The position numbers were made by a program, and so were the translations under genes. The notes beneath the pieces are model-generated. The model was given only the letters and a program-made list of their open reading frames with translations. It had not been told where the DNA came from and ran no database searches. A DNA stretch of 64,000 nucleotides from Histomonas meleagridis 2922-C6/04-290x (taxonomy: Eukaryota > Protista > Parabasalia), in contig JAANOX010000243.1 of the NCBI GenBank assembly GCA_020184695.1, forward strand, positions 711,772 through 775,771, written 5' to 3'. Of this stretch, positions 1 through 64,000 are shown one piece after another (the stretch's first letter is position 1; each line of letters opens with the position of its first letter).

Positions 1-2
1 TA

Positions 3-125
3 TCGTTAGCATTTCCTTCATTAATCGCAGCTTTGGATGAGGCCTTCACATCCCAAATAGATAATTTGACTTTACCATTTGTAATGATCCCTTGGATTTG
101 TTTTTGCTCTGTGTTCATTCATTAA
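3..125 (+). CDS. DOLK: C-terminal end of dolichol kinase (gene truncated by window start)
   Basis: Frame from nt 3 reads SLAFPSLIAALDEAFTSQIDNLTLPFVMIPWICFCSVFIH*. EAFTSQIDNL-LP matches the C-terminal motif of Sec59/DOLK dolichol kinases. Confidence 0.7.
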   Translation, partial: SLAFPSLIAALDEAFTSQIDNLTLPFVMIPWICFCSVFIH

Positions 126-272
126 TAAAAGCATATTGTAAAGTATTTAAATAATTAAATATTTGGCAAAATATAAAATCTGTTTATTTTGACAACAAAA
201 TTTGCCACATGAAAATATTTTTCCAACGTAATTTAAATAAACACACTTTTTTGTTTACATGAAAGATAAACA

Positions 273-1061
273 CTATTTTAAGTCTCCAATTTCTTGGCTT
301 TTCTGTTCGTATATCATAACAAACTCAAGCATTTTTTCAACTTCTAATTTTATCTCTTCTTTTTTCTTGTTTTCTGTCGTGACTTTAATTAATTTCTGCG
401 TTTTCGCTAGTGTTTCCAAAAGGAATTTGCACCTGTTTAAGATTTCTTTATGTTTGTTTTTGAGTGAAATGTATTTTTCCCTTGGCTCAGAATTATCAAG
501 AACTGAAATGAGCTTTTTTGTGGCGTCAATTAGGAAACTTGGCTTTTCTTTTACATCTTGAATATCTTGAAATAAGGAATGATAAGGTGAAGTGATTTGA
601 AGAAATGCATCGAATGCTTTATCCCATTTACTATTTGAGTTAGCTTCACCAAGTTTGGCTGAAAGATCAGATATTGTTGCTTCACATTTTGATAATTCAG
701 ATTTATAAAATTCTTTTCTTTGAGAAATTTGATGAGTTTGTCGTCTCAAAGAAGCAATTAAATCTGAGTTTTCTGATGAATTAGAATTATTTGGTGAAGA
801 ATTTGCGCTTTTAATGATTCGATTTTCTAAACGTAATTGCGAAACGCGTTGAAGCAACTCCTCATATTGGCTTTTAAGAGAAGCATATTCGGATGTAGAT
901 TTTTGGAGAGCAATTGATTTTTGTTGTAATTCATTTTTATATCCTTCATTTATTTCAATAAGTGATTTATTTTCTTTTTCCAATTGTTTTATTCTCATTA
1001 TAAGCAAGTTTTGGCCTGACTTTGGAAAGTCATTAAGGAAAGAAAGGTCATCCAAGCTCAT
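273..1061 (-). CDS. Coiled-coil hypothetical protein
   Basis: ORF 273..1103; first true ATG at 1061 (MSLDDLSFL). Heptad-rich K/E/L/Q composition. Confidence 0.7.
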   Translation of the reverse strand: MSLDDLSFLNDFPKSGQNLLIMRIKQLEKENKSLIEINEGYKNELQQKSIALQKSTSEYASLKSQYEELLQRVSQLRLENRIIKSANSSPNNSNSSENSDLIASLRRQTHQISQRKEFYKSELSKCEATISDLSAKLGEANSNSKWDKAFDAFLQITSPYHSLFQDIQDVKEKPSFLIDATKKLISVLDNSEPREKYISLKNKHKEILNRCKFLLETLAKTQKLIKVTTENKKKEEIKLEVEKMLEFVMIYEQKSQEIGDLK

Positions 1062-1110
1062 TTGCAGTTCAATTGTTAAACGGACAAATATAAACGGCTT
1101 CAAATGTTTA

Positions 1111-1791
1111 TTAACAAATTGTGCAAACTTCTTTTCTGGATGAATGTGTAGAATCGTTTTCTTTTTTTGTTGATTTCATATATAAATCATCCAAGCTTAA
1201 ATCGGGTTCAGTTACTTTTACCTTGTTCTGGAGGTACTTTTCTTCGATGATTCTTATAAGCTTTTTGAATGGTTTTTGTACACCTGTACAAGTCATTGCT
1301 GATGTTTCAAAAAATGGTAAACCTTCATTGATGATAATTCTTTTTGCTTCATTTGGAGATATTTGGAAATGTCCATTTTGGAAAAGATCAATTTTGCTGA
1401 TACAAACAACAATGGGTATGTCTGTGCCTTCATTTTTTAGATATATTTCTTCACACAATTTATGAAGATCATAAAATGTACTTTCTTGAGAACAGTCGCA
1501 TACGATTATAATTCCATGAAAATTGTACACTTTTATAAAATTTTCAGATTGTTTAAGATCTTCATATTCATAAATATGTATTTCATACTCTAATCCATCA
1601 ACAATTTTATTGCATTCCCAATGTTGTAAAAGAGTAGCAGTTGTGTTTGGATTAAAATGGCCATAGACATAGCTTTCGACAAGTGCTGTAATTCCAGCGC
1701 TGTGTTCAGAACTACAAACAAGAATTCGAATTTGGAGATTTATTTGTTTTTTATCATTACCCGTTTTGTCAATTTTTTGTAAACCATTCAC
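1111..1791 (-). CDS. Highly divergent Ras/Rab-family small GTPase-like protein with C-terminal CaaX (CTIC); start codon uncertain
   Basis: Ras-fold order of elements: ILVCSSEHSAGITAL (G1-like), HGIIIVCD, SKID (G4), FFETSAM (G5), CTIC*. The ORF starts at GTG; an ATG at 1787 is one base out of frame. Confidence 0.8.
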   Translation of the reverse strand: MNGLQKIDKTGNDKKQINLQIRILVCSSEHSAGITALVESYVYGHFNPNTTATLLQHWECNKIVDGLEYEIHIYEYEDLKQSENFIKVYNFHGIIIVCDCSQESTFYDLHKLCEEIYLKNEGTDIPIVVCISKIDLFQNGHFQISPNEAKRIIINEGLPFFETSAMTCTGVQKPFKKLIRIIEEKYLQNKVKVTEPDLSLDDLYMKSTKKENDSTHSSRKEVCTIC

Positions 1792-1794
1792 ACA

Positions 1795-1817
1795 AAACGG
1801 TTTCTCAGGAACCGTTT
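1795..1817. promoter_or_regulatory. Inverted pair of M3-like (AACGGTT/AACCGTT) elements in a ~45-bp bidirectional promoter
   Basis: aaacggtt-tctcagg-aaccgttt is an 8-bp perfect inverted repeat between divergent starts (~1787/1791 and 1832). It matches the trichomonad Myb-bound M3 core-promoter consensus. Confidence 0.55.
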
Positions 1818-1831
1818 AATCCAATTAGCCA

Positions 1832-2515
1832 ATGCAAAGTTGTGCTGTGAAGACAATGCAAGAAGCAGACCGCCGTGCAATTCATGAACTTGGAATTCCA
1901 GGCTCTGTTCTTATGTATAATGCCGGTAAAACTGTTGCAGACTTCATTTTCCAAAAGTATCCAACCATTAAAAATGTCGGAATATTGGCAGGGAAAGGAA
2001 ATAATGCTGGTGATGGGTTTGTGATTGCTCATATACTCTCACTTAAAGGAATTAATGTCAGAATAATTGCATTGGCTCAACCAGACGTTTATGTTGGTGA
2101 TGCTTTAATATACCTTAACCTTTGTCTCAAAGAAAAGATTGACATTAGATTTCCAAAGGAAACCGATGAAATGGTTTTACTTACACAAAATCTTACTGAT
2201 TGTGAATTACTTATCGACAGTCTCCTTGGTACAGGAACACGTGGACAAGTAAGAGAACCATTTGCTTCCGTTATAAAGGCTATACCAACCAGCATTCCAA
2301 TGATTGCTGTTGATCTTCCATCTGGCATGAACGGTGATACTGGTGAAATTTGCGGTGTTTGTGTGCATGCCACTCATACCATCACTTTTGCAGCCGCCAA
2401 GAAAGGATTAATCGGGAAAGAAGAACTTACAGGTGAATTAATTGTGACTGACATTGGAATGCCCCCAATTTGTTTAGATGATGAAAAATGGAATAAATTC
2501 ATTAAAGGTCAATAA
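1832..2515 (+). CDS. NAXE: NAD(P)H-hydrate epimerase (YjeF_N domain)
   Basis: Motifs LMYNAG, GKGNNAGDGFVIA, LLIDSLLGTG, AVDLPSG, TITFAAAKKGL. Confidence 0.9.
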   Translation: MQSCAVKTMQEADRRAIHELGIPGSVLMYNAGKTVADFIFQKYPTIKNVGILAGKGNNAGDGFVIAHILSLKGINVRIIALAQPDVYVGDALIYLNLCLKEKIDIRFPKETDEMVLLTQNLTDCELLIDSLLGTGTRGQVREPFASVIKAIPTSIPMIAVDLPSGMNGDTGEICGVCVHATHTITFAAAKKGLIGKEELTGELIVTDIGMPPICLDDEKWNKFIKGQ

Positions 2516-2868
2516 AAATGATTTTTTTTAAAGTATATTGTATTTTCCAGTTGGCTGTTATTTCGAATTGCCCCAACTTAAGCAATTTTTCCTTCTTGAT
2601 ATACTAAAATTTGATGATCAAGTCTATTAAGATGTTTAAAGTATTTTTGCCATTTCATTAGTGAATAACAAGCTTATGTAAAATAAATTGCCCTTTTGAT
2701 CGGTTTTGATTGAAATCGTTTCCAAAAAGTCGAATGTCACTTTAACCTATTTGCTTATTGATAAGTCCATAAACAAATGAAAAAGATTAGCCATATAATT
2801 CACATATTAGTAATTTTACTGAGTACAACGCAATATGTAGCAGATGGTTATAAACAAAAAGGTATTCA

Positions 2869-3225
2869 CTAAACATCATCAAAAGTAAATTTGCTAGATA
2901 AAAAGTCCCACTTTGGTGAATCTTGGTGGAATGAAGATGAAAGATCAATTTCTTGATCAGTAAGATTAATTGAAGGACTTGGAGCTGTTGTTTGTTTGCA
3001 ATTGGGTTGACTTTGAAATGCACTGTTTGTTGGGGGAATTGAGACATTCACGGTAGTTCCTGATAAGGATAATTTTTTGTTTCTGTTTGCTCTCTTCTTT
3101 GGAGATCTCTTTCCATTTTCAAGGGGCTTACCATTTAGCATGATATCTGACCCTTTTGTGGATGTGTATGTGTGACCTTGTGTCGCAAACCTTAAAAATA
3201 ATATTCTTCGTTTTTTGGGAGGCAT
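2869..3225 (-). CDS. Hypothetical basic/Ser-rich protein (possibly truncated)
   Basis: ATG at 3225 (MPPKKRR) downstream of a TCACTT Inr-like motif. No recognisable domain. Confidence 0.35.
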   Translation of the reverse strand: MPPKKRRILFLRFATQGHTYTSTKGSDIMLNGKPLENGKRSPKKRANRNKKLSLSGTTVNVSIPPTNSAFQSQPNCKQTTAPSPSINLTDQEIDLSSSFHQDSPKWDFLSSKFTFDDV

Positions 3226-3880
3226 CCAAGGTCTGTCTTTTAACAAGTGAACTGACAAAACATATTAACGATAGCTCAAAATCAACCGATGCAATTAACA
3301 TGAACAACAAAATAATATTTCAAAAAGTTGAATCATTATGAACTATCAAAATTGACTCAAAATCTATGCGGTTTTAACACAATACCAAATTTTTTCTCAA
3401 AAAGTTTCAAATTTCGGCAAATGACATGTCATCGATGTTCAAATTTTTTGTTTCACATTTTTTATTGAAGATCGAAAAAAGAATTCCTCTTCAGAGCAAT
3501 CGCTTAACACATTTCTATAGTAATGTACCTCACGTCTATATTAATTAATGCTTCTCATTTTCTTCATGTGCATCAATGTTCATTAATAAAGTCACATAAT
3601 TCCATTCATTAATGATAGTAATGAAAATACAATAAGTTTTTAAAAATACTCATATTTTGGTGAGACCTTACTATGATATCGAAAAATCAATTTAAATATT
3701 AAGAAATAAATTTGAACTTAAACATTCAACAAAAAATATCCAATCTTTGGATGTCTTTATACATCAAATTTTATGTAAAATAAATCAAATTAATGCTGGA
3801 AAATTACGTTGCAGTAGAAGCTATAAACGGTCTCCTCTGAATTTGGTGATTTTGGCCGTGGTCATATATAAAATCTTCAA

Positions 3881-5881
3881 ATGATCCATCATAGGAGCAC
3901 GCTAAAGCAAAAGAATAAGCCACATAAGTCAGGGCATAAAAAACAAAGTGATTTTAAAATGGTAAAAAATCTAGTTCCTGGACCATTGATCAAACCAGAG
4001 AAAGGCCAAAAAGGTCGTCGTTTTCAAGCAAAAGATGCGCAGCGTCAAAACAAGATCAATGCTGCAAAATTATCTAAATTTGTTGGTTCTAAAAATGGGC
4101 CACCAAAAGTTGTAGGAATTCTTCCATGTAGTGAAAATGCAGATCCAATCCAATTATTAAATATTCTTAACTTCCAACCAGAAGCACCAGATCAAATGTT
4201 TCCATCTGGTATATTAGTAGGTGGACAATTCCAATGTAAAATTGCACCATTACCAATTGCGCGCTCAATTGATTTTTTGATAGATGTTGGCAAGGTTTCA
4301 GACATAATTGTATTAATGTTTATGAAAGATGAGCCACTTGATGAGTGGGGTTCAATGGCCATCAGTATCTTGAAATCAATTGGATTACCTCAAATAATAG
4401 TTACTGTTTGTTCCCCAACAGGCCAACCAATTCCTCATGCAGATATTGTCAACTATCGTAACTATATTCAACAAGGTCTTCCAGATGTTGAACGAATTCT
4501 TCCAATTGTTACTGTGGACGATGTTGCCCAATTTGTGCGATTTCTTTCCGTCACAACACCAGTCGAAATTTCCTGGAAAATGAACAGGCCCAATATGCTC
4601 ATTCAGAAGTTAACAATTTTAGATGATGGAAACATATCAATCGAAGGTTACCTAAGAGGAGCTCCTCTTGATGTCCATCAGATCGTAACAATACCATATG
4701 TTGGTGACTTTCAAATTAAAGAAGCAAATGGCATTATTCCAAATGATCAGTTACGTCACCCAATGATTTATCAAGCTTCTGAAGGCGATCCAGTGATCAC
4801 AGAAGAGATCCATCCCCCACAGACAGTTGGGTTTAATCAGAACATCGAAGTAATTCAAAACGATTTTGCAAATATGAATCTCGAAGGAAACGAATATATA
4901 CAAAACGAAGTATATGACCTTGCAGAAGATGAACGTGAAGCAATTCCGACAGAAGAAGGAGTCTTCATGCGAAATCCTGAAGATTATCAATTCCCAGATG
5001 AATTTGATTATGATGGAACAGTTATATTAAATCAACGATTAAGAAGATACAGAGGTCTTAAGTCGTTCCAAAACTCACCATGGGATCCATATGAATCACT
5101 TCCACCACAGTATGCACAAATATACGAATTTTCGAACTTTAATCGGGCATCTGAAAATGCTGTTGCAGATCAACAGAAAGGAGATATACCAATTGGTTCA
5201 TATGTTAACATCATATTGATTTCCAATGGAGATAATGAAATATTTGAACGAATTCCACCAGAAAGGATCATTGCTATGTATGGATTATTTAGAAATGAAA
5301 CGCGACTTACTGTCATTAATGCGTCCATTAAAAACAATTCTGGTGTACCGATTCGATCGAAAGAAACATTATTAATAATATGTGGCTTTAGGAATTTATG
5401 GATTCGTCCATTGTTTAGTGAAGATACACGAGCTGATAAACATTTGTTCATTCGAGTGCTTGGTAGCGGTGAATCAGCAGTCGCATCATTCATTGCGCCA
5501 GCTTACATGCAGGGGTGCCCCGTGACGTATTTCAAAGAAATTGACGGAATGATGTGCTTTGTAGGAACGGGATCAATTAAGACTGTTGATACAAACAGAA
5601 TGATAATTAAGAGAATAACATTAACTGGAAACCCTTATAGAACAATGGGAAGAACAGCTAGAGTCACTCTGATGTTCTTTAATAAGGATGACGTACTTTG
5701 GTTTAGAAATATCGACTTGGAAACAAAGAATAAAAGAAGAGGACACATCGTGGAGCCAATTGGATTAAAGGGACATTTTAAGGCTGAATTCGAACAGATA
5801 ACATCGCCAGATGATACCGTTTGTATGCACTTATATAAGAGAGTGTTTCCAAAGATGAAAACTGACCCTGTTTCTTTCTAA
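3881..5881 (+). CDS. TSR1: Pre-rRNA processing protein TSR1 (AARP2CN + 40S biogenesis C-terminal domain)
   Basis: N-terminal KQKNKPHKSGH; RLRRYRGLKSFQNSPWDPYESLPPQYAQIYEF; C-terminal GHIVEPIGLKGHFKAEF...DTVCMHLYKRVFPK. Confidence 0.9.
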   Translation: MIHHRSTLKQKNKPHKSGHKKQSDFKMVKNLVPGPLIKPEKGQKGRRFQAKDAQRQNKINAAKLSKFVGSKNGPPKVVGILPCSENADPIQLLNILNFQPEAPDQMFPSGILVGGQFQCKIAPLPIARSIDFLIDVGKVSDIIVLMFMKDEPLDEWGSMAISILKSIGLPQIIVTVCSPTGQPIPHADIVNYRNYIQQGLPDVERILPIVTVDDVAQFVRFLSVTTPVEISWKMNRPNMLIQKLTILDDGNISIEGYLRGAPLDVHQIVTIPYVGDFQIKEANGIIPNDQLRHPMIYQASEGDPVITEEIHPPQTVGFNQNIEVIQNDFANMNLEGNEYIQNEVYDLAEDEREAIPTEEGVFMRNPEDYQFPDEFDYDGTVILNQRLRRYRGLKSFQNSPWDPYESLPPQYAQIYEFSNFNRASENAVADQQKGDIPIGSYVNIILISNGDNEIFERIPPERIIAMYGLFRNETRLTVINASIKNNSGVPIRSKETLLIICGFRNLWIRPLFSEDTRADKHLFIRVLGSGESAVASFIAPAYMQGCPVTYFKEIDGMMCFVGTGSIKTVDTNRMIIKRITLTGNPYRTMGRTARVTLMFFNKDDVLWFRNIDLETKNKRRGHIVEPIGLKGHFKAEFEQITSPDDTVCMHLYKRVFPKMKTDPVSF

Positions 5882-6446
5882 TAAATAAATCTAATAAAAT
5901 GGTATATTATATAGGTTTTTTACGATAATGTTTGTAATTAAATTGACCTCTGTTTTTGTTGAGTTAAAACTGCCAATGTTTATGAATAACGGGAACTATA
6001 ATTTGTTTTGTGATATAATAACTAAAAAGAAATTTCTTGTTGTTGATTATTTGTATTAATGTAAAATTGCGTAATAATAAATATAAAAGTTGTGGAAACT
6101 TGAAAAATCAGAACGTCCAAATGATGATGTAAATGTGCTTGCTATTATATTGTTTGATAATTAGATGAATATGATGCAAAACCTCCATTTTTCAATATGA
6201 TATATCAGGACTTTCAAGATGACTCATCAGAACTTTAGTTGGATGCTTTACCAAAACTTTCACTAATATATGAATTTAAATACTCAATGAAATCAAATAT
6301 CCTATTGATTAATATCAAAATCCATTTCCTCTAAAATCAAATTATCTTCAGCATAATTGAAAGCAGACCATTATGAAAACAAAAAATAAAAATTGGATTA
6401 GTCATTTATAATGATGAAAATTCGACTTAAAACATTTAAATACTTT

Positions 6447-7244
6447 TTACTCAGCATTTACAGGTGCTTCAGGAAGTTCTTTAACAGGTGGGGCACTTTC
6501 TGTTTCAGCTTCTTTATTTGCAGACGCATCCTTTTTGTCGTTGTACTTTTTGTACGCGTTCTGCAGCGTGCGCAAAGATTTAACAAATGTAAATTCGTGG
6601 ACTGTGAAACATTGCGAGAAAATAAGTTGGCACGCATCCCTCCGCCATTGGTCCATCTTCTTCTTTGATGGGGTTGCTCCTAATTTTTCTGTTTCAAGTC
6701 GAACTTTTTCATCAATACATTGACCTATCGCATCAATCATTTCTGGTGCTAATGCTATTTTTTGATCTTTAGCTTTGGAATTGCCCGAGGCTATCTTGTC
6801 AAGAAGAGCTTCGATTGGTGCTAAGGTAACAAGTTTGATCTTCTCAATAAATGGAGATAATCGTTCTGTTATATCATCATCACCGCCTTGTCCTGCCTTA
6901 GATTCATCTGGCCTCGATTTTGAGGGTGTTGGCTTATTGGATTGAGCTTGGTTAGTGGAAGGGTATGATAAAACAACACGAAATGCAGAAGGATCAAGTG
7001 TGTGAGCTTGAGAATTAAGATTAATAATCTCACTATCATCAATAAACCCATCACCTTCATCGTAGGCTGTGTCGATTTTCCCCATTTTTGATTGAACTTT
7101 TTGTAATACCAAAGATACTTTAGATGATTCTGCTTCATCTCCATCATAAATATATCCGGCGTCTGCAAGAATTGAACAAGCATCTACTATCTCGCCTGGT
7201 TTCGCGCTAAATTGTATGGAAATAAGATCCTTCTTCTCGCTCAT
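6447..7244 (-). CDS. HUN-domain (HPC2/ubinuclein-like) protein, putative HIRA histone-chaperone subunit
   Basis: YDEGDGFIDDSEI matches the YDxxDxFIDDSE Hpc2-related domain motif; basic/acidic low-complexity tail. Confidence 0.6.
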   Translation of the reverse strand: MSEKKDLISIQFSAKPGEIVDACSILADAGYIYDGDEAESSKVSLVLQKVQSKMGKIDTAYDEGDGFIDDSEIINLNSQAHTLDPSAFRVVLSYPSTNQAQSNKPTPSKSRPDESKAGQGGDDDITERLSPFIEKIKLVTLAPIEALLDKIASGNSKAKDQKIALAPEMIDAIGQCIDEKVRLETEKLGATPSKKKMDQWRRDACQLIFSQCFTVHEFTFVKSLRTLQNAYKKYNDKKDASANKEAETESAPPVKELPEAPVNAE

Positions 7245-7477
7245 TCAGAATTCAAACAAACTTTCACAATTCCATTTTAAACAACGAAAGCTTTCGTTAA
7301 AAGTCATGGTTATAGACATAATGATAGATATCGATATATTCATGGTTTAGAAATGGGCTCGACCATCGCCTCAAAAAGTTGCTATCATTATTTGTTATTA
7401 ATAACAAAACAAAAATAATTTCGAGATTTTATTCAAAAATATTTTTTTACATTATATAATTGTAATAATAAAAGAAT

Positions 7478-7945
7478 TTAAATCAGACCTATAAATACAA
7501 GAGTAAGTACAAGAGAAGAATATGCGATGATATACATCACAAAGAATGCAATGGATTTCTTATGATATTTTTTGCAGGTTTCTTCAGTAAATCTCAAACC
7601 CTGTGTTTGGTTTATTTCTTGACATTTCACTGGTGTTGAATAAGCATAGCAAGAAACATCAGAATAAAAATTTATTAATGCTATCAGAAACAAAATGATT
7701 AAAGAAAGATAAGCGATATAATTATTGGCATATATTTTGTTATTACCCGTTAATACAATCAACACTCCATAAAAAACAAAAACAATTGGTGTCGACCATG
7801 AAATGGTTGTCATAACATATAGAATATTGAAGTTGTGACTAAGACGATCTGAATATGTTGAATGGTCATGCCGAAGTTTGCTCCATTCCATTCCAGATAA
7901 AACAGCAAATCCAATACAACTAACAATTGAACAGATAAAATACAA
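7478..7945 (-). CDS. Small four-transmembrane protein, unknown function
   Basis: 155-aa ORF with four hydrophobic segments and a Cys-containing loop between TM3 and TM4. Confidence 0.6.
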   Translation of the reverse strand: MYFICSIVSCIGFAVLSGMEWSKLRHDHSTYSDRLSHNFNILYVMTTISWSTPIVFVFYGVLIVLTGNNKIYANNYIAYLSLIILFLIALINFYSDVSCYAYSTPVKCQEINQTQGLRFTEETCKKYHKKSIAFFVMYIIAYSSLVLTLVFIGLI

Positions 7946-8576
7946 GCTAAGAAATATATAGCATTATATTTCATGAAATATAAAATCCCTGAGATTCGTG
8001 GTAAGGTTGGGAAGGACATTCAAGGAAGTGATTTTTAGGGAAAATTTGCGTCAGGCATTTAAACGGTCAAAAATATCCGCAATTGTGTTGGATAAAAACC
8101 GTGAACTGAGCTTCAGGCATTTGAATTTGTTGTTTAAAATGCAAAATTCTAAAACAAAATGATTATAGTAGCTTCTCCTTAAGCTGACGAAATTTTCAGA
8201 CTCCCAAAAAATTCGTAAAATAAACTTAGTCAAACTCCTCAGCAGATAAGTTCAGAAAATTGAGATAAAAGTACATGATTTGTTGTAAACTTGTGAAAAT
8301 GCAACCGTTAAAATTTGAAAGCGTTCGTTTTGTTGGGTTTTGCTGAGTTTGTGCGTCCCTCTTTTTCTTATGCCTGTAAATGGGCTTGTCATACCAAATA
8401 ATCTCAAATATTGATCCATTTCAATCCCAATAACATGTTAACCGTTGGAAAATATTGGTTTAAATTATTTTATGTTGAAATGATATTTTTGTAATGTTAA
8501 CAAATTTTGAATATGCTTTCAAATTTCACTGAAAACCTCTGCCAGCGGAAAAAACAATCCTCTTTCACATCATCCA

Positions 8577-9323
8577 ATGGAAATCTCAACCAAAAGGAAG
8601 TGTTTGAACGTATTAGACATTCCAAATCTAATTGTTGCAGCTGTTTCTGTAGTTCTTTTTATTATTCTTTACTTATCTCTTAAAATGCAGCCTTTGTATG
8701 TTCCACCACATGATTCTCTTTCAATGTTTCCACACCCTGGAACAAACCGTGTACCAGAGTGGCTCCTTGGTATAATTATTACAATTGTTGCCATTGTTCT
8801 TGTGGTTGGATCCATAATTTTACACAAATTTTTCCCACAACACTTTGCGGAATTCAGAATCTTTTCCCTTATTTGGGTCTTTGTTATCTGTTTTCTAAAC
8901 ACTCTTTCAGCTACCGAAATTCTCAAGAGATATGCTGGCCGTCCTCGTCCTGATGTTTATGCTGTCTGTGGGAACAACACACAATACGAAGACTGCACAA
9001 ATATTGACAAAAGTACACAAGATGATCAATTCAAATCATGGCCATCTGGCCACTCTTCGACTTCAATGTCTGCTTTTTACTTTTTAGCATGTTTTGTTCA
9101 AGAGGTATGTAAGAGTGGTCGTGGGATAGCAGCCTTTGTAGGTTTTGTAATTCTTCTTATTCCATTGATTGTTGGTGCGACAAGAATTCGTGATTATAGA
9201 CATCACACTGATGATGTCCTTGCTGGACTTTTCATTGGATATATCGTAACTGCATTTGTCTGGAGGAAAACCAAACGTGATGTTTTCCCTGATGAAGATG
9301 AAGAAGATCCTAATTCTCCTTAA
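8577..9323 (+). CDS. PAP2-family lipid phosphate phosphatase
   Basis: Catalytic motifs KRYAGRPRP, PSGH and TRIRDYRHHTDDVLAG; six hydrophobic segments. Confidence 0.9.
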   Translation: MEISTKRKCLNVLDIPNLIVAAVSVVLFIILYLSLKMQPLYVPPHDSLSMFPHPGTNRVPEWLLGIIITIVAIVLVVGSIILHKFFPQHFAEFRIFSLIWVFVICFLNTLSATEILKRYAGRPRPDVYAVCGNNTQYEDCTNIDKSTQDDQFKSWPSGHSSTSMSAFYFLACFVQEVCKSGRGIAAFVGFVILLIPLIVGATRIRDYRHHTDDVLAGLFIGYIVTAFVWRKTKRDVFPDEDEEDPNSP

Positions 9324-9595
9324 TTAAACAATTTCTTTCTTTGTAATTAAAAAGTCAAATCAACATAATTTAACCTAGATTTAACAATTCTGAATAATCA
9401 AGCCAAAGTAAAAAACCATGAATTCATGTTTATTCTATTTGAAAAATTGGAGAATCTACCTAAAGATTTGCAAATTACAATAATAAAATATTATTATTTA
9501 TACGAATCTTTTTGCTTGAAGAAGCTCAAAAATTTGCATTTGAACTTTACATGAAAAGTGATTTTATCGGTTATGTCACTTTTGGATGATAAAAA

Positions 9596-12316
9596 ATGGA
9601 AGCAGAAGATGAAATTCAATCTCAAATTCAACCACAATTTCCACCTGAATATCTTCCTGAAAATCGCAGGTGTATTGACTGGAGTTTTAGTGGTTTAATT
9701 GCATATGCAACAGGTCCATGCGTACATCTTTCTCATGCTCGAGATAAAAAACTTATTCATGTACATTCAATTGAAGTAGCTCCTTATACAGTTTCGTGTC
9801 TCCGCTTTCATCCAACATTACGAATAATTGCAGTTGGTGATATAGCTGGAAGACTTTTTTTATGGGAAATTGATAACCGTAGATTTATTGCATCTGCAAA
9901 ACCATTGCTTACAAAAACCGACAGGTGTACATGTCTTCAATGGAAAGATGATCTTCTTTTAGTATTATTAAATACAAAGAAATTAATTGCTGTTAAATTT
10001 ACGAAAGGTAGTCGAACAGAAAATCTCATTAATTTTTCCATTATTTGGAAAGTCAATTTGCCATGTGAATTCAAAGATTTTTCAATTGATCCATATTCTG
10101 GAAAACGAATTCTATTCCATGGGTATGAAAATGTTTTTTCAATTTATACATATAATTCAACATATGAAGCCCCCACTTCATTTCTTGAAGAAGTTGCTTT
10201 AAATCAACAATCACCAATTAAAGATGCGCAATGGTCACTTCATATACCAAACTATATCATTATTTTAATTGAGCGTGATTTATTATACTTTAATATTGAA
10301 AGTACATCATTAATTCAACTTATTGATACAACATCCATACCATCGTCATTTCTTTTTCTTGTACAATTTCCAGCTGATCATACCCAATTTATTACGTTCC
10401 ATAAGAACAGCACAATATCAGTTTATCATATGCAAAAGAACCATATTTATTTTATGACACGCGATTTTCAATGTAAGCTCTCAAAGGGCACCCCATTATC
10501 GGCGGTTTTAAGCCCGTTAAACGATAACCACTTAACGGTCTTCTACAGTGACATTGGATTAGCTTTTTTTGATATTGAAACATTTTGTATCACATCAATA
10601 GATCCCACATTTCCATCAGATATTACTTCATATGACAGTGATGGCACATGGTATGTTTTAGGTACTAAGAGTGGGTATATTATATTAGGTAATTTATTTG
10701 ATACTAATGACACGAAACGATTTAAAGCCACAACATTTCCAATAACATTTATCTCATATGATATCCCTAAACTACGAATATATTGGCAAACGACTAACGA
10801 ATCAGGAATTGTAGACTTAAACACACGGAAAGTCACCAAGTTTAAATCACATGGGACTACAATTAAATGTTATGGCTCACATCATGGAGCACTTATAGTC
10901 GAACGCGATCAATATATTTTAGGTGTCTTTATTGATGGTAAAGAATATCCATTAATTCTCAAAGATAAAATCATTGATTTATCTATTGATGAACAAATAT
11001 CGAATCAAAACAATGGAAAGTTTTATGTGTTACAACAAAATCATTCGATAATGTTCTTCGCATATGAAAAAGATAAAGGCATTATAGCACAAGGCGGAAT
11101 TCGACCACGGCAAATTGATTCCGATGTATTATGTTTCACATATCATCAAGATAACTTTGCAATTGGTTATTCAGATGGAACAATTAGTTATTATAACATT
11201 AAAACGCAAATTTCAAGACGAGAAAACTTTAATTTATTCGGACTTAAAACTATACACTTTAATGATGACGCAACTATACTTTTTGGCCTTTATGAAGGAA
11301 GAACTTTGTTCTCTATTAATGGAAAAGAGATTAAATATTGTCCTTATACAGTGAAAAGTTTTAAAGTTGTTAATGATTCATTGTTATTAATTCAGGCAGG
11401 TGATAACATTGTTAAATTCATTCGGATTTCTGATTGGAGACAATTAAATTATATATCAAAATATTTGCCACCGCCGATGGAAGATGAAAACCTTTCGTAT
11501 TTCATATCAAATAGGAAAGAATTCGATTATTATTCAAATGTAACAAGAGATGTTTGGACATTTCTAAAAGAAAAAGATCCAAAAAACTTAAGATTACATT
11601 CCAAATATTGCATCAATTTAAATGGGGAATTAGAGAAAGTTAATTTGAGATATTTGTCAACAATTAAAGCTAATGAAAACTTAAGCAAAATTAAAGATCT
11701 AAAATTTGCATCATTGATATTCCTAAATAAATTTGAAGAAGCATCCGAACTAATATTCGACCCTGACCCAACAAAAGAAAACTTCTTCTTTAATGCATTG
11801 TATTCAACACTTTTACTGATTATAAATGGTAATACCTTAAATGAAAAAGTTAAATTGCAATTAAAAACGACAGCAATATCATTGTTCTCACGTAAAATGT
11901 ATTTGGAAGGTTCGTTCTTAATGAAAATAGCCGGACTTGATAAGGAAGCAGCGCTTTACTTGATGGAAGATGACATGATCGAATTGTCTTTACGGTTCAT
12001 CAGAAACATGAACGATAACAACGATATGCTCATTATCGTTGGATGTAAACTTATGAAAAATGGGAAAACTGAATCAGCATTGCCAATGTTTGCTGGAGCG
12101 AAACAATTCCATGCAGTGTTGTTCGCTTTGTTTGAGATGGGTCTAATTCCTGATGCTTACTTTATTATGAAATTTGTGAAGAAAAATAATTTGTTGTTCA
12201 AAATGGAAGAAAAATATAGATCAATGATCCCGAAATTAATTGACTTAGAGGAGTTATGTAAAATGATAGAACAACAATTCCAATTTGTTTTAACGAGATT
12301 AGGAATTAAGGAATGA
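9596..12316 (+). CDS. WD40-repeat protein, WDR11-like
   Basis: N-terminal IDWSFSGLIAYA, IIAVGDIAGRLFLWE; beta-propeller repeats followed by a helical C-terminal region. Confidence 0.65.
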   Translation: MEAEDEIQSQIQPQFPPEYLPENRRCIDWSFSGLIAYATGPCVHLSHARDKKLIHVHSIEVAPYTVSCLRFHPTLRIIAVGDIAGRLFLWEIDNRRFIASAKPLLTKTDRCTCLQWKDDLLLVLLNTKKLIAVKFTKGSRTENLINFSIIWKVNLPCEFKDFSIDPYSGKRILFHGYENVFSIYTYNSTYEAPTSFLEEVALNQQSPIKDAQWSLHIPNYIIILIERDLLYFNIESTSLIQLIDTTSIPSSFLFLVQFPADHTQFITFHKNSTISVYHMQKNHIYFMTRDFQCKLSKGTPLSAVLSPLNDNHLTVFYSDIGLAFFDIETFCITSIDPTFPSDITSYDSDGTWYVLGTKSGYIILGNLFDTNDTKRFKATTFPITFISYDIPKLRIYWQTTNESGIVDLNTRKVTKFKSHGTTIKCYGSHHGALIVERDQYILGVFIDGKEYPLILKDKIIDLSIDEQISNQNNGKFYVLQQNHSIMFFAYEKDKGIIAQGGIRPRQIDSDVLCFTYHQDNFAIGYSDGTISYYNIKTQISRRENFNLFGLKTIHFNDDATILFGLYEGRTLFSINGKEIKYCPYTVKSFKVVNDSLLLIQAGDNIVKFIRISDWRQLNYISKYLPPPMEDENLSYFISNRKEFDYYSNVTRDVWTFLKEKDPKNLRLHSKYCINLNGELEKVNLRYLSTIKANENLSKIKDLKFASLIFLNKFEEASELIFDPDPTKENFFFNALYSTLLLIINGNTLNEKVKLQLKTTAISLFSRKMYLEGSFLMKIAGLDKEAALYLMEDDMIELSLRFIRNMNDNNDMLIIVGCKLMKNGKTESALPMFAGAKQFHAVLFALFEMGLIPDAYFIMKFVKKNNLLFKMEEKYRSMIPKLIDLEELCKMIEQQFQFVLTRLGIKE

Positions 12317-12626
12317 TTTTGTATTAATAAATTAATTTTTGAAACGAAATAATTCGTTTTTTGAAAGCTGATTTTCTGCATTATGATTTAGTCGAATGAA
12401 TAATTTCTGATAAAATGAAATTTATCACGATAAATCACTTTTTGTAAAGCCGATTGAACAATTTTTAAATAACATGTCAGACTCGTTTTAACGGTCGCCA
12501 AGAAGGAAAAGTTGTTCTTGCTTATTTTTGAATGAAAATTCAAAAAGAAAATAATATCTTTCTTTAATTCTTGAAACTGTTCAATTTCTTTAATAATCTA
12601 TAAAAAAATGAAATTAAATCATATTT

Positions 12627-13400
12627 TGCATAAAGTTCTGACGCCACTTTTTTTTTTTTTTGATGAATAAAAAAGATATTTATCACTCATTCATATTTAT
12701 TTAAAGAAGTGGACATCGTAATTCTTAATAACTTATTAAATACTTTTTATCTTTGATACAAACATAGTTAAAGCTCTCCAAAAGAGGCAATTCCAAACAT
12801 ACAAATAATTTCATTTTTTAAATCATATTATGTATTTTTCTCTATACTCTTTTAATTTTTTTAACCATTCCAAATAAATTAAATATTGTGATATCTTAAA
12901 TCTAATGACTGATATAGGTAAGAATTTCTTTTAAGGCTGAATTATATATTTTTTTTTATATAAACGATGCAGTTAAACCTATATACTTTTATCTTTTTCA
13001 TATGGATCCAATTTTTTTTTAATGATTATTTTCAAAATATTTAAATATAATTTGATTTTTTGAGTATTATAGATTATATTTGTATTTAAGTTATAATATG
13101 TATGTTATATCCATATCATTTCTGTGTAATTGATAAAATAATTAAACATTGAATTTTTGTATCATCATTGATACCTTATTACCTAATTCTCTATATATTT
13201 TTCTATACTTATATTTAAAAAATTTTTTTACTAATCATTAATTAAAATTGTATTGAAAAAGTTTTTTATAACTTTAATAAATTCATCTAAAATTTTTTCG
13301 AATATTCGACCCTTTTACGTCTATCATTCACCGAAAGCATATGAGGATCTTCCTTCTACGATATTTTTTTTACAACAAATTATTTATAAAAATTTTCTTT
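12627..13400 (-). pseudogene. Highly decayed older mariner element relic
   Basis: Minus-strand fragments KKYRRRKI(P)HMLSVNDRRKRVEYSKKF (~13290-13372, resembles mariner WVPHxL...RV) and LFGMVKK (~12854-12878). TIR-like gcataaagttctgacgccactttt at ~12628. Confidence 0.4.
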
Positions 13401-13407
13401 TCTTATA

Positions 13408-14599
13408 TAGGGTGGTCAAAAAGTTCGTTCGCCAGCTCTTTTCTTTATACATACTTATGTGATCGAATGTAATAACATAAATATGGATTATATAAAGTGT
13501 ATAGAATATTTTTTTATTTAAATGTTTTTTGTTTTATTCAATGTATATAAAATTATGCGCTTTAGAAAATTTTATTGTACGTTAAAAATGTACGTTAAGA
13601 ATCAAATGCTAAACAGTATGGTAGAAATTCTTGCCATAATTCATTATTTATGGCTAAAAGGCAATGACAACAAAAGCATACATTAAGAAGTAATCGACAC
13701 ATATGGTCCTAAAGCGATAACTCTCAGAACAGTTCAGTTGAGAACAAAAGAATTCAAAAAAGGAAGAAATACGTTAAACGATCTTCCAAGAAGTGGTAGA
13801 CCCCAAAAACTAGATTTAATACTTATTATTCAAAATTATTTGTTGCACAATCCATACGCAAGCACTCGCAAAATTGCTAAAGACATTGGGGCAAACAAAA
13901 ATACTGTCAAAAAGGTTTTGATCAAGCATTTATCAATGAAAAAGGTCAATTTCAAATGGGTGCCATATGCTCTTACCGAACAAATGAAAGCAAAAAGAGT
14001 TGAAATTGTAAGCATCTTACTGGAATTCCTTACAAATGCATCGGAAAGGAAGCTTGCAAAAATATTCACTCAAGATGAGACATGGATCTATTTTAAAAAT
14101 GGAAGAGAGTCAATGTGGATTGAAGCCGGTGCACAAATACCAACAAAACCAAGGCAAACAATTGGGTCAAAGAAAGCGATGATATCAGTAATTTGGGGAA
14201 TCAATGAAATAAAATCAATCACCATGCTTCCTCAAGGCAGTAAGTTCAACAAAAAGTTTTTTTCCAATTGTGTGCTCGAAGATTTGAACAAAAAAATTCA
14301 GACAAAAGGGACATACCTACACATGGACAACGCAAAACCGCACAATGTACCAGAAAAATTAAGAGAATTAAAAATAAAAAGACTTGATCATCCCCCTTAT
14401 TCACCGGATATAGCTTCTTCTGACTTCTTTCTATTCGGCTACCTTAAGAAATTATTAGAGGGAATGGAATTCAGCAACGAGAATGAGCTTTTTGACACAG
14501 TCCAAGAAATATTAACTTCAATACCAAAATCAATATTTAAAAATGCATACAATGGATTGACTGAAAAAAATTAGACGAACGAACTTTTTGACCACCCTA
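13408..14599 (+). mobile_element. Tc1/mariner DNA transposon (defective), ~1.19 kb, 24-bp perfect TIRs, TA target-site duplication
   Basis: Left end tagggtggtcaaaaagttcgttcg (13408-13431); right end cgaacgaactttttgaccacccta (14576-14599); flanked by TA at 13406-07 and 14600-01. Internal mariner transposase. Confidence 0.92.
13618..14574 (+). pseudogene. Mariner transposase pseudogene
   Basis: Motifs LNDLPRSGRP, KWVPYALT, TQDETW, HMDNAKPH, HPPYSPDIASSDFFLFG. The N-terminus (MVEILAIIHYF/WLKG...SIH*EV) has a frameshift and a premature TAA; the C-terminus is truncated against the right TIR. Confidence 0.85.
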
Positions 14600-15169
14600 T
14601 ATTATATAATACTTCTATTTCTGATTCAATATATTTTATGGATAAAAATGACTATTCATTTAATGCTACCATGATTTTATTAAATTTATTAAATTTAGGC
14701 ATTTTGCCACACAAAAAATCATTGTAAATTAGGCTATCTAAAAGAAATTTCTATAATATTATAGAACTTAGAAAAAAGAAACTAAATTCAAGAAAAAAAG
14801 TTTTTGTTTTTCTCTAAATTAATTGATACCATATTCTTTGTAGAAAATTAGATTTGATGACGTTTTTGAGTTCCAACTCTTTCATCCCATTTGAAAATCA
14901 AAAAAGTGACGATTTTAAGTGGGGAGAAAAAATTCAATCACTTGTATATCAACAAGTGAACAAAATTTTTAAAAAATAATAAAATGCACATAGAGTTCAT
15001 TCATTATAGTTTTTATTTATATATTATTTGTTTTTCTGATCAAGAGGATGTCGAGAAAAGTGGTCAGAACTATAGTTCATTAATTAATTCTATCCTTTAA
15101 TGAATAATAATGTGAAATTTTATACTTTTATAAATGTTTCTTCTTTAAAATCATTTGCAAAGGTGATCA

Positions 15170-15370
15170 CCTTTGATATGGTTTGTACTAAATATAGATT
15201 CAAGCCATAAAAAAGAAATGAATTAGTTAATATTAAACCAAATAGATAAGAAATTGTAAATGTATTTGATTTTGTATATGAATATGAGCTAGTGAATGAA
15301 TTTGATTTAGTAAAATCATACGAATTAGCAAATGTATTCGAACTTGGGAATGAATTTGCCTAGTGTAAGT
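15170..15370 (-). pseudogene. Fragment of a Ser/Thr-rich surface-protein stalk plus hydrophobic segment
   Basis: Minus frame ANSFPSSNTFANSYDFTKSNSFTSSYSYTKSNTFTISYLFGLIL resembles the FTxSNxFT stalk of the BspA gene at 45234-47603. Stop codons lie upstream. Confidence 0.3.
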
Positions 15371-15763
15371 GAGTGATGGTGAAAGATTATGCGACTTGTT
15401 ATATTATTAAATAAGGAAGAAATACATGAATAACAAGTGCAGATATCAAAATCAATGAAATCAAATAAATTATTATGAAAAAATCCTGCATGATTATTTT
15501 CATGTTGATTCCAAGAATTTATTGTTGAAGTTTTTCTTATAAAGCGTTTTATAATATTAATGTATTTATGTATTTCCATTTTGCTTTGTGATTATATTTG
15601 GTAATATGTAAAATACATAGTGTGTATTGTGATTTCAATGATTTTCATATGTTTGTATGTTTATATCGACTTTTGTTTTAGTACTTCTCTTTCTAATGTT
15701 GATTTTGATTATTAGCAATAAATGATTCATTTCCATTTCTTATTGAAAGTGAAGATTTGATGT

Positions 15764-17844
15764 TTATAGACGAAGACTCTGAGTTAAATTTTCCTTTGTA
15801 CTTTTTTCATAAAGTAAATTTACAATTTCTTTATTACCGTTTTGTTGTGCGATTTGAATTTCTGTCAAGTAATATTAAAACATATTCCAAATTATTAAAA
15901 CATATATAAAATTATTAAAACATATTCCAAATTATTCAAATGAATATTTTTTACATTAACATCAATTCCTTTATCTAAAAGTAATTTTACTATTTCTATA
16001 TTATTATTTCTAACTGCTATATGAAGTGCTGTTTCAAATCATTAAATCAAATAAAAAATTATAAAAGCATATTCTAAATTATTAAAACATATATAAAATT
16101 ATTCAAATGAATATTTTTTGCATTAACATTAATTCCTTCTTTATCTAAAAGTAATTTTACTATTTCTATATTATTATTTTTAACTGCTGTGTGAAGTGCT
16201 GTTTCAAATTATTAAAGCATATAAAAAATTATTAAAACATATTATAAATTATTAAAACATATTTTTTTTGCATTAACATCAATTCCTTCTTTATATAAAA
16301 GTAATTTTACTATTTCTATATTATTATTTCTAACTGCTATATGAAGTGCTGTTTCAAATTATTAAAACATATTTCAAATTATTAAAACATATTCCAAATT
16401 ATTAAAACATATTCCAAATTATTAAAACATATAAAAAATTATTAAAACATATTTTTTTTACATTAACATCAATTCCTTCTTTATCTAAAAGTAATTTTAC
16501 TATTTCTATATTATTATTTCTAACTGCTATATGAAGTGCTGTTTCAAATTATTAAAACATATTCCAAATTATTAAAACATATTTTTTTTACATTAACATC
16601 AATTCCTTCTTTATCTAAAACATATTTTATAAGTTCAATATTTCCTGATTCTGAAGCAAATAGTAAAATATCTTTTGATTACTTTGAAGGAAATATTTAA
16701 CGAGATATAAATTTCCATTTCTTGCTGATTCGTTTATATTATCTGCATTAACATTAATTACTTTTTCTTCCAAAAATTCTAAAATTTCATAATTATCTTT
16801 TTTAATACAAAAACTTACCAAATCATTAGTTTTATCTTTAGACATTTGAAATGTTGACTTTGGTTGTATTTTTTCTAATTTGTTCTCATAAAGATATTTA
16901 AAGGTATCATTTTGATGAAATTCAATTGCTGCTTCTAAAGAACCTTCAAATGATGAATGATTTTGTTCGCATAAATGAATGATTTCTTCATTTTCACCTG
17001 CAACTGCATATTTTCCTGAGTTTTCTACTTTAGCACCATTTATAAGTAAATATTTAAAACATTTAACTGAAGAAAAAAATGCTGCATAATCAATTAATGA
17101 AACATTTTCTTGGTTAATAAATGAGCACCTTTCATAAAGTGATGGTTCAATTGTTTGATTAAAATTAAAGTTTGTTTGTGATGATATTTCTTGAAGTTTT
17201 TCTATTTCATCATTTCGAATTATTTTTGCAATTTCGTTTGGATTATGTCCTTCTTTGATATATTTCTTATGAAGTTCCCAATCATTCTTCGAAAGTTCTT
17301 CATAATGATCCAAATAGTATTTTTTTATTGGATCATTTCTATTAAACACAAATGCTAAATGATTTTGTTTTTGGTTTTCTTCTTTTGGTTTATAATGAGA
17401 AAAATATTTTGAATTAATATTTTTAGTGATATTTTTATCAATTAAATTTTGTTCAATCATTTGCTCGATTAAATAATATGATTCTTGTGTATTAGCTGTA
17501 GATATATGTTTTATAAAAATTGAAATTAGGTTAACGATATTTTGATTAATTTCTTCTTCTTTCATTTGAAGTGTCTTTAAAAAATTTAAGTAAATATCAA
17601 ATACTTTCTTTGGCGATGAAAAAGCATTATAAACGATGTTTCTTATGATAAAATTAAATGTATTTGGGAAGTTTGAATCGAATAATTCCAATACTTTTTT
17701 AACTGATGCCTCGCAGTTTTCTTCAGTTAAACCGAATATAGTTTTCTCAAGCTCAATAAGGAATTTCAAGCAGGTTGATAAATAATTTGATTTTTGATCT
17801 CCTGTGTTTATGACAGCCGTATCATCATTAGGTAAGTGATTCAT
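15764..17844 (-). CDS. DUF3447-type ankyrin-repeat protein, split into a long first segment plus five single-repeat segments separated by AT-rich spacers
   Basis: SLIDYAAFFSSVKCFKYLLING signature; ATG at 17844; a 1-nt frameshift near 16677. Then four segments (E)TALH(I/T)AV(R/K)NNNIEIVKLLLxK(E)GIDVNxK at about 16453-16545, 16263-16355, 16111-16205 and 15944-16035, and a terminal segment TEIQIAQQNGNKEIVNLL...* at 15764-15868. Confidence 0.7.
15869..16620 (-). repeat. Compound tandem array: ~93-bp ankyrin coding unit alternating with 2-5 copies of a 20-bp unit (atatgttttaataatttg(g/a)a on the minus strand)
   Basis: Directly visible: aaattattaaaacatattcc-type units repeated between near-identical ttatctaaaagtaattttactatttctatattattatttctaactgctatatgaagtgctgtttc blocks. 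Confidence 0.9.
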
Positions 17845-18431
17845 AATCAGTGGTGCCACAGGAGAAAAACGGCTGACTTCACTTTGTCCATTATTTGAAA
17901 ACAAATGGTAAGGCACCCCAAACGCAAAAAGTCAACAGCATGAACTTATCAAAAAGTTGTCGATGTAAATATCATAAAAAGTCGTCGAGTAAATAAATCA
18001 AAAAGTTACTGAAGACGTTTATTTCTTATAAAATGAAACAAATTAACTTCAAATGTTATCCGTGCATAATAATGATTATTATACATATAATGAATGTCAT
18101 ATAAACAAAGCAACAAATAGTAACCAACAATTGTGACTGAATTTGGGAGATCAAATATTTTATCATGATTTCATATTGGAAAAATATTATATAATATCAT
18201 TACCATAAGGTTTTAATAGTTTTGGCGGTTAATTCGGTTCAACGTCGGCCGTTAAAATCGATAGGTTTCCTGGAAAAAAGTGTCGTTTCAAACTTTTTGA
18301 ATTAGTTCATTGAACACACCTTAACCTTTAACCAACTTAACGATAGAATCCGTTAATGAACGTGCTTACAATCCCAGAAAAAATGTGATTGAAATTTCAA
18401 TTGAAAATGACAAAATCCAAAATATTTCGAC

Positions 18432-18905
18432 ATGTCAGTAGTCTACATTAGACCACATGTAGGAAAAAGAATTAACGCTCATGCTGATGGCTCATGGAAA
18501 TGGGACGGGAAATATCTTAGACTACATATTGGAAAAAGGATTAATGCTCATGCTGATTTTTCATGGAAATGGGACGGGAAATATCTTAGACCACATATTG
18601 GAAAAAGAATCAACGCCCATGCTGATGGTTCATGGAAATGGGACGGGAAATATCTTAGACCACATGTTGGAAAAAGAATCAACGCTCATGCTGATGGTTC
18701 ATGGAAATGGGACGGGAAATATCTTAGACCACATATTGGAAAAAGGATTAATGCTCATGCTGATTTTTCATGGAAATGGGACGGAAAATATCTCCGGCCA
18801 CATGATGAAAAAAGGATTAATGCTCATGCTGATGGTTCATTTAAAGTCACTGATGAAGTTCCGATACCTGTTCTAGTATTAATAGCAATACTTTCAAGTT
18901 TCTAA
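18432..18905 (+). CDS. Small tandem-repeat protein: ~6 copies of a 23-aa unit (YLRPHIGKRINAHADGSWKWDGK) plus a hydrophobic C-terminal cap
   Basis: Intact ATG-to-TAA ORF of 157 aa built from 69-bp units that vary mainly at synonymous positions; ends VPIPVLVLIAILSSF. Confidence 0.8.
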   Translation: MSVVYIRPHVGKRINAHADGSWKWDGKYLRLHIGKRINAHADFSWKWDGKYLRPHIGKRINAHADGSWKWDGKYLRPHVGKRINAHADGSWKWDGKYLRPHIGKRINAHADFSWKWDGKYLRPHDEKRINAHADGSFKVTDEVPIPVLVLIAILSSF

Positions 18906-19002
18906 AACAATTTTCATTCCAAATTCTTTTTTTTTGAAAAAACCAATTTATATAATTATTTCATAAATATTTTTATTTTTAATAAATTTTACATGGGACA
19001 AA

Positions 19003-21258
19003 TTATTTTTTTTCTTCTGTATTCTTTTCATCTTTAACGAAATTCTTTTTAATACTTTTTTCCATATCACCGAAACTTTGGTATATTTTAGTTTTATTTT
19101 CTTTATCCAAATTCCTTTTCGAAATCATTTGGTTCAACATGTTAAAGTTTTCCTTTAAGTTTAACAATATTCGATCAGTTTGATCATCTTGATCACCCCA
19201 TTTCCCGTTCAAATATCTTGTACAATATGCGCCTGAAAATCTTCTTTTCGCGGCCAAAGAATTTAATATACCGAACAAGATGCCTAAACTCATTCCTTTC
19301 GAAGTAAACATTTTATATCCTTTTTTAACATCATTTTCACTCACAGTTATACCACAAACCTTTAACACATCCACAGAAAAATATCCAAAATACTCAGGCA
19401 ATACAATAAAATCTGCAACGCCTGGAAACAAGTCGACGATTTCGGGAACTTTTTTCTCGATTCCCTCGACATAATTAAATGCAAATATTCCAGTCAATAT
19501 TTTCCCATCTAAAGGATCTTCGATAACTTCTCCACCAGCGTTTGTTAATGTCGAATGCGTTGTCATTAAAGCTTTAACAGGTCTCATTTGGCTTAAAGCC
19601 TTTTTGAGTTGGTCAGCAGTCAATGACGTCTTCACTTCGATAACAGATAAAACATTATCTGCTAAAATCGGAGCAATTATAGAACCAGTAGTATCAATAG
19701 TCAAACTTGGACATGAGTCATTCACTACGACTACGTCGAGTTGACCTGTTTTATTTGATAATGCGTCAATAACTTCTCCTGTTGTAACTTTAAATCCAGG
19801 AGATAAATGACTTTGTAAAAAGAGTCGACATAACGCTTCGCGATTAGCGCTATTGTTATTTCCGACATGTAATTCCCGATCACTCGCGTGTGCTAATGTT
19901 CCTAATATATCTGCTTGAGCACTAAAATGAGACATAAGTGGCGCAGTTTGATATTGTGAGAAATGATCTCGTAAATATCCATATAAACTATAATCCAAAT
20001 CTTCAATTTCTGGCGATGTATGTAACACGCGTTTACCTGCATTAATGCCAACTAAGTCTTTTTCAATTGATACAATGATTATGTCGGCATCTGATTGATT
20101 AATTTTGGCAATGATTTCGGCATCATCGTTTTTGGTCGATTTGGTTAACGTCGAACGCATTGTAGGCGACGCTTGACGTGGAAATGATGTTACTATTGAA
20201 CTAGCATTATGTGCTCCTAATCGTGTTGCTAATTTAGTAGCGGAGCCAATGTTTTCAACATGATCAACAGCTAATACTTTCTGACCAAAGAGATCAAGAC
20301 CTACAGATGAATCTTCTAATTCATATGAGCTACGAACAAAATATATTTTACGATGTTCTGGATCGGAAAGTTTTTCATAGTAATATTTGCGCTCTTTTGT
20401 GAGGATCTCATGGAATTTTGAGACAACAATGACGTTTTTTGAGAGAAGGAAATTTATGAGGCCAGGCCAAAGTGAATACTTTCGAATGTTATCAAAAGCT
20501 GCTGGAGATGTAATACAAAAAGAGTAATCGGCGGCAATGTTCGGCATTTCACATGATCGTGAATCATAGATAATCACATCAGAGATTTGTTCAGCAAGAA
20601 TTATGGCACGACGTATGTCAGTAGATGCATAAACAGTGGCACCGTTGTTGAGATAAAGTTTGATTTGCCAGGAATCTGAATCTGAAAAAATATCTGGAGG
20701 TATATCATCACCGGGCTCAAAGACATAATGAAGTCCACTCTCAACTGAAAACTCGCGTGGAACAGTAAGATAATCTAATTCAGTGATGGGAAAAATTACT
20801 GCAACTTTTCGCTGTATCTGTGTATTTAATATGTGGGTAAAATAACGACAAACTTGGGTCTTGCCAAGACCTGGCGCAAGAGTAGATACAGTAATAACGG
20901 GTTTGAACGATTTGATTTTTGTCCTTGGGAGAAATTCAACTTCACAATGACCACATGCAATTATACGATTAATGATAGATTGAGCTTCTCTCATTGAAAT
21001 ATCTTGAATATGTATTAGACATTTTTGTACTCGATACTTTTGAATCGCTTTTTCAAGATCTTTTAGTGGAAATACATGAAATGGATTTTTAAAAGGTCCT
21101 TTAAATGAAACAATTGGTGGTGGATCTTTATATTGTGAAACAAATCCACAGATTTCTTGATCTACATTTTGCGCATAAGTTCTCCAATAAGTATGAAATA
21201 CAGGATAATCACATCCAATAATTAAAATCCTGGTTCTTGCAAGTGTTCTTTTCAGCAT
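19003..21258 (-). CDS. Fusion protein: ArcE/cyclic-2,3-diphosphoglycerate-synthetase-like P-loop NTPase (aa ~1-430) plus DUF6602-like PD-(D/E)xK nuclease-fold domain (aa ~450-680)
   Basis: N-terminal: RTRILIIG, IKSFKPVITVSTLAPGLGKTQVCR (P-loop), ISDVIIYD, INQSDADIIIV. C-terminal: NREALCRLFLQSHL...GEVID...GQLDVVV...VLSVIEVKTSL. One uninterrupted ORF. Confidence 0.7.
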   Translation of the reverse strand: MLKRTLARTRILIIGCDYPVFHTYWRTYAQNVDQEICGFVSQYKDPPPIVSFKGPFKNPFHVFPLKDLEKAIQKYRVQKCLIHIQDISMREAQSIINRIIACGHCEVEFLPRTKIKSFKPVITVSTLAPGLGKTQVCRYFTHILNTQIQRKVAVIFPITELDYLTVPREFSVESGLHYVFEPGDDIPPDIFSDSDSWQIKLYLNNGATVYASTDIRRAIILAEQISDVIIYDSRSCEMPNIAADYSFCITSPAAFDNIRKYSLWPGLINFLLSKNVIVVSKFHEILTKERKYYYEKLSDPEHRKIYFVRSSYELEDSSVGLDLFGQKVLAVDHVENIGSATKLATRLGAHNASSIVTSFPRQASPTMRSTLTKSTKNDDAEIIAKINQSDADIIIVSIEKDLVGINAGKRVLHTSPEIEDLDYSLYGYLRDHFSQYQTAPLMSHFSAQADILGTLAHASDRELHVGNNNSANREALCRLFLQSHLSPGFKVTTGEVIDALSNKTGQLDVVVVNDSCPSLTIDTTGSIIAPILADNVLSVIEVKTSLTADQLKKALSQMRPVKALMTTHSTLTNAGGEVIEDPLDGKILTGIFAFNYVEGIEKKVPEIVDLFPGVADFIVLPEYFGYFSVDVLKVCGITVSENDVKKGYKMFTSKGMSLGILFGILNSLAAKRRFSGAYCTRYLNGKWGDQDDQTDRILLNLKENFNMLNQMISKRNLDKENKTKIYQSFGDMEKSIKKNFVKDEKNTEEKK

Positions 21259-21744
21259 TTTTTTTTGCCAAAAAAACCGATCAGTTTTCTAAGAAATGTT
21301 ATGTGAAAAGGCAAGAATTCACCAGAAATCGTTTTAGGATAACAAAGTGGTGATAAAGCTCTTACCACTAATCACAAGTTTCTTTTGACAAAGCTTTGGA
21401 GTTTTTCCAATTTTTTAACTTTTGGATTTCACATTAATTATAATTAACCATTTTTAGAAAACAATAAGACATCTCAGAAACAAAAGGAAGAATTAACACC
21501 TAACTTAGGATCGAATTGTATTTTATAAAAGATGAATAAAGATATATTTTGAATTAAGAATATTGCAACGATAAATTATCCTTCAACACGAGTATCAGGA
21601 CAATCAATTCGTGCGTGTTGTTTGTTTTTAGCATCTCGGCGAATGAACATCCGTTCGTCTTGACCAAAACAAAAATTTAAATTTTCACAAGCTCTGTTTG
21701 GTCTGAATTAACACAAAAGTGCAATCAAATGTACGTTAATTTTC

Positions 21745-22572
21745 ATGAAAATTGCTCAAGTTCCATGTTGCGGAGATGCATATTATGAAACAAAATTTCA
21801 TTATACACTTAACCAATTTGATTGGAATTTAGTAAATAAATTAAATATCGATTTTGTGAAATCAACACAAGATAAAGATTCAATTGAAAATTTAATATAT
21901 AGTTTTGTGGATTCTAAATTTGGCGCTGTTGAAAGACAATTTCTTCCTTTTCCATTGTCAGCTAAATTTTATGAATTATTACAAATTGCTGTTGATTACT
22001 TATTACGAGAACAACTTAAACTTCGCAATAAATTGAAACGTAAAGATCATGAAATTGAGTATCTTAGAAACAAACTTGAAAAATCAATTAAAACATTAGA
22101 TTCTATTCCAAGAAATCCAGCAGCTGATGTATCTGTTGTTCATACTTGTCCAGTTTGCAACAAATCATATAAAGCAATGTATTATTTAGATAAACACATT
22201 AAAAATTATCATCCTAAAATGATCGATGCATGGAATGCTCTCAGGAATAATCAACCATATGGTTTACCAGTCGCTCTTCAGGATATTAATGAAGAACTTC
22301 AAGAACTCCGATCATCCATTACAAAACAAGAACTCGAAAATGTTAAAAAGGAAAAACCAAAAATGACATCAAATCGTTTAAAGTTTCCAAAGACAAAAAA
22401 CAAAGAGCATTGTTCAAATCCAAAAACATGTTCTACAGGGAAAATCGTTGGATATCGTGAATTTCGTCCTAAAGCTAATCAATCAGATTTCGGATTTGTA
22501 TTTTATGACACAGAAAACAACGAAACTGATCAAGACATTAATCAGCATAGTGATGATTATGAAAAGTCATAA
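21745..22572 (+). CDS. Dzip1-like N-terminal domain plus C2H2 zinc-finger protein
   Basis: FDWNLVNKLNIDFV...LLQIAVDYLL..Q, a coiled coil, then CPVCNKSYKAMYYLDKHIKNYH. Confidence 0.7.
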   Translation: MKIAQVPCCGDAYYETKFHYTLNQFDWNLVNKLNIDFVKSTQDKDSIENLIYSFVDSKFGAVERQFLPFPLSAKFYELLQIAVDYLLREQLKLRNKLKRKDHEIEYLRNKLEKSIKTLDSIPRNPAADVSVVHTCPVCNKSYKAMYYLDKHIKNYHPKMIDAWNALRNNQPYGLPVALQDINEELQELRSSITKQELENVKKEKPKMTSNRLKFPKTKNKEHCSNPKTCSTGKIVGYREFRPKANQSDFGFVFYDTENNETDQDINQHSDDYEKS

Positions 22573-22937
22573 CATTGTTCATCATAATTTGTTAGTAAAA
22601 AAAATTTATTTCCACTACAAAACGCATTTGTATTAAAATAAGTGAATTATTGTAATTACTAAAAAGGAAAAAACAACTGATTTTACATCAGATTCTATAT
22701 TTTTATATCATATTAAAGGAAATCTATTTGAAAAAGACTGCTTAAAATCAACAAATAATGATGAAAAAAATATTGAAAAATAAGATAAATGAAACACTTA
22801 ATAAATTTGAATGCAAAGAAGATAAATTACCACATCCATTTGAACAGATTCTATATCACTTCTCCCATCGAATTTTTTCAACTATATAAAAGAATAAATT
22901 CATTACAAGAAGATGATTATAATTAAATTTTTGTAAG

Positions 22938-22938
<1 letters not shown>

Positions 22939-22966
<28 letters not shown>
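22939..22966. repeat. (TA)14 microsatellite
   Basis: Perfect TA dinucleotide run. Confidence 0.95.
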
Positions 22967-22970
<4 letters not shown>

Positions 22971-23127
22971 GCGTTTTGATATTGAAGCAGGTAAGAAGTC
23001 TGGTTGTGGTATCCAATAAATAAATAATTTATACTTTATTTAATTTTTGGAAATGCAAAACAACATTTGATGAAACAATTTTAGTATTAAATTTATTATG
23101 AACATTCCTGTTTCAAAAAGAAATGAA

Positions 23128-23209
23128 GACACGATGGCCGAGTGGTTAAGGCGTGGGATTAGAGTCCCCATGGGCTTGTCCCGCATCAGTTCGAATCTGG
23201 TTCGTGTCG
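23128..23209 (+). tRNA. tRNA-Ser(AGA)
   Basis: Acceptor stem GACACGA/TCGTGTC, discriminator G, D-arm TGGCCGAGTGGTTAAGGC, anticodon loop TT-AGA-GT, long variable arm, T-loop TTCGAAT, poly-T terminator. Confidence 0.9.
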
Positions 23210-23446
23210 TTTTTTTTTATTTTTTTGATTGATCAAATGCAGCTTAACAAAAAAAAGTGTTCTAGCAATTTTTCTTGAACGAGAAAATCTCAAGTTGCGA
23301 TTAAGTTAATGGAGAAAAAAATTCCGAAAGTTAATATATGGCAAATTTATAAATTAACAATTTTTGAAAATTATTTTTTTGGTAATTAATCCGAATATCT
23401 TATTTGAATTTTAAAACTTTAGATCACTATTTCGATTTAATAAACA

Positions 23447-24811
23447 CTAATTATCAGAAAACGTGCATGTTTCGCAATCCAAAATATTGCGAATAATATG
23501 CATCGCATGTCCAATTTCCGCACTATAGAATTTCCCACTCTCAAAGCCAGTGTCAACAAACTTTTTCTTTATGTTGTCAAGAAATTCCACAACTGTTTCC
23601 CATTTATGACCAATTGTCAAAGCTCTTCCAGCAACAGCGTGAGGAAATCCATCATCAGATTGTTCGAGTGTCATCCACAATGGGAATTGTTCCACAAACC
23701 AATCCATCAATATTTGAGATCGATTTCCATTTGGATCAATCAACCCATATATTTGTGGGAAAATCTGTGCCAATCCTTGTGGATGAAAAATAGACAAATT
23801 CCATTCACTATCCGCCTGATCAGCATGGTACTTATAGAATTGGTGAACTTCACTCCACATAACCTCCTCAAATTTTTGAATGAGTCTGTTCGAATGTTGG
23901 TGAAATTCATCAGCTTTCGCATCATCATTAAAAACATTTCTGTAAATCCATTCAGCAGCAAGAAAGCCTGAATACACCTCGCTATTATCCATATTGTATT
24001 TAATGTGGTATGTGCTTTTAGCATAAGTAAGGCAATCATTGAGAATCTCAGGATTAGTTAGTACTGATGAAACAAGATCAATATCACTTCGATGTTCGAT
24101 TAAGAAGTTATAATCATAAGAAAGATTAGCATAATGATAAAGGAGATTAAGGAATAATGCAGCATACGAATCTTCAGAATCCATTTCTTCATTTGTTGTA
24201 ATTTCGTATTCAGGAACTTCTGAAATAAGTTGATAATAATAATCAAAAATACTACCAGCAACATATCTGTCTGTTAAGCCTTCCTTGTTGAGATGATTGA
24301 AATACCATTCACAGAATTTACGAACATTTTCATGATAAGATTGATTTCCAGTAACAAGGAGACCTTCAGCTGCTGTACAAGAAAAATAAGGAACAATTCG
24401 TGTTCGAGCATAGGTTAAAATTATATGATCTAAAATAGCTCCATCTTCCATTTGAATTGTTTGTATGAATTGTGCCATACTTTCCATATAATTTTGATAA
24501 TATGAGATATTGTGAGGGAATGTAAATTCAGGAGTTGGTTCTGGTTCAGACGTTGGTGATGGACCAGATGTTGGTTGCGGCTCTGGTTCAGACGATGGTT
24601 GTGGCTCTGGCTCATTTGAAATTTGATATGTTGGAGAGGGTATCGGTTCTGTATCCTTAAAATCAGGATCTGATTTTGTTAGAGTGGTAGCAAGAACAAT
24701 TGCTCCTACAATTACTATTACAGCAACTACTATAGCTACAATAACTTTAATTAGAAAGCACTGTACAGAAGAGGGAGTTTTATTTTCGTCTGAACTGAAG
24801 CTTTCATCCAT
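23447..24811 (-). CDS. Type II membrane protein: N-terminal TM, P/E/S/T linker, bacterial-type (alpha/alpha)6 glycosidase-like ectodomain
   Basis: ATG at 24811 (MDESF); TM VIVAIVVAVIVIVGAIVLA; EPEPQPSS repeats; motifs PYFSCTAAEGLL, DSEDSYAALFL, AKSTYHIKYNMDNSEVYSG. Confidence 0.6.
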   Translation of the reverse strand: MDESFSSDENKTPSSVQCFLIKVIVAIVVAVIVIVGAIVLATTLTKSDPDFKDTEPIPSPTYQISNEPEPQPSSEPEPQPTSGPSPTSEPEPTPEFTFPHNISYYQNYMESMAQFIQTIQMEDGAILDHIILTYARTRIVPYFSCTAAEGLLVTGNQSYHENVRKFCEWYFNHLNKEGLTDRYVAGSIFDYYYQLISEVPEYEITTNEEMDSEDSYAALFLNLLYHYANLSYDYNFLIEHRSDIDLVSSVLTNPEILNDCLTYAKSTYHIKYNMDNSEVYSGFLAAEWIYRNVFNDDAKADEFHQHSNRLIQKFEEVMWSEVHQFYKYHADQADSEWNLSIFHPQGLAQIFPQIYGLIDPNGNRSQILMDWFVEQFPLWMTLEQSDDGFPHAVAGRALTIGHKWETVVEFLDNIKKKFVDTGFESGKFYSAEIGHAMHIIRNILDCETCTFSDN

Positions 24812-25048
24812 TAGTTCGTTGTAAACATAAGAAAAAAATGAATCACACACAATTATTTGAATGACTTTGAGTGGTTTCTCAAAATTACTGAAATTTGATG
24901 CGGTTAAATTCAACATCATACGATAGGCGACCGTTTGGAAATTATTTCTTCACAAAAATACAAAATAAAATTTAATAATAATCAAAATATTCGACAGAAA
25001 AAAGATCCCGCGCAAGTACTTCTCATCGTAACATTTCCGGACACCAGA

Positions 25049-26335
25049 TCAAAGACCATTTCCACGTTGTCCGACTGCCGCCGATATAAATGAAGGTCGA
25101 TTCATCAAAGGTAACACAGCAGCAGGTCTCATTGGCTGTATGTTTCTTTGTGACTTAATTGGGCATTCGTTCTTTACGATTCTTCTGCAGTTTCCGACAG
25201 GTAAAAACTTTCTGTTTGATTCTAATTTCACATATGTCGCTTGTGGCTGTGGTGTTCTTGTGACTATTTTCTTAAATTGTAGTTCACTTAGCCCTTTCGC
25301 AAGCATATTGTTGAACTCTTCGCTTGTTTTCATCTTCTTTTTGATTAAATATGCAACGACAGTACTATCATTGTTCTCGCGTGAAAACAGCATTTGCTTT
25401 AGGTTCGAAGTATCCAATCCCAACGCGCTGAGCTCATTGGAAATACTTTGGTCAAAACCGTCGAAGGAGCCGTTATAGTTTTCCCAACGTTTGACAAAGT
25501 GCGAAAGGTTTTGGTACTCGCTAAGTGAAAACCAAGGATGTTCTTTGATCTTATCAATGGTGATACGTGCTTCAGGTTGTTTAATTAACATTTTCTTGAT
25601 AAGATCTGTTAGTGATGGTGATAAATCAGTAGGAAAAACTATGGGAGAATAAGCAATGTTATTAAGAAGTGTTTGTAGATCTTCGTTTTTAAATGGAAGA
25701 TTACCTACAACTAATGCATACAATAAAATTCCGGCACTCCATATCTCGGCTGCAATGGTATAGCTCTGACCTGTAATCATCTCGGGAGCTACATAAGCAG
25801 GTGTGCCACACATTGTCTTGAAATATTCATCTTCTTCTTGGAATGTATGGCATAAACCAAAATCGATAACTCGAATGTTAAAATATTGGTCTAACAATAT
25901 GTTCTCGGGCTTGAGGTCTCTGTGAATGACTTTGACTTCTTTGTGTAGGTACTCAAGGACAGTTATTATTTGTGTGAAAAATTTACGTGCTATTGGCTCA
26001 ATTACTCTTCCTCTTGTATTTACAAACTTTAAAAGATCCCCGTTAGGTGCATATTCGATGACAATGTAGTGGAAGTTTTCATCTTGCAAGTATTGAAAAA
26101 ATTGTGAAATTAAAGGATGGCTTATTTTTTGCAGTACAGATATCTCGCATATTAGTCTTTTTTGTAAATTTTCTTTTTTAATTTTTGCTTTTGAGATACA
26201 TTTTATGGCAACCAAATCTTTTGTCACGTTATGTCTTGCTTTCCATATAGCTGCTGAAGAACCATAATCGATAGGTTCTATAAACTGAAAATCGCCTACG
26301 CACTCGGGAATCTTTGCAAAGTAGTCAGAGCTCAT
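25049..26335 (-). CDS. CAMK/AMPK-like Ser/Thr protein kinase
   Basis: VAIK, HRDLKPEN, DFG, CGTPAYVAPE and PF...RIT..I..HPW motifs. Confidence 0.92.
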   Translation of the reverse strand: MSSDYFAKIPECVGDFQFIEPIDYGSSAAIWKARHNVTKDLVAIKCISKAKIKKENLQKRLICEISVLQKISHPLISQFFQYLQDENFHYIVIEYAPNGDLLKFVNTRGRVIEPIARKFFTQIITVLEYLHKEVKVIHRDLKPENILLDQYFNIRVIDFGLCHTFQEEDEYFKTMCGTPAYVAPEMITGQSYTIAAEIWSAGILLYALVVGNLPFKNEDLQTLLNNIAYSPIVFPTDLSPSLTDLIKKMLIKQPEARITIDKIKEHPWFSLSEYQNLSHFVKRWENYNGSFDGFDQSISNELSALGLDTSNLKQMLFSRENNDSTVVAYLIKKKMKTSEEFNNMLAKGLSELQFKKIVTRTPQPQATYVKLESNRKFLPVGNCRRIVKNECPIKSQRNIQPMRPAAVLPLMNRPSFISAAVGQRGNGL

Positions 26336-27394
26336 TCTAGAAAAAATTTTTGAATGGATTCAATTTGACTCGCGCATTGACGTATCAAATATATAGAGAT
26401 AAAAAATGGTAAAAATCGGATATAGCTTTAAATAACATAGAAACAAATTTGTAATTATACTAAACGAGAACACGATAATTTAATATATCTGAATTGGAGA
26501 TAAATACATTAAAATTCATCAAGATATTTGCTAAAGAATCTGGAGCGTATTTGTGATTATCTCGCAAACTTTTCAATGGAGTTCTCTGAATTTTGAATAT
26601 ATTTAAATATCAGATAACATGTTTAGGCAAATATATACATGAAAAAAACAGGTGTATATCATAAAAATATAAATTCTTGAAAAAAATAAAGTGCCCTATT
26701 CATTTTCTTTCTAACGTGATATCAAATAATAAAAATAATGAAAAATTTTCGATTCATAAAAATCATTAATAAATAGTATGTGCCTCTTTCATTTAATATC
26801 AATTCATTCGAGCATGCTCCTCAAAAAAGTACACGTTATGCTATTTTAGGAAAGATCTTAAAATTCGTAGTGAAGAAGCAAATTGGTTAACAGCATTTCA
26901 ATTGATGGAAAAGTTGAAATTTTTCAATTCATTTTTGCTGCATTAGTTCAAAAAGCTTGATGTTTTTTTTATTTCCAAAGAAATTAAAAAACGGACTATA
27001 ATTGAGGCTATGGTTACATCAAAGAGTTCAAGCTTTGGCTACCACCAGAAGCTAAGCTACTAATGGTTTTTAACAAATAATTTCAAAGAATAACAATATG
27101 TTAATTTCAAACATTGTTTTTCTCCTCAATTTAATCCGAATTGCATTGTTTTAAATTCGCCTTTAGAAGCTCGTTAGCTCATAGTTGACACCAAATTTAT
27201 TAGGAATAAATGTTTTAGATTAATTGTTTTGGATTTATAAATCAAGTGCACTTGATTATTTTTTCTATATTTCTTTACTCTGGGCCTCTGTTTCATGGTC
27301 TCATGACCGAAGTGCTATCTTTGTTTGTCTTTAAAAGATTTTTAGATCAAAAAAATTTTTTTTGTACGTTTATTTTTACCGCCAATATTTTTTG

Positions 27395-29209
27395 ATGAAA
27401 AATCAAGGGTTTCAATTTGCGAACAAAAAAAATGTTCATGACCTTCAAATAAGAGCATCTCAGATAATTGATGTTTCAAATTCTCATTTAACATCACTTG
27501 CTGGTCTTCCATCTCCAAATATCATCAAAAATTTGCTGGCTTCTAATAATAACATTGAAATTATAGAAGAAGAACAACTTAGATACTGCAAGTCAATTGT
27601 AAATTTAGACTTATCATCCAACCAAATTTCAAAAATTGAAAATTTATTTTATCTAACACACCTTCACGTTCTGAATTTATCAAAGAATTTAATTACTGTT
27701 TTGGAGAATTTAGAAGGGAATACGAACCTACGACAATTGGATGTATCTGATAATCAAATTTCTTCAATTTTTATTCGTTCTCCACTTCCCAAACTTGTAA
27801 TTCTAGATCTTAGCGGTAACAAAATTCGAAGGCTCCTTGGTTTAAATTCTTTCCCGTGTTTATCAACACTTAAAATTGAAAGATGTCAACTTATTTCTCT
27901 TTCTGGGCTTCAACAACTTCTTAACCTCAGAAGGATTTGTGCATCCTCCAATTCCATCAGTAATTTCCCACCATTTTATCTTCCACTTCTTTCACATATT
28001 GATGTTTCCCTTAATAGTTTAACATCATTAACGCCATTTGGACAATTTCAATCACTTGTTCGCTTAGACATATCACAAAATCCAATTAGTGATGAAGGAC
28101 TTCAAATCAACACCGTGTTTAATGAAATGAAAGAGTTTAGAGCAAATTACACAAATATTTCAGATCCATCACTTATTGCAAATTTTGCTCCTAACATTGT
28201 TGTTATATCAATAACTTCATCTAAAATAACATCAATTGAAAAGGTTCAATTACTTATACAAAAATTACCTTCTTTAAAATCCATTGATACTCGAAATAAT
28301 CCAATTAATTCCGATATTTATCCAGATGTTAATAATGTTAATAATCGAAATGAAGAAAAGAATTTTCCAGAATATGAAAATGAAGAAGAATATTATAAAT
28401 TATATCCTGAAAAAGAAAATGAAATACGTAAATATCGAAATACAATTTTAGGAACTAATTCATTAGGAATTGCTATTTTAGATGGAATTGGAATTAATGG
28501 AACTTCAAAAGATGCAAAATTCACATTTTCTTTCATTGAAGAATCACAAATCGAATCATTCATTGAATCTCAATTTGTTGAACCTGTTCAACAACAAAAT
28601 AAAGAAACGAATACACAAAATGAGTTTGAAATTTTTAATGAACCACATTATATCGAAAAAGGAATGCAAACTGATTTCAACAATGAATTCATTGATAATG
28701 GAATTCAAAATGATTTAATTCATAACGAAATATCAAACAATCAAAGTTATTCCAATTCAGAAGTTTTATGTGAAAGCGGTGATTTGTTTGATATAGGTGA
28801 AATCCAAAGTAATTCTTCAACTATTAATTATGATATCGATAAATTTAGTGCTGCAACTGATCTTGATGATGAATTATTTAATAAAATTAATGTTCGTAAT
28901 AATTTTTCGAAAGTTAATAAAAACCAAAAATTACATCCTGAAAATCCAAAATTACAAACTTATGATGATGATATCATAAGGAATAGAGGCGGATGTTCAT
29001 TTTGGGTTCCATTGGATGTAAAACCAAAACGGAAATCAAGAACACAAAATTTAAATAATGAATATAAACAAAAACCAAAACATTTAGGAATATCATATCC
29101 ATTCAATACGAAATCAGAAAGAAGACTTCCTTGGGATAAAGAAACAGAACAGAAAAAGACAATGCATCCAACGAAAAGATTTCATGCAAGAAAAACTTAT
29201 TTTAATTGA
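27395..29209 (+). CDS. SDS22-like leucine-rich-repeat protein
   Basis: Multiple LxxLxLSxNxI repeats (NLDLSSNQISKIENL, VLNLSKNLI, QLDVSDNQI); first ATG at 27395. Confidence 0.85.
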   Translation: MKNQGFQFANKKNVHDLQIRASQIIDVSNSHLTSLAGLPSPNIIKNLLASNNNIEIIEEEQLRYCKSIVNLDLSSNQISKIENLFYLTHLHVLNLSKNLITVLENLEGNTNLRQLDVSDNQISSIFIRSPLPKLVILDLSGNKIRRLLGLNSFPCLSTLKIERCQLISLSGLQQLLNLRRICASSNSISNFPPFYLPLLSHIDVSLNSLTSLTPFGQFQSLVRLDISQNPISDEGLQINTVFNEMKEFRANYTNISDPSLIANFAPNIVVISITSSKITSIEKVQLLIQKLPSLKSIDTRNNPINSDIYPDVNNVNNRNEEKNFPEYENEEEYYKLYPEKENEIRKYRNTILGTNSLGIAILDGIGINGTSKDAKFTFSFIEESQIESFIESQFVEPVQQQNKETNTQNEFEIFNEPHYIEKGMQTDFNNEFIDNGIQNDLIHNEISNNQSYSNSEVLCESGDLFDIGEIQSNSSTINYDIDKFSAATDLDDELFNKINVRNNFSKVNKNQKLHPENPKLQTYDDDIIRNRGGCSFWVPLDVKPKRKSRTQNLNNEYKQKPKHLGISYPFNTKSERRLPWDKETEQKKTMHPTKRFHARKTYFN

Positions 29210-29276
29210 ATAAATGTAATATATATTTGTTAAGTAAATAAAAAAAAATTTTTTTAAATACACTTAAATTTTTATT

Positions 29277-31640
29277 TTAAAATATATCACAGCTACTATT
29301 GTTTTGATTTAATCCTGTTTTGTTATATTTTTCAAAAATACGAACAACATCAAATTTTCCTTTTCTTCCTGCCATTTGAACTGCGGTAAAATAAGCAAAA
29401 AATAAACACCAAAATTATTAAACAAACAGAAAACATAAAAAACAAATTTCAATTTCTATATCTGTATTTACATTTGGACATTGTAAAAGTATTTCAACTT
29501 TTTCTGCTAAGCCAAGTTCTGATGCTAAAAACAAAGGTGTTTTAAATATCACAAAAAAATTCCATTTTTAAACAAATTAAAAAAAACATCAATTGGATTC
29601 ATATCAATTCCATCTATTTTAATCAAATTAATGATCGAATTATTTGACCAGTTACAAGCAGCATAATGAAGAGGAGTTTGAGAAATATAAATAGAATTAG
29701 ATTTACATCTTTTGCATTAAAATCAAATCTTTTGTCTTGAAATATGAAATCAGGAACATCTTCTTGTTGCTGAAACAAATAATGAAGTGGAGTTTTTCCA
29801 TTTGAATCTTTTACATTTACATCAATATCCTTTCTATCAAGAACTTGATGAAGTATATCATAAAACGATGAATCTTCACATAATAAATGTAAAATTGTAT
29901 AAAAACCAAAAGAACTTTTCCATCATCAAATACTTCATTAATATTATATCTATCAGAACTAATAATTAAATTAATCTCATAAAGATATTTCTGTGAGAAA
30001 GCAAGTTTAATTGCTTTTTTATCATTTATATCTATTTTTGGATTATCAACTAATAACTTTATTACATCATCAGAATGAGTTTTTGTAGCAAAACAAAACA
30101 CATTTTTGGTGTCAATCAAATTATGATTAAGTAATGCATTAATATGTTCTAATTTATTTGATTCTATAGCAAGTAAAAGAGGTGTATAACCATCTTCATC
30201 AGTAACATTAGGATTAATATTAGGATCTTCTAAAAGGCGTTTTAAAATATCAGCAGATTCCAATGAAATTGATTCACTTAATGCAGATATATCACCAGCA
30301 TCTAAGTGATTAATATCAATTTTATTCTTTAACAATATAGAATCAATAACATTTAAATGATTATTCCTTACAGCAATATGAATTGCAGAAGCTCCATATG
30401 CATCATATAAATCCATTTTTACTTGTGGTAATGATAAAAGAAAGTTTACAATTGTTATTTCTCCAACTTCAGCGGCATAAATAAGTGGTGTTTCAAAACA
30501 TTTAAATAAATTTTAAAACGAAAAATAGAACTTTTTTAAAAATAAAAAAGAAATATTTCGTGCATTAAAATCAAATCTTTTATCAGATGCAAATATTTCA
30601 AGAATTTCTAATTGAGAATAATGTATAGCTTCAAAAATTAACATATTTAATGAACCATTAACATATTTTAACAAATAATTTAATGCTTCAATACAACCAT
30701 TTCGAATTGCATTTTGTAAAGCATTAATTATATCTTCATTAGTTACTTTAAATTGTTTAAAAACATATGTTATAAGTTCAATATTATTTGATCTTGCAGC
30801 AAAGATAAAATATGTTTGATAATTAACATTATTATCATCTATTAACCATCGTAAAATTTCTAGATAATGATAAAAAGCTGCTTGTTCGCATGCAGTATTT
30901 ATATCGTATTGAAACGATTCGCATAAATGTATAATTTCTGTGTTGCCACCAGAAATTGCATATGACATAAGATCATTCCCATTTGAATCTTTGATTTCAG
31001 CACTTTCCGAATTTAATAAAATAAATTTAAAGCAATTAATTGAACCAAAGAATGCAGCACATTGTATTAATGTAGGTGTAGAACTAAAGAAAATAGATGT
31101 TACATTATTATTTGGAAGAGATTTTGTTAAATCAAATCCTGCTTGAGATGATAGAATTTGTAAATCTTCAACTTTATCATGATATAATATATATAATATA
31201 TCATTTTTGTCTTCTTCGAAATTTAATAAATTTTTTAATTTTTCAATATCATCTTTAGTAAAATTCATTTCTTTTAATCCTAGTGAATCAAACATGTTCT
31301 TCATTGAAGTAAAATGCTCCGATTCAGGCCTTTCTATTAAAATTGATTTAATTTTTTTATTAATAATTAAAGAAATATCAATATCAGAAATATTTTCTTT
31401 TTGAATGTTGATAATTTCTATTAAAAAATTACATAAAATTTCTGATTTTTTAGGTCTTAATTGAAAAGCCCATAACACTTGATCAAACAATTGGGAAAAT
31501 AATTTTTCATCTTTGAAATAATTTTTGTTGATTAACATATCCAATGTTTCCAAATAATTTGTTTTATCAATCTCAAGTAAAGATTTTTGTAGATATATTA
31601 TTTCATCAATTCCTTGATTTCTAGAGCACATTTCCTCCAT
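29277..31640 (-). CDS. DUF3447-type ankyrin-repeat protein reconstructed across five AT-rich interruptions; terminal CaaX-like SSCDIF*
   Basis: TLIQCAAFFGSINCFKFI signature in ORF 30513-31640. Ankyrin coding resumes in other frames (ETPLIYAAEVG, TILHLLCED, QTPLHYAAC, KTPLFLASELG, TAVQMAGRKG) after spacers at about 30495-30551, 29899-29916, 29681-29703, 29544-29584 and 29391-29445. Confidence 0.7.
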
Positions 31641-31742
31641 TTTTCTCGTAAAAAACTGACACTAATTTCAATTAAATTTTATCGTAAATTATTTATCGCC
31701 TTTTTTACAAAAATACGTTAAGTAATTTCACTTTTATCAAAA

Positions 31743-31772
31743 AACGGTGGATTGAGACCGTTAATCACACTT
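31743..31772. promoter_or_regulatory. Inverted M3-like pair (aacggt...accgtt) plus Inr-like TCACACTT in a bidirectional promoter
   Basis: aacggt-ggattgag-accgtt lies between the divergent ankyrin (31640) and RING (31783) genes. Same arrangement as at 1795-1817. Confidence 0.5.
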
Positions 31773-31782
31773 CAGTGTACCA

Positions 31783-32685
31783 ATGGAGCAAAATGATCTA
31801 TGGAGTGTAGATGGATCATTCACACGTAACTACACGATGTTTGGGTTGCTTGTCATAGTGTTATTTTGCATCCTTTGGTTTATTAACATATGGAAAATTA
31901 CAGTAATCTTGTTATTCATTTTATCTATTTTCTTTTACTTTGAATATACGTTACACATACAAATTGACTCAGTTTTATCAAATCCAGATATTCAGCTAAA
32001 CAGACGCAAAGCAATATTTGGAATGTTTTTTTTCGTAATCACATCAATATTTTGTTTTTTACTACTTATTAATCATTTCGGAATTGAATCTCTTGATCAC
32101 AATGATTTTTCACTCACTTCAGCATATATCAAATCACTTCTAGTTTCATTATTTTTATTTTGTCTTTTTTTATCATTTAAATTACTATTAATTGGCTTTA
32201 ACATAATTACAGTTCTTCAAATAAAACGAGGTTTCTTTGCAATTTGGCATCGCCTTACCGTCATAATTCGGGGAATTTTTGTAACAAGTTTTTGGCTTAA
32301 TTTTTTCCAACAATCAGACAGTATTACTCTAAGTGATTTTATTTATGGGAAAGAATCACATATTTCCAAAATATATCTTATTACTAAATTTTTTTATTTT
32401 GCCCAACTTGTTTGGGATTTAGATGGTGCACGACAAGCATTCATTGCTTCAAGAGCGAAGCTTTTCTCTCAATGCACATCACCCAATGAATGTCAGATTT
32501 GTGGCAAAAAGTGCCAAGCGCCCGTTAAACTTATGTGCCAACATATCTTTTGCCAAGATTGCATACAAAATGCACTCAACGACAGACCCTTTTGTCCTGT
32601 TTGCCAGACGCCGCCCATAGACAATCTTAAATATGCTGTTTTTGATGGTTATACATCGTTTTCAGCAATTTTTTCATGTTTTTAA
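31783..32685 (+). CDS. Multi-pass membrane RING-finger E3 ligase (RNFT1/2-like)
   Basis: About five TM segments, then CQIC...PVKLMCQHIFCQDCI......CPVCQ (C3HC4). Confidence 0.85.
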   Translation: MEQNDLWSVDGSFTRNYTMFGLLVIVLFCILWFINIWKITVILLFILSIFFYFEYTLHIQIDSVLSNPDIQLNRRKAIFGMFFFVITSIFCFLLLINHFGIESLDHNDFSLTSAYIKSLLVSLFLFCLFLSFKLLLIGFNIITVLQIKRGFFAIWHRLTVIIRGIFVTSFWLNFFQQSDSITLSDFIYGKESHISKIYLITKFFYFAQLVWDLDGARQAFIASRAKLFSQCTSPNECQICGKKCQAPVKLMCQHIFCQDCIQNALNDRPFCPVCQTPPIDNLKYAVFDGYTSFSAIFSCF

Positions 32686-32711
32686 AAACGTTAGAATTTT
32701 TATTGATAATT

Positions 32712-33941
32712 TTATATTCTGCCTTTTAATGCTTCCTTTGCTTGTTTTCTTTTTTGTTGCTCTAAGATTGCAATTTGTTCATCCATTGCATTCATTCGAG
32801 CTTCGATTTTAGATAACATTTTTGATAAGACAGCAATTTGATCTGTGATTTCATGCATAATTGATACATATCGACGCATGTTATCAACCCCTTCGTATTT
32901 AATTTCTGTTGGGGCTGATTCTGGTATTGGTTCTGGCTTAGGCTCAGGTGGAATCGTCTCATTCCATTTCCCGAGTTTTTCACGGGTTTTTGATCGTTGA
33001 TTTTTGTTAACGGTCTCCGGTATCGGTGGTTTGATGTCAACGATCGGCGCATCCCACAAAACGACACGATGATCATTACCAACAGAAGAAAACACGCTTC
33101 CATCTGGTGACCAAGCAACGTTTATTACATCTGATGTATGACATTGTAATGTATAAATAGGATTTATAGTATCTCCATTACAAATGCAAATTGAACCATC
33201 TGAAGATGATACAAGTAATAAAGATTGTGTTGGATGAAATGAAACTGATGTGACTTTGCTTTGAAAGAGTGTGGAATTGTTTAAAACTTGTTGACTTCGA
33301 CAATCCCAAAGAACAACAGAACCATTTTCGAGGCCAATAGCAATTGAATTTCCTGTTTGACGAATAGATGTTGATGTAATGTTTGATTTTACAGTAAAGG
33401 AATGTGCCATTTCGCCACTTCGAAGATCAAATAATCTACATATTCCAGTTTCTGAGCCTGTAAGTGCAAGAAGACCATCAGATGAAATAGAAACACTGTC
33501 GACACCATCTTTTTGGTTAGGAATTTGAATAATATTTTCGATTTTTCGAGGATCCCAAACACTTACATTTCCATTACGAGTTCCAATAAGAAGTTTGTCA
33601 AAGCTTGGTGTAAGATCAATAGAAGAAATTTCTGATTTCATGTTGATTGAAAAGGAATCATTTTCTTCATTACATATCCAAATACGCACAGTTCCATCTT
33701 TGCTACCAGAAACTAATTGATTTTGTTCAATACCTGCGGTAATGCAGGTTATCGAATCCTTGTGTCCAAAAAGTCTTTTAGCTTTTGTATTTGAATTTGC
33801 TGGAAGAATTACAACTGTTCCATTCGAAAGTCCTGTCGCAATATATTGTGAACCAAAAAATGGACACGCGCAAGTAGGTTGTTGTTTTTGTATGGCAAAC
33901 GATTTTCGAAGTGTTGGTTCGCGTGTTTCCATTTTTTTCAT
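32712..33941 (-). CDS. POC1: POC1-like centriolar WD40 protein
   Basis: EPTLRKSF N-terminus, seven WD40 repeats, C-terminal coiled coil SIMHEITDQIAVLSKMLSKIEARM resembling the Poc1 motif. Confidence 0.7.
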   Translation of the reverse strand: MKKMETREPTLRKSFAIQKQQPTCACPFFGSQYIATGLSNGTVVILPANSNTKAKRLFGHKDSITCITAGIEQNQLVSGSKDGTVRIWICNEENDSFSINMKSEISSIDLTPSFDKLLIGTRNGNVSVWDPRKIENIIQIPNQKDGVDSVSISSDGLLALTGSETGICRLFDLRSGEMAHSFTVKSNITSTSIRQTGNSIAIGLENGSVVLWDCRSQQVLNNSTLFQSKVTSVSFHPTQSLLLVSSSDGSICICNGDTINPIYTLQCHTSDVINVAWSPDGSVFSSVGNDHRVVLWDAPIVDIKPPIPETVNKNQRSKTREKLGKWNETIPPEPKPEPIPESAPTEIKYEGVDNMRRYVSIMHEITDQIAVLSKMLSKIEARMNAMDEQIAILEQQKRKQAKEALKGRI

Positions 33942-34169
33942 TTTATTAATAAACGTATTTCTTTTTACCCTTAAGCGAAAAATTAAACGGTCTCCGAATT
34001 TTGATACTTTTTTGTATCATTAAATACTAAAATTGAGAAAAATGAAATGCAATGGAAAAAATTGTTCCTATTAAACAATTAATGAATTTAATATTTAAAA
34101 AAGTTATTTTGCAAATTATATTCCACTTATTATTATTGATAAAAAGTTTTATTTGCAGAAAAGAATTTT

Positions 34170-37100
34170 TTACTCATTTTCAAAAGTACCTGTAAATTCG
34201 ATTGCCACTGATATCATTTGTTTCATTTTCTCAAATGATGAATAAGGCGGCATATGTAATTTATGGAAGCAAGTGGAGGAAGTAGGCAACATATCTCTTG
34301 TACCTATACCATCAATAATTAAGAAGTGATCACCATCACGAATTTGTGGAGGTAATCTAACTCTACCTGTTGAGAACCTTAATAACTTAGATAATTGTTC
34401 TGGTGTAAATCCTTCTACCACTTCCCAGAACCATTCTTGTTGTTGTCTTTGAATATCCAAGAATTGTGTCACTTTTCGTAAAGTAGTCAATGAAATTTCT
34501 TTTTCACCGCAAGCCAAAAATTCTAAGTCGATCCAATTCAAATATTTTGGTGCGCTGCAACCGAAATTCTCCCACAAACCTGCTCTCATTTTTTCTAAGT
34601 ATGGCTTCAATTCATTCAATCTAAATTCATTTGACAACGAGATGAATTCACTGCAATTTGAGAGCGTAACCGCCGTTGTTTTTCCTCTAGCGTTTAATGG
34701 CATTTCTTTTCCATATGCGTTTTTAATAACGAATTTTAATTGGAATCTTGAGTTAAATTCAGCGTTTGACAAAGTTTGTTTAGCCTCTTGTAAGCTTTGT
34801 ATTAAAATTTTATAATTCTCATCAATTTCATATATCTCTTCAATTGTTATATTACCAGTCATCAAATAATTCCAAACCAAAGGCGGGAAATTCAATTGTT
34901 GTACTAAACCAGTTCTAACACAAATTGCTATGAAAGCTCCAGCGAATTTATATTGGTCCATAATTCTATTATTTTGTAAAGGATTCGGTACAGGTATCAT
35001 ATAATCTCTTAAAGTACCAATTTGATTCACAGCATTTGGAATTGGTGTTACTAAACCACATAAAGGACACATTAAATCTAATGCGATTTCAGTAACTAAT
35101 TCACGCGCAGGACCACCAGCATCTATACCTTGTTCGCCAATCATTCGAACATGCCAAGGTCTACAATCAGGGTTACGGAACTTGTTTACACCTAATGAAT
35201 TATATTGTCTTGTCATTTGGTTCATTATAGTTTGTGATAAGTTATTATTAACACCGATTCGAATGTTACCACCAGTTTTACGATCTACTGTTAGATCAGG
35301 TTGATAATTATTATTATAACTACCAATTAATTGTTTGAATTTGCCTATTTTAACTTCAGTTGGTACTGATATAATTAATTGATTTAATATTGCGTCATTT
35401 TCGAAGTCAACATATTCTTTTATGATTAACCAATTTAATATTAATAATAATCTTGTTCGAATTAATATTAAATTCATTGGAATATTTAATGTTGGAATTA
35501 AGAATATTTTAATATTATCCAATATACTAAACTTTAAATCAATAGAATTATATTCATTAAGAGGTATTTGTTTCATTATTATATGATCAGATCGAATATC
35601 CCACATATTTAATAAATAAGAAATATCCGAAATAAATCGATCTCTATAATCCAACAAAAATTGTTCAAGTTGAATATCATCATTACTAATAATTATAAAT
35701 CGTGATTGATCAAATGTTTTTTCTCCCATTATTTCGAAATAAATTGTACCTTTAGTAATTGGAAATGATACATTATTTTGGAATAATAATTTATCAACCA
35801 TATTACGTGATGTAGAATAATATAAATTAACATGACTCATGTCACTATTAAATAATACTGTAATTTTTTGAGGGTTATAAAAATTAAAATCAATTTGCAT
35901 TCGTTTCGAATTAATTAATTTTGTAGTAAATGGAGGATATTTCTTTGTGAAATTACCCCAATCTCGAATAACTAAATGGAATGAATAACCTTGAAGTCTT
36001 TGATGGAATGGCATTACACGTTTAATGATTTGTAAATATTTAGATGAATCTTGTTTAAAGATAACAGCTTTATAAGGATCTGAAGGTAAACCAAATGTAG
36101 GATTATTAAGTGCTTTAATTTCTTGTTTATCTGTTTCTGTAAGGAATTCAGGATAAAAACTCTTTAATGGTAATAATACTCGTTCATCCCAAATGATTTG
36201 TAATTCATATAAGAATTGTTTAACATTTGCATCTTGTGAATAATAAGCATTAAATAAATTAATTAATTTTACAAAATTAGGTTCTAAATCAGATGAACCA
36301 ATTGGTAACATATAACGAACAAAATCAAATATATCTTTCTTAAACATTACAAAATATGGTGATTTAGCTATTAATGAATTAAATAAATGAATAAATGCTT
36401 CTTTACGATAAGTTTGGAATTTCTTAGAGATTTTTTCCATATTTAATTTAATATAATGAATGAAATATTTAAATGAAATTATCATTTCATAAAATGTACC
36501 ATTTAAGTTTTCATTTGTATTTTTAATAGGTATTGATATAATTGTAACATTATTTTGTTCAATATCAATTTTAATTGAATTCTCTGGTACATAATTTATA
36601 ATTTTATTCATTTGTTGATTATTAACACTAAATTTTGTAAGTGTTGAATGAGATAATTCTGCTTGAAAGATTATCCAACCATTAATATTATTACGAATAA
36701 AATGAAATGTTTTAAGTGATGGTTTAGATGTCTTCATAATAGCTTCATAATGATCTGGTTGACAAAAATGACAATTTACATTATTAATTTGATTCTTTAA
36801 TATTGTTGACCATTCTTCTGCAAATTGTTCTTCAAGATTATTTTGTGTAATATAATCTAAGATTCGATTAATAGTTGACTTATGACTATGTAATGAAGAA
36901 TTCTTAGGTTGTACATCAGGATTTAATACATTATGTGAGAAATTAATTGGTGAACCTGTAGATAATAATAAATTATGATTTATAGGTTCAATATATAATA
37001 ATAAAGATAAGAAAAATTGTATTAAGTTTGGTAAGTTAATATTAAATGTTGTTAATATTTGTTCAATTGGTATTGATGGTGTATTTAAACATTGTAATAA

Positions 37101-40100
37101 TAAATAATTTTTAGTTTCATTTGATATTCGAGAAGAATAACCTAAAGATAAGAAATTAGTGATTTCTAATGGCATTGAAGGGAAATTAGTTAAAGTGAAA
37201 TAAGGTAATATTGTACTATTTATTATTTTATCATTAAGAATAATTTCACCTGAATTACGGATTTGTGATGTAGTAATATAATTAAATGAATATGAAATTT
37301 GTGATGTTTCTGGATCTGTATTTACAAATATTTGAGTAATGTCTTGATATGTTAATTGTTTAGTTTGATATACTGATTCTGATTGTAAATTAGGAAAGAT
37401 TGGACTCATGTTTTGTAGGGCAGGATCTGGATTAATAGTTAAACTTGGACTTAATCTTGAAGTGATACGATTATCACAGACAAATAATGAATCAGATATA
37501 AATTCACCAATTGGATCCATAGGATGTTGAATATATTTAAGATTAACTTTCATGAAATCATTAAAATTAATATGAACTTTTGTATTAGTTGTATATAAAG
37601 GTTTAAATGAATTTAAGTTATTAAGATTAGGTTTGTTACGTTTAAAGATTACTTTACCTGTTAAAGGTGTTTGTAATGAAGAAGAATCAGTTAATATATA
37701 TTTAAGTTCATTATTAGCTCGAAGAATTACAAAGAAACAAATTGGATTTTCAACTGGTTTCATTTGTCGAATAACTATATCATCTAATATAATAGATGTA
37801 CCTTCATTCTTATCATAAACAATTTCGATTTCTTCGATTTTCTTTTTACCAAATTTACCATTTATTATATCTAAATCTAAATAATTCATTCCTGATTCAT
37901 ATATTGTAGGACAAAATGCACCGAATTTAAATGTTAAATTAGAAATATCTTTAAAATGACATCGTATCATATTATCTTTAGGTATAGGTGTAGTAACAAA
38001 CATAGAATTTATAGAAGAAAATAATGTATTATTAGTAATTCTTGAAGGATAATTTATACCATTTAATGAGAAATTAATAAAATGTGGATTTGTTACATTA
38101 GTAAAGAAGTTTCCATTATTTTGTAATAAATTACTCTTTAATATTATCTTAAATAATGGTAATGTATTAGAAAATGTAAATGATTTAATATCAATTAAAT
38201 TAATATATTGTAAAAACTCAATTAAAAATGTTTGTTCTTTCGAATATTCTTGTAATGAAGATAATACTAAGAATGATAATGTTGATTCAAATGTATTTTT
38301 AGGTTCATAATTTATTAAATATTTAGAGAAATAAGGGAATAAGAATTGATATTGTGGATATAATGAATAAGTAAATGGCATAATAGAAATAGGTGTAAAT
38401 GAATTAGAAAATGGTAAAACAATTTTTGTAGAATTATTTAATATAGGTAATTTCCAGACTGAATAAGATTTAGTCTTAAAATTAATTTTCGAGATATAAT
38501 ATACATTATTAGAATCAATTTCTTTAATTAAACCTCCTTCATGTATAGATTCTATTGTATTAGATAAAATCGAAAATGTAGCAAATAAATAAATTTTATC
38601 ATCAAAAATATCAAATTTTTCGGAATTTAATTCTTCTTTCTTTATATCATTACTAGGTGAATTCTTTAATAAAACATATTCAATAATTTGTTTAAATATT
38701 ATATCATCTTTACATTGTAATAATTTACGACATATTTGTATTAATTCATTAACTCCACTTAATATTGATTCATTAGATTTACAGATATCACCTGGTTTAC
38801 TATCTATTGAATAAGGTTTAATATCTTTCATAAAATCAGATGAATCACCTGTAACAGTTTTACCAATAATTGTTAAAATTTTATGTATTGTTAATAATCG
38901 TTCATCTTGACTTTGTAATAATAACATTTCATAAATTAATGATACAGTATTATGAAAGAATTTAGGTTTACATTTACGTATTAATGAAAATATTTCTTCA
39001 ATTTCACATGGAATTTTCATTTTAGATGAACATAATAATCGATATATTGATAAATTAGATAATAAATTATCTTTATCATATATATTCTTAGTTAAATCAA
39101 AGATTTGTGATAATTTTTCAATATCTGATTCTTGATTTTGTGATGCTATTATCATAATATCAGATACTATAAATGAAATAAATGACTTAAAATGTTTTTT
39201 AGAATAATCATTTGAATGTGCAAATAATTGTTCGATTAAAGTCTTTAATTGTTCATATATTAAATCAATTGATAATTTAGATAATGCTAATGTTAATGTA
39301 GCAAATAAAACTAATAATGAACTTACTGATATATCACTTTCTGATCCAGAAATTAATGAACGAACTAAACCTAATAATTCTAATATTAAACGTAACCCTT
39401 CTGTTTTAGCCGAAGAATTTAATGTCGATAAAAATGATATAATTAAACCATTTGATGAGAATCGATCAATTAAATATGATGAACATATTTTATCTTTATT
39501 ATTTCTAATCATTAAATTCAAAAATCCTATACCTGTAGTAATATGTTTTCTAGAAAGTCGTACAGATTCAATAATTTCGAAATAATTATCAGTTGTTAAA
39601 TTACTTGTAATTAAATTCTCAATATTACTTATTGTATTATCATTATTATCTTGATTAATAGATATTAATAATAAGGATTTCTTAGCCATTTCTTCTAAAT
39701 ATAAATCTATGTTTTGTGATAATTTCTCTGGTTTAAGTGGTGTAGAACTTTCTTCACATAATGATTTAAATTGTAATGTTTCTTGTTTAGATCGTTGAAT
39801 TGAACGTCTAATTTTATATAACGTATCCATTATTTGTTTAATCGAATGTGGTATAGTTGGATTATTATCATTATTAACTTCATTCGAAAATGTCATAAAG
39901 TCGGAAACAATTTTAAGTTGTTTAATAAATGCACAAATTATAACTTTCTCAAGTTTTCGTTCTTCTGGTAAAACTTTCTTCTTAAATCGATCAGGAACTT
40001 TCTTATATAAATAATCCATTAACTTTTGGATTTGTTTTGATTCTTCTAATTCTAAAAATGAATTTAAGAAATTTTCTTCTTGATTTTCATTATTTTGAAC

Positions 40101-42920
40101 TTGGAAATCTTTAGTTACAAATAATTTTTGATAAAAATCATTAATGTTCTTAGGCTTTAAATCAGGTGGTGTAGAATTAATGAACCATAAATATTTCTCT
40201 GCTTTTCTTAATTCAGTACCTCCATCTAAAAGAGCAGAAATGAAATCTGCAAATAAAGAAAACAATTCGAAAAACAATAAATATATATAAGAAAATCCTT
40301 TTGAAGGATTAATATTCATAGGTCCTATATTTAAAGTTGGAATTTTTTCAGAAAATGTATTAAATAATGGTTGAACTTTAGATGCAACTTCAATTGAAGC
40401 TCGAGAATATTGTGTCATTGGTTCAATTAATATAATCCATTTATTTAATAAACGAATAAAAGGTGAAAACTTAAATTTATCTTCTTGATAACTATTTTGC
40501 ATATTAGATATATATGAAATACTTTCTTCACATATAATACTACAAAAAGAAGAAAATGAATCACTTAAAAATTGTTCTTTTGGTGAAAATCCTGTTTGGA
40601 ATTCAGCATAAACTCTTTTCATTTCAATCATTACATTTCTTAAATATGTATGTAATAATTCAAATTGGATTTTCTTTAAATCAGTATTTTTATTTGCCAT
40701 TTTACTTAATATTGGTGAAAATACTTTACGAACATGTTCGAAATTTAATGAATAAGCATATTGCGGTAATAAATTTGCATTATTAATTAAGAAATATGAT
40801 ATTTCAGTAGGCATTTGTTCATAAGCATATAAGAATAATGTAGAAGTTTTATCTGAAGGTTGATTAAAGATAATTGAAAATGAATTTGATATTGTAAATG
40901 CTACAGCTTTACTTAAGAACTTTAATTCTTCTTTATGAATAATATCATATAAACAATTAACTACATTACTAACATCACCAATAGTAAATGTATCATTATC
41001 TATAACTCTTGTATGGAAATTAGATAAATTATAATCTAATAAATTAAGTAAACCTAAAAGTCCATATTCAAGGTTTTGTTTTTGATATGGATTCTTTTTA
41101 AGATAAATATCAATTAAAAAATTAATAACATCAACAATATTATTAATTAATTCCATTGTAGTTTGACAAAAGAATTGTGCTGTTAAAACAGTATTAGCAT
41201 CATGACGATATAACAATGATTTAATTGAACTTCCATGGAAATATAATGAATAATAATGTATGAAATTAAGGATTCCATTAACTATAGATACTGATGATTG
41301 AGATTTTGTTAAATCTTTACGTAAATCACCTAACATTAATCCACATTTCTCTGGTGTAATACCACTTAGCCATAAAGGTTTTGGACATGTATCTTGATAT
41401 TTAACTAAACAAAATGTTTTACCTGAAATTAATTCCCATACAACTGAATTCCAAGGATCATAACAAAATGCGCAAATACCAAAATTCTGTGTGAATTCAT
41501 TATCAATAATATGATGACCATCGATCATAGAGAAACTTCTAGCTATATAAAACGATTTATTATTAACTTCTTTCGATAATAATATCGTAAATATAATACC
41601 ATTACAAAAGACAGGGAATTTATATGGTTCTTTTGGTATTAATTTAGATGAATAAGGTTCTCTTAATTCGGTATTTAAATGTTTTAATGCTATCGATCGA
41701 TGGAAATAAATTTTATCATTTTGTATCGAAAAGACATTAACTGTTTCTTTCTTTAAACAATAAATATATTTACCATCACTTGTAAGTGGTGAAGATATTT
41801 TCGCTGAGAATCGTGCGCCTGCTACTGTTTCATATGTTATATTTTTAACTTGTTCGAAATTCGATAATTTATAAATATAAGGTTTGGATGCAAATGGACC
41901 TGTAATAACCATATAATCAATACAAACAGTCATTGATGATAATGGTCGTTCTTTAGTTGGGATACTTACTTTAAATGTCGTCTTAAATCGTAAGTCTTGA
42001 TTAATGATGTTCTTTGATAATGAAATTGTTTTGATTTTACTGCCACATGATAAATATATATTCATCCCATCGGATCCAATTGATGGCATAAAATGATCAG
42101 CAATTTCATAATCTTTTAATTCTAATGAGCCAAGAAAGTTACGCTGAAAATGAAACAAACAATGATTGAATGATATCGTATTAAGTATTTCATTGATATC
42201 GAAATTAATGGTGATCGATGTCTTTTTGTCTGTCATCGATAGCTCTGCAAGTTTACGTAATGATATAATAATGGCATTCATGTCGTGTGATAAAAAGCCC
42301 CAGTTTAATAATGATTGAAGTAATGGAATGTTCATCTTGGTATTAAGAATTGGTTGAATTAAATTGGCTACTTTGTATAATTGGGGATGTGGATAAATGG
42401 GATGTGTGATTTTAGGAATAGCTGAAAGTGCTGATTCTTCATTTGTGATGCTTTCTATTGAAACTTGAACTTTGGGATTTGGATCAAATCTGCCAAGAAA
42501 TCGGAGAGCATTGTTGATTTCAAGGAGTGAACTTTCAAAAATTGCATTCCTTCTGGTCTCTTCATCAGCATAATAAGAGATTGGCCGATCTTTTGTAAAT
42601 CGAATTAAAGCAAGAAGCATTTGATATGCAATAGGTTTGCTACTTTCAGGGCCAATAAAAAGTGATGTTAATATAGTTTTCCAAGCATCTTCAACATTAT
42701 CTATTGACGCAAAAACAGCCGGATCCAGCATCAAGTCTACCACCGTTTTCTCATCCGGAAAATCAATTGGTTCGACTGTTTTTGGAACTGCTTCTGAATT
42801 GAATTCAGATCCAAGGATTAATTCATCAAAACCAACTTCAAAAAAGTCGTTTGTAGAATTGGGGTTATTTGAAGTATTCCGGTTGAAACTAGGTAAAAAG
42901 GCTGAAATGCTTTGACCCAT
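34170..42920 (-). CDS. Giant HECT-domain E3 ubiquitin ligase (2916 aa), possible N-myristoylation (MGQSIS)
   Basis: GEQGIDAGGPARE, LLRFSTGRVRLP, LPTSSTCFHKLHMPPYSS with the catalytic Cys intact. Confidence 0.9.
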   Translation of the reverse strand: MGQSISAFLPSFNRNTSNNPNSTNDFFEVGFDELILGSEFNSEAVPKTVEPIDFPDEKTVVDLMLDPAVFASIDNVEDAWKTILTSLFIGPESSKPIAYQMLLALIRFTKDRPISYYADEETRRNAIFESSLLEINNALRFLGRFDPNPKVQVSIESITNEESALSAIPKITHPIYPHPQLYKVANLIQPILNTKMNIPLLQSLLNWGFLSHDMNAIIISLRKLAELSMTDKKTSITINFDINEILNTISFNHCLFHFQRNFLGSLELKDYEIADHFMPSIGSDGMNIYLSCGSKIKTISLSKNIINQDLRFKTTFKVSIPTKERPLSSMTVCIDYMVITGPFASKPYIYKLSNFEQVKNITYETVAGARFSAKISSPLTSDGKYIYCLKKETVNVFSIQNDKIYFHRSIALKHLNTELREPYSSKLIPKEPYKFPVFCNGIIFTILLSKEVNNKSFYIARSFSMIDGHHIIDNEFTQNFGICAFCYDPWNSVVWELISGKTFCLVKYQDTCPKPLWLSGITPEKCGLMLGDLRKDLTKSQSSVSIVNGILNFIHYYSLYFHGSSIKSLLYRHDANTVLTAQFFCQTTMELINNIVDVINFLIDIYLKKNPYQKQNLEYGLLGLLNLLDYNLSNFHTRVIDNDTFTIGDVSNVVNCLYDIIHKEELKFLSKAVAFTISNSFSIIFNQPSDKTSTLFLYAYEQMPTEISYFLINNANLLPQYAYSLNFEHVRKVFSPILSKMANKNTDLKKIQFELLHTYLRNVMIEMKRVYAEFQTGFSPKEQFLSDSFSSFCSIICEESISYISNMQNSYQEDKFKFSPFIRLLNKWIILIEPMTQYSRASIEVASKVQPLFNTFSEKIPTLNIGPMNINPSKGFSYIYLLFFELFSLFADFISALLDGGTELRKAEKYLWFINSTPPDLKPKNINDFYQKLFVTKDFQVQNNENQEENFLNSFLELEESKQIQKLMDYLYKKVPDRFKKKVLPEERKLEKVIICAFIKQLKIVSDFMTFSNEVNNDNNPTIPHSIKQIMDTLYKIRRSIQRSKQETLQFKSLCEESSTPLKPEKLSQNIDLYLEEMAKKSLLLISINQDNNDNTISNIENLITSNLTTDNYFEIIESVRLSRKHITTGIGFLNLMIRNNKDKICSSYLIDRFSSNGLIISFLSTLNSSAKTEGLRLILELLGLVRSLISGSESDISVSSLLVLFATLTLALSKLSIDLIYEQLKTLIEQLFAHSNDYSKKHFKSFISFIVSDIMIIASQNQESDIEKLSQIFDLTKNIYDKDNLLSNLSIYRLLCSSKMKIPCEIEEIFSLIRKCKPKFFHNTVSLIYEMLLLQSQDERLLTIHKILTIIGKTVTGDSSDFMKDIKPYSIDSKPGDICKSNESILSGVNELIQICRKLLQCKDDIIFKQIIEYVLLKNSPSNDIKKEELNSEKFDIFDDKIYLFATFSILSNTIESIHEGGLIKEIDSNNVYYISKINFKTKSYSVWKLPILNNSTKIVLPFSNSFTPISIMPFTYSLYPQYQFLFPYFSKYLINYEPKNTFESTLSFLVLSSLQEYSKEQTFLIEFLQYINLIDIKSFTFSNTLPLFKIILKSNLLQNNGNFFTNVTNPHFINFSLNGINYPSRITNNTLFSSINSMFVTTPIPKDNMIRCHFKDISNLTFKFGAFCPTIYESGMNYLDLDIINGKFGKKKIEEIEIVYDKNEGTSIILDDIVIRQMKPVENPICFFVILRANNELKYILTDSSSLQTPLTGKVIFKRNKPNLNNLNSFKPLYTTNTKVHINFNDFMKVNLKYIQHPMDPIGEFISDSLFVCDNRITSRLSPSLTINPDPALQNMSPIFPNLQSESVYQTKQLTYQDITQIFVNTDPETSQISYSFNYITTSQIRNSGEIILNDKIINSTILPYFTLTNFPSMPLEITNFLSLGYSSRISNETKNYLLLQCLNTPSIPIEQILTTFNINLPNLIQFFLSLLLYIEPINHNLLLSTGSPINFSHNVLNPDVQPKNSSLHSHKSTINRILDYITQNNLEEQFAEEWSTILKNQINNVNCHFCQPDHYEAIMKTSKPSLKTFHFIRNNINGWIIFQAELSHSTLTKFSVNNQQMNKIINYVPENSIKIDIEQNNVTIISIPIKNTNENLNGTFYEMIISFKYFIHYIKLNMEKISKKFQTYRKEAFIHLFNSLIAKSPYFVMFKKDIFDFVRYMLPIGSSDLEPNFVKLINLFNAYYSQDANVKQFLYELQIIWDERVLLPLKSFYPEFLTETDKQEIKALNNPTFGLPSDPYKAVIFKQDSSKYLQIIKRVMPFHQRLQGYSFHLVIRDWGNFTKKYPPFTTKLINSKRMQIDFNFYNPQKITVLFNSDMSHVNLYYSTSRNMVDKLLFQNNVSFPITKGTIYFEIMGEKTFDQSRFIIISNDDIQLEQFLLDYRDRFISDISYLLNMWDIRSDHIIMKQIPLNEYNSIDLKFSILDNIKIFLIPTLNIPMNLILIRTRLLLILNWLIIKEYVDFENDAILNQLIISVPTEVKIGKFKQLIGSYNNNYQPDLTVDRKTGGNIRIGVNNNLSQTIMNQMTRQYNSLGVNKFRNPDCRPWHVRMIGEQGIDAGGPARELVTEIALDLMCPLCGLVTPIPNAVNQIGTLRDYMIPVPNPLQNNRIMDQYKFAGAFIAICVRTGLVQQLNFPPLVWNYLMTGNITIEEIYEIDENYKILIQSLQEAKQTLSNAEFNSRFQLKFVIKNAYGKEMPLNARGKTTAVTLSNCSEFISLSNEFRLNELKPYLEKMRAGLWENFGCSAPKYLNWIDLEFLACGEKEISLTTLRKVTQFLDIQRQQQEWFWEVVEGFTPEQLSKLLRFSTGRVRLPPQIRDGDHFLIIDGIGTRDMLPTSSTCFHKLHMPPYSSFEKMKQMISVAIEFTGTFENE

Positions 42921-43906
42921 TTTTTTCTTTCTTTTAAAAAAATTTACAAGGTCTGTTCAAAAGATGCAATAACCGCCCGAATTTCGGTTCGTTTGAAATA
43001 ATTGATTCAAAAACTGGTTCTAATCACATGACAGCTGAACTATAACCGTTATTCGCAAGTAATTAATTTATTGGAACAGTTGTGGACAAATAAGCCATTT
43101 ATTGTTATTTCGAAAAATTACCTTTTTATAATGAAACTGAAGTATAAAATTCCGTTACATTTTTATGGATCTTTATATAAGACCGACTAAAATTTAAATA
43201 AAAATCACATTTTTAAAATAGATTTTTTGAATATTAGTATCAATATATATATTCATCATGTATTTTATATGTTTATAATAAAATATTGATCATATTCATG
43301 AAGTAATCTATATATTTACCATTAATACTCACTTTATTTATCAGATATCATTAATGATCATTATACATCATTAATATTCTTCATATATTCTATATATTTA
43401 TTATCAATATTCATTATACATCATTAATGTTAACTATTCATCATAAATATAAATTTTTATTATCAATTCAAGAAAAAATGGCCGGGGCTCATTACTTTTT
43501 GTTGTATCCTCTACATCAGACATGAATTGTTTAACCTCAAATACAGTTACATCATGAATTTGTTGTCATAACAAAAATTATTAATTATCTAATTAAATAT
43601 ATTTTTTGGTTTTGTTGGTCCTCACCAAAGCAAAAAAAGATTGAAGGTTAACATATGATTCAATTAAAATAATTTTCCGCTGATATAAATTTTTTCCGAA
43701 TTATTACATGAAACAAATGAAAACCTTTAATATCTGTTACAAAAATGGAACTTTAAATATTTTATTTGGATTTTCGGATGGATAATTATTGATAACATTG
43801 AAAAGTTTGTTATATAAAATTGTATTTTTTTTAACTATTAATGTATTAACAAGATCAAAAAAATACACGGTTAATTCTATTTATTGACTTCGTTTTAAAC
43901 AAACAA

Positions 43907-45025
43907 TCAAAGCTTTGCACCAGCACTATAAACAACTTTGTGCACTGTTGACCTTGATCTTCTTCCAGATCCTTCTAAAGGTGTCACTGCCTCTTTATAA
44001 ATTTGTGTTCTATATTCTCTTAACGAATGTCTTTCCGAATCATTTAATGCCATTTTTATCATTTCTTTAGCCAATGGTTCTTTCGCCGGATTATGAAATT
44101 GCGCGACATAAGGATGAAAAAGACATTGCGCAGCTGTTGGTCTGTTATTTGGGTTAAATGCAATCAATTGTTTTATTAAGTCAATTGCATCTGATGGAGC
44201 ACCTTCAAGTTTTTCCTCGAGAACAAAACGAGGCTTTGAATATGATAGATTGGATAACATTGTTTGGGTAAATGATGAGTCCATACTCTCAATATCGGTG
44301 GCTGATGGAGGACCTGAAAAGGCAATGACTCTTTCGAGTTGATCCATTGTTGATGTGCCTGGAAAAAGTGGTCGTCCACTTACAAGTTCGGCTAAAATAC
44401 ATCCAGCAGCCCACATATCGACAGCGGTGGTATATGAACTTGATCCAAAAAGAATTTCAGGGGCTCTGTACCATCGAGTTGCGATATAATCAGTAAGATC
44501 ATCATTGGGGACATCAATGTTATAGGCTCGAGCAAGACCAAAATCACAGACCTTAATGGAAGCATCACTACTGATTAGAAGATTTGATGGTTTAATGTCT
44601 CTGTGAATAAGACCTGCTGAATGAATATATTTAAGAGCACATAAAAGTTGCCAAAAAATATATCGATGATGGACATCTAAAAGAATTTTGGCTCTGATTA
44701 CCGCATGGACATCAGTTTCAAGACATTCAAAAACAAGATATATGTCAGAATCATTTTCTGCCCTATGAACTGCTAAAAGATTGACAATACATGGGTGATT
44801 ACGTAACTGCCTAAGAAATGTTATTTCTCTGTAAGTGCGTTGTGCATCCGTTGCATTTTGGAAAGCACTAAATATTTTTTTTAATGCAACAACTTTTTGT
44901 GTTTGTTTATCCATTGCACGCCAAACTATTCCATAAGCTCCTTTCCCAATTTTTTGAATGATTTCGTAACGCCTTAGTATATGTCTGTCAATTGATTCCA
45001 CATTTTCTTGCTCCTGGTTGTTCAT
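43907..45025 (-). CDS. MAPK15: MAP kinase, ERK7/8 (MAPK15) subfamily
   Basis: IGKGAYGIVW, AFQNATDAQRTYREI, HRDIKPSN, TDY activation motif in LTDYIATRWYRAPE; ATG at 45025. Confidence 0.88.
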   Translation of the reverse strand: MNNQEQENVESIDRHILRRYEIIQKIGKGAYGIVWRAMDKQTQKVVALKKIFSAFQNATDAQRTYREITFLRQLRNHPCIVNLLAVHRAENDSDIYLVFECLETDVHAVIRAKILLDVHHRYIFWQLLCALKYIHSAGLIHRDIKPSNLLISSDASIKVCDFGLARAYNIDVPNDDLTDYIATRWYRAPEILFGSSSYTTAVDMWAAGCILAELVSGRPLFPGTSTMDQLERVIAFSGPPSATDIESMDSSFTQTMLSNLSYSKPRFVLEEKLEGAPSDAIDLIKQLIAFNPNNRPTAAQCLFHPYVAQFHNPAKEPLAKEMIKMALNDSERHSLREYRTQIYKEAVTPLEGSGRRSRSTVHKVVYSAGAKL

Positions 45026-45096
45026 TGCCAACGGATAATATTCGTTTGAATATTGAAAACCCCTCAAAAAACGACGGTTTTTGAACACGATCAACT

Positions 45097-45166
45097 GAAA
45101 TTTCAATCGAATAACGACGATAGACACTTTTCAAAGACGAAATTTCAATCGAATAACGACGATAGA
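45097..45166. repeat. 28-bp direct repeat (period 42 bp) in the MAPK upstream region
   Basis: gaaatttcaatcgaataacgacgataga at 45097-45124 and 45139-45166. Confidence 0.9.
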
Positions 45167-45233
45167 GAATTTCTGAGCATGTCATTCTATCGTTTTTTAT
45201 TGGAACACCTCAAAAATTGATTCCATTTGTTAT

Positions 45234-47603
45234 TTATTCATTTACGTTATTTTCAGCGAATATTAAGTCATCATGATTCATTAACTCAACTTCAATTTCT
45301 TTATTTTCTTCACCATTATTTCTTCTCCTACGGATTATAAGAATTACCACCAAAATTATCGCTATGACAATTGTTATAGTTAAAGTAATTGCAGCTATAG
45401 CTCTATTATTATTTTCTTTTTTGTCTGTGTTTTCATTAGTAAATGTAAGCGAATTATTAAACACATTTGATTGTGTGAAAACATTTGATTTAGCAAATGT
45501 ATTTGATTTCGTGAATGTTTTTGTAAAAGTATTCGAATAAGTATTCGTTTGTGTGAACGTTGGTAATATTAAAGGTGCGCATTCATCAATTGTTGTTCCT
45601 TTTACTACATCCAAAGGACCGAATTTGTCGCCTTCATAAGATCCATATGTCATTACATAAGAAGTATTAATACCGTCGAAAGCAGACGTTATGATATCAG
45701 GCTCTGATTCACCATAAAAATAAATACATTTAAGTGATTTACAATCGACAAATGCATAAAGTCCAATTGTCTTAACATTTTTATCAAGTACAATTGATTC
45801 TAATTTCGTACATAATCCAAATGCATACAATTGAATGGAAGTAATTGACTCAGGAAGTGTAATATTAATTAAAGAAGAACAATTATAAAATACATAAACA
45901 CCAATTTCAGTCAATAAATTTGATAATTTTATTTGTTTTAATGAAGAACAACTATAAAATGCACTATCCAAAATCGAATTAACTGAATTTGGTATTTCGA
46001 TTTCTGTTAATGAATAACATGAATAAAATGTATTATCAGCAATTGATGTTAATGAATTTGGAATATTAATACTCTTTAAACTAATACAAAAACGAAATGC
46101 ATAATCGCCTATGTATGAAATTGAATTTGGAATTATAATATCTGTTAATGAATAACATAAAGCAAATGCAAACTTACCGATTAATATTGAACTTTCACTA
46201 AATTTAAATGTCTTTAAATTTTGGCATGAGAAAAACGCATTTGTTCCAAAATTTGTTACACATCCATTAATTTGTCCATCCAAAAGATTATCATCATAAC
46301 TAAATGCATAAGCTCCTATTTCATATACTGAATTAGGAATTGTAATATTTCTTAATAAGCATCTACAAAATGAATAAGAATCAATTATTTTAATTGTATT
46401 CGGAATATTATATATTACATTTTGATTACCACATGGATAACTAATAATTCTTGTGATATCTTTATCATAAAGAATTCCATCATTATCATTATTTGCAAAA
46501 TATAAATTATCTGAAGTTACATTAATGTATTTAAGTTTGGTACACGCTAAAAATACTCCTTCTTCAATCGACTTAACTGATGAAGGAATTAATATATCAG
46601 TGAGTGAAGAACATTCACTAAATGCTCCATATTCAATTGTTTCGACTTTATTACCAATAACAATTTTAGTTAAGTTTAAACATCGACAAAATGCTTTAAT
46701 TCCAATTGTGATAACAGAATTCGGAATTATTATTTCTTTAAGTGATTCACAGGATGCAAATGCTTCCCATCCAATTGTTTTGACATTTTCACCAATAATT
46801 ATTGATAATAAATTATTATTATTAGAAAATACATAATTTCCAATTGTAATAATTGTGTCTGGAATTGTGATATTTTTAAGTTTACTCGAATAAAATCCAT
46901 ATGAACCAATGAGTGTAACTGTGCTTGGTATTTCAAATGTTTCATATTGAAGTGCTTCAGGATAATAAACAAGAGTTGTAATATCTTTATCATAAAGAAT
47001 TCCTGTATTTCCATAATTAGCAAAATTCTGATTTCCTTCTTCCACATTAATAAATTCAAGTTGTGCACATGATATAAATGAACTTAAGCCAATAGTAGTA
47101 ACTGATTTTGGAATTGTAATATTTTTTATTGAAGTATAACTAAAAGCTAAATCACCAATTTTACTTAATGATTCTGATAATTGAATATATGATAATGAAT
47201 AACATTTATAAAAAACACTATCTTCAATTGTGGTAACTGAATTTGGTAGAATTATTTTTGTTAAATTATTACATAAAATAAACGCACTGTTTTCAATTAA
47301 TTCAACACTGTTGCCAAAAGTAATTTGTGACAAATTGTCACATGATCCAAATGAAAAAGCACCAATAATTTTGACAGAATTCCCAATTTCTACAGTACTT
47401 AACAAATTCCATTGGTAAAATGCATGGGATGGAATTTCTTCAATCCCTTCCTTGATTATAACATATTTGGTTAAATCTTTATAATCATCAGTAAAATCAT
47501 CTGGAACTGATATGGTTAGTGTTGCCGTAGCTTCATCAAATGCTTGTGATGAAGTATCACACAAACGATATGCGATAAGAAAGAAGAAACAGCTAATGTA
47601 CAT
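45234..47603 (-). CDS. BspA-like (TpLRR/LRR_5) type I surface protein
   Basis: Signal peptide; many LxxIxIPNSVxxIGxxAFxxC repeats; FTKSNxFT stalk; TM AIAAITLTITIVIAIILVVILII followed by RRRR. Confidence 0.92.
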   Translation of the reverse strand: MYISCFFFLIAYRLCDTSSQAFDEATATLTISVPDDFTDDYKDLTKYVIIKEGIEEIPSHAFYQWNLLSTVEIGNSVKIIGAFSFGSCDNLSQITFGNSVELIENSAFILCNNLTKIILPNSVTTIEDSVFYKCYSLSYIQLSESLSKIGDLAFSYTSIKNITIPKSVTTIGLSSFISCAQLEFINVEEGNQNFANYGNTGILYDKDITTLVYYPEALQYETFEIPSTVTLIGSYGFYSSKLKNITIPDTIITIGNYVFSNNNNLLSIIIGENVKTIGWEAFASCESLKEIIIPNSVITIGIKAFCRCLNLTKIVIGNKVETIEYGAFSECSSLTDILIPSSVKSIEEGVFLACTKLKYINVTSDNLYFANNDNDGILYDKDITRIISYPCGNQNVIYNIPNTIKIIDSYSFCRCLLRNITIPNSVYEIGAYAFSYDDNLLDGQINGCVTNFGTNAFFSCQNLKTFKFSESSILIGKFAFALCYSLTDIIIPNSISYIGDYAFRFCISLKSINIPNSLTSIADNTFYSCYSLTEIEIPNSVNSILDSAFYSCSSLKQIKLSNLLTEIGVYVFYNCSSLINITLPESITSIQLYAFGLCTKLESIVLDKNVKTIGLYAFVDCKSLKCIYFYGESEPDIITSAFDGINTSYVMTYGSYEGDKFGPLDVVKGTTIDECAPLILPTFTQTNTYSNTFTKTFTKSNTFAKSNVFTQSNVFNNSLTFTNENTDKKENNNRAIAAITLTITIVIAIILVVILIIRRRRNNGEENKEIEVELMNHDDLIFAENNVNE

Positions 47604-47815
47604 TTTTAGTCAAAAGATTTTAACAAAACGATAACTGTCATCGACCGTTAAAATTGTGATGCATCACAACGATTCTTCATCACATGAAATTTTTGAAATA
47701 TTTCATTTATTAAAAAAAATACATTTTTACCTAAACAATTCGTTAAAAAATAACGATCTAAATGTAGCGTTTAGGAGTGAAAAAGAAATATTGAAAAATT
47801 ATTGATGAGATATTT

Positions 47816-48145
47816 TCAGTTGAGTGGAACGAGAGGAGCTTGCTTCTCGATGGTTTGTGTTGATATATTTCTTGGAATCAAATCCAAAAAATCATATTCT
47901 TCGTATTTATTTCTGATAGGATCTTTGTTTATATTTTGACTATGAAAGCAAATAGAAAACCTTCCTTTCTTAACGACCTTTTTGTTATCCTGTAAAGAAG
48001 AAAAGTTTAATTGATCCATTGAATTAATTTTCTTCGCTTTTCCAATTACTTTAACTTCAAATCTCCTTTTTGTGCTTTTGGGTGAGGACAAAGGATCAAG
48101 CGATTTAAGGTCGTCCTCGCTGAGCTTCTTCTGATTTTGCTCCAT
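47816..48145 (-). CDS. Small hypothetical protein
   Basis: ATG at 48145; internally repeated KRRFEV / KKGRFSI motif. Confidence 0.5.
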   Translation of the reverse strand: MEQNQKKLSEDDLKSLDPLSSPKSTKRRFEVKVIGKAKKINSMDQLNFSSLQDNKKVVKKGRFSICFHSQNINKDPIRNKYEEYDFLDLIPRNISTQTIEKQAPLVPLN

Positions 48146-48496
48146 TTGGTTGAACTTCACTTTTATTCTCAATAAATTCCAAAGAATTTACGGTTTTAAA
48201 CGCACGAAATGAAACGAGGTACAGTCAAATTGACAAATGCCATTTGCCACCAAATTTCCGTCAAAATGCGAAAGTTTTTTGGATATGTGAGTGTTGTTAC
48301 TCTTAGCACACTGACTAGGATAACGAATTTAAAAGAATTCTCAGATGTGTGTGAAATCAATGATTTTTAATAACACAAAAATCATTTTAGTTGAAAAGAA
48401 TTTCAACTAGTTTGGACTAAGCACAACTCTAGATATCCATTAAAATTTAATTTTAATTATTTAGTTGAATTACAAAATTATTAAAAAATCAAAATT

Positions 48497-48670
48497 TGTG
48501 GAACAAGGTTTGCAATCCTCACTAGAGTACTCGCTTGCTTCTTCCACATTTTTGTCCCATCCTTAGAAGCCTGAAATCAACGAAGAAGCCCAGGGTAACA
48601 AAGGAGGATTATGGCCACAAAAAACCGCTTCTAAACGTTTTTTTGTGGGTAAAACGGGGCACTCCGATTT
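48497..48670. ncRNA. Candidate structured non-coding element (unassigned)
   Basis: GC-enriched intergenic island with two hairpins (tgtggaa 48497-48503 pairing with ttccaca 48542-48548; ccacaaaaaa...ttttttgtgg 48615-48648) and an Sm-like atttttg. No known family recognised. Confidence 0.2.
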
Positions 48671-48808
48671 GGCATATTTTAAATTATCGTCATTTCACAT
48701 TTTGATTATAAAATAAACACAGCAATCAAATATTTTAAAAAATATTTTTAATAAACAAAATTAACATAATTTTTAATTTATATAAAAACAAAATGAATAT
48801 GAAATTCA

Positions 48809-50554
48809 TCAAATTCCGTCTTCGTTTAAAACATCTGTACCAATCTGTAGGTCAAAATCGCTTGTCTTTTCATAGAATTCATTTTTATCATACAATCTTA
48901 GCCCCCTTTTTCTTTGAATTAACAAATAAATCATTCCAACTCCCAAAAGAATTAGCGTAAAGATAGACAAAATGATATTAAACAACATTTTTTGTGATAT
49001 TGCAAATTTTGATTTGTCATTTATTATAAAGAACACATAAGAATTCGTGAAAAAATAGAAATATACCTCGGAAGCATAATAATATTCTGTGTAATAATAA
49101 GAAGTACCGAAAGTCACTAAAAGACTTGCAACCTCTATAAATGAATTATCATTTGTAATATAATATGAGAAAACTTTTGTAACAAAGTTCGTAAATATAT
49201 AAGAAAAGAAATTCGAATAAATGTTCGATAAAGAAATCGAAACAGTTAATGTTAATGTTAAAGTTCTTGTATATCTCGAATCGAAAAATGTGTTTGATGG
49301 AGAAAATGTAAGTGAGAAATAAATTGGAACTGTACAAATAGAACGTGAAAACATTGTAACAGTTGTCATGTTATATGTAGGTAACGTCGGTATATATGTC
49401 GGATATATACTTGAAAACTGAATTTTTTTATCAACTATATATGTATCTGATATATAAACTGGTTCATCTTCGCCAGTTAATGTACGTGTTATAGTTTGCG
49501 TTAAAAATGAAATTGTTTTATACTGTTCAAAAAAATGATATAAAGATTCATTATCATAACGAATTAAACAACCACTATTATTTGTTAATTCTTCAAAAAT
49601 ATCATCAGAATAAAAACGTGAATTAATAGAGAGAAAATTACTTTCATTTATTTGTCGATCAACAAATAAAATCGAATTTGTAAACTCATTTAAAAACCGA
49701 TCATTACTCGACTGATAAAAAACATCACCAAAAAGTAATATATCATAACCTTTATATCCATTAGCACAAGAATTATTTATAAAACAACAGTCTTGCGTGG
49801 AGAATGAAACATTAAGATTCCCATTAAACATAATATTAAACGAAGAATAATGCTCAGATGTATTATAAAATACAATGGATCCTCCGCCTCTTGGAAAAAA
49901 TGAACTTTGTGATGATTTGGTGGGATCATAATTAAATTTATTGATTGTTGATTCACATGTATTATTAATAAAAGAACAGCTAAAAATAAGTGCTAATGAG
50001 GATTCAATCCCAAGAGCACCACCAGAGAGTGATGAATGACAGTTTTCAAATTGACAATGATCAATAAGAATATCAGAAGTACTTTTGATATGAATGGCTC
50101 CATTAAGTCCAAGTGATATAGAAGAGTAAAAATTGGTTCCTTTCATAAAAACAAAATTGGAAAATGTGTTGCTATTGTCAATAGCAATGCTTCCTCCTTG
50201 GACAAAAGCAAGTGAATTATTAAAATTAGAGTTTAAGCATATAAAGCTACTTGAAAATAATGCTATTGATCCTCCTGAAGTTGCTAAACATTCGCTAAAA
50301 TTGGAATTATTAAGGATAAGTTGCGAATATTCAACAAATAATGCACCCCCGCAACCACCAGACGTGCCATGCATGATGGAATGAACATCATGGAAAATAC
50401 AATTGGATATATGGATAGATTCCCCAATAATATTTTTTTTGGAAGAAGAAAACTCAGGTGAAACGCTGTACAAATCAGTATCTGGTGAACTTTGATAATC
50501 AGAAGAGAAATATTTTGGTGTTTTAATGGTATAAAAAATTAGAGCAAGAATCAT
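48809..50554 (-). CDS. Pmp-like (GGA(I/L)...FxxN repeat) type I surface protein
   Basis: GGCGGALFV, SGGSIAL, QGGSIAI, SGGALGI and FINN repeats; S/T-rich stalk; C-terminal TM. ATG at 50554; the ORF track extends upstream into the tRNA via a non-ATG start. Confidence 0.8.
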   Translation of the reverse strand: MILALIFYTIKTPKYFSSDYQSSPDTDLYSVSPEFSSSKKNIIGESIHISNCIFHDVHSIMHGTSGGCGGALFVEYSQLILNNSNFSECLATSGGSIALFSSSFICLNSNFNNSLAFVQGGSIAIDNSNTFSNFVFMKGTNFYSSISLGLNGAIHIKSTSDILIDHCQFENCHSSLSGGALGIESSLALIFSCSFINNTCESTINKFNYDPTKSSQSSFFPRGGGSIVFYNTSEHYSSFNIMFNGNLNVSFSTQDCCFINNSCANGYKGYDILLFGDVFYQSSNDRFLNEFTNSILFVDRQINESNFLSINSRFYSDDIFEELTNNSGCLIRYDNESLYHFFEQYKTISFLTQTITRTLTGEDEPVYISDTYIVDKKIQFSSIYPTYIPTLPTYNMTTVTMFSRSICTVPIYFSLTFSPSNTFFDSRYTRTLTLTLTVSISLSNIYSNFFSYIFTNFVTKVFSYYITNDNSFIEVASLLVTFGTSYYYTEYYYASEVYFYFFTNSYVFFIINDKSKFAISQKMLFNIILSIFTLILLGVGMIYLLIQRKRGLRLYDKNEFYEKTSDFDLQIGTDVLNEDGI

Positions 50555-50592
50555 GAATATAAAACAAGCACTAATAAAAACGAAAAAATTAG

Positions 50593-50664
50593 TTCTCCCG
50601 GGAGGAATCGAACCTCCGTCCCGGGATTCAAAGTCCCATGTGCTAACCATTACACTACGGGAGA
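50593..50664 (-). tRNA. tRNA-Gln(TTG)
   Basis: TCTCCCG/CGGGAGA acceptor stem, anticodon arm TGGGA-CT TTG AA-TCCCG, GGAGG TTCGATT CCTCC T-arm, downstream T-run. Confidence 0.93.
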
Positions 50665-50827
50665 GAACTGAAATATATATATTTATTAAGTTAATAATAG
50701 AAATAAATCAATTTTTGAAATTATTTAGATCTTACAATTTTTTTTAACTTATTCCTTAAAAATATTTAAACAATTTATGTTTTAGAATGGAAAATTTTGA
50801 ATTTATAATGCAACAGGATTATATATA

Positions 50828-51478
50828 TTAAAGTGGCCTATCTTCAATTTCCTCAGCTTCGTTTTTATCATCGGCTTCCTTTGTTACTTTTTGTTGTCCA
50901 TCTTCCTCTTCCTTTGTTAATTTTTGTTGTCCATCTTCCTCTTTTTCATTTTTAGCTTCGGTTTCTTTTGTTGCGCTTTCAACATCTATTTCCTTTGTTG
51001 TGTTGTTATCTTTCACCTCTTTAGTTGTATTGATTACTTCAGCTTCCTTTGTTGTATTATTGTCTTCTACTTCTTTTGTTACGTTTTGGGTTTGAATTTT
51101 CTTTTCGCTTGGGATAGGAGTAAAATCTTTAAAGCCACGAATATTCAGAAGAGCCACAATTTCATCCTCTGTCATCTTACTAACGTCTATTGTTTCAACT
51201 GCAAAATCTTCTGAATCCAAAAATATCAATTTTGGAATACGCGATTCATATATAAATTCAAAACCAACGCAATTCTGTAGGCGCGAGACAATTTTAGCAA
51301 CTTGAGGATATAGTTTTAACCTCCGTTTAATTGGTAAATTAAATCTTGCTTTGGCATACATTTGTCCTTCAACTTTATCTTCTACAACAACTTCATCATC
51401 TGATAGTTCATCCCAGAAATCTTTCTCCTCGTCTGAGCGTACAACTTTAAAAGTAAGAAGAAAACATAATAAAAACAT
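50828..51478 (-). CDS. Sep15/SelM (SelF/SelM)-like secretory-pathway protein lacking the CxU/CxxU motif, acidic repeat tail
   Basis: Signal peptide MFLLCFLLTF; RLKLYPQVAK...PKLIFLD....VETIDVSKMTEDEIVALLNIRGF matches the Sep15/SelM domain pattern. Confidence 0.6.
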   Translation of the reverse strand: MFLLCFLLTFKVVRSDEEKDFWDELSDDEVVVEDKVEGQMYAKARFNLPIKRRLKLYPQVAKIVSRLQNCVGFEFIYESRIPKLIFLDSEDFAVETIDVSKMTEDEIVALLNIRGFKDFTPIPSEKKIQTQNVTKEVEDNNTTKEAEVINTTKEVKDNNTTKEIDVESATKETEAKNEKEEDGQQKLTKEEEDGQQKVTKEADDKNEAEEIEDRPL

Positions 51479-52218
51479 GCTTCCACAATGTGATGTAAAG
51501 CAATTAAATATCAAAAGTGTCATTAATCAGTCTTCCTGTACTCAAAACGGTCGCCGCAGAAAAAATATTGTTTTGTTAACAATACAGATTTATAATTTTA
51601 ATTTATAAACCAAAAAAATATTTATAGTTATTAATGCTCTTTGTTAAATACTTAATTATTTATCTCAAATATTTTTATGATTCATCATCAATTACACTCA
51701 AAAATATAAGGTCGAAATCTTTTGATTTCATTTTTTTAAATCATATTAAATTATATTATTTTAAATTTAAATTATATTATTATTATAATAAACAACAAAA
51801 TTCCGATTGATGGCACTATAATATTTTAGTGAATTATTTGATTTGTAGATGAAAATGTTTATTATGAGCAAAAACGATCAAAAAGCATAAAAATGATATA
51901 TAAAGCCAAAATAAGAAGTTTTAAAATATAGTTTTTATATCATTGTTCATATTCTAACATAATTTTTTTGATCAAATATATAATGTTCGTATATATTAAT
52001 AAATCTAATAAATGATATGATAATATTATGAATTCACTCGCAATGTACAATTAATTTTTTTTTTTCAAATTTTTTTGCATATCTTTCTGGAATTTTATTT
52101 CAAAAATTTTCTACAACATTTTGGTGTTGTATATTTGATTTTATCGTTTACATTCATTGCTGAATTCATTTTATGTTTGAAGTCTTTCAAGTTTTAATAT
52201 GTGAAAATTAGAAAAAAA

Positions 52219-52300
52219 TGGTACCAGTGGGGTTCGAACCCACGCACCTCTCGGTAATGGGACTTGAATCCATCGCCTTAGACCACTCGGCCATAGTACC
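52219..52300 (-). tRNA. tRNA-Leu(CAA)
   Basis: GGTACTA/TGGTACC acceptor stem, discriminator A, anticodon loop TT-CAA-GT, long variable arm, GTGGG TTCGAAC CCCAC. Confidence 0.92.
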
Positions 52301-52486
52301 ACATTGTTATCGCTCTTTTATTTTAAGGTAAGATCATGTTTATTCTGAATCTGTGGAATTTATCTATTATTAAGTGTTGTTTACTTATTCATAGTGAGAG
52401 ATAATAACATTAATGTTGAATTTTAATTTAAAATAATATCATTATCGGATGAAAAACAAAAAAATGTATGTAATTAAAATAAAAAA

Positions 52487-52560
52487 TGCACCTACTGGGA
52501 CTCGAACCCAGGACCTTCGCGTCATAAGCACGATACTCTAACCGACTAAGCTATAAGTGC
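52487..52560 (-). tRNA. tRNA-Ile(TAT)
   Basis: GCACTTA/TAGGTGC acceptor stem, anticodon arm TCGTG-CT TAT GA-CGCGA, CTGGG TTCGAGT CCCAG, intronless. Confidence 0.92.
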
Positions 52561-52997
52561 TTGTTGATATTTTTCATTATAACAAATTAATGTTATTTTT
52601 AAAAATGAAAAGAGTTAGTTTACTCACACAAATAATCACATACAATAAAATTAATTTACAAAAATTACTCATTTTTTATTTTTATGACTTTTCTTTTGTT
52701 TTAACTTGATTTAACATTTTTCTTTAATAATTACATATGATTAAATTTATTCAATAATTTTCTCTTCATATGAATAAACAGCTGTTTGATGTTTAACAAT
52801 TGGCAAATTACTATTATGTGTGAAATATTTTTGAATATGTTCCTATGTTGAATGATTTAGATCAACATCAATTTCTTTTGTTTAAAATTTTCAATTTATG
52901 ATCAGAAAACTATTTCTTATTCTCTAAATTAAACTGCCTTCACTTTAGAAACACTAAATTTTTTTTTAAAAAAAAATCACACAAATATATTATTTTA

Positions 52998-55670
52998 TTA
53001 CTCTTCTTCTTCTTCATTTTCGGTTTCTTTTAACTTTTCCTTTTTCTCCATTTCCAACATACATTTAACCACAGATATGCAATCAAAAGGAACATCAAAT
53101 TCGTTCACTGACAAAAAGTCCAAACCCAAATCGAAACAAATTTTAATTGATTCTTCATCGCCAAAACTTCCGAATGCTCCAACATTTATATCTATATCCA
53201 ATTTATTCATTTTTCTCAATGCCTTTTTTATCATTTTTCCTATACCATTTTTATCCACAGTTCTAAAAGGAGAATTTTCATATAAATTTTTGGTGATGAA
53301 ATACTGAACGAATTTTTCTTCAGCGATTTCTTTCCTGAAACCGAAAACGTTTTCAGTTAATTTATCCAAATCGAACGATATAAAATCGGATTCTTTTGAT
53401 ATTACATCGATAATCCAAATCGAATTTAAATTATCAATTATTGAACCGATTTTACATTCGAAATTTTCGATTTTTTTATTAATTTTTTCTTTAATGAATT
53501 TTATTTCATTTATATCATTCACAGATGGAATTAATATTTGTATTATAGGTTGAATTCCATGTTCATCAGCGATTTTAGCTCCTTTTATTATCGAGTTCAA
53601 GACTATTTCATTTAGAATCGAAATATCAAAAAATAAATTTTTTTCATTATAATTTTTTTCAAGATTTTCAATAAAATTCAATTCTTTTTGTTTTATCTCT
53701 AAAATTTCTTTATCGATTTCAAGTTCTAAATCAACTCTTTGTTTAAGATAAGCAATTTCTTCAATTAACTCATATTTATTACCAAAGTTCCAATATTTCC
53801 ATTCTGGAAGTTTGAAATATATCGGATAATTTTCAGCAAATAATTTTGCAAATTCTTCCGAAATTATATTTTCTAATTCGGAAGTATCAATTTTATCGAT
53901 TAAACATTTCTTTAATAAATTCATTTTTTCGTCATCTAAAAATAATGATTCGATTTGGAAAATACCAATTCCATCAGCGCCGAAATATTTTGCTTTTTTA
54001 ATATCATTTATATTTGAAGAGTTCATCATAATTTTCATGTTATTCGTTTTGTCTTTTAATTTATTATCTTTCCGAACTTCATTTGCATAATCAATGATTT
54101 CTTTTAAATATGAATGTTCTTCAAATGGAATATTAATTGTGTTTAATTTAGTATCATAAATAAATCCATTGATTCCATCAATAGATATAATATCTCCTTC
54201 ATTAAATATTTTATCATTAATTTTTATGTTGTTTTCTTCTCGATTTATTTCAAGTGTATTAATTCCATATATTGAAGGAATACCAAAAATCTTCGAAATT
54301 TTATTATACTTCGAATTTATATTATTCGTTTTAGTTATGAATCCTTTCGAATGATAAATTATCGACAAATTATTTCGATTGATTTTATCATTTTCATTAA
54401 CATATATATAATCGATATTCTTCTCGATAAATTCTTTTGCTTTTTCACTTGTTAAACATATAGAGCCTACAACAATAGCTTTATATGAACTTTTACATGG
54501 AATTCGTGTATTGGAATGTGAACGTACTTCTTCCGCTTTAAACATAGGCGAAAGAATACTCCGTAATTCCATAACATTAATTTTATTAATAGCTTCCTCA
54601 GAAGAAATCGAATTTTCAAGAATTAAATCAGCAATGCATTTAGCATTAGCTCGTGATGAACATTTTGATGGTTGAACTTTAAGGATAAATAGTTCGCCAT
54701 CATCAATAACAAAATCAACTTTTATTATACATTTAAAATATTTCTCGAGTTTATCAACAATATCTTTAAGTGAAAAAAAAAGTTCTTTTGATGACTTTTC
54801 TAATGATGAAAGTGGCTGTGGTGGTGCCAAATGTTTCTTAGGCTCAAGAAAAAGGTCTCCTGGGAAATAACTCCCGAGAAAATTCCTTTCACCATTGCCT
54901 GGATTACGCGAAAGTGCAATTCCTGTGGATGAATTGAATGAATTGCCATATACCATTTCCATGATAATGACAGAAATTCCATTCGATTCACTCTCAAGAG
55001 GGTTGTCTTTTAGATAGTCATTATATTTATCTGATTTTAATGATGAGTAAATGGAAATTATGGATGATTTTAATTGATCAATGGGTGATCGTTGTAAAAT
55101 GGTGGGATCTTTGGAATCAAATATTGATTTAATTCTAGCACAGATTTCTTTGAAGTCATTGGTTAAAAGTTCTTTTTTTCCAGTTCTTTGTTCATTAAAG
55201 ATTCTGTCAATTTCATTTTGTGGAATATTTAAAAATGCTTTTCCGTATGTGATTAGGAACGTTGCATAGTTAATCCATTGAGTTTTTTCATCTATATTTT
55301 CATCAATGATTGAATCATTATAGCCAATGTTTTCGATTGTTGGAAAAAGATTAGTTACAAACGAATCTGGGCTTGGACGACAACTGAGGAAAAGTGGTTT
55401 TTCTTTGTTATTTAATGCTTTTTCACTATATTCTTCCATCAAATGAATTTGTTCCTCTAATTGATTCCATACATCGTTTGGAACTTCACCACCTCTTAAA
55501 AAAATTGAGCTAACTTCCTTTGAAATTAGAATTCCATTTGGAATTTTTATTCCTAATTTGAGAGTTTGAATAAGATATTTCCCTTTTGAACCAAACGTTT
55601 CTTTTAGCTTGGATTCTTCAATAGTAATTGGTTTATCGAAAGGGTTTAATGGGAAAACATATTTGCTCAT
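52998..55670 (-). CDS. Pyruvate phosphate dikinase-like protein, full length (890 aa), catalytic residues degenerate
   Basis: Collinear with PPDK throughout: FGSKGKYL, EMVYGN..STGIALSRNPGNGE, GDIISIDGINGFIY, FGADGIGI, ENSPFRTVDKNGIGKMI, GLDFLSV. The catalytic His and Cys motifs are absent. Confidence 0.8.
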   Translation of the reverse strand: MSKYVFPLNPFDKPITIEESKLKETFGSKGKYLIQTLKLGIKIPNGILISKEVSSIFLRGGEVPNDVWNQLEEQIHLMEEYSEKALNNKEKPLFLSCRPSPDSFVTNLFPTIENIGYNDSIIDENIDEKTQWINYATFLITYGKAFLNIPQNEIDRIFNEQRTGKKELLTNDFKEICARIKSIFDSKDPTILQRSPIDQLKSSIISIYSSLKSDKYNDYLKDNPLESESNGISVIIMEMVYGNSFNSSTGIALSRNPGNGERNFLGSYFPGDLFLEPKKHLAPPQPLSSLEKSSKELFFSLKDIVDKLEKYFKCIIKVDFVIDDGELFILKVQPSKCSSRANAKCIADLILENSISSEEAINKINVMELRSILSPMFKAEEVRSHSNTRIPCKSSYKAIVVGSICLTSEKAKEFIEKNIDYIYVNENDKINRNNLSIIYHSKGFITKTNNINSKYNKISKIFGIPSIYGINTLEINREENNIKINDKIFNEGDIISIDGINGFIYDTKLNTINIPFEEHSYLKEIIDYANEVRKDNKLKDKTNNMKIMMNSSNINDIKKAKYFGADGIGIFQIESLFLDDEKMNLLKKCLIDKIDTSELENIISEEFAKLFAENYPIYFKLPEWKYWNFGNKYELIEEIAYLKQRVDLELEIDKEILEIKQKELNFIENLEKNYNEKNLFFDISILNEIVLNSIIKGAKIADEHGIQPIIQILIPSVNDINEIKFIKEKINKKIENFECKIGSIIDNLNSIWIIDVISKESDFISFDLDKLTENVFGFRKEIAEEKFVQYFITKNLYENSPFRTVDKNGIGKMIKKALRKMNKLDIDINVGAFGSFGDEESIKICFDLGLDFLSVNEFDVPFDCISVVKCMLEMEKKEKLKETENEEEEE

Positions 55671-56165
55671 AAAAAATAACGAGTTTCATGTTTTAATAGT
55701 TTATTTTTTACAATGATGCAAAAAAGAAAACATCGAATCACTACTCTAAAATGTAATAATCAGAAGGTTTAAAAACTGTACTTATATGCATTGTAGTCAA
55801 GAAATGGTTTCATGAAATTTTATATATTTATGATTACTATAAAATAATTTTAATATCTTTACATTTTATGCATTAGCTAGCAACGAAGATATAAAAAACA
55901 AATTTTATATTTATTGAATTTTGATTTAGAAGACACAAACGATGAAATTCATGCTATAAAAAATACTATAAAAATATTGAAAGCGAATTTCACATGAACT
56001 ACTTCAAAAAAATGTAACTTATTAAATTATTATTAAATAAGAAACGTCTTTAGAACACTTGCAGATATCGAATATAATTACATTATCACTAATATTATAA
56101 AACAGCAAATTATCCAGAGTCACGTTGTTATGAACTATTTTGGTTGACATTTTTTACAAGTCACT

Positions 56166-56590
56166 TTATAACATTGTTTTTACATGTACTCTTCCATGAG
56201 TATATTTATTCAAAAGTAAAATATTACAATGTATTTTGTGACTTTGATGATTTTCATAAGTTTGTGTGCTTATATTAACTTTTGTTTTGATATTTTCCTT
56301 TTTATTGTCTTCTATATACACTTGAATTTCGAGTTGGTTTTGTTTATCTGTAAAACTATTCTCATTACTTATCGAAGGCCAAGAAGTAGCATTCAGAGAA
56401 GAAGATTCTGAATGAGAGTTTTCTTTTGCACCTTTTTCATGAAGTAGATTTTCTATGATGGTATAACCATTTTGATGTGCGATTTGAATTGCTGTTAAAT
56501 ATTATTAAAAAAAAAATACTAATTTAAAACATATTCCAAATTATTAAAACATATTAGAAATTATTAAAACATATTTTAAATTATTAAAAT
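56166..56590 (-). pseudogene. Orphan terminal ankyrin segment plus 20-bp-unit spacer, paralogous to the 3' end of the 15.8-17.8 kb gene
   Basis: LTAIQIAHQNGYTIIENLLHEKGAKEN...KTKVNISTQTYENH versus TEIQIAQQNGNKEIVNLLYEKSTKEN...KTKVDINIQTYENH. Preceded by the same atatgttttaataattt units; no ATG and no upstream gene body. Confidence 0.65.
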
Positions 56591-56936
56591 AATTATTAAT
56601 ATTGTTCCAAGTCTGGATTTCAGGTGACTCTATGTATTTTTATGTGTAAAGGACACCTTAAGGATAAATAAACGGTCGTTTTTATACGTTAAATTCAAAG
56701 ACCCTATCTTAGATATAGATCTTTTTGTTACAGATTTTGCTTTTGATACGTCTACCAATCTTGATGACACATTTCTAGGTCTTAAACATTAGGAAATAGC
56801 TCGATTGAGAAAAAATTAAAACCTCATTTTTTCCATATACTTTTGAAGTTCTTTCCAAAAACTTTGGGGTTTAAATTTTATGTATGAAGAAGGTATAATT
56901 CGCTATTAATTTTTTTATGAATTTTCGTTTATTAAC

Positions 56937-57221
56937 CTAACCAACTATGGGTGAATCGTTATTTGCAAGAAGTGATGAACCATCGTCTTTTTTATTGCCT
57001 TGTTCAGTGTAAGAAGCCAAACTTGGTGGTAATGGGTTATCTTGTTGTTGATCTCCTTGTTGACTTTTCATTGCCCAATCAGCTGAGTCGAAAAATTTTA
57101 CTTTATCACGACGTCCACGAGCCCTTGGATTTGCTTTAAGCCTTCCTAAGTTGGGTGTCCGTTCTTGTGGTTGCTCTTCTTGTTCTGTGCTTGCTTGTTC
57201 GCCTCCACCAAGGATCGACAT
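56937..57221 (-). CDS. ENSA: Endosulfine/ARPP-19-family PP2A inhibitor
   Basis: KVKFFDSADWAM Greatwall-site motif in a 94-aa disordered protein. Confidence 0.8.
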   Translation of the reverse strand: MSILGGGEQASTEQEEQPQERTPNLGRLKANPRARGRRDKVKFFDSADWAMKSQQGDQQQDNPLPPSLASYTEQGNKKDDGSSLLANNDSPIVG

Positions 57222-57285
57222 TATGAAAAGTGACAGTGCTTCTTGACAAAAATTGAATCGAATAAACGGTTATCATACATCGTAA

Positions 57286-58767
57286 ATGCAATGCGAACAA
57301 CAAGACACAGATAAGAAAAAAGAGTCTTTATTCAACACATGCGATTGCTTTGTAATAGTAATTGTTAGTTTTGTTGCTCTCTTTACTAGACTTTGGATGA
57401 TTGCTGAACCAGATCAAGTAATTTTCGATGAAGTTCATTTTGGTAATTTTTCAAGCTGGTACATCAAAAATGAATTTCACTTTGATATTCACCCACCACT
57501 TGGTAAAATGATAATGGCAGGAATCGCGAAAGCTACACAATATAAAGGTGATATCGAGTATGCATCTAAATTTGGAGAACCTTATGGGATCAACGAATTA
57601 TTTTATGTTAGTCAACGTATTACACCAGCAATTTTTTCTGCAATGACTTCACCACTTTTATTTGCAGCAGCTCGTTGTCTTTCATTATCTACTTTTTCTT
57701 CAGCTATGATAGGACTTATTCTCACATCTGATATCTCACTTATAGTAGAAGGAAAGTTTATATTATCTGATGGAATTCTTCACTTTTTTGTAGCTCTTCA
57801 TATTTTTGCTCTATGCCATTTTCTTGTCCGACCAACCTTTATTAATACTCTTATTGATGGCATTACACTTGGGTGTGCATTTTCATGCAAATATACCGCA
57901 TTAGGACTTCTTGCGGTTGATGGCATCACACAAATTGTTTGGATATTCCGCACATTTCCATCAATTGTTTCTATTATTAAGCGGGCACTTTCGCTATTAG
58001 TTCCTGCGTTTTCAGTTTTATATGGAGTTTGGGTCATTCATTTCATAATAACGCCATACACAGGATATAACAGTTTTTACTTACAACAACAACATCAACA
58101 TACTATATTTGATCGACAAAAACTTAATTACACTTATTGGGGCGATCGCATGATTCGATCTCCATTAATAATTCGAATCTTAAATTGGAACGAGGTTATG
58201 AATGGTGTCAACATGCGTAGTGCTATTCCTCATATATCAGAATCTCAACCCATTAATTGGCCGCTCTTCATGGATCGATGGGTTTTCTTTTACTCTGACA
58301 ACGTTAGCAGAGAGATAAATTGTATGGCGAATCCACTTTTGTATTGGTTTGTTTTCATCGGCATCGTCTTAACGGTCATTCTGGCTCCGTTTAGGGTGCC
58401 CGATTATCGGAACGCACTTTTTACTTGGGGTTGGGCGGTTTCATATTTTCCATTTATTTTGGTCCCAAGAACTATGTTTTTATATCATTATTTAATTCCT
58501 TTAATGTTCGGTATTATGAACTTAGTGACGATTTTGGATAATATGTTTAGTATGAAACATAAATATGGAGTAATTGCAGCAGTCGCTTTGGTGTGTTTCT
58601 TGTCTTACGCTTTCTTCTCTCCAATGGCTTATGGAACACCTTGTCCAGATTGTAAATATTCAAGAGTGTGGACTGACAGATGGAGACAAGGCCCACCGAA
58701 ACCAATGAATTTGTATGGTGTGGAAATGTTTAACACAACAGAGAAGCTCCGTCAACTGCCTTTGTAA
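57286..58767 (+). CDS. PMT: Dolichyl-phosphate-mannose:protein O-mannosyltransferase (no MIR domain)
   Basis: VIFDEVHFGNF, FDIHPPLGKM, SCKYTAL, ESQPINWP, YFPFILVPRTMFLYHYLIPL. Confidence 0.9.
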   Translation: MQCEQQDTDKKKESLFNTCDCFVIVIVSFVALFTRLWMIAEPDQVIFDEVHFGNFSSWYIKNEFHFDIHPPLGKMIMAGIAKATQYKGDIEYASKFGEPYGINELFYVSQRITPAIFSAMTSPLLFAAARCLSLSTFSSAMIGLILTSDISLIVEGKFILSDGILHFFVALHIFALCHFLVRPTFINTLIDGITLGCAFSCKYTALGLLAVDGITQIVWIFRTFPSIVSIIKRALSLLVPAFSVLYGVWVIHFIITPYTGYNSFYLQQQHQHTIFDRQKLNYTYWGDRMIRSPLIIRILNWNEVMNGVNMRSAIPHISESQPINWPLFMDRWVFFYSDNVSREINCMANPLLYWFVFIGIVLTVILAPFRVPDYRNALFTWGWAVSYFPFILVPRTMFLYHYLIPLMFGIMNLVTILDNMFSMKHKYGVIAAVALVCFLSYAFFSPMAYGTPCPDCKYSRVWTDRWRQGPPKPMNLYGVEMFNTTEKLRQLPL

Positions 58768-58974
58768 ACAAAATGAATTTTTTTTTGACTTTATTATTTA
58801 AATAACACAAAATTTCAGTAACCAATTTCGATACAAGAAAAGTGGCAATTGGCTTTTTAAATGAATTCAATTTTGTCAAGCTTTGAAATCTGACCTGTTT
58901 TCTATTAAAAAGTTATTTTTTCCAAGCGCACACAAAAATTGTGGTAAAAAGGTTTCAGGCTGTTTCCATGTCAT

Positions 58975-60714
58975 ATGTTGGTGTTGTTGACTTGCTTTTG
59001 TAATTCTTACATGCCAGAACTTCTTGAGCGTCTTCAAAAACGAACCAATGAAGAAGTATGCTCAATGATGGAATCTCAATACATTGCACATTCTGGATGG
59101 GCATGGAAACCACCGACAGATTCCAGTTCATGTGATCTTGGCACAATGAATCCAGAAGCTGTTGATGATACTGAACGCCGTACAAACTTTTATCGAAATT
59201 TTGTTGGTCTTAAATCAGTTACTTATGAACGAGAAGAACTTCAACTCGCTTCCCAAAGAGGTGCTGTTGCTATGTATCAAAATAACATATTTAATCACTA
59301 CATCCCAAAATGTACAAAGTGTTGTCTTGACGATGGACTTTTTGCTCTTCGTCGATCAAATCTTCGGAAAGGAAGTGATACACCGCAAGATGCCATCGAT
59401 CATTTGATTGAAGATGCATATGATATTGGTGTTGGACATCGTGTATGGATGTTCACCCCAGAAATCATCCAATTTGCGGTTGGAATATATGACACATTAA
59501 CAGTTCAACGTGTTATGGATGTTTATAAAAACTCATCACAAACTGAAAGATATTATGCTTATCCGCCACCAGGCCCTGTGCCTTTACGTCTTCTTCGCAA
59601 ACGTTTATCTTTTCATTCTAACGAAAGTTTTCCATCAGGTACAATTGGAGAAGTAACGAAGAATGGAATACCAATTACATCCAAATCATATTGTTATGAT
59701 AAAATGATCGTAATTGATATAAACGAAGCAAATATATCAGTTGATTCAAGATACAAAGTTACAATTTCTAATCCAAACTGGACAACTTCGGAATATATTG
59801 AATATGAATTTTGGACAATTGATTGCTTTAAGAATTATATTTGCGTATCATATACAGGTTCATATGATGAAGATTGTCCAAGAGAATATAATAGAATGAC
59901 ATTTTCTAGAGGAATATCCAATTTAAATGGATTAGTTGAAGGAGATGATGTCAATATAATTCTTGTTTATTTTGGACATGATATTAATACAGATATTCCA
60001 TCGATTGAACCTTCAGCATTTTTAAAAAAAAATCATTTAATTAAAACTAATGATGCATCTGGAATGATAATAAAAAATAATAAAGTAAATCAGATAGATG
60101 ATAGCCAACATACAAAAACAAAGCTTTATCATTTATATCTTGGTTTCTCAAATATAACTGCTATCAATTTATGGGATTTGGAAATGATAGGCATAACATT
60201 CATTGGTTCTTATTCACCAAATGAATTATCTGCAAATGATATAGTAACAGATACAGATTCACTTAAAGCTACACATAATTTTCTTAAAGGGAAATCAATA
60301 ACAATTGATAATTGCAATGTTAATGAAATAGAAATTAAAAATAATTGTGTTATAGTTAATGGCGCACAAATAATTTTAAATAATTATCAAAGAATTAATA
60401 TTCATGTAACAGAAGTTAACTTTACTATTGTTACTTCAACTGATAACTTTCCTGAAATTTACATAATAAGTGATGAAACAATTAATGTGACGTATAAAAC
60501 AAGTAAAAATTGGGAAGAGATAGGTAATAAAGAAAATATTCACTTTAATAACAAATACCCAGGAGAAACAATAGTAAAAATATCGAACATTAATATTGGA
60601 CTTATTATTGGAATGGTGGTTTTGGTAATTGTAGTGATTGTAATAATCATTGTTATAATTGTTCTATGGAAAAAAGGAAAGTTTTCCAAGAAAAAGGATC
60701 TTTCATCCAACTAA
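58975..60714 (+). CDS. Type I membrane protein with a bacterial-type CAP/SCP domain
   Basis: Signal peptide; RRTNFYRNFVGL...NHY...AID.LIED...GVGHRVWMF...FAVG; C-terminal TM IGLIIGMVVLVIVVIVIIIVIIVLW followed by KK. Confidence 0.7.
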   Translation: MLVLLTCFCNSYMPELLERLQKRTNEEVCSMMESQYIAHSGWAWKPPTDSSSCDLGTMNPEAVDDTERRTNFYRNFVGLKSVTYEREELQLASQRGAVAMYQNNIFNHYIPKCTKCCLDDGLFALRRSNLRKGSDTPQDAIDHLIEDAYDIGVGHRVWMFTPEIIQFAVGIYDTLTVQRVMDVYKNSSQTERYYAYPPPGPVPLRLLRKRLSFHSNESFPSGTIGEVTKNGIPITSKSYCYDKMIVIDINEANISVDSRYKVTISNPNWTTSEYIEYEFWTIDCFKNYICVSYTGSYDEDCPREYNRMTFSRGISNLNGLVEGDDVNIILVYFGHDINTDIPSIEPSAFLKKNHLIKTNDASGMIIKNNKVNQIDDSQHTKTKLYHLYLGFSNITAINLWDLEMIGITFIGSYSPNELSANDIVTDTDSLKATHNFLKGKSITIDNCNVNEIEIKNNCVIVNGAQIILNNYQRINIHVTEVNFTIVTSTDNFPEIYIISDETINVTYKTSKNWEEIGNKENIHFNNKYPGETIVKISNINIGLIIGMVVLVIVVIVIIIVIIVLWKKGKFSKKKDLSSN

Positions 60715-61071
60715 TAAAATAAAAATTAAAGTTTTTATTTTTTTTTTTTCTATTGAATTGCTACAAATAGTGTGCATTTATGCATGCTTAAATCATTCTG
60801 AAATTGATGAATCAGCTCCATTTTTTAACGTATTACGATCGAACCCATGTTCCCTCATTTTAACGTCTGCTTTACACCACTCGCTTTTCCATCTGGTCAA
60901 TTCAGATATAAAGTTCTCAAAAGTGAATGTAATTGAAAAAGTTCACATTTCCTCCTGCATTAAAAAGTGCCAATCACTTGCCAAGTGGTCGGACGTTTAT
61001 TTCGGCATTGTTATGTTTCAATTGAATCTGCAGTTATTGTTGGTGTAAACTTCATTTTTCCCAAATTGAAT

Positions 61072-63000
61072 ATGACGAGTAACATGTTTGGTGGCACCAA
61101 CATATTCGCTATCCCTAGCAAAACATCAAACCCTTTTCAAACAACTCCACCTCGTCCTAGTTCACCATTTGGATCAACGAATTCATCAGCACAACAAAAA
61201 CAACAGATAATGCCTACCAAACCTGCACTACAAGATTTACAGTCAAAAATCGGTTCTAAAACATCAGGATTTGGCTCAAAAGGAGAAAAACTAGGAGGAA
61301 ATCAAACCTTTGGTCTTCGTAACGAAATTATCCATAGTGGTGAACAAAAGGCTTCTGACACAACACCCAAGGAAGACATGAAAAGTTCTGATCATTCATC
61401 GAAAAATGAAGAATCAACAAAAAGTCCATCCACCCCAACAAAACTCCCATACTCAGAGTGGCAATCTGCTGTTCACAATTCTATATCATCCACAATACGT
61501 GATACTCTACCTGATCTTGATGATGGAAAAGTGGAAAACTTAGCCAAAGCACTCCAGCCCACAATAGAAAAGTCTGCTGTAATGCAGTCTTTTCTCACCA
61601 CACCCGCCAGCTCAACATTTCCATTCCAACTTTATGGATATCCTCAAATGCAATTTCAAATTCCACATTTCCAAACAAATGAAACAACAAAGATCATAGG
61701 AAACAAGCAGATCACAGAAACGCCAGAAGGACTTCAAGTGATTGTATGGCCGGAGGGAATGGATCCAAAAACGATTCCCAAATCACCTCCTATGATGTAT
61801 CCAATGATGCAGCAGATGCCCATGATGCAACAATGCGAACGTTCTTCTGATAAATCAACAAAAGACGACAAGAACAAGCAAAGTCCTGATGCACAAGTTC
61901 CTCCTCCACAAATGCCCATGATGCCTCCGATGATGTCGCCCATGATGCCACAAATGCCAATGATGCCTCCGATGATGTATCCAATGATGCAACCAATGCC
62001 AATGATGCCTCCGATGATGCAGCAAATGCCAATGATGCCTCCGATGATGTATCCAATGATGCAACCAATGCCAATGATGCAGCAAATGCCTATGACTCCA
62101 CAAATGATGCAACAGCCAATGCAATCCAAAGAAGCGTCTTCAAAAGACGGTAAGAACAAAGCAAAGTCCTAATGTACAATTTCTTCCACCACAAATGCCC
62201 ATGATGCCAATGATGCCACAAATGATGCAATACAATGCCAATGATGCCTCCTATGATGTATCCAATGATGCCTAAAATGCCCATGATGCCACCAATGATG
62301 CAACAAATGCCAATGATGCAGCAGCCAATGCAATCAAGAAGCATCTTCAAAAGACGGCAAAAGAAACAAGCAGAAGTCCTAATGTACAATTTTTCCACCA
62401 CAATGCCCATGATGCTCAATGGTGCCTCCAGTGACTCCACAGATGATGCAGATGCAGCAAATACAACAAATGATGCAGCAAATACCACCAACGATGCACG
62501 CCGCCCAAACACATGCACAAGAACCATCTTCAGCTGGCGACACCAAAGACGATCTTTCCCTCAAATTCCTCCTTACCTTTCCCATCTCTGATTGTACTTG
62601 AGAACATGGACGACTGGCTACGAGATGATCCCTCCGATTCATATTTTAGGATGCTGTCCACTCGCCACAATGTGCTTTGAATCAAATGCCGCTCCAGCAA
62701 AGTACCGCAATGTGTGAAGATGACACAACATTCCGACCAAAAGAATTCAAATTCGATGAACTAGCGCAATGCGTGCAGAGACCGCCAATGCAGTACCCAT
62801 CGCCGCCTATTTGTAACATGATGCCGATGACGCAGCCCTTAATGCCCTCAATTAGTAACATTACGCCAAACGCTAATATATCACAAATAACGGCGCAACC
62901 GAACCCAATGGACACACCACCTGACGTGCCGAAGCTAATTGAATCAATAAGAGGCGGGCAAGAAGACCGTTTGATCGCAATCCCGAAGCCTGGAAATTGA
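61072..63000 (+). CDS. Pro/Met/Gln-rich low-complexity repeat protein, broken by several frameshifts (pseudogene or assembly error)
   Basis: ORF from ATG 61072 to 62172. The (PMMPPMMYPMMQ)n unit and the KDxKNKQSPxxQ linker continue in shifted frames (62172-62601) up to ORF 62677-63000. Confidence 0.55.
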
Positions 63001-63339
63001 ATGAGATCGTGAATTTACCTTCAAATTAGATTTACCAAATCAAATAAAAGACCTATTCAATTGAAATTTTGAAATAAACTACTGAATCGTCGTATCGGCG
63101 AATGAGAACGAAATGGAAATAATTTGAATTAAAAATGATAACGTTTGCGATTTGCTTTCAGTTCTGATTTTAGAATTACTTTAAATCACAACAAGATGAC
63201 TAAATCATTTGGTACCAATCAGTTTGTTAAGATTGTTAAAAGATTTACATTGCAAAAACTACAAATGCATTTCTTGTTGATTAAACAGACTTAGTGAATT
63301 TCACAGTTGAATCATCTGATGAAAAAAATTACTGATAAA

Positions 63340-63880
63340 ATCCAATCTAAACAAGAAAATATTGATATTAATGTAAAGCTATTTGTTTGCTTTATTTCAT
63401 ATTTATTTTAAAAATTTTATATTTTATAAAAATTTTTGGTATTTATTTATATTGTTTGATACAGCACTTATGATTGCATCTGAAAATGAACAAACCAAAA
63501 AAGTTAAATTGCTTCTCGAACAAAAAGGAATTGATATTAATAATAAAAATATTTGTTTTTTTTAATATAATATTAGTTTTATTATTTTAATGTTTAAAAA
63601 TAATATTTGGAAATTTCTCATTTTATTTGTTGCAGTACTTATAAACGCGCATCTCAAATGGAGAGCTTGAAAATGGTCAAATTGCTTTCGAACAGAAAAG
63701 GAGGTATTATTAATAACCAAAAAAAATTTATTTATTTTATTTAATACTATTTCTAATTTGATATTTCCCAATACAATATTTAGTAATTACGAGAATATCA
63801 TTATTGCTTACAGCACTTTACTTATGCATCTATATATGGTTAACTATTAGCAGAAATGGTTAATCTGATGATGAAAATTT
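63340..63880 (+). pseudogene. Decayed ankyrin-repeat gene fragment with single-repeat segments separated by AT-rich spacers
   Basis: ENIDINVK | spacer | DTALMIASENEQTKKVKLLLEQKGIDINNKNI (63458-63553) | spacer | frameshifted ASQMESLKMVKLL..KG | spacer | LTAL... Confidence 0.6.
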
Positions 63881-64000
63881 AGTTTTTGTAAAAAGTACAT
63901 TAAATAAAAAAATTGTTTGAAAAATGTTAGTTTTTATTTGATGAATGCGTATAAAAATAAAGAGTTAAATATATAATAATGTAAATAGATCTATGATCAA

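Follow-up and report, generated by a model that had tools for sequence, protein, structure and literature searches.

A parabasalid protein family joining an ArcE/cDPG synthetase-type P-loop module to a NucC-type nuclease domain

A single open reading frame (ORF) in the genome of Histomonas meleagridis appears to join a P-loop module resembling arginine synthetase (ArcE) and cyclic 2,3-diphosphoglycerate (cDPG) synthetase to a restriction-endonuclease-like domain, which raises the questions of whether the fusion is real, what its two halves are and what such a protein may do. The gene occupies positions 19003–21258 (−) of the window, the 64,000-nucleotide stretch of contig JAANOX010000243.1 analysed here, in which all coordinates below are given. 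It is, as described in the initial annotation, one 751-residue ORF; it has an ATG start, zero internal stops and a stop codon at 19003–19005 (ORF listing; 100% self-match without stops). The motifs quoted there are all present in the translation: RTRILIIG (residues 8–15), KSFKPVITV...APGLGKT (116–134), DVIIYDSRSCE (227–237), INQSDADIII (386–395) and GEVID...QLDVVVV...IEVK (494–543).

Dozens of metagenomic contigs and the independent assemblies of Tritrichomonas foetus and Trichomonas vaginalis carry uninterrupted ORFs with the same two domains, as do two further Histomonas loci (61% and 47% identity to the 751-residue ORF). Because the ORF repeats at other loci, in other genera and in metagenomes, the fusion is not an artefact of assembly or gene modelling, and the joining of two separate genes by an assembly error, allowed for in the initial annotation, is contradicted by its recurrence in independent assemblies. 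The public gene model (P0001), of 663 residues, starts at Met89 and so lacks the first 88, which the paralogues conserve. A hydrogenosomal leader was considered and seems unsupported: the first strand of the structural model begins at residue 9 and the T. vaginalis protein starts MATQTPRTR. The 6–8 residues ahead of the conserved RxRxLIxG motif vary among the fusion proteins.

The N-terminal module, residues 5–434, can be assigned firmly as a full-length, divergent member of the ArcE/cDPG synthetase P-loop superfamily (‘predicted GTPase’, COG2403-type), as the initial annotation had proposed. Profile–profile alignment (hhalign) of the fusion family with the standalone prokaryotic family gave a probability of 100 and an E value of 8e-41 over 414 columns, co-linear from query residues 5–434 to template residues 6–447 of 455. 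A HMMER family profile matched standalone proteins with E values down to 3e-31 (profile positions 5–443), and the N-terminal 440 residues alone match standalone prokaryotic proteins of about 440 residues across 96% of the length of the latter (E 2.8e-15). When the N-terminal half was scanned directly, Pfam, NCBIfam and PDB sequences yielded no significant match, and it took intermediate standalone proteins, profiles and structure to reveal the link. Leads from the ESM Atlas stayed below threshold and again concerned the ‘GTPase / cDPG synthase’ clusters.

The module is composed of two sub-domains. A small Rossmann-like sub-domain (residues 6–110; 20929–21243 (−)), delineated from the AF2 model, its VIA alignment with cDPG synthetase 8oru and the published domain description of that enzyme (PMC10690619), corresponds to the cDPG synthetase dimerisation sub-domain. 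It is followed by an LpxK-like P-loop kinase-fold sub-domain of the ArcE/cDPG synthetase family (residues 115–434; 19957–20916 (−)), defined by hhalign and by structural similarity of model residues 88–434 to LpxK (4ehx, VIA Z 20.0). Foldseek matched the model to 8oru (E 3.9e-16), and VIA aligned residues 6–440 with residues 2–459 of the 8oru chain (Z 20.9).

Two characterised enzymes frame this module. TK2200, the ArcE of Thermococcus kodakarensis, and its widespread bacterial and archaeal homologues of about 440 residues (‘GTPase’, ‘cDPG synthase’) show co-linear, full-length homology with the fusion and have in common with it the Walker A GK[ST], the Walker B aspartate, an AE[KQ] motif and a PG motif. 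The connection to TK2200 itself is drawn through the gene context of the closest prokaryotic relatives and the description of the enzyme in the ArcE paper: an ornithine carbamoyltransferase (OTCase) gene lies within 4 kb at 17/80 ArcE-like genomic loci, and the genes of P0049 and P0085, among the closest relatives, lie directly upstream of an OTCase gene. ArcE, recognised only in 2024, reversibly catalyses arginine + ADP + Pi <-> citrulline + ATP + NH3 and is linked to OTCase and carbamate kinase; the ArcE paper mentions homologues in ‘a few eukaryotes’. The cDPG synthetase of Methanothermus fervidus (PDB 8ork, 8oru, 9sxb) is alike in its two-sub-domain fold and LpxK-like P-loop kinase core, whereas its sequence link to the fusion is weak (family profile E 0.009), its P-loop reads GTGKRIGKT as against LAPGLGKT in the fusion, and its 2,3-DPG-binding residues K145/R146 are absent from the fusion.

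Conservation was counted over 37 members of the fusion family, with 28 standalone proteins as reference; a reference column was scored as retained if at least 90% conserved in the 28 standalone proteins and kept in at least 80% of the 37 fusion proteins. Walker A (APGLGKT, A-x4-G-K-T; residues 128–134; 20857–20877 (−)) keeps K133 in 37/37 sequences, G132 in 35/37 and T/S134 in 36/37. The Walker B strand, of the form hhhhD232, continues into a family-specific loop, together DVIIYDSRSCEMP (residues 227–239; 20542–20580 (−)), with D232 in 34/37, C236 in 35/37 and E237 in 30/37. This segment stands where the standalone enzymes have D[VI]I[IL]WDGGNND; the WDGGNND signature is real in those relatives and aligns with YDSRSCE, as the initial annotation had read it, and cDPG synthetase has EGSGA in place of the fusion’s DSRSCE. 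K119 is invariant and E223 is present in 37/37. That K133, T/S134, E223, D232 and K119 are kept in 34–37/37 sequences of proteins only 32–67% identical is hard to account for without nucleotide binding, a property that the N-terminal module is likely, judging from these residues, to have kept. Walker A is of the relaxed [AG]x4GK[ST] type, as compared with the GxxGxGK[ST] quoted for cDPG synthetase, and competence for hydrolysis is uncertain because the classical motif's opening glycine positions are not retained (A128; position 130 variable).

Much of the remaining enzyme apparatus is altered. Only 8/38 near-invariant columns of the standalone proteins are kept and 30/38 are lost; the GAAGRD motif carries a 3-residue deletion and the EDGPTLTHG motif a 6-residue deletion, and the ArcE-group signatures GAAGRDFHNFN, RHPMPYG, EEREEYEP, WDGGNND, EDGPTLTHG and LPAMGY are all changed or deleted. 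In the tree of the N-terminal domain, a branch of about 3–4 substitutions per site separates the eukaryotic from the prokaryotic clades. Given these losses and this long branch, arginine synthetase activity is unlikely. The label ‘ligase’ in the initial annotation is doubtful, since most ArcE-defining residues have been lost. The Walker-B loop region is lined by new, family-specific invariant residues (C236, E237, Q224, W264 and N269), suggesting a site that has been remodelled, not one that has decayed.

The C-terminal domain (residues 435–676; 19231–19956 (−)) is firmly assigned as a complete NucC-type (DUF6602) restriction-endonuclease-fold domain, comprising the whole NucC fold with its embellishments, beyond the generic restriction-endonuclease core. 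It scores 75.4 bits with Pfam DUF6602 (PF20247), above the cut-off of 27 (E 3.8e-21, residues 468–564), and matches the PADLOC PD_DExK and NucC models (NucC effector, E 4e-13). Profile searches have placed both halves of the protein, the N-terminal one by hhalign and this one by Pfam. Model residues 435–675 align with residues 2–227 of NucC 6p7p_B (VIA Z 21.2, rmsd 3.8, 213/240 residues; Foldseek TM 0.73 on the target), and HMMER aligned the domain with the PDB NucC sequence at E 3.8e-6, placing D73, E104 and K106 of NucC at D508, E541 and K543. The nuclease active-site segment (residues 495–543; 19630–19776 (−)) contains E495, D498, D508, D534, E541 and K543, in the register LD508-x32-E541-V-K543, compared with ID-x30-EAK in NucC. 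The catalytic D508...E541-x-K543 is kept in 34–37/37 relatives, in agreement with the intact PD-(D/E)xK set, of a kind found in prokaryotic defence or toxin genes, that had been claimed for this domain.

A helix equivalent to NucC α0 (model helix 442–461; 19876–19935 (−)), at which the alignment begins from NucC residue 2, directly follows the P-loop module; F445 and Q448 are invariant in it and H444 nearly so. At the other end of the NucC-like fold is the near-invariant motif N..AA.RRFSG...RYL.G.WG (residues 666–688; 19195–19263 (−)), in which R672, Y682, G685 and W687 are invariant and R673, F674, S675 and G676 are at least 90% conserved. The structural alignment ends at model residue 675 and NucC residue 227, near RRFSG and in a part of the model with low pLDDT, so that the motif lies about where NucC T226/V227 touch cyclic triadenylate. 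The chain closes with a poorly conserved K/E-rich helical tail (residues 690–751; 19006–19191 (−)), modelled as helices 690–714 and 719–750 with low pLDDT at the end and lacking a consensus in the family alignment.

The fusion domain shares with NucC (PDB 6p7o, 6p7p, 6q1h and 7zgv), an effector of CBASS and of some type III CRISPR systems, the whole fold and also its embellishments, the α0 helix and a gate-loop-like hairpin, as well as the same Pfam and PADLOC models. The two differ in that their identity is only 15–18% and that the fusion domain is eukaryotic, attached to a 434-residue P-loop module and endowed with another conserved C-terminal motif and the helical tail. In the HMMER alignment NucC R53 corresponds to G488, Y81 to C516, H136 to N and Y141 to V, with family consensus G, C and variable. 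With these cA3-contact and latch residues gone, gating by cA3 has, by this alignment, probably not been kept in the fusion nuclease. A six-frame search of the 43-Mb genome for SMODS (PF18144), which covers a single cyclase family, gave no match; control genomes matched. The closest sequence relatives of the domain are standalone prokaryotic DUF6602 nucleases of about 250 residues (for example P0089, P0097 and P0121; E to 4e-26, profile positions 445–696 against protein residues 3–238), which match the same PADLOC models as the fusion but are single-domain proteins encoded in defence-like islands, where they pair in trans with varied partners, such as a caspase-like peptidase or a TIR-domain protein. 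Beside their genes lie either a TIR-domain gene together with Mrr and a restriction-modification gene of MmeI type, or a caspase-like peptidase with an integrase.

On sequence grounds, then, the fusion is made up of two complete prokaryote-type proteins as modules, the predicted nucleotide apparatus of one being kept and the putative Mg2+-binding D...ExK centre of the other intact. Among 1.84 billion proteins searched by profile, the two domains co-occurred only in the parabasalid fusion family, the architecture being present across parabasalids and not found in prokaryotes. A local two-profile scan of 192 fetched proteins found no two-domain protein outside that family either, its one distant outlier being the degenerate P0109, on a eukaryotic contig. 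A DUF6602 gene lay within 4 kb of 0/80 prokaryotic ArcE-like loci. As no prokaryotic fusion or operon of both modules was found in these searches, the ‘domesticated bacterial defence module’ suggested in the initial annotation can apply at most to the nuclease half. Histomonas has three full-length paralogues, Tritrichomonas no fewer than four paralogues and Trichomonas one, and in the trees of both domains the paralogues of one genus are intermingled with those of others. The fusion is an old, multi-copy family of Parabasalia, present in Histomonas, Tritrichomonas, Trichomonas and uncultured eukaryotes. In the separate phylogenies of the two domains, of the kind called for in the initial annotation, the eukaryotic clade is set off by a very long branch and has no prokaryotic sister that can be resolved; no donor is claimed for this reason.

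The neighbours of the Histomonas gene encode an ankyrin/DUF3447 protein, a repeat protein, a Dzip-like protein and an unassigned protein, and include no arc genes; in a eukaryote, an arc operon would be unexpected in any case. Because of these neighbours, carriage as mobile-element cargo was rejected.

The explanation that we favour, to which we give about an even chance, is that the protein is an active DNA endonuclease gated in cis by its P-loop module, with genome defence or DNA destruction as the likeliest role. Binding or hydrolysis of a nucleotide (ATP or GTP) in the P-loop module would gate the nuclease of the same chain, a small ligand at the remodelled Walker-B-loop site possibly being involved as well, and the module would do for this nuclease what cyclic triadenylate does for NucC. 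In NucC, α0 mediates trimer–trimer packing and the trimer is activated when two trimers pack (bioRxiv 10.1101/694703); cDPG synthetase is an obligate dimer that closes upon ligand binding (PMC10690619). Because a dimer-forming module is joined directly to α0 in the fusion, its dimerisation could assemble the hexamer: by analogy, nucleotide-dependent dimerisation or closure may pair two nuclease trimers into an active hexamer, the oligomeric states being extrapolated from NucC and cDPG synthetase and the folded model being of a single chain. The location of the RRFSG...RYL.G.WG motif, about where NucC holds its cyclic nucleotide, speaks against this model, in that the nuclease could be gated by a separate ligand rather than by the P-loop module.

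Gabija GajA and the OLD family combine a P-loop NTPase and a DNA endonuclease in one chain, with nucleotide-state-dependent activity. The fusion follows the same NTPase–nuclease logic with unrelated folds, ArcE/LpxK-like and PD-(D/E)xK of NucC type as opposed to an ABC-type ATPase and Toprim.

That parabasalids use the protein to restrict invading or selfish DNA, or to destroy DNA in a programmed way, is the likeliest role that we can suggest and also the weakest step of the proposal. Two observations run against it: the neighbours of the gene hold no pointer to defence, and stable, old paralogues are less typical of fast-evolving immune genes, housekeeping DNA processing fitting equally well. 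The more specific proposal of a self-contained, eukaryote-specific immune or suicide nuclease, in which the ArcE/cDPG synthetase-type module would sense a nucleotide or metabolite or make a phospho-signal and its dimerisation would drive hexamer formation, is put forward tentatively, as well short of probable.

Of the competing explanations, the one that survives best, although unlikely, holds that the ArcE-like module is an inert pseudo-enzyme serving dimerisation or partner binding, and that the nuclease is constitutive or controlled by a ligand at the RRFSG/RYL.G.WG site, a binding partner or localisation. The loss of 30/38 near-invariant residues, the deletions in two motifs, the merely relaxed A-x4-GK[ST] Walker A and the strongly conserved basic and aromatic motif near the NucC allosteric site would all fit an inert scaffold. 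Against it weigh the retention of the five nucleotide-site residues in so divergent a family and the new invariants of the Walker-B loop, which suggest remodelling. Moreover, degenerate members without GK[ST] also lack the nuclease residues, for example P0109, a distant outlier on a eukaryotic contig.

A housekeeping role, in which the same mechanism may operate in DNA repair, recombination, processing of replication intermediates or nucleotide salvage, appears decidedly unlikely. Pairings of NTPase and nuclease are common in repair, and the stably kept, interleaved paralogues and the ordinary neighbourhood, with no mobile-element or immune genes, agree with such a role; the nearest relatives of the nuclease, however, are defence-island genes and CBASS or type III CRISPR effectors, and the cleavage of DNA with little sequence specificity by NucC-type enzymes (bioRxiv 10.1101/694703) would be dangerous in a housekeeping enzyme.

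It is less probable again, indeed improbable, that the N-terminal module is an ATP-dependent enzyme with a new substrate, making a phospho-compound that the nuclease domain senses, like a CD-NTase and NucC fused in a single chain. The family members cDPG synthetase and ArcE catalyse ATP-driven phosphoryl transfer or cyclisation, each subfamily has its own conserved Walker-B loop bordering the second-substrate site (EGSGA in cDPG synthetase, DGGNND in ArcE-like enzymes and DSxxCE in the fusion), and the conserved Arg-Arg-Phe-Ser lies near the NucC ligand site. Yet at the positions of K145/R146 of cDPG synthetase and of the Arg in the ArcE-like RTGxGKS the fusion has Ala, Pro or variable residues, the other substrate-side motifs are for the most part altered or missing, no candidate substrate is known, and the C-terminal motif is mapped to the NucC pocket solely by the point at which a single structural alignment stops, where the model is of low confidence. 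Misassembly of two genes or a bacterial contaminant locus, for which no support was found beyond the differing start codon of P0001, has a negligible probability and is already refuted in practice by the intact ORF at three Histomonas loci, in independent assemblies of three genera and in many metagenomes, by the long, AT-rich, eukaryotic host contig, which bears ankyrin and other eukaryotic genes, and by the whole-chain AF2 model of the 751-residue fusion (pTM 0.73).

The two-domain fusion is absent from the searchable literature, the nuclease and P-loop families each being known separately, which bears out the remark in the initial annotation that the combination was not known as described. 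Literature searches for DUF6602, COG2403, the TVAG/TRFO loci and NucC with Trichomonas returned nothing relevant to it, and family members are named ‘DUF6602 domain-containing protein’ or ‘GTPase’ in databases, with no study attached. To our knowledge, NucC-type nucleases have been known only as prokaryotic immune effectors activated by cyclic oligonucleotides, and the ArcE/cDPG synthetase family only as standalone metabolic enzymes. Several old copies of their fusion persist in a whole lineage, one that includes the human pathogen Trichomonas vaginalis, the veterinary pathogen Tritrichomonas foetus and the poultry parasite Histomonas meleagridis, and since there is no animal-host homologue among the named matches, the protein is of possible interest as a parasite-specific enzyme. 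If the self-contained immune reading is true, a P-loop switch acting in cis would stand in for the cyclic oligonucleotides that signal in CBASS and type III CRISPR systems. If cis gating by the P-loop module is true, the family would represent a new mode of control for a NucC-type nuclease, a new job for the ArcE fold and, in protists with genomes full of mobile DNA, a candidate system of genome defence or DNA destruction.

The fusion protein is encoded on the minus strand at window positions 19003–21258 by a single uninterrupted ORF of 751 codons, and contains two complete modules: a P-loop module (residues 5–434) of the family that includes arginine synthetase (ArcE) and cyclic 2,3-diphosphoglycerate synthetase (cDPGS), and a nuclease module (residues 435–676). 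The motifs quoted in the initial annotation are all present in this ORF, with coordinates checked by translation. The contig is at least 776 kb long and belongs to an AT-rich genome of 43 Mb in 281 contigs. Two paralogues encoded elsewhere in this genome match named Histomonas meleagridis proteins at 100% identity, which identifies the organism as this parabasalid. The public gene model of the same locus (P0001) comprises 663 residues and starts at Met89. The omitted residues 1–88 (window 20995–21258, minus strand), which make up the first strands of the small N-terminal sub-domain and are conserved in paralogues, can be aligned across the family and include the nearly invariant G15, G38, F39 and P48; the 751-residue reading is therefore the better one, and P0001 is probably truncated at its N terminus. 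The first ten residues, MLKRTLARTR (window 21229–21258), superficially resemble a short trichomonad hydrogenosomal presequence; such a role is regarded as unsupported, given that the conserved domain already begins with residue 9 and that neither Trichomonas vaginalis nor other members conserve the leader. The opposite strand just downstream of the gene carries a 157-residue ORF (window 18432–18905, plus strand) made up of about six near-identical 23-residue repeats (...GKRINAHADGSWKWDGKYLRPH...), with a weak Pfam match to the PBCV basic adaptor domain.

The P-loop module returned nothing from Pfam, NCBIfam or a plain PDB search. A word search with residues 1–440 alone retrieved standalone prokaryotic proteins of 437–444 residues, covering up to 96% of the query (E-values of 2.8e-15, 3.4e-11 and 5.4e-8; one match annotated as cDPG synthase, one as a GTPase). 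The family profile, run against 1.84 billion representatives, reached standalone prokaryotic proteins with E-values down to 3e-31 over profile positions 5–443, and hhalign of the family with 21 standalone proteins gave a probability of 100 and an E-value of 8e-41 over 414 columns. The AF2 model of the whole 751-residue chain (mean pLDDT 80.5, pTM 0.73) had cDPG synthetase (PDB 8oru) as its top Foldseek match (E-value 3.9e-16). In VIA, 8oru aligned with a Z-score of 20.9 (model residues 6–440, chain residues 2–459), followed by the P-loop kinase LpxK (Z-score 20), a relationship described for cDPGS itself (PMC10690619). Word search, profile search, hhalign and structure comparison thus bear out the initial assignment of this half to the ArcE/cDPGS family. 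Gene context, together with the published description of ArcE (TK2200), assigns its nearest prokaryotic relatives to the ArcE type: two of them, P0049 and P0085, are each followed directly by a gene for ornithine carbamoyltransferase, such a gene occurs within 4 kb at 17 of 80 genomic ArcE-like loci, and ArcE was found through this very association (PMC11032458). Two prokaryote-type ArcE-like proteins, P0130 (655 residues) and P0136 (556 residues), are extended at the N terminus by about 258 and 90 residues, respectively, with no Pfam match, and group with ordinary standalone enzymes in the N-domain tree.

Conservation was counted over 37 family members with 32–67% identity to the query. Walker A is kept as A128-x4-G132-K133-T134, with K133 present in 37/37 members, as are K119 and E223-Q224; the Walker B strand ends in D232 (34/37). 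W264-P265-G266 and N269 are also kept, and H333, D401 and K409 largely so. A set of 28 diverse standalone proteins has 38 columns with conservation of 90% or more; at only 8 of these is the residue unchanged in 80% or more of the fusion family. The GAAGRD and EDGPTLTHG motifs are shortened by three and six residues, respectively, and RHPMPYG, EEREEYEP and LPAMGY are unrecognisable. The replacement of WDGGNND by YDSRSCE, pointed out earlier, holds in the alignment, where C236 (35/37) and E237 (30/37) are newly conserved. This loop follows Walker B and in cDPGS, where it reads EGSGA, borders the second-substrate site (PMC10690619); cDPGS, the ArcE-like enzymes and the fusion family thus each have their own conserved version. 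Neither K145 and R146, the P-loop basic residues that hold 2,3-DPG in cDPGS, nor the Arg of the ArcE-like RTGxGKS has a counterpart in the fusion protein.

In the C-terminal half, DUF6602 was matched at residues 468–564 (Pfam E-value 3.8e-21; score 75 bits, cut-off 27). PADLOC returned a Cas-associated PD-DExK model (E-value 4.5e-19) and two models of NucC, the cyclic-triadenylate-activated immune effector (4e-13 and 1e-7), and a plain PDB sequence search retrieved NucC of E. coli, Serratia, Pseudomonas and Vibrio (best E-value 3.8e-6). In that alignment, D73, E104 and K106 of NucC correspond to D508, E541 and K543; the ID-x30-EAK signature is the NucC catalytic centre, and D73N abolishes activity (bioRxiv 10.1101/694703). 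E495, D498, D534 and K543 are found in 37/37 members, E541 in 36/37 and D508 in 34/37. A nuclease domain with its catalytic set, as originally proposed, is confirmed by these matches. The entire NucC chain was matched by the AF2 model (Foldseek E-value 1e-11, TM-score 0.73 on the target; VIA Z-score 21.2, r.m.s.d. 3.8, 213/240 residues, model residues 435–675 against chain residues 2–227), and because the match runs end to end, the module comprises the whole NucC fold, beyond a bare restriction-endonuclease core. Both the α-0 helix and a hairpin at the place of the gate loop are present in the model. The residues that bind or enclose cyclic triadenylate in NucC (R53, Y81, H136 and Y141) are not kept, being replaced by G488, C516, an Asn and a Val. 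A search for the SMODS cyclase family found no match in the H. meleagridis genome and did find it in control genomes, a weak negative for the one cyclase family searched.

We infer that the fusion protein cleaves DNA as an endonuclease under the control of its own P-loop module. A NucC trimer gains activity only when it packs against a second trimer through the α-0 helices, which orders a segment beside the active site (bioRxiv 10.1101/694703). cDPGS forms an obligate dimer by way of its N-terminal sub-domain and closes on ATP and substrate (PMC10690619). In the AF2 model, the module that would form dimers extends to about residue 434 and is directly followed by the α-0 equivalent (residues 442–461), in which H444, F445 and Q448 are conserved. 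Joining a dimer to a trimer would naturally give a D3 hexamer, so that nucleotide-driven closure or pairing of the P-loop modules could decide whether two nuclease trimers meet. Alternatively, the P-loop module may be an inert scaffold and the actual regulator a conserved RRFSG site: the near-invariant motif AA.RRFSG...RYL.G.WG (residues 669–688), which closes the NucC-like fold, appears to sit near where T226 and V227 of NucC touch their ligand, a placement taken from the end of one structural alignment, where the model has low confidence. The P-loop module may also still be an enzyme, making a signal for the nuclease. Family conservation shows purifying selection on the nucleotide site as well as on the nuclease centre, and nucleotide binding was very probably retained. 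The site beside the nucleotide is read as remodelled, not decayed. In the alignments, both parent families' ligand-specific residues have given way to others, and arginine synthetase or cDPG synthetase chemistry was very probably not retained.

The fusion protein may serve repair, not defence, and its gene's own neighbours are ordinary. It is neither a toxin nor an injected effector. The standalone DUF6602 relatives examined (P0097, P0089 and P0121) are encoded in islands of defence-like character. The gene of P0097 immediately follows a TIR-domain gene and has Mrr and an MmeI-type restriction-modification gene as neighbours; P0089 adjoins a caspase-like peptidase and an integrase; and P0121 has a Panacea-domain gene and an IS110 transposase in its vicinity. 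A bacterial pair (L098:4956–6816 and L099:617–2477), in which the gene of a 335-residue TIR_2 protein is followed after 37 bases by that of a 271-residue DUF6602 nuclease, with Mrr and an MmeI-type restriction-modification gene alongside, looks like a two-gene defence unit of TIR signal plus NucC-like effector. At L008:6001–8644 and L009:564–3207, a 250-residue DUF6602 nuclease is followed by a 582-residue caspase-like Peptidase_C14 and a phage-type integrase, possibly a defence cassette on a mobile island. A DUF6602-type nuclease within 4 kb of an ArcE-like gene was found at 0 of 80 loci.

Misassembly of the two-domain ORF is in practice excluded; full-length copies occur at three loci of the H. 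meleagridis genome (identities to the query of 100, 61 and 47%). In the searches, the architecture was found in Histomonas, Tritrichomonas foetus (four), T. vaginalis (one) and dozens of metagenomic sequences, and not in prokaryotes. Every two-domain protein in the profile search of 1.84 billion representatives belongs to the fusion family (E-value <1e-116), and beyond a sharp break only single-domain proteins of about 440 or 250 residues follow. Separate N- and C-profile scans found both domains in 59 of 192 fetched proteins, all 59 of them fusion family members. In both domain trees the eukaryotic sequences lie on one side of a long, well-supported branch (support 98 for the C domain, 96/100 for the N domain), and the fusion most simply arose once; neither tree names a donor lineage. 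Histomonas and Tritrichomonas copies interleave in both trees, and the paralogues are therefore older than the split of these genera. The most divergent regular member, P0046, is on a eukaryotic contig, as is P0109 (L100:8001–9503), a distant two-domain relative of 500 residues accompanied by RMI1, an Arf/Ras GTPase and a bromodomain gene; with neither the GK[ST] of Walker A nor the D/E/K of the nuclease left, P0109 looks like a pseudo-enzyme offshoot. A fourth H. meleagridis paralogue, a 326-residue ORF (L004:1288–2268, plus strand; G000:C33 approximately 205931–206911), consists of the P-loop module without the nuclease domain and is very divergent (33% identity over residues 70–293); in the N-domain tree it forms a long branch nested among the fusion proteins, which suggests secondary nuclease loss. 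The T. vaginalis member, P0023 (TVAG_459780), is interrupted in the final third of its P-loop module by about 140 low-complexity residues rich in Ser, Pro and Glu (approximately 392–532), with all catalytic motifs otherwise kept.

Both modules come from known families, and the proteins are already public with no function assigned; the ArcE paper mentions homologues in ‘a few eukaryotes’ (PMC11032458), which may or may not include these proteins. The combination was new to the initial annotation, and in the searchable literature neither the architecture, its limitation to a eukaryotic lineage nor the remodelling of both regulatory sites was found. For the role of the fusion protein, the weakest link in the proposal, the sole basis is the company kept by the nuclease's prokaryotic relatives, which would point to defence against foreign or selfish DNA, or to programmed DNA destruction.
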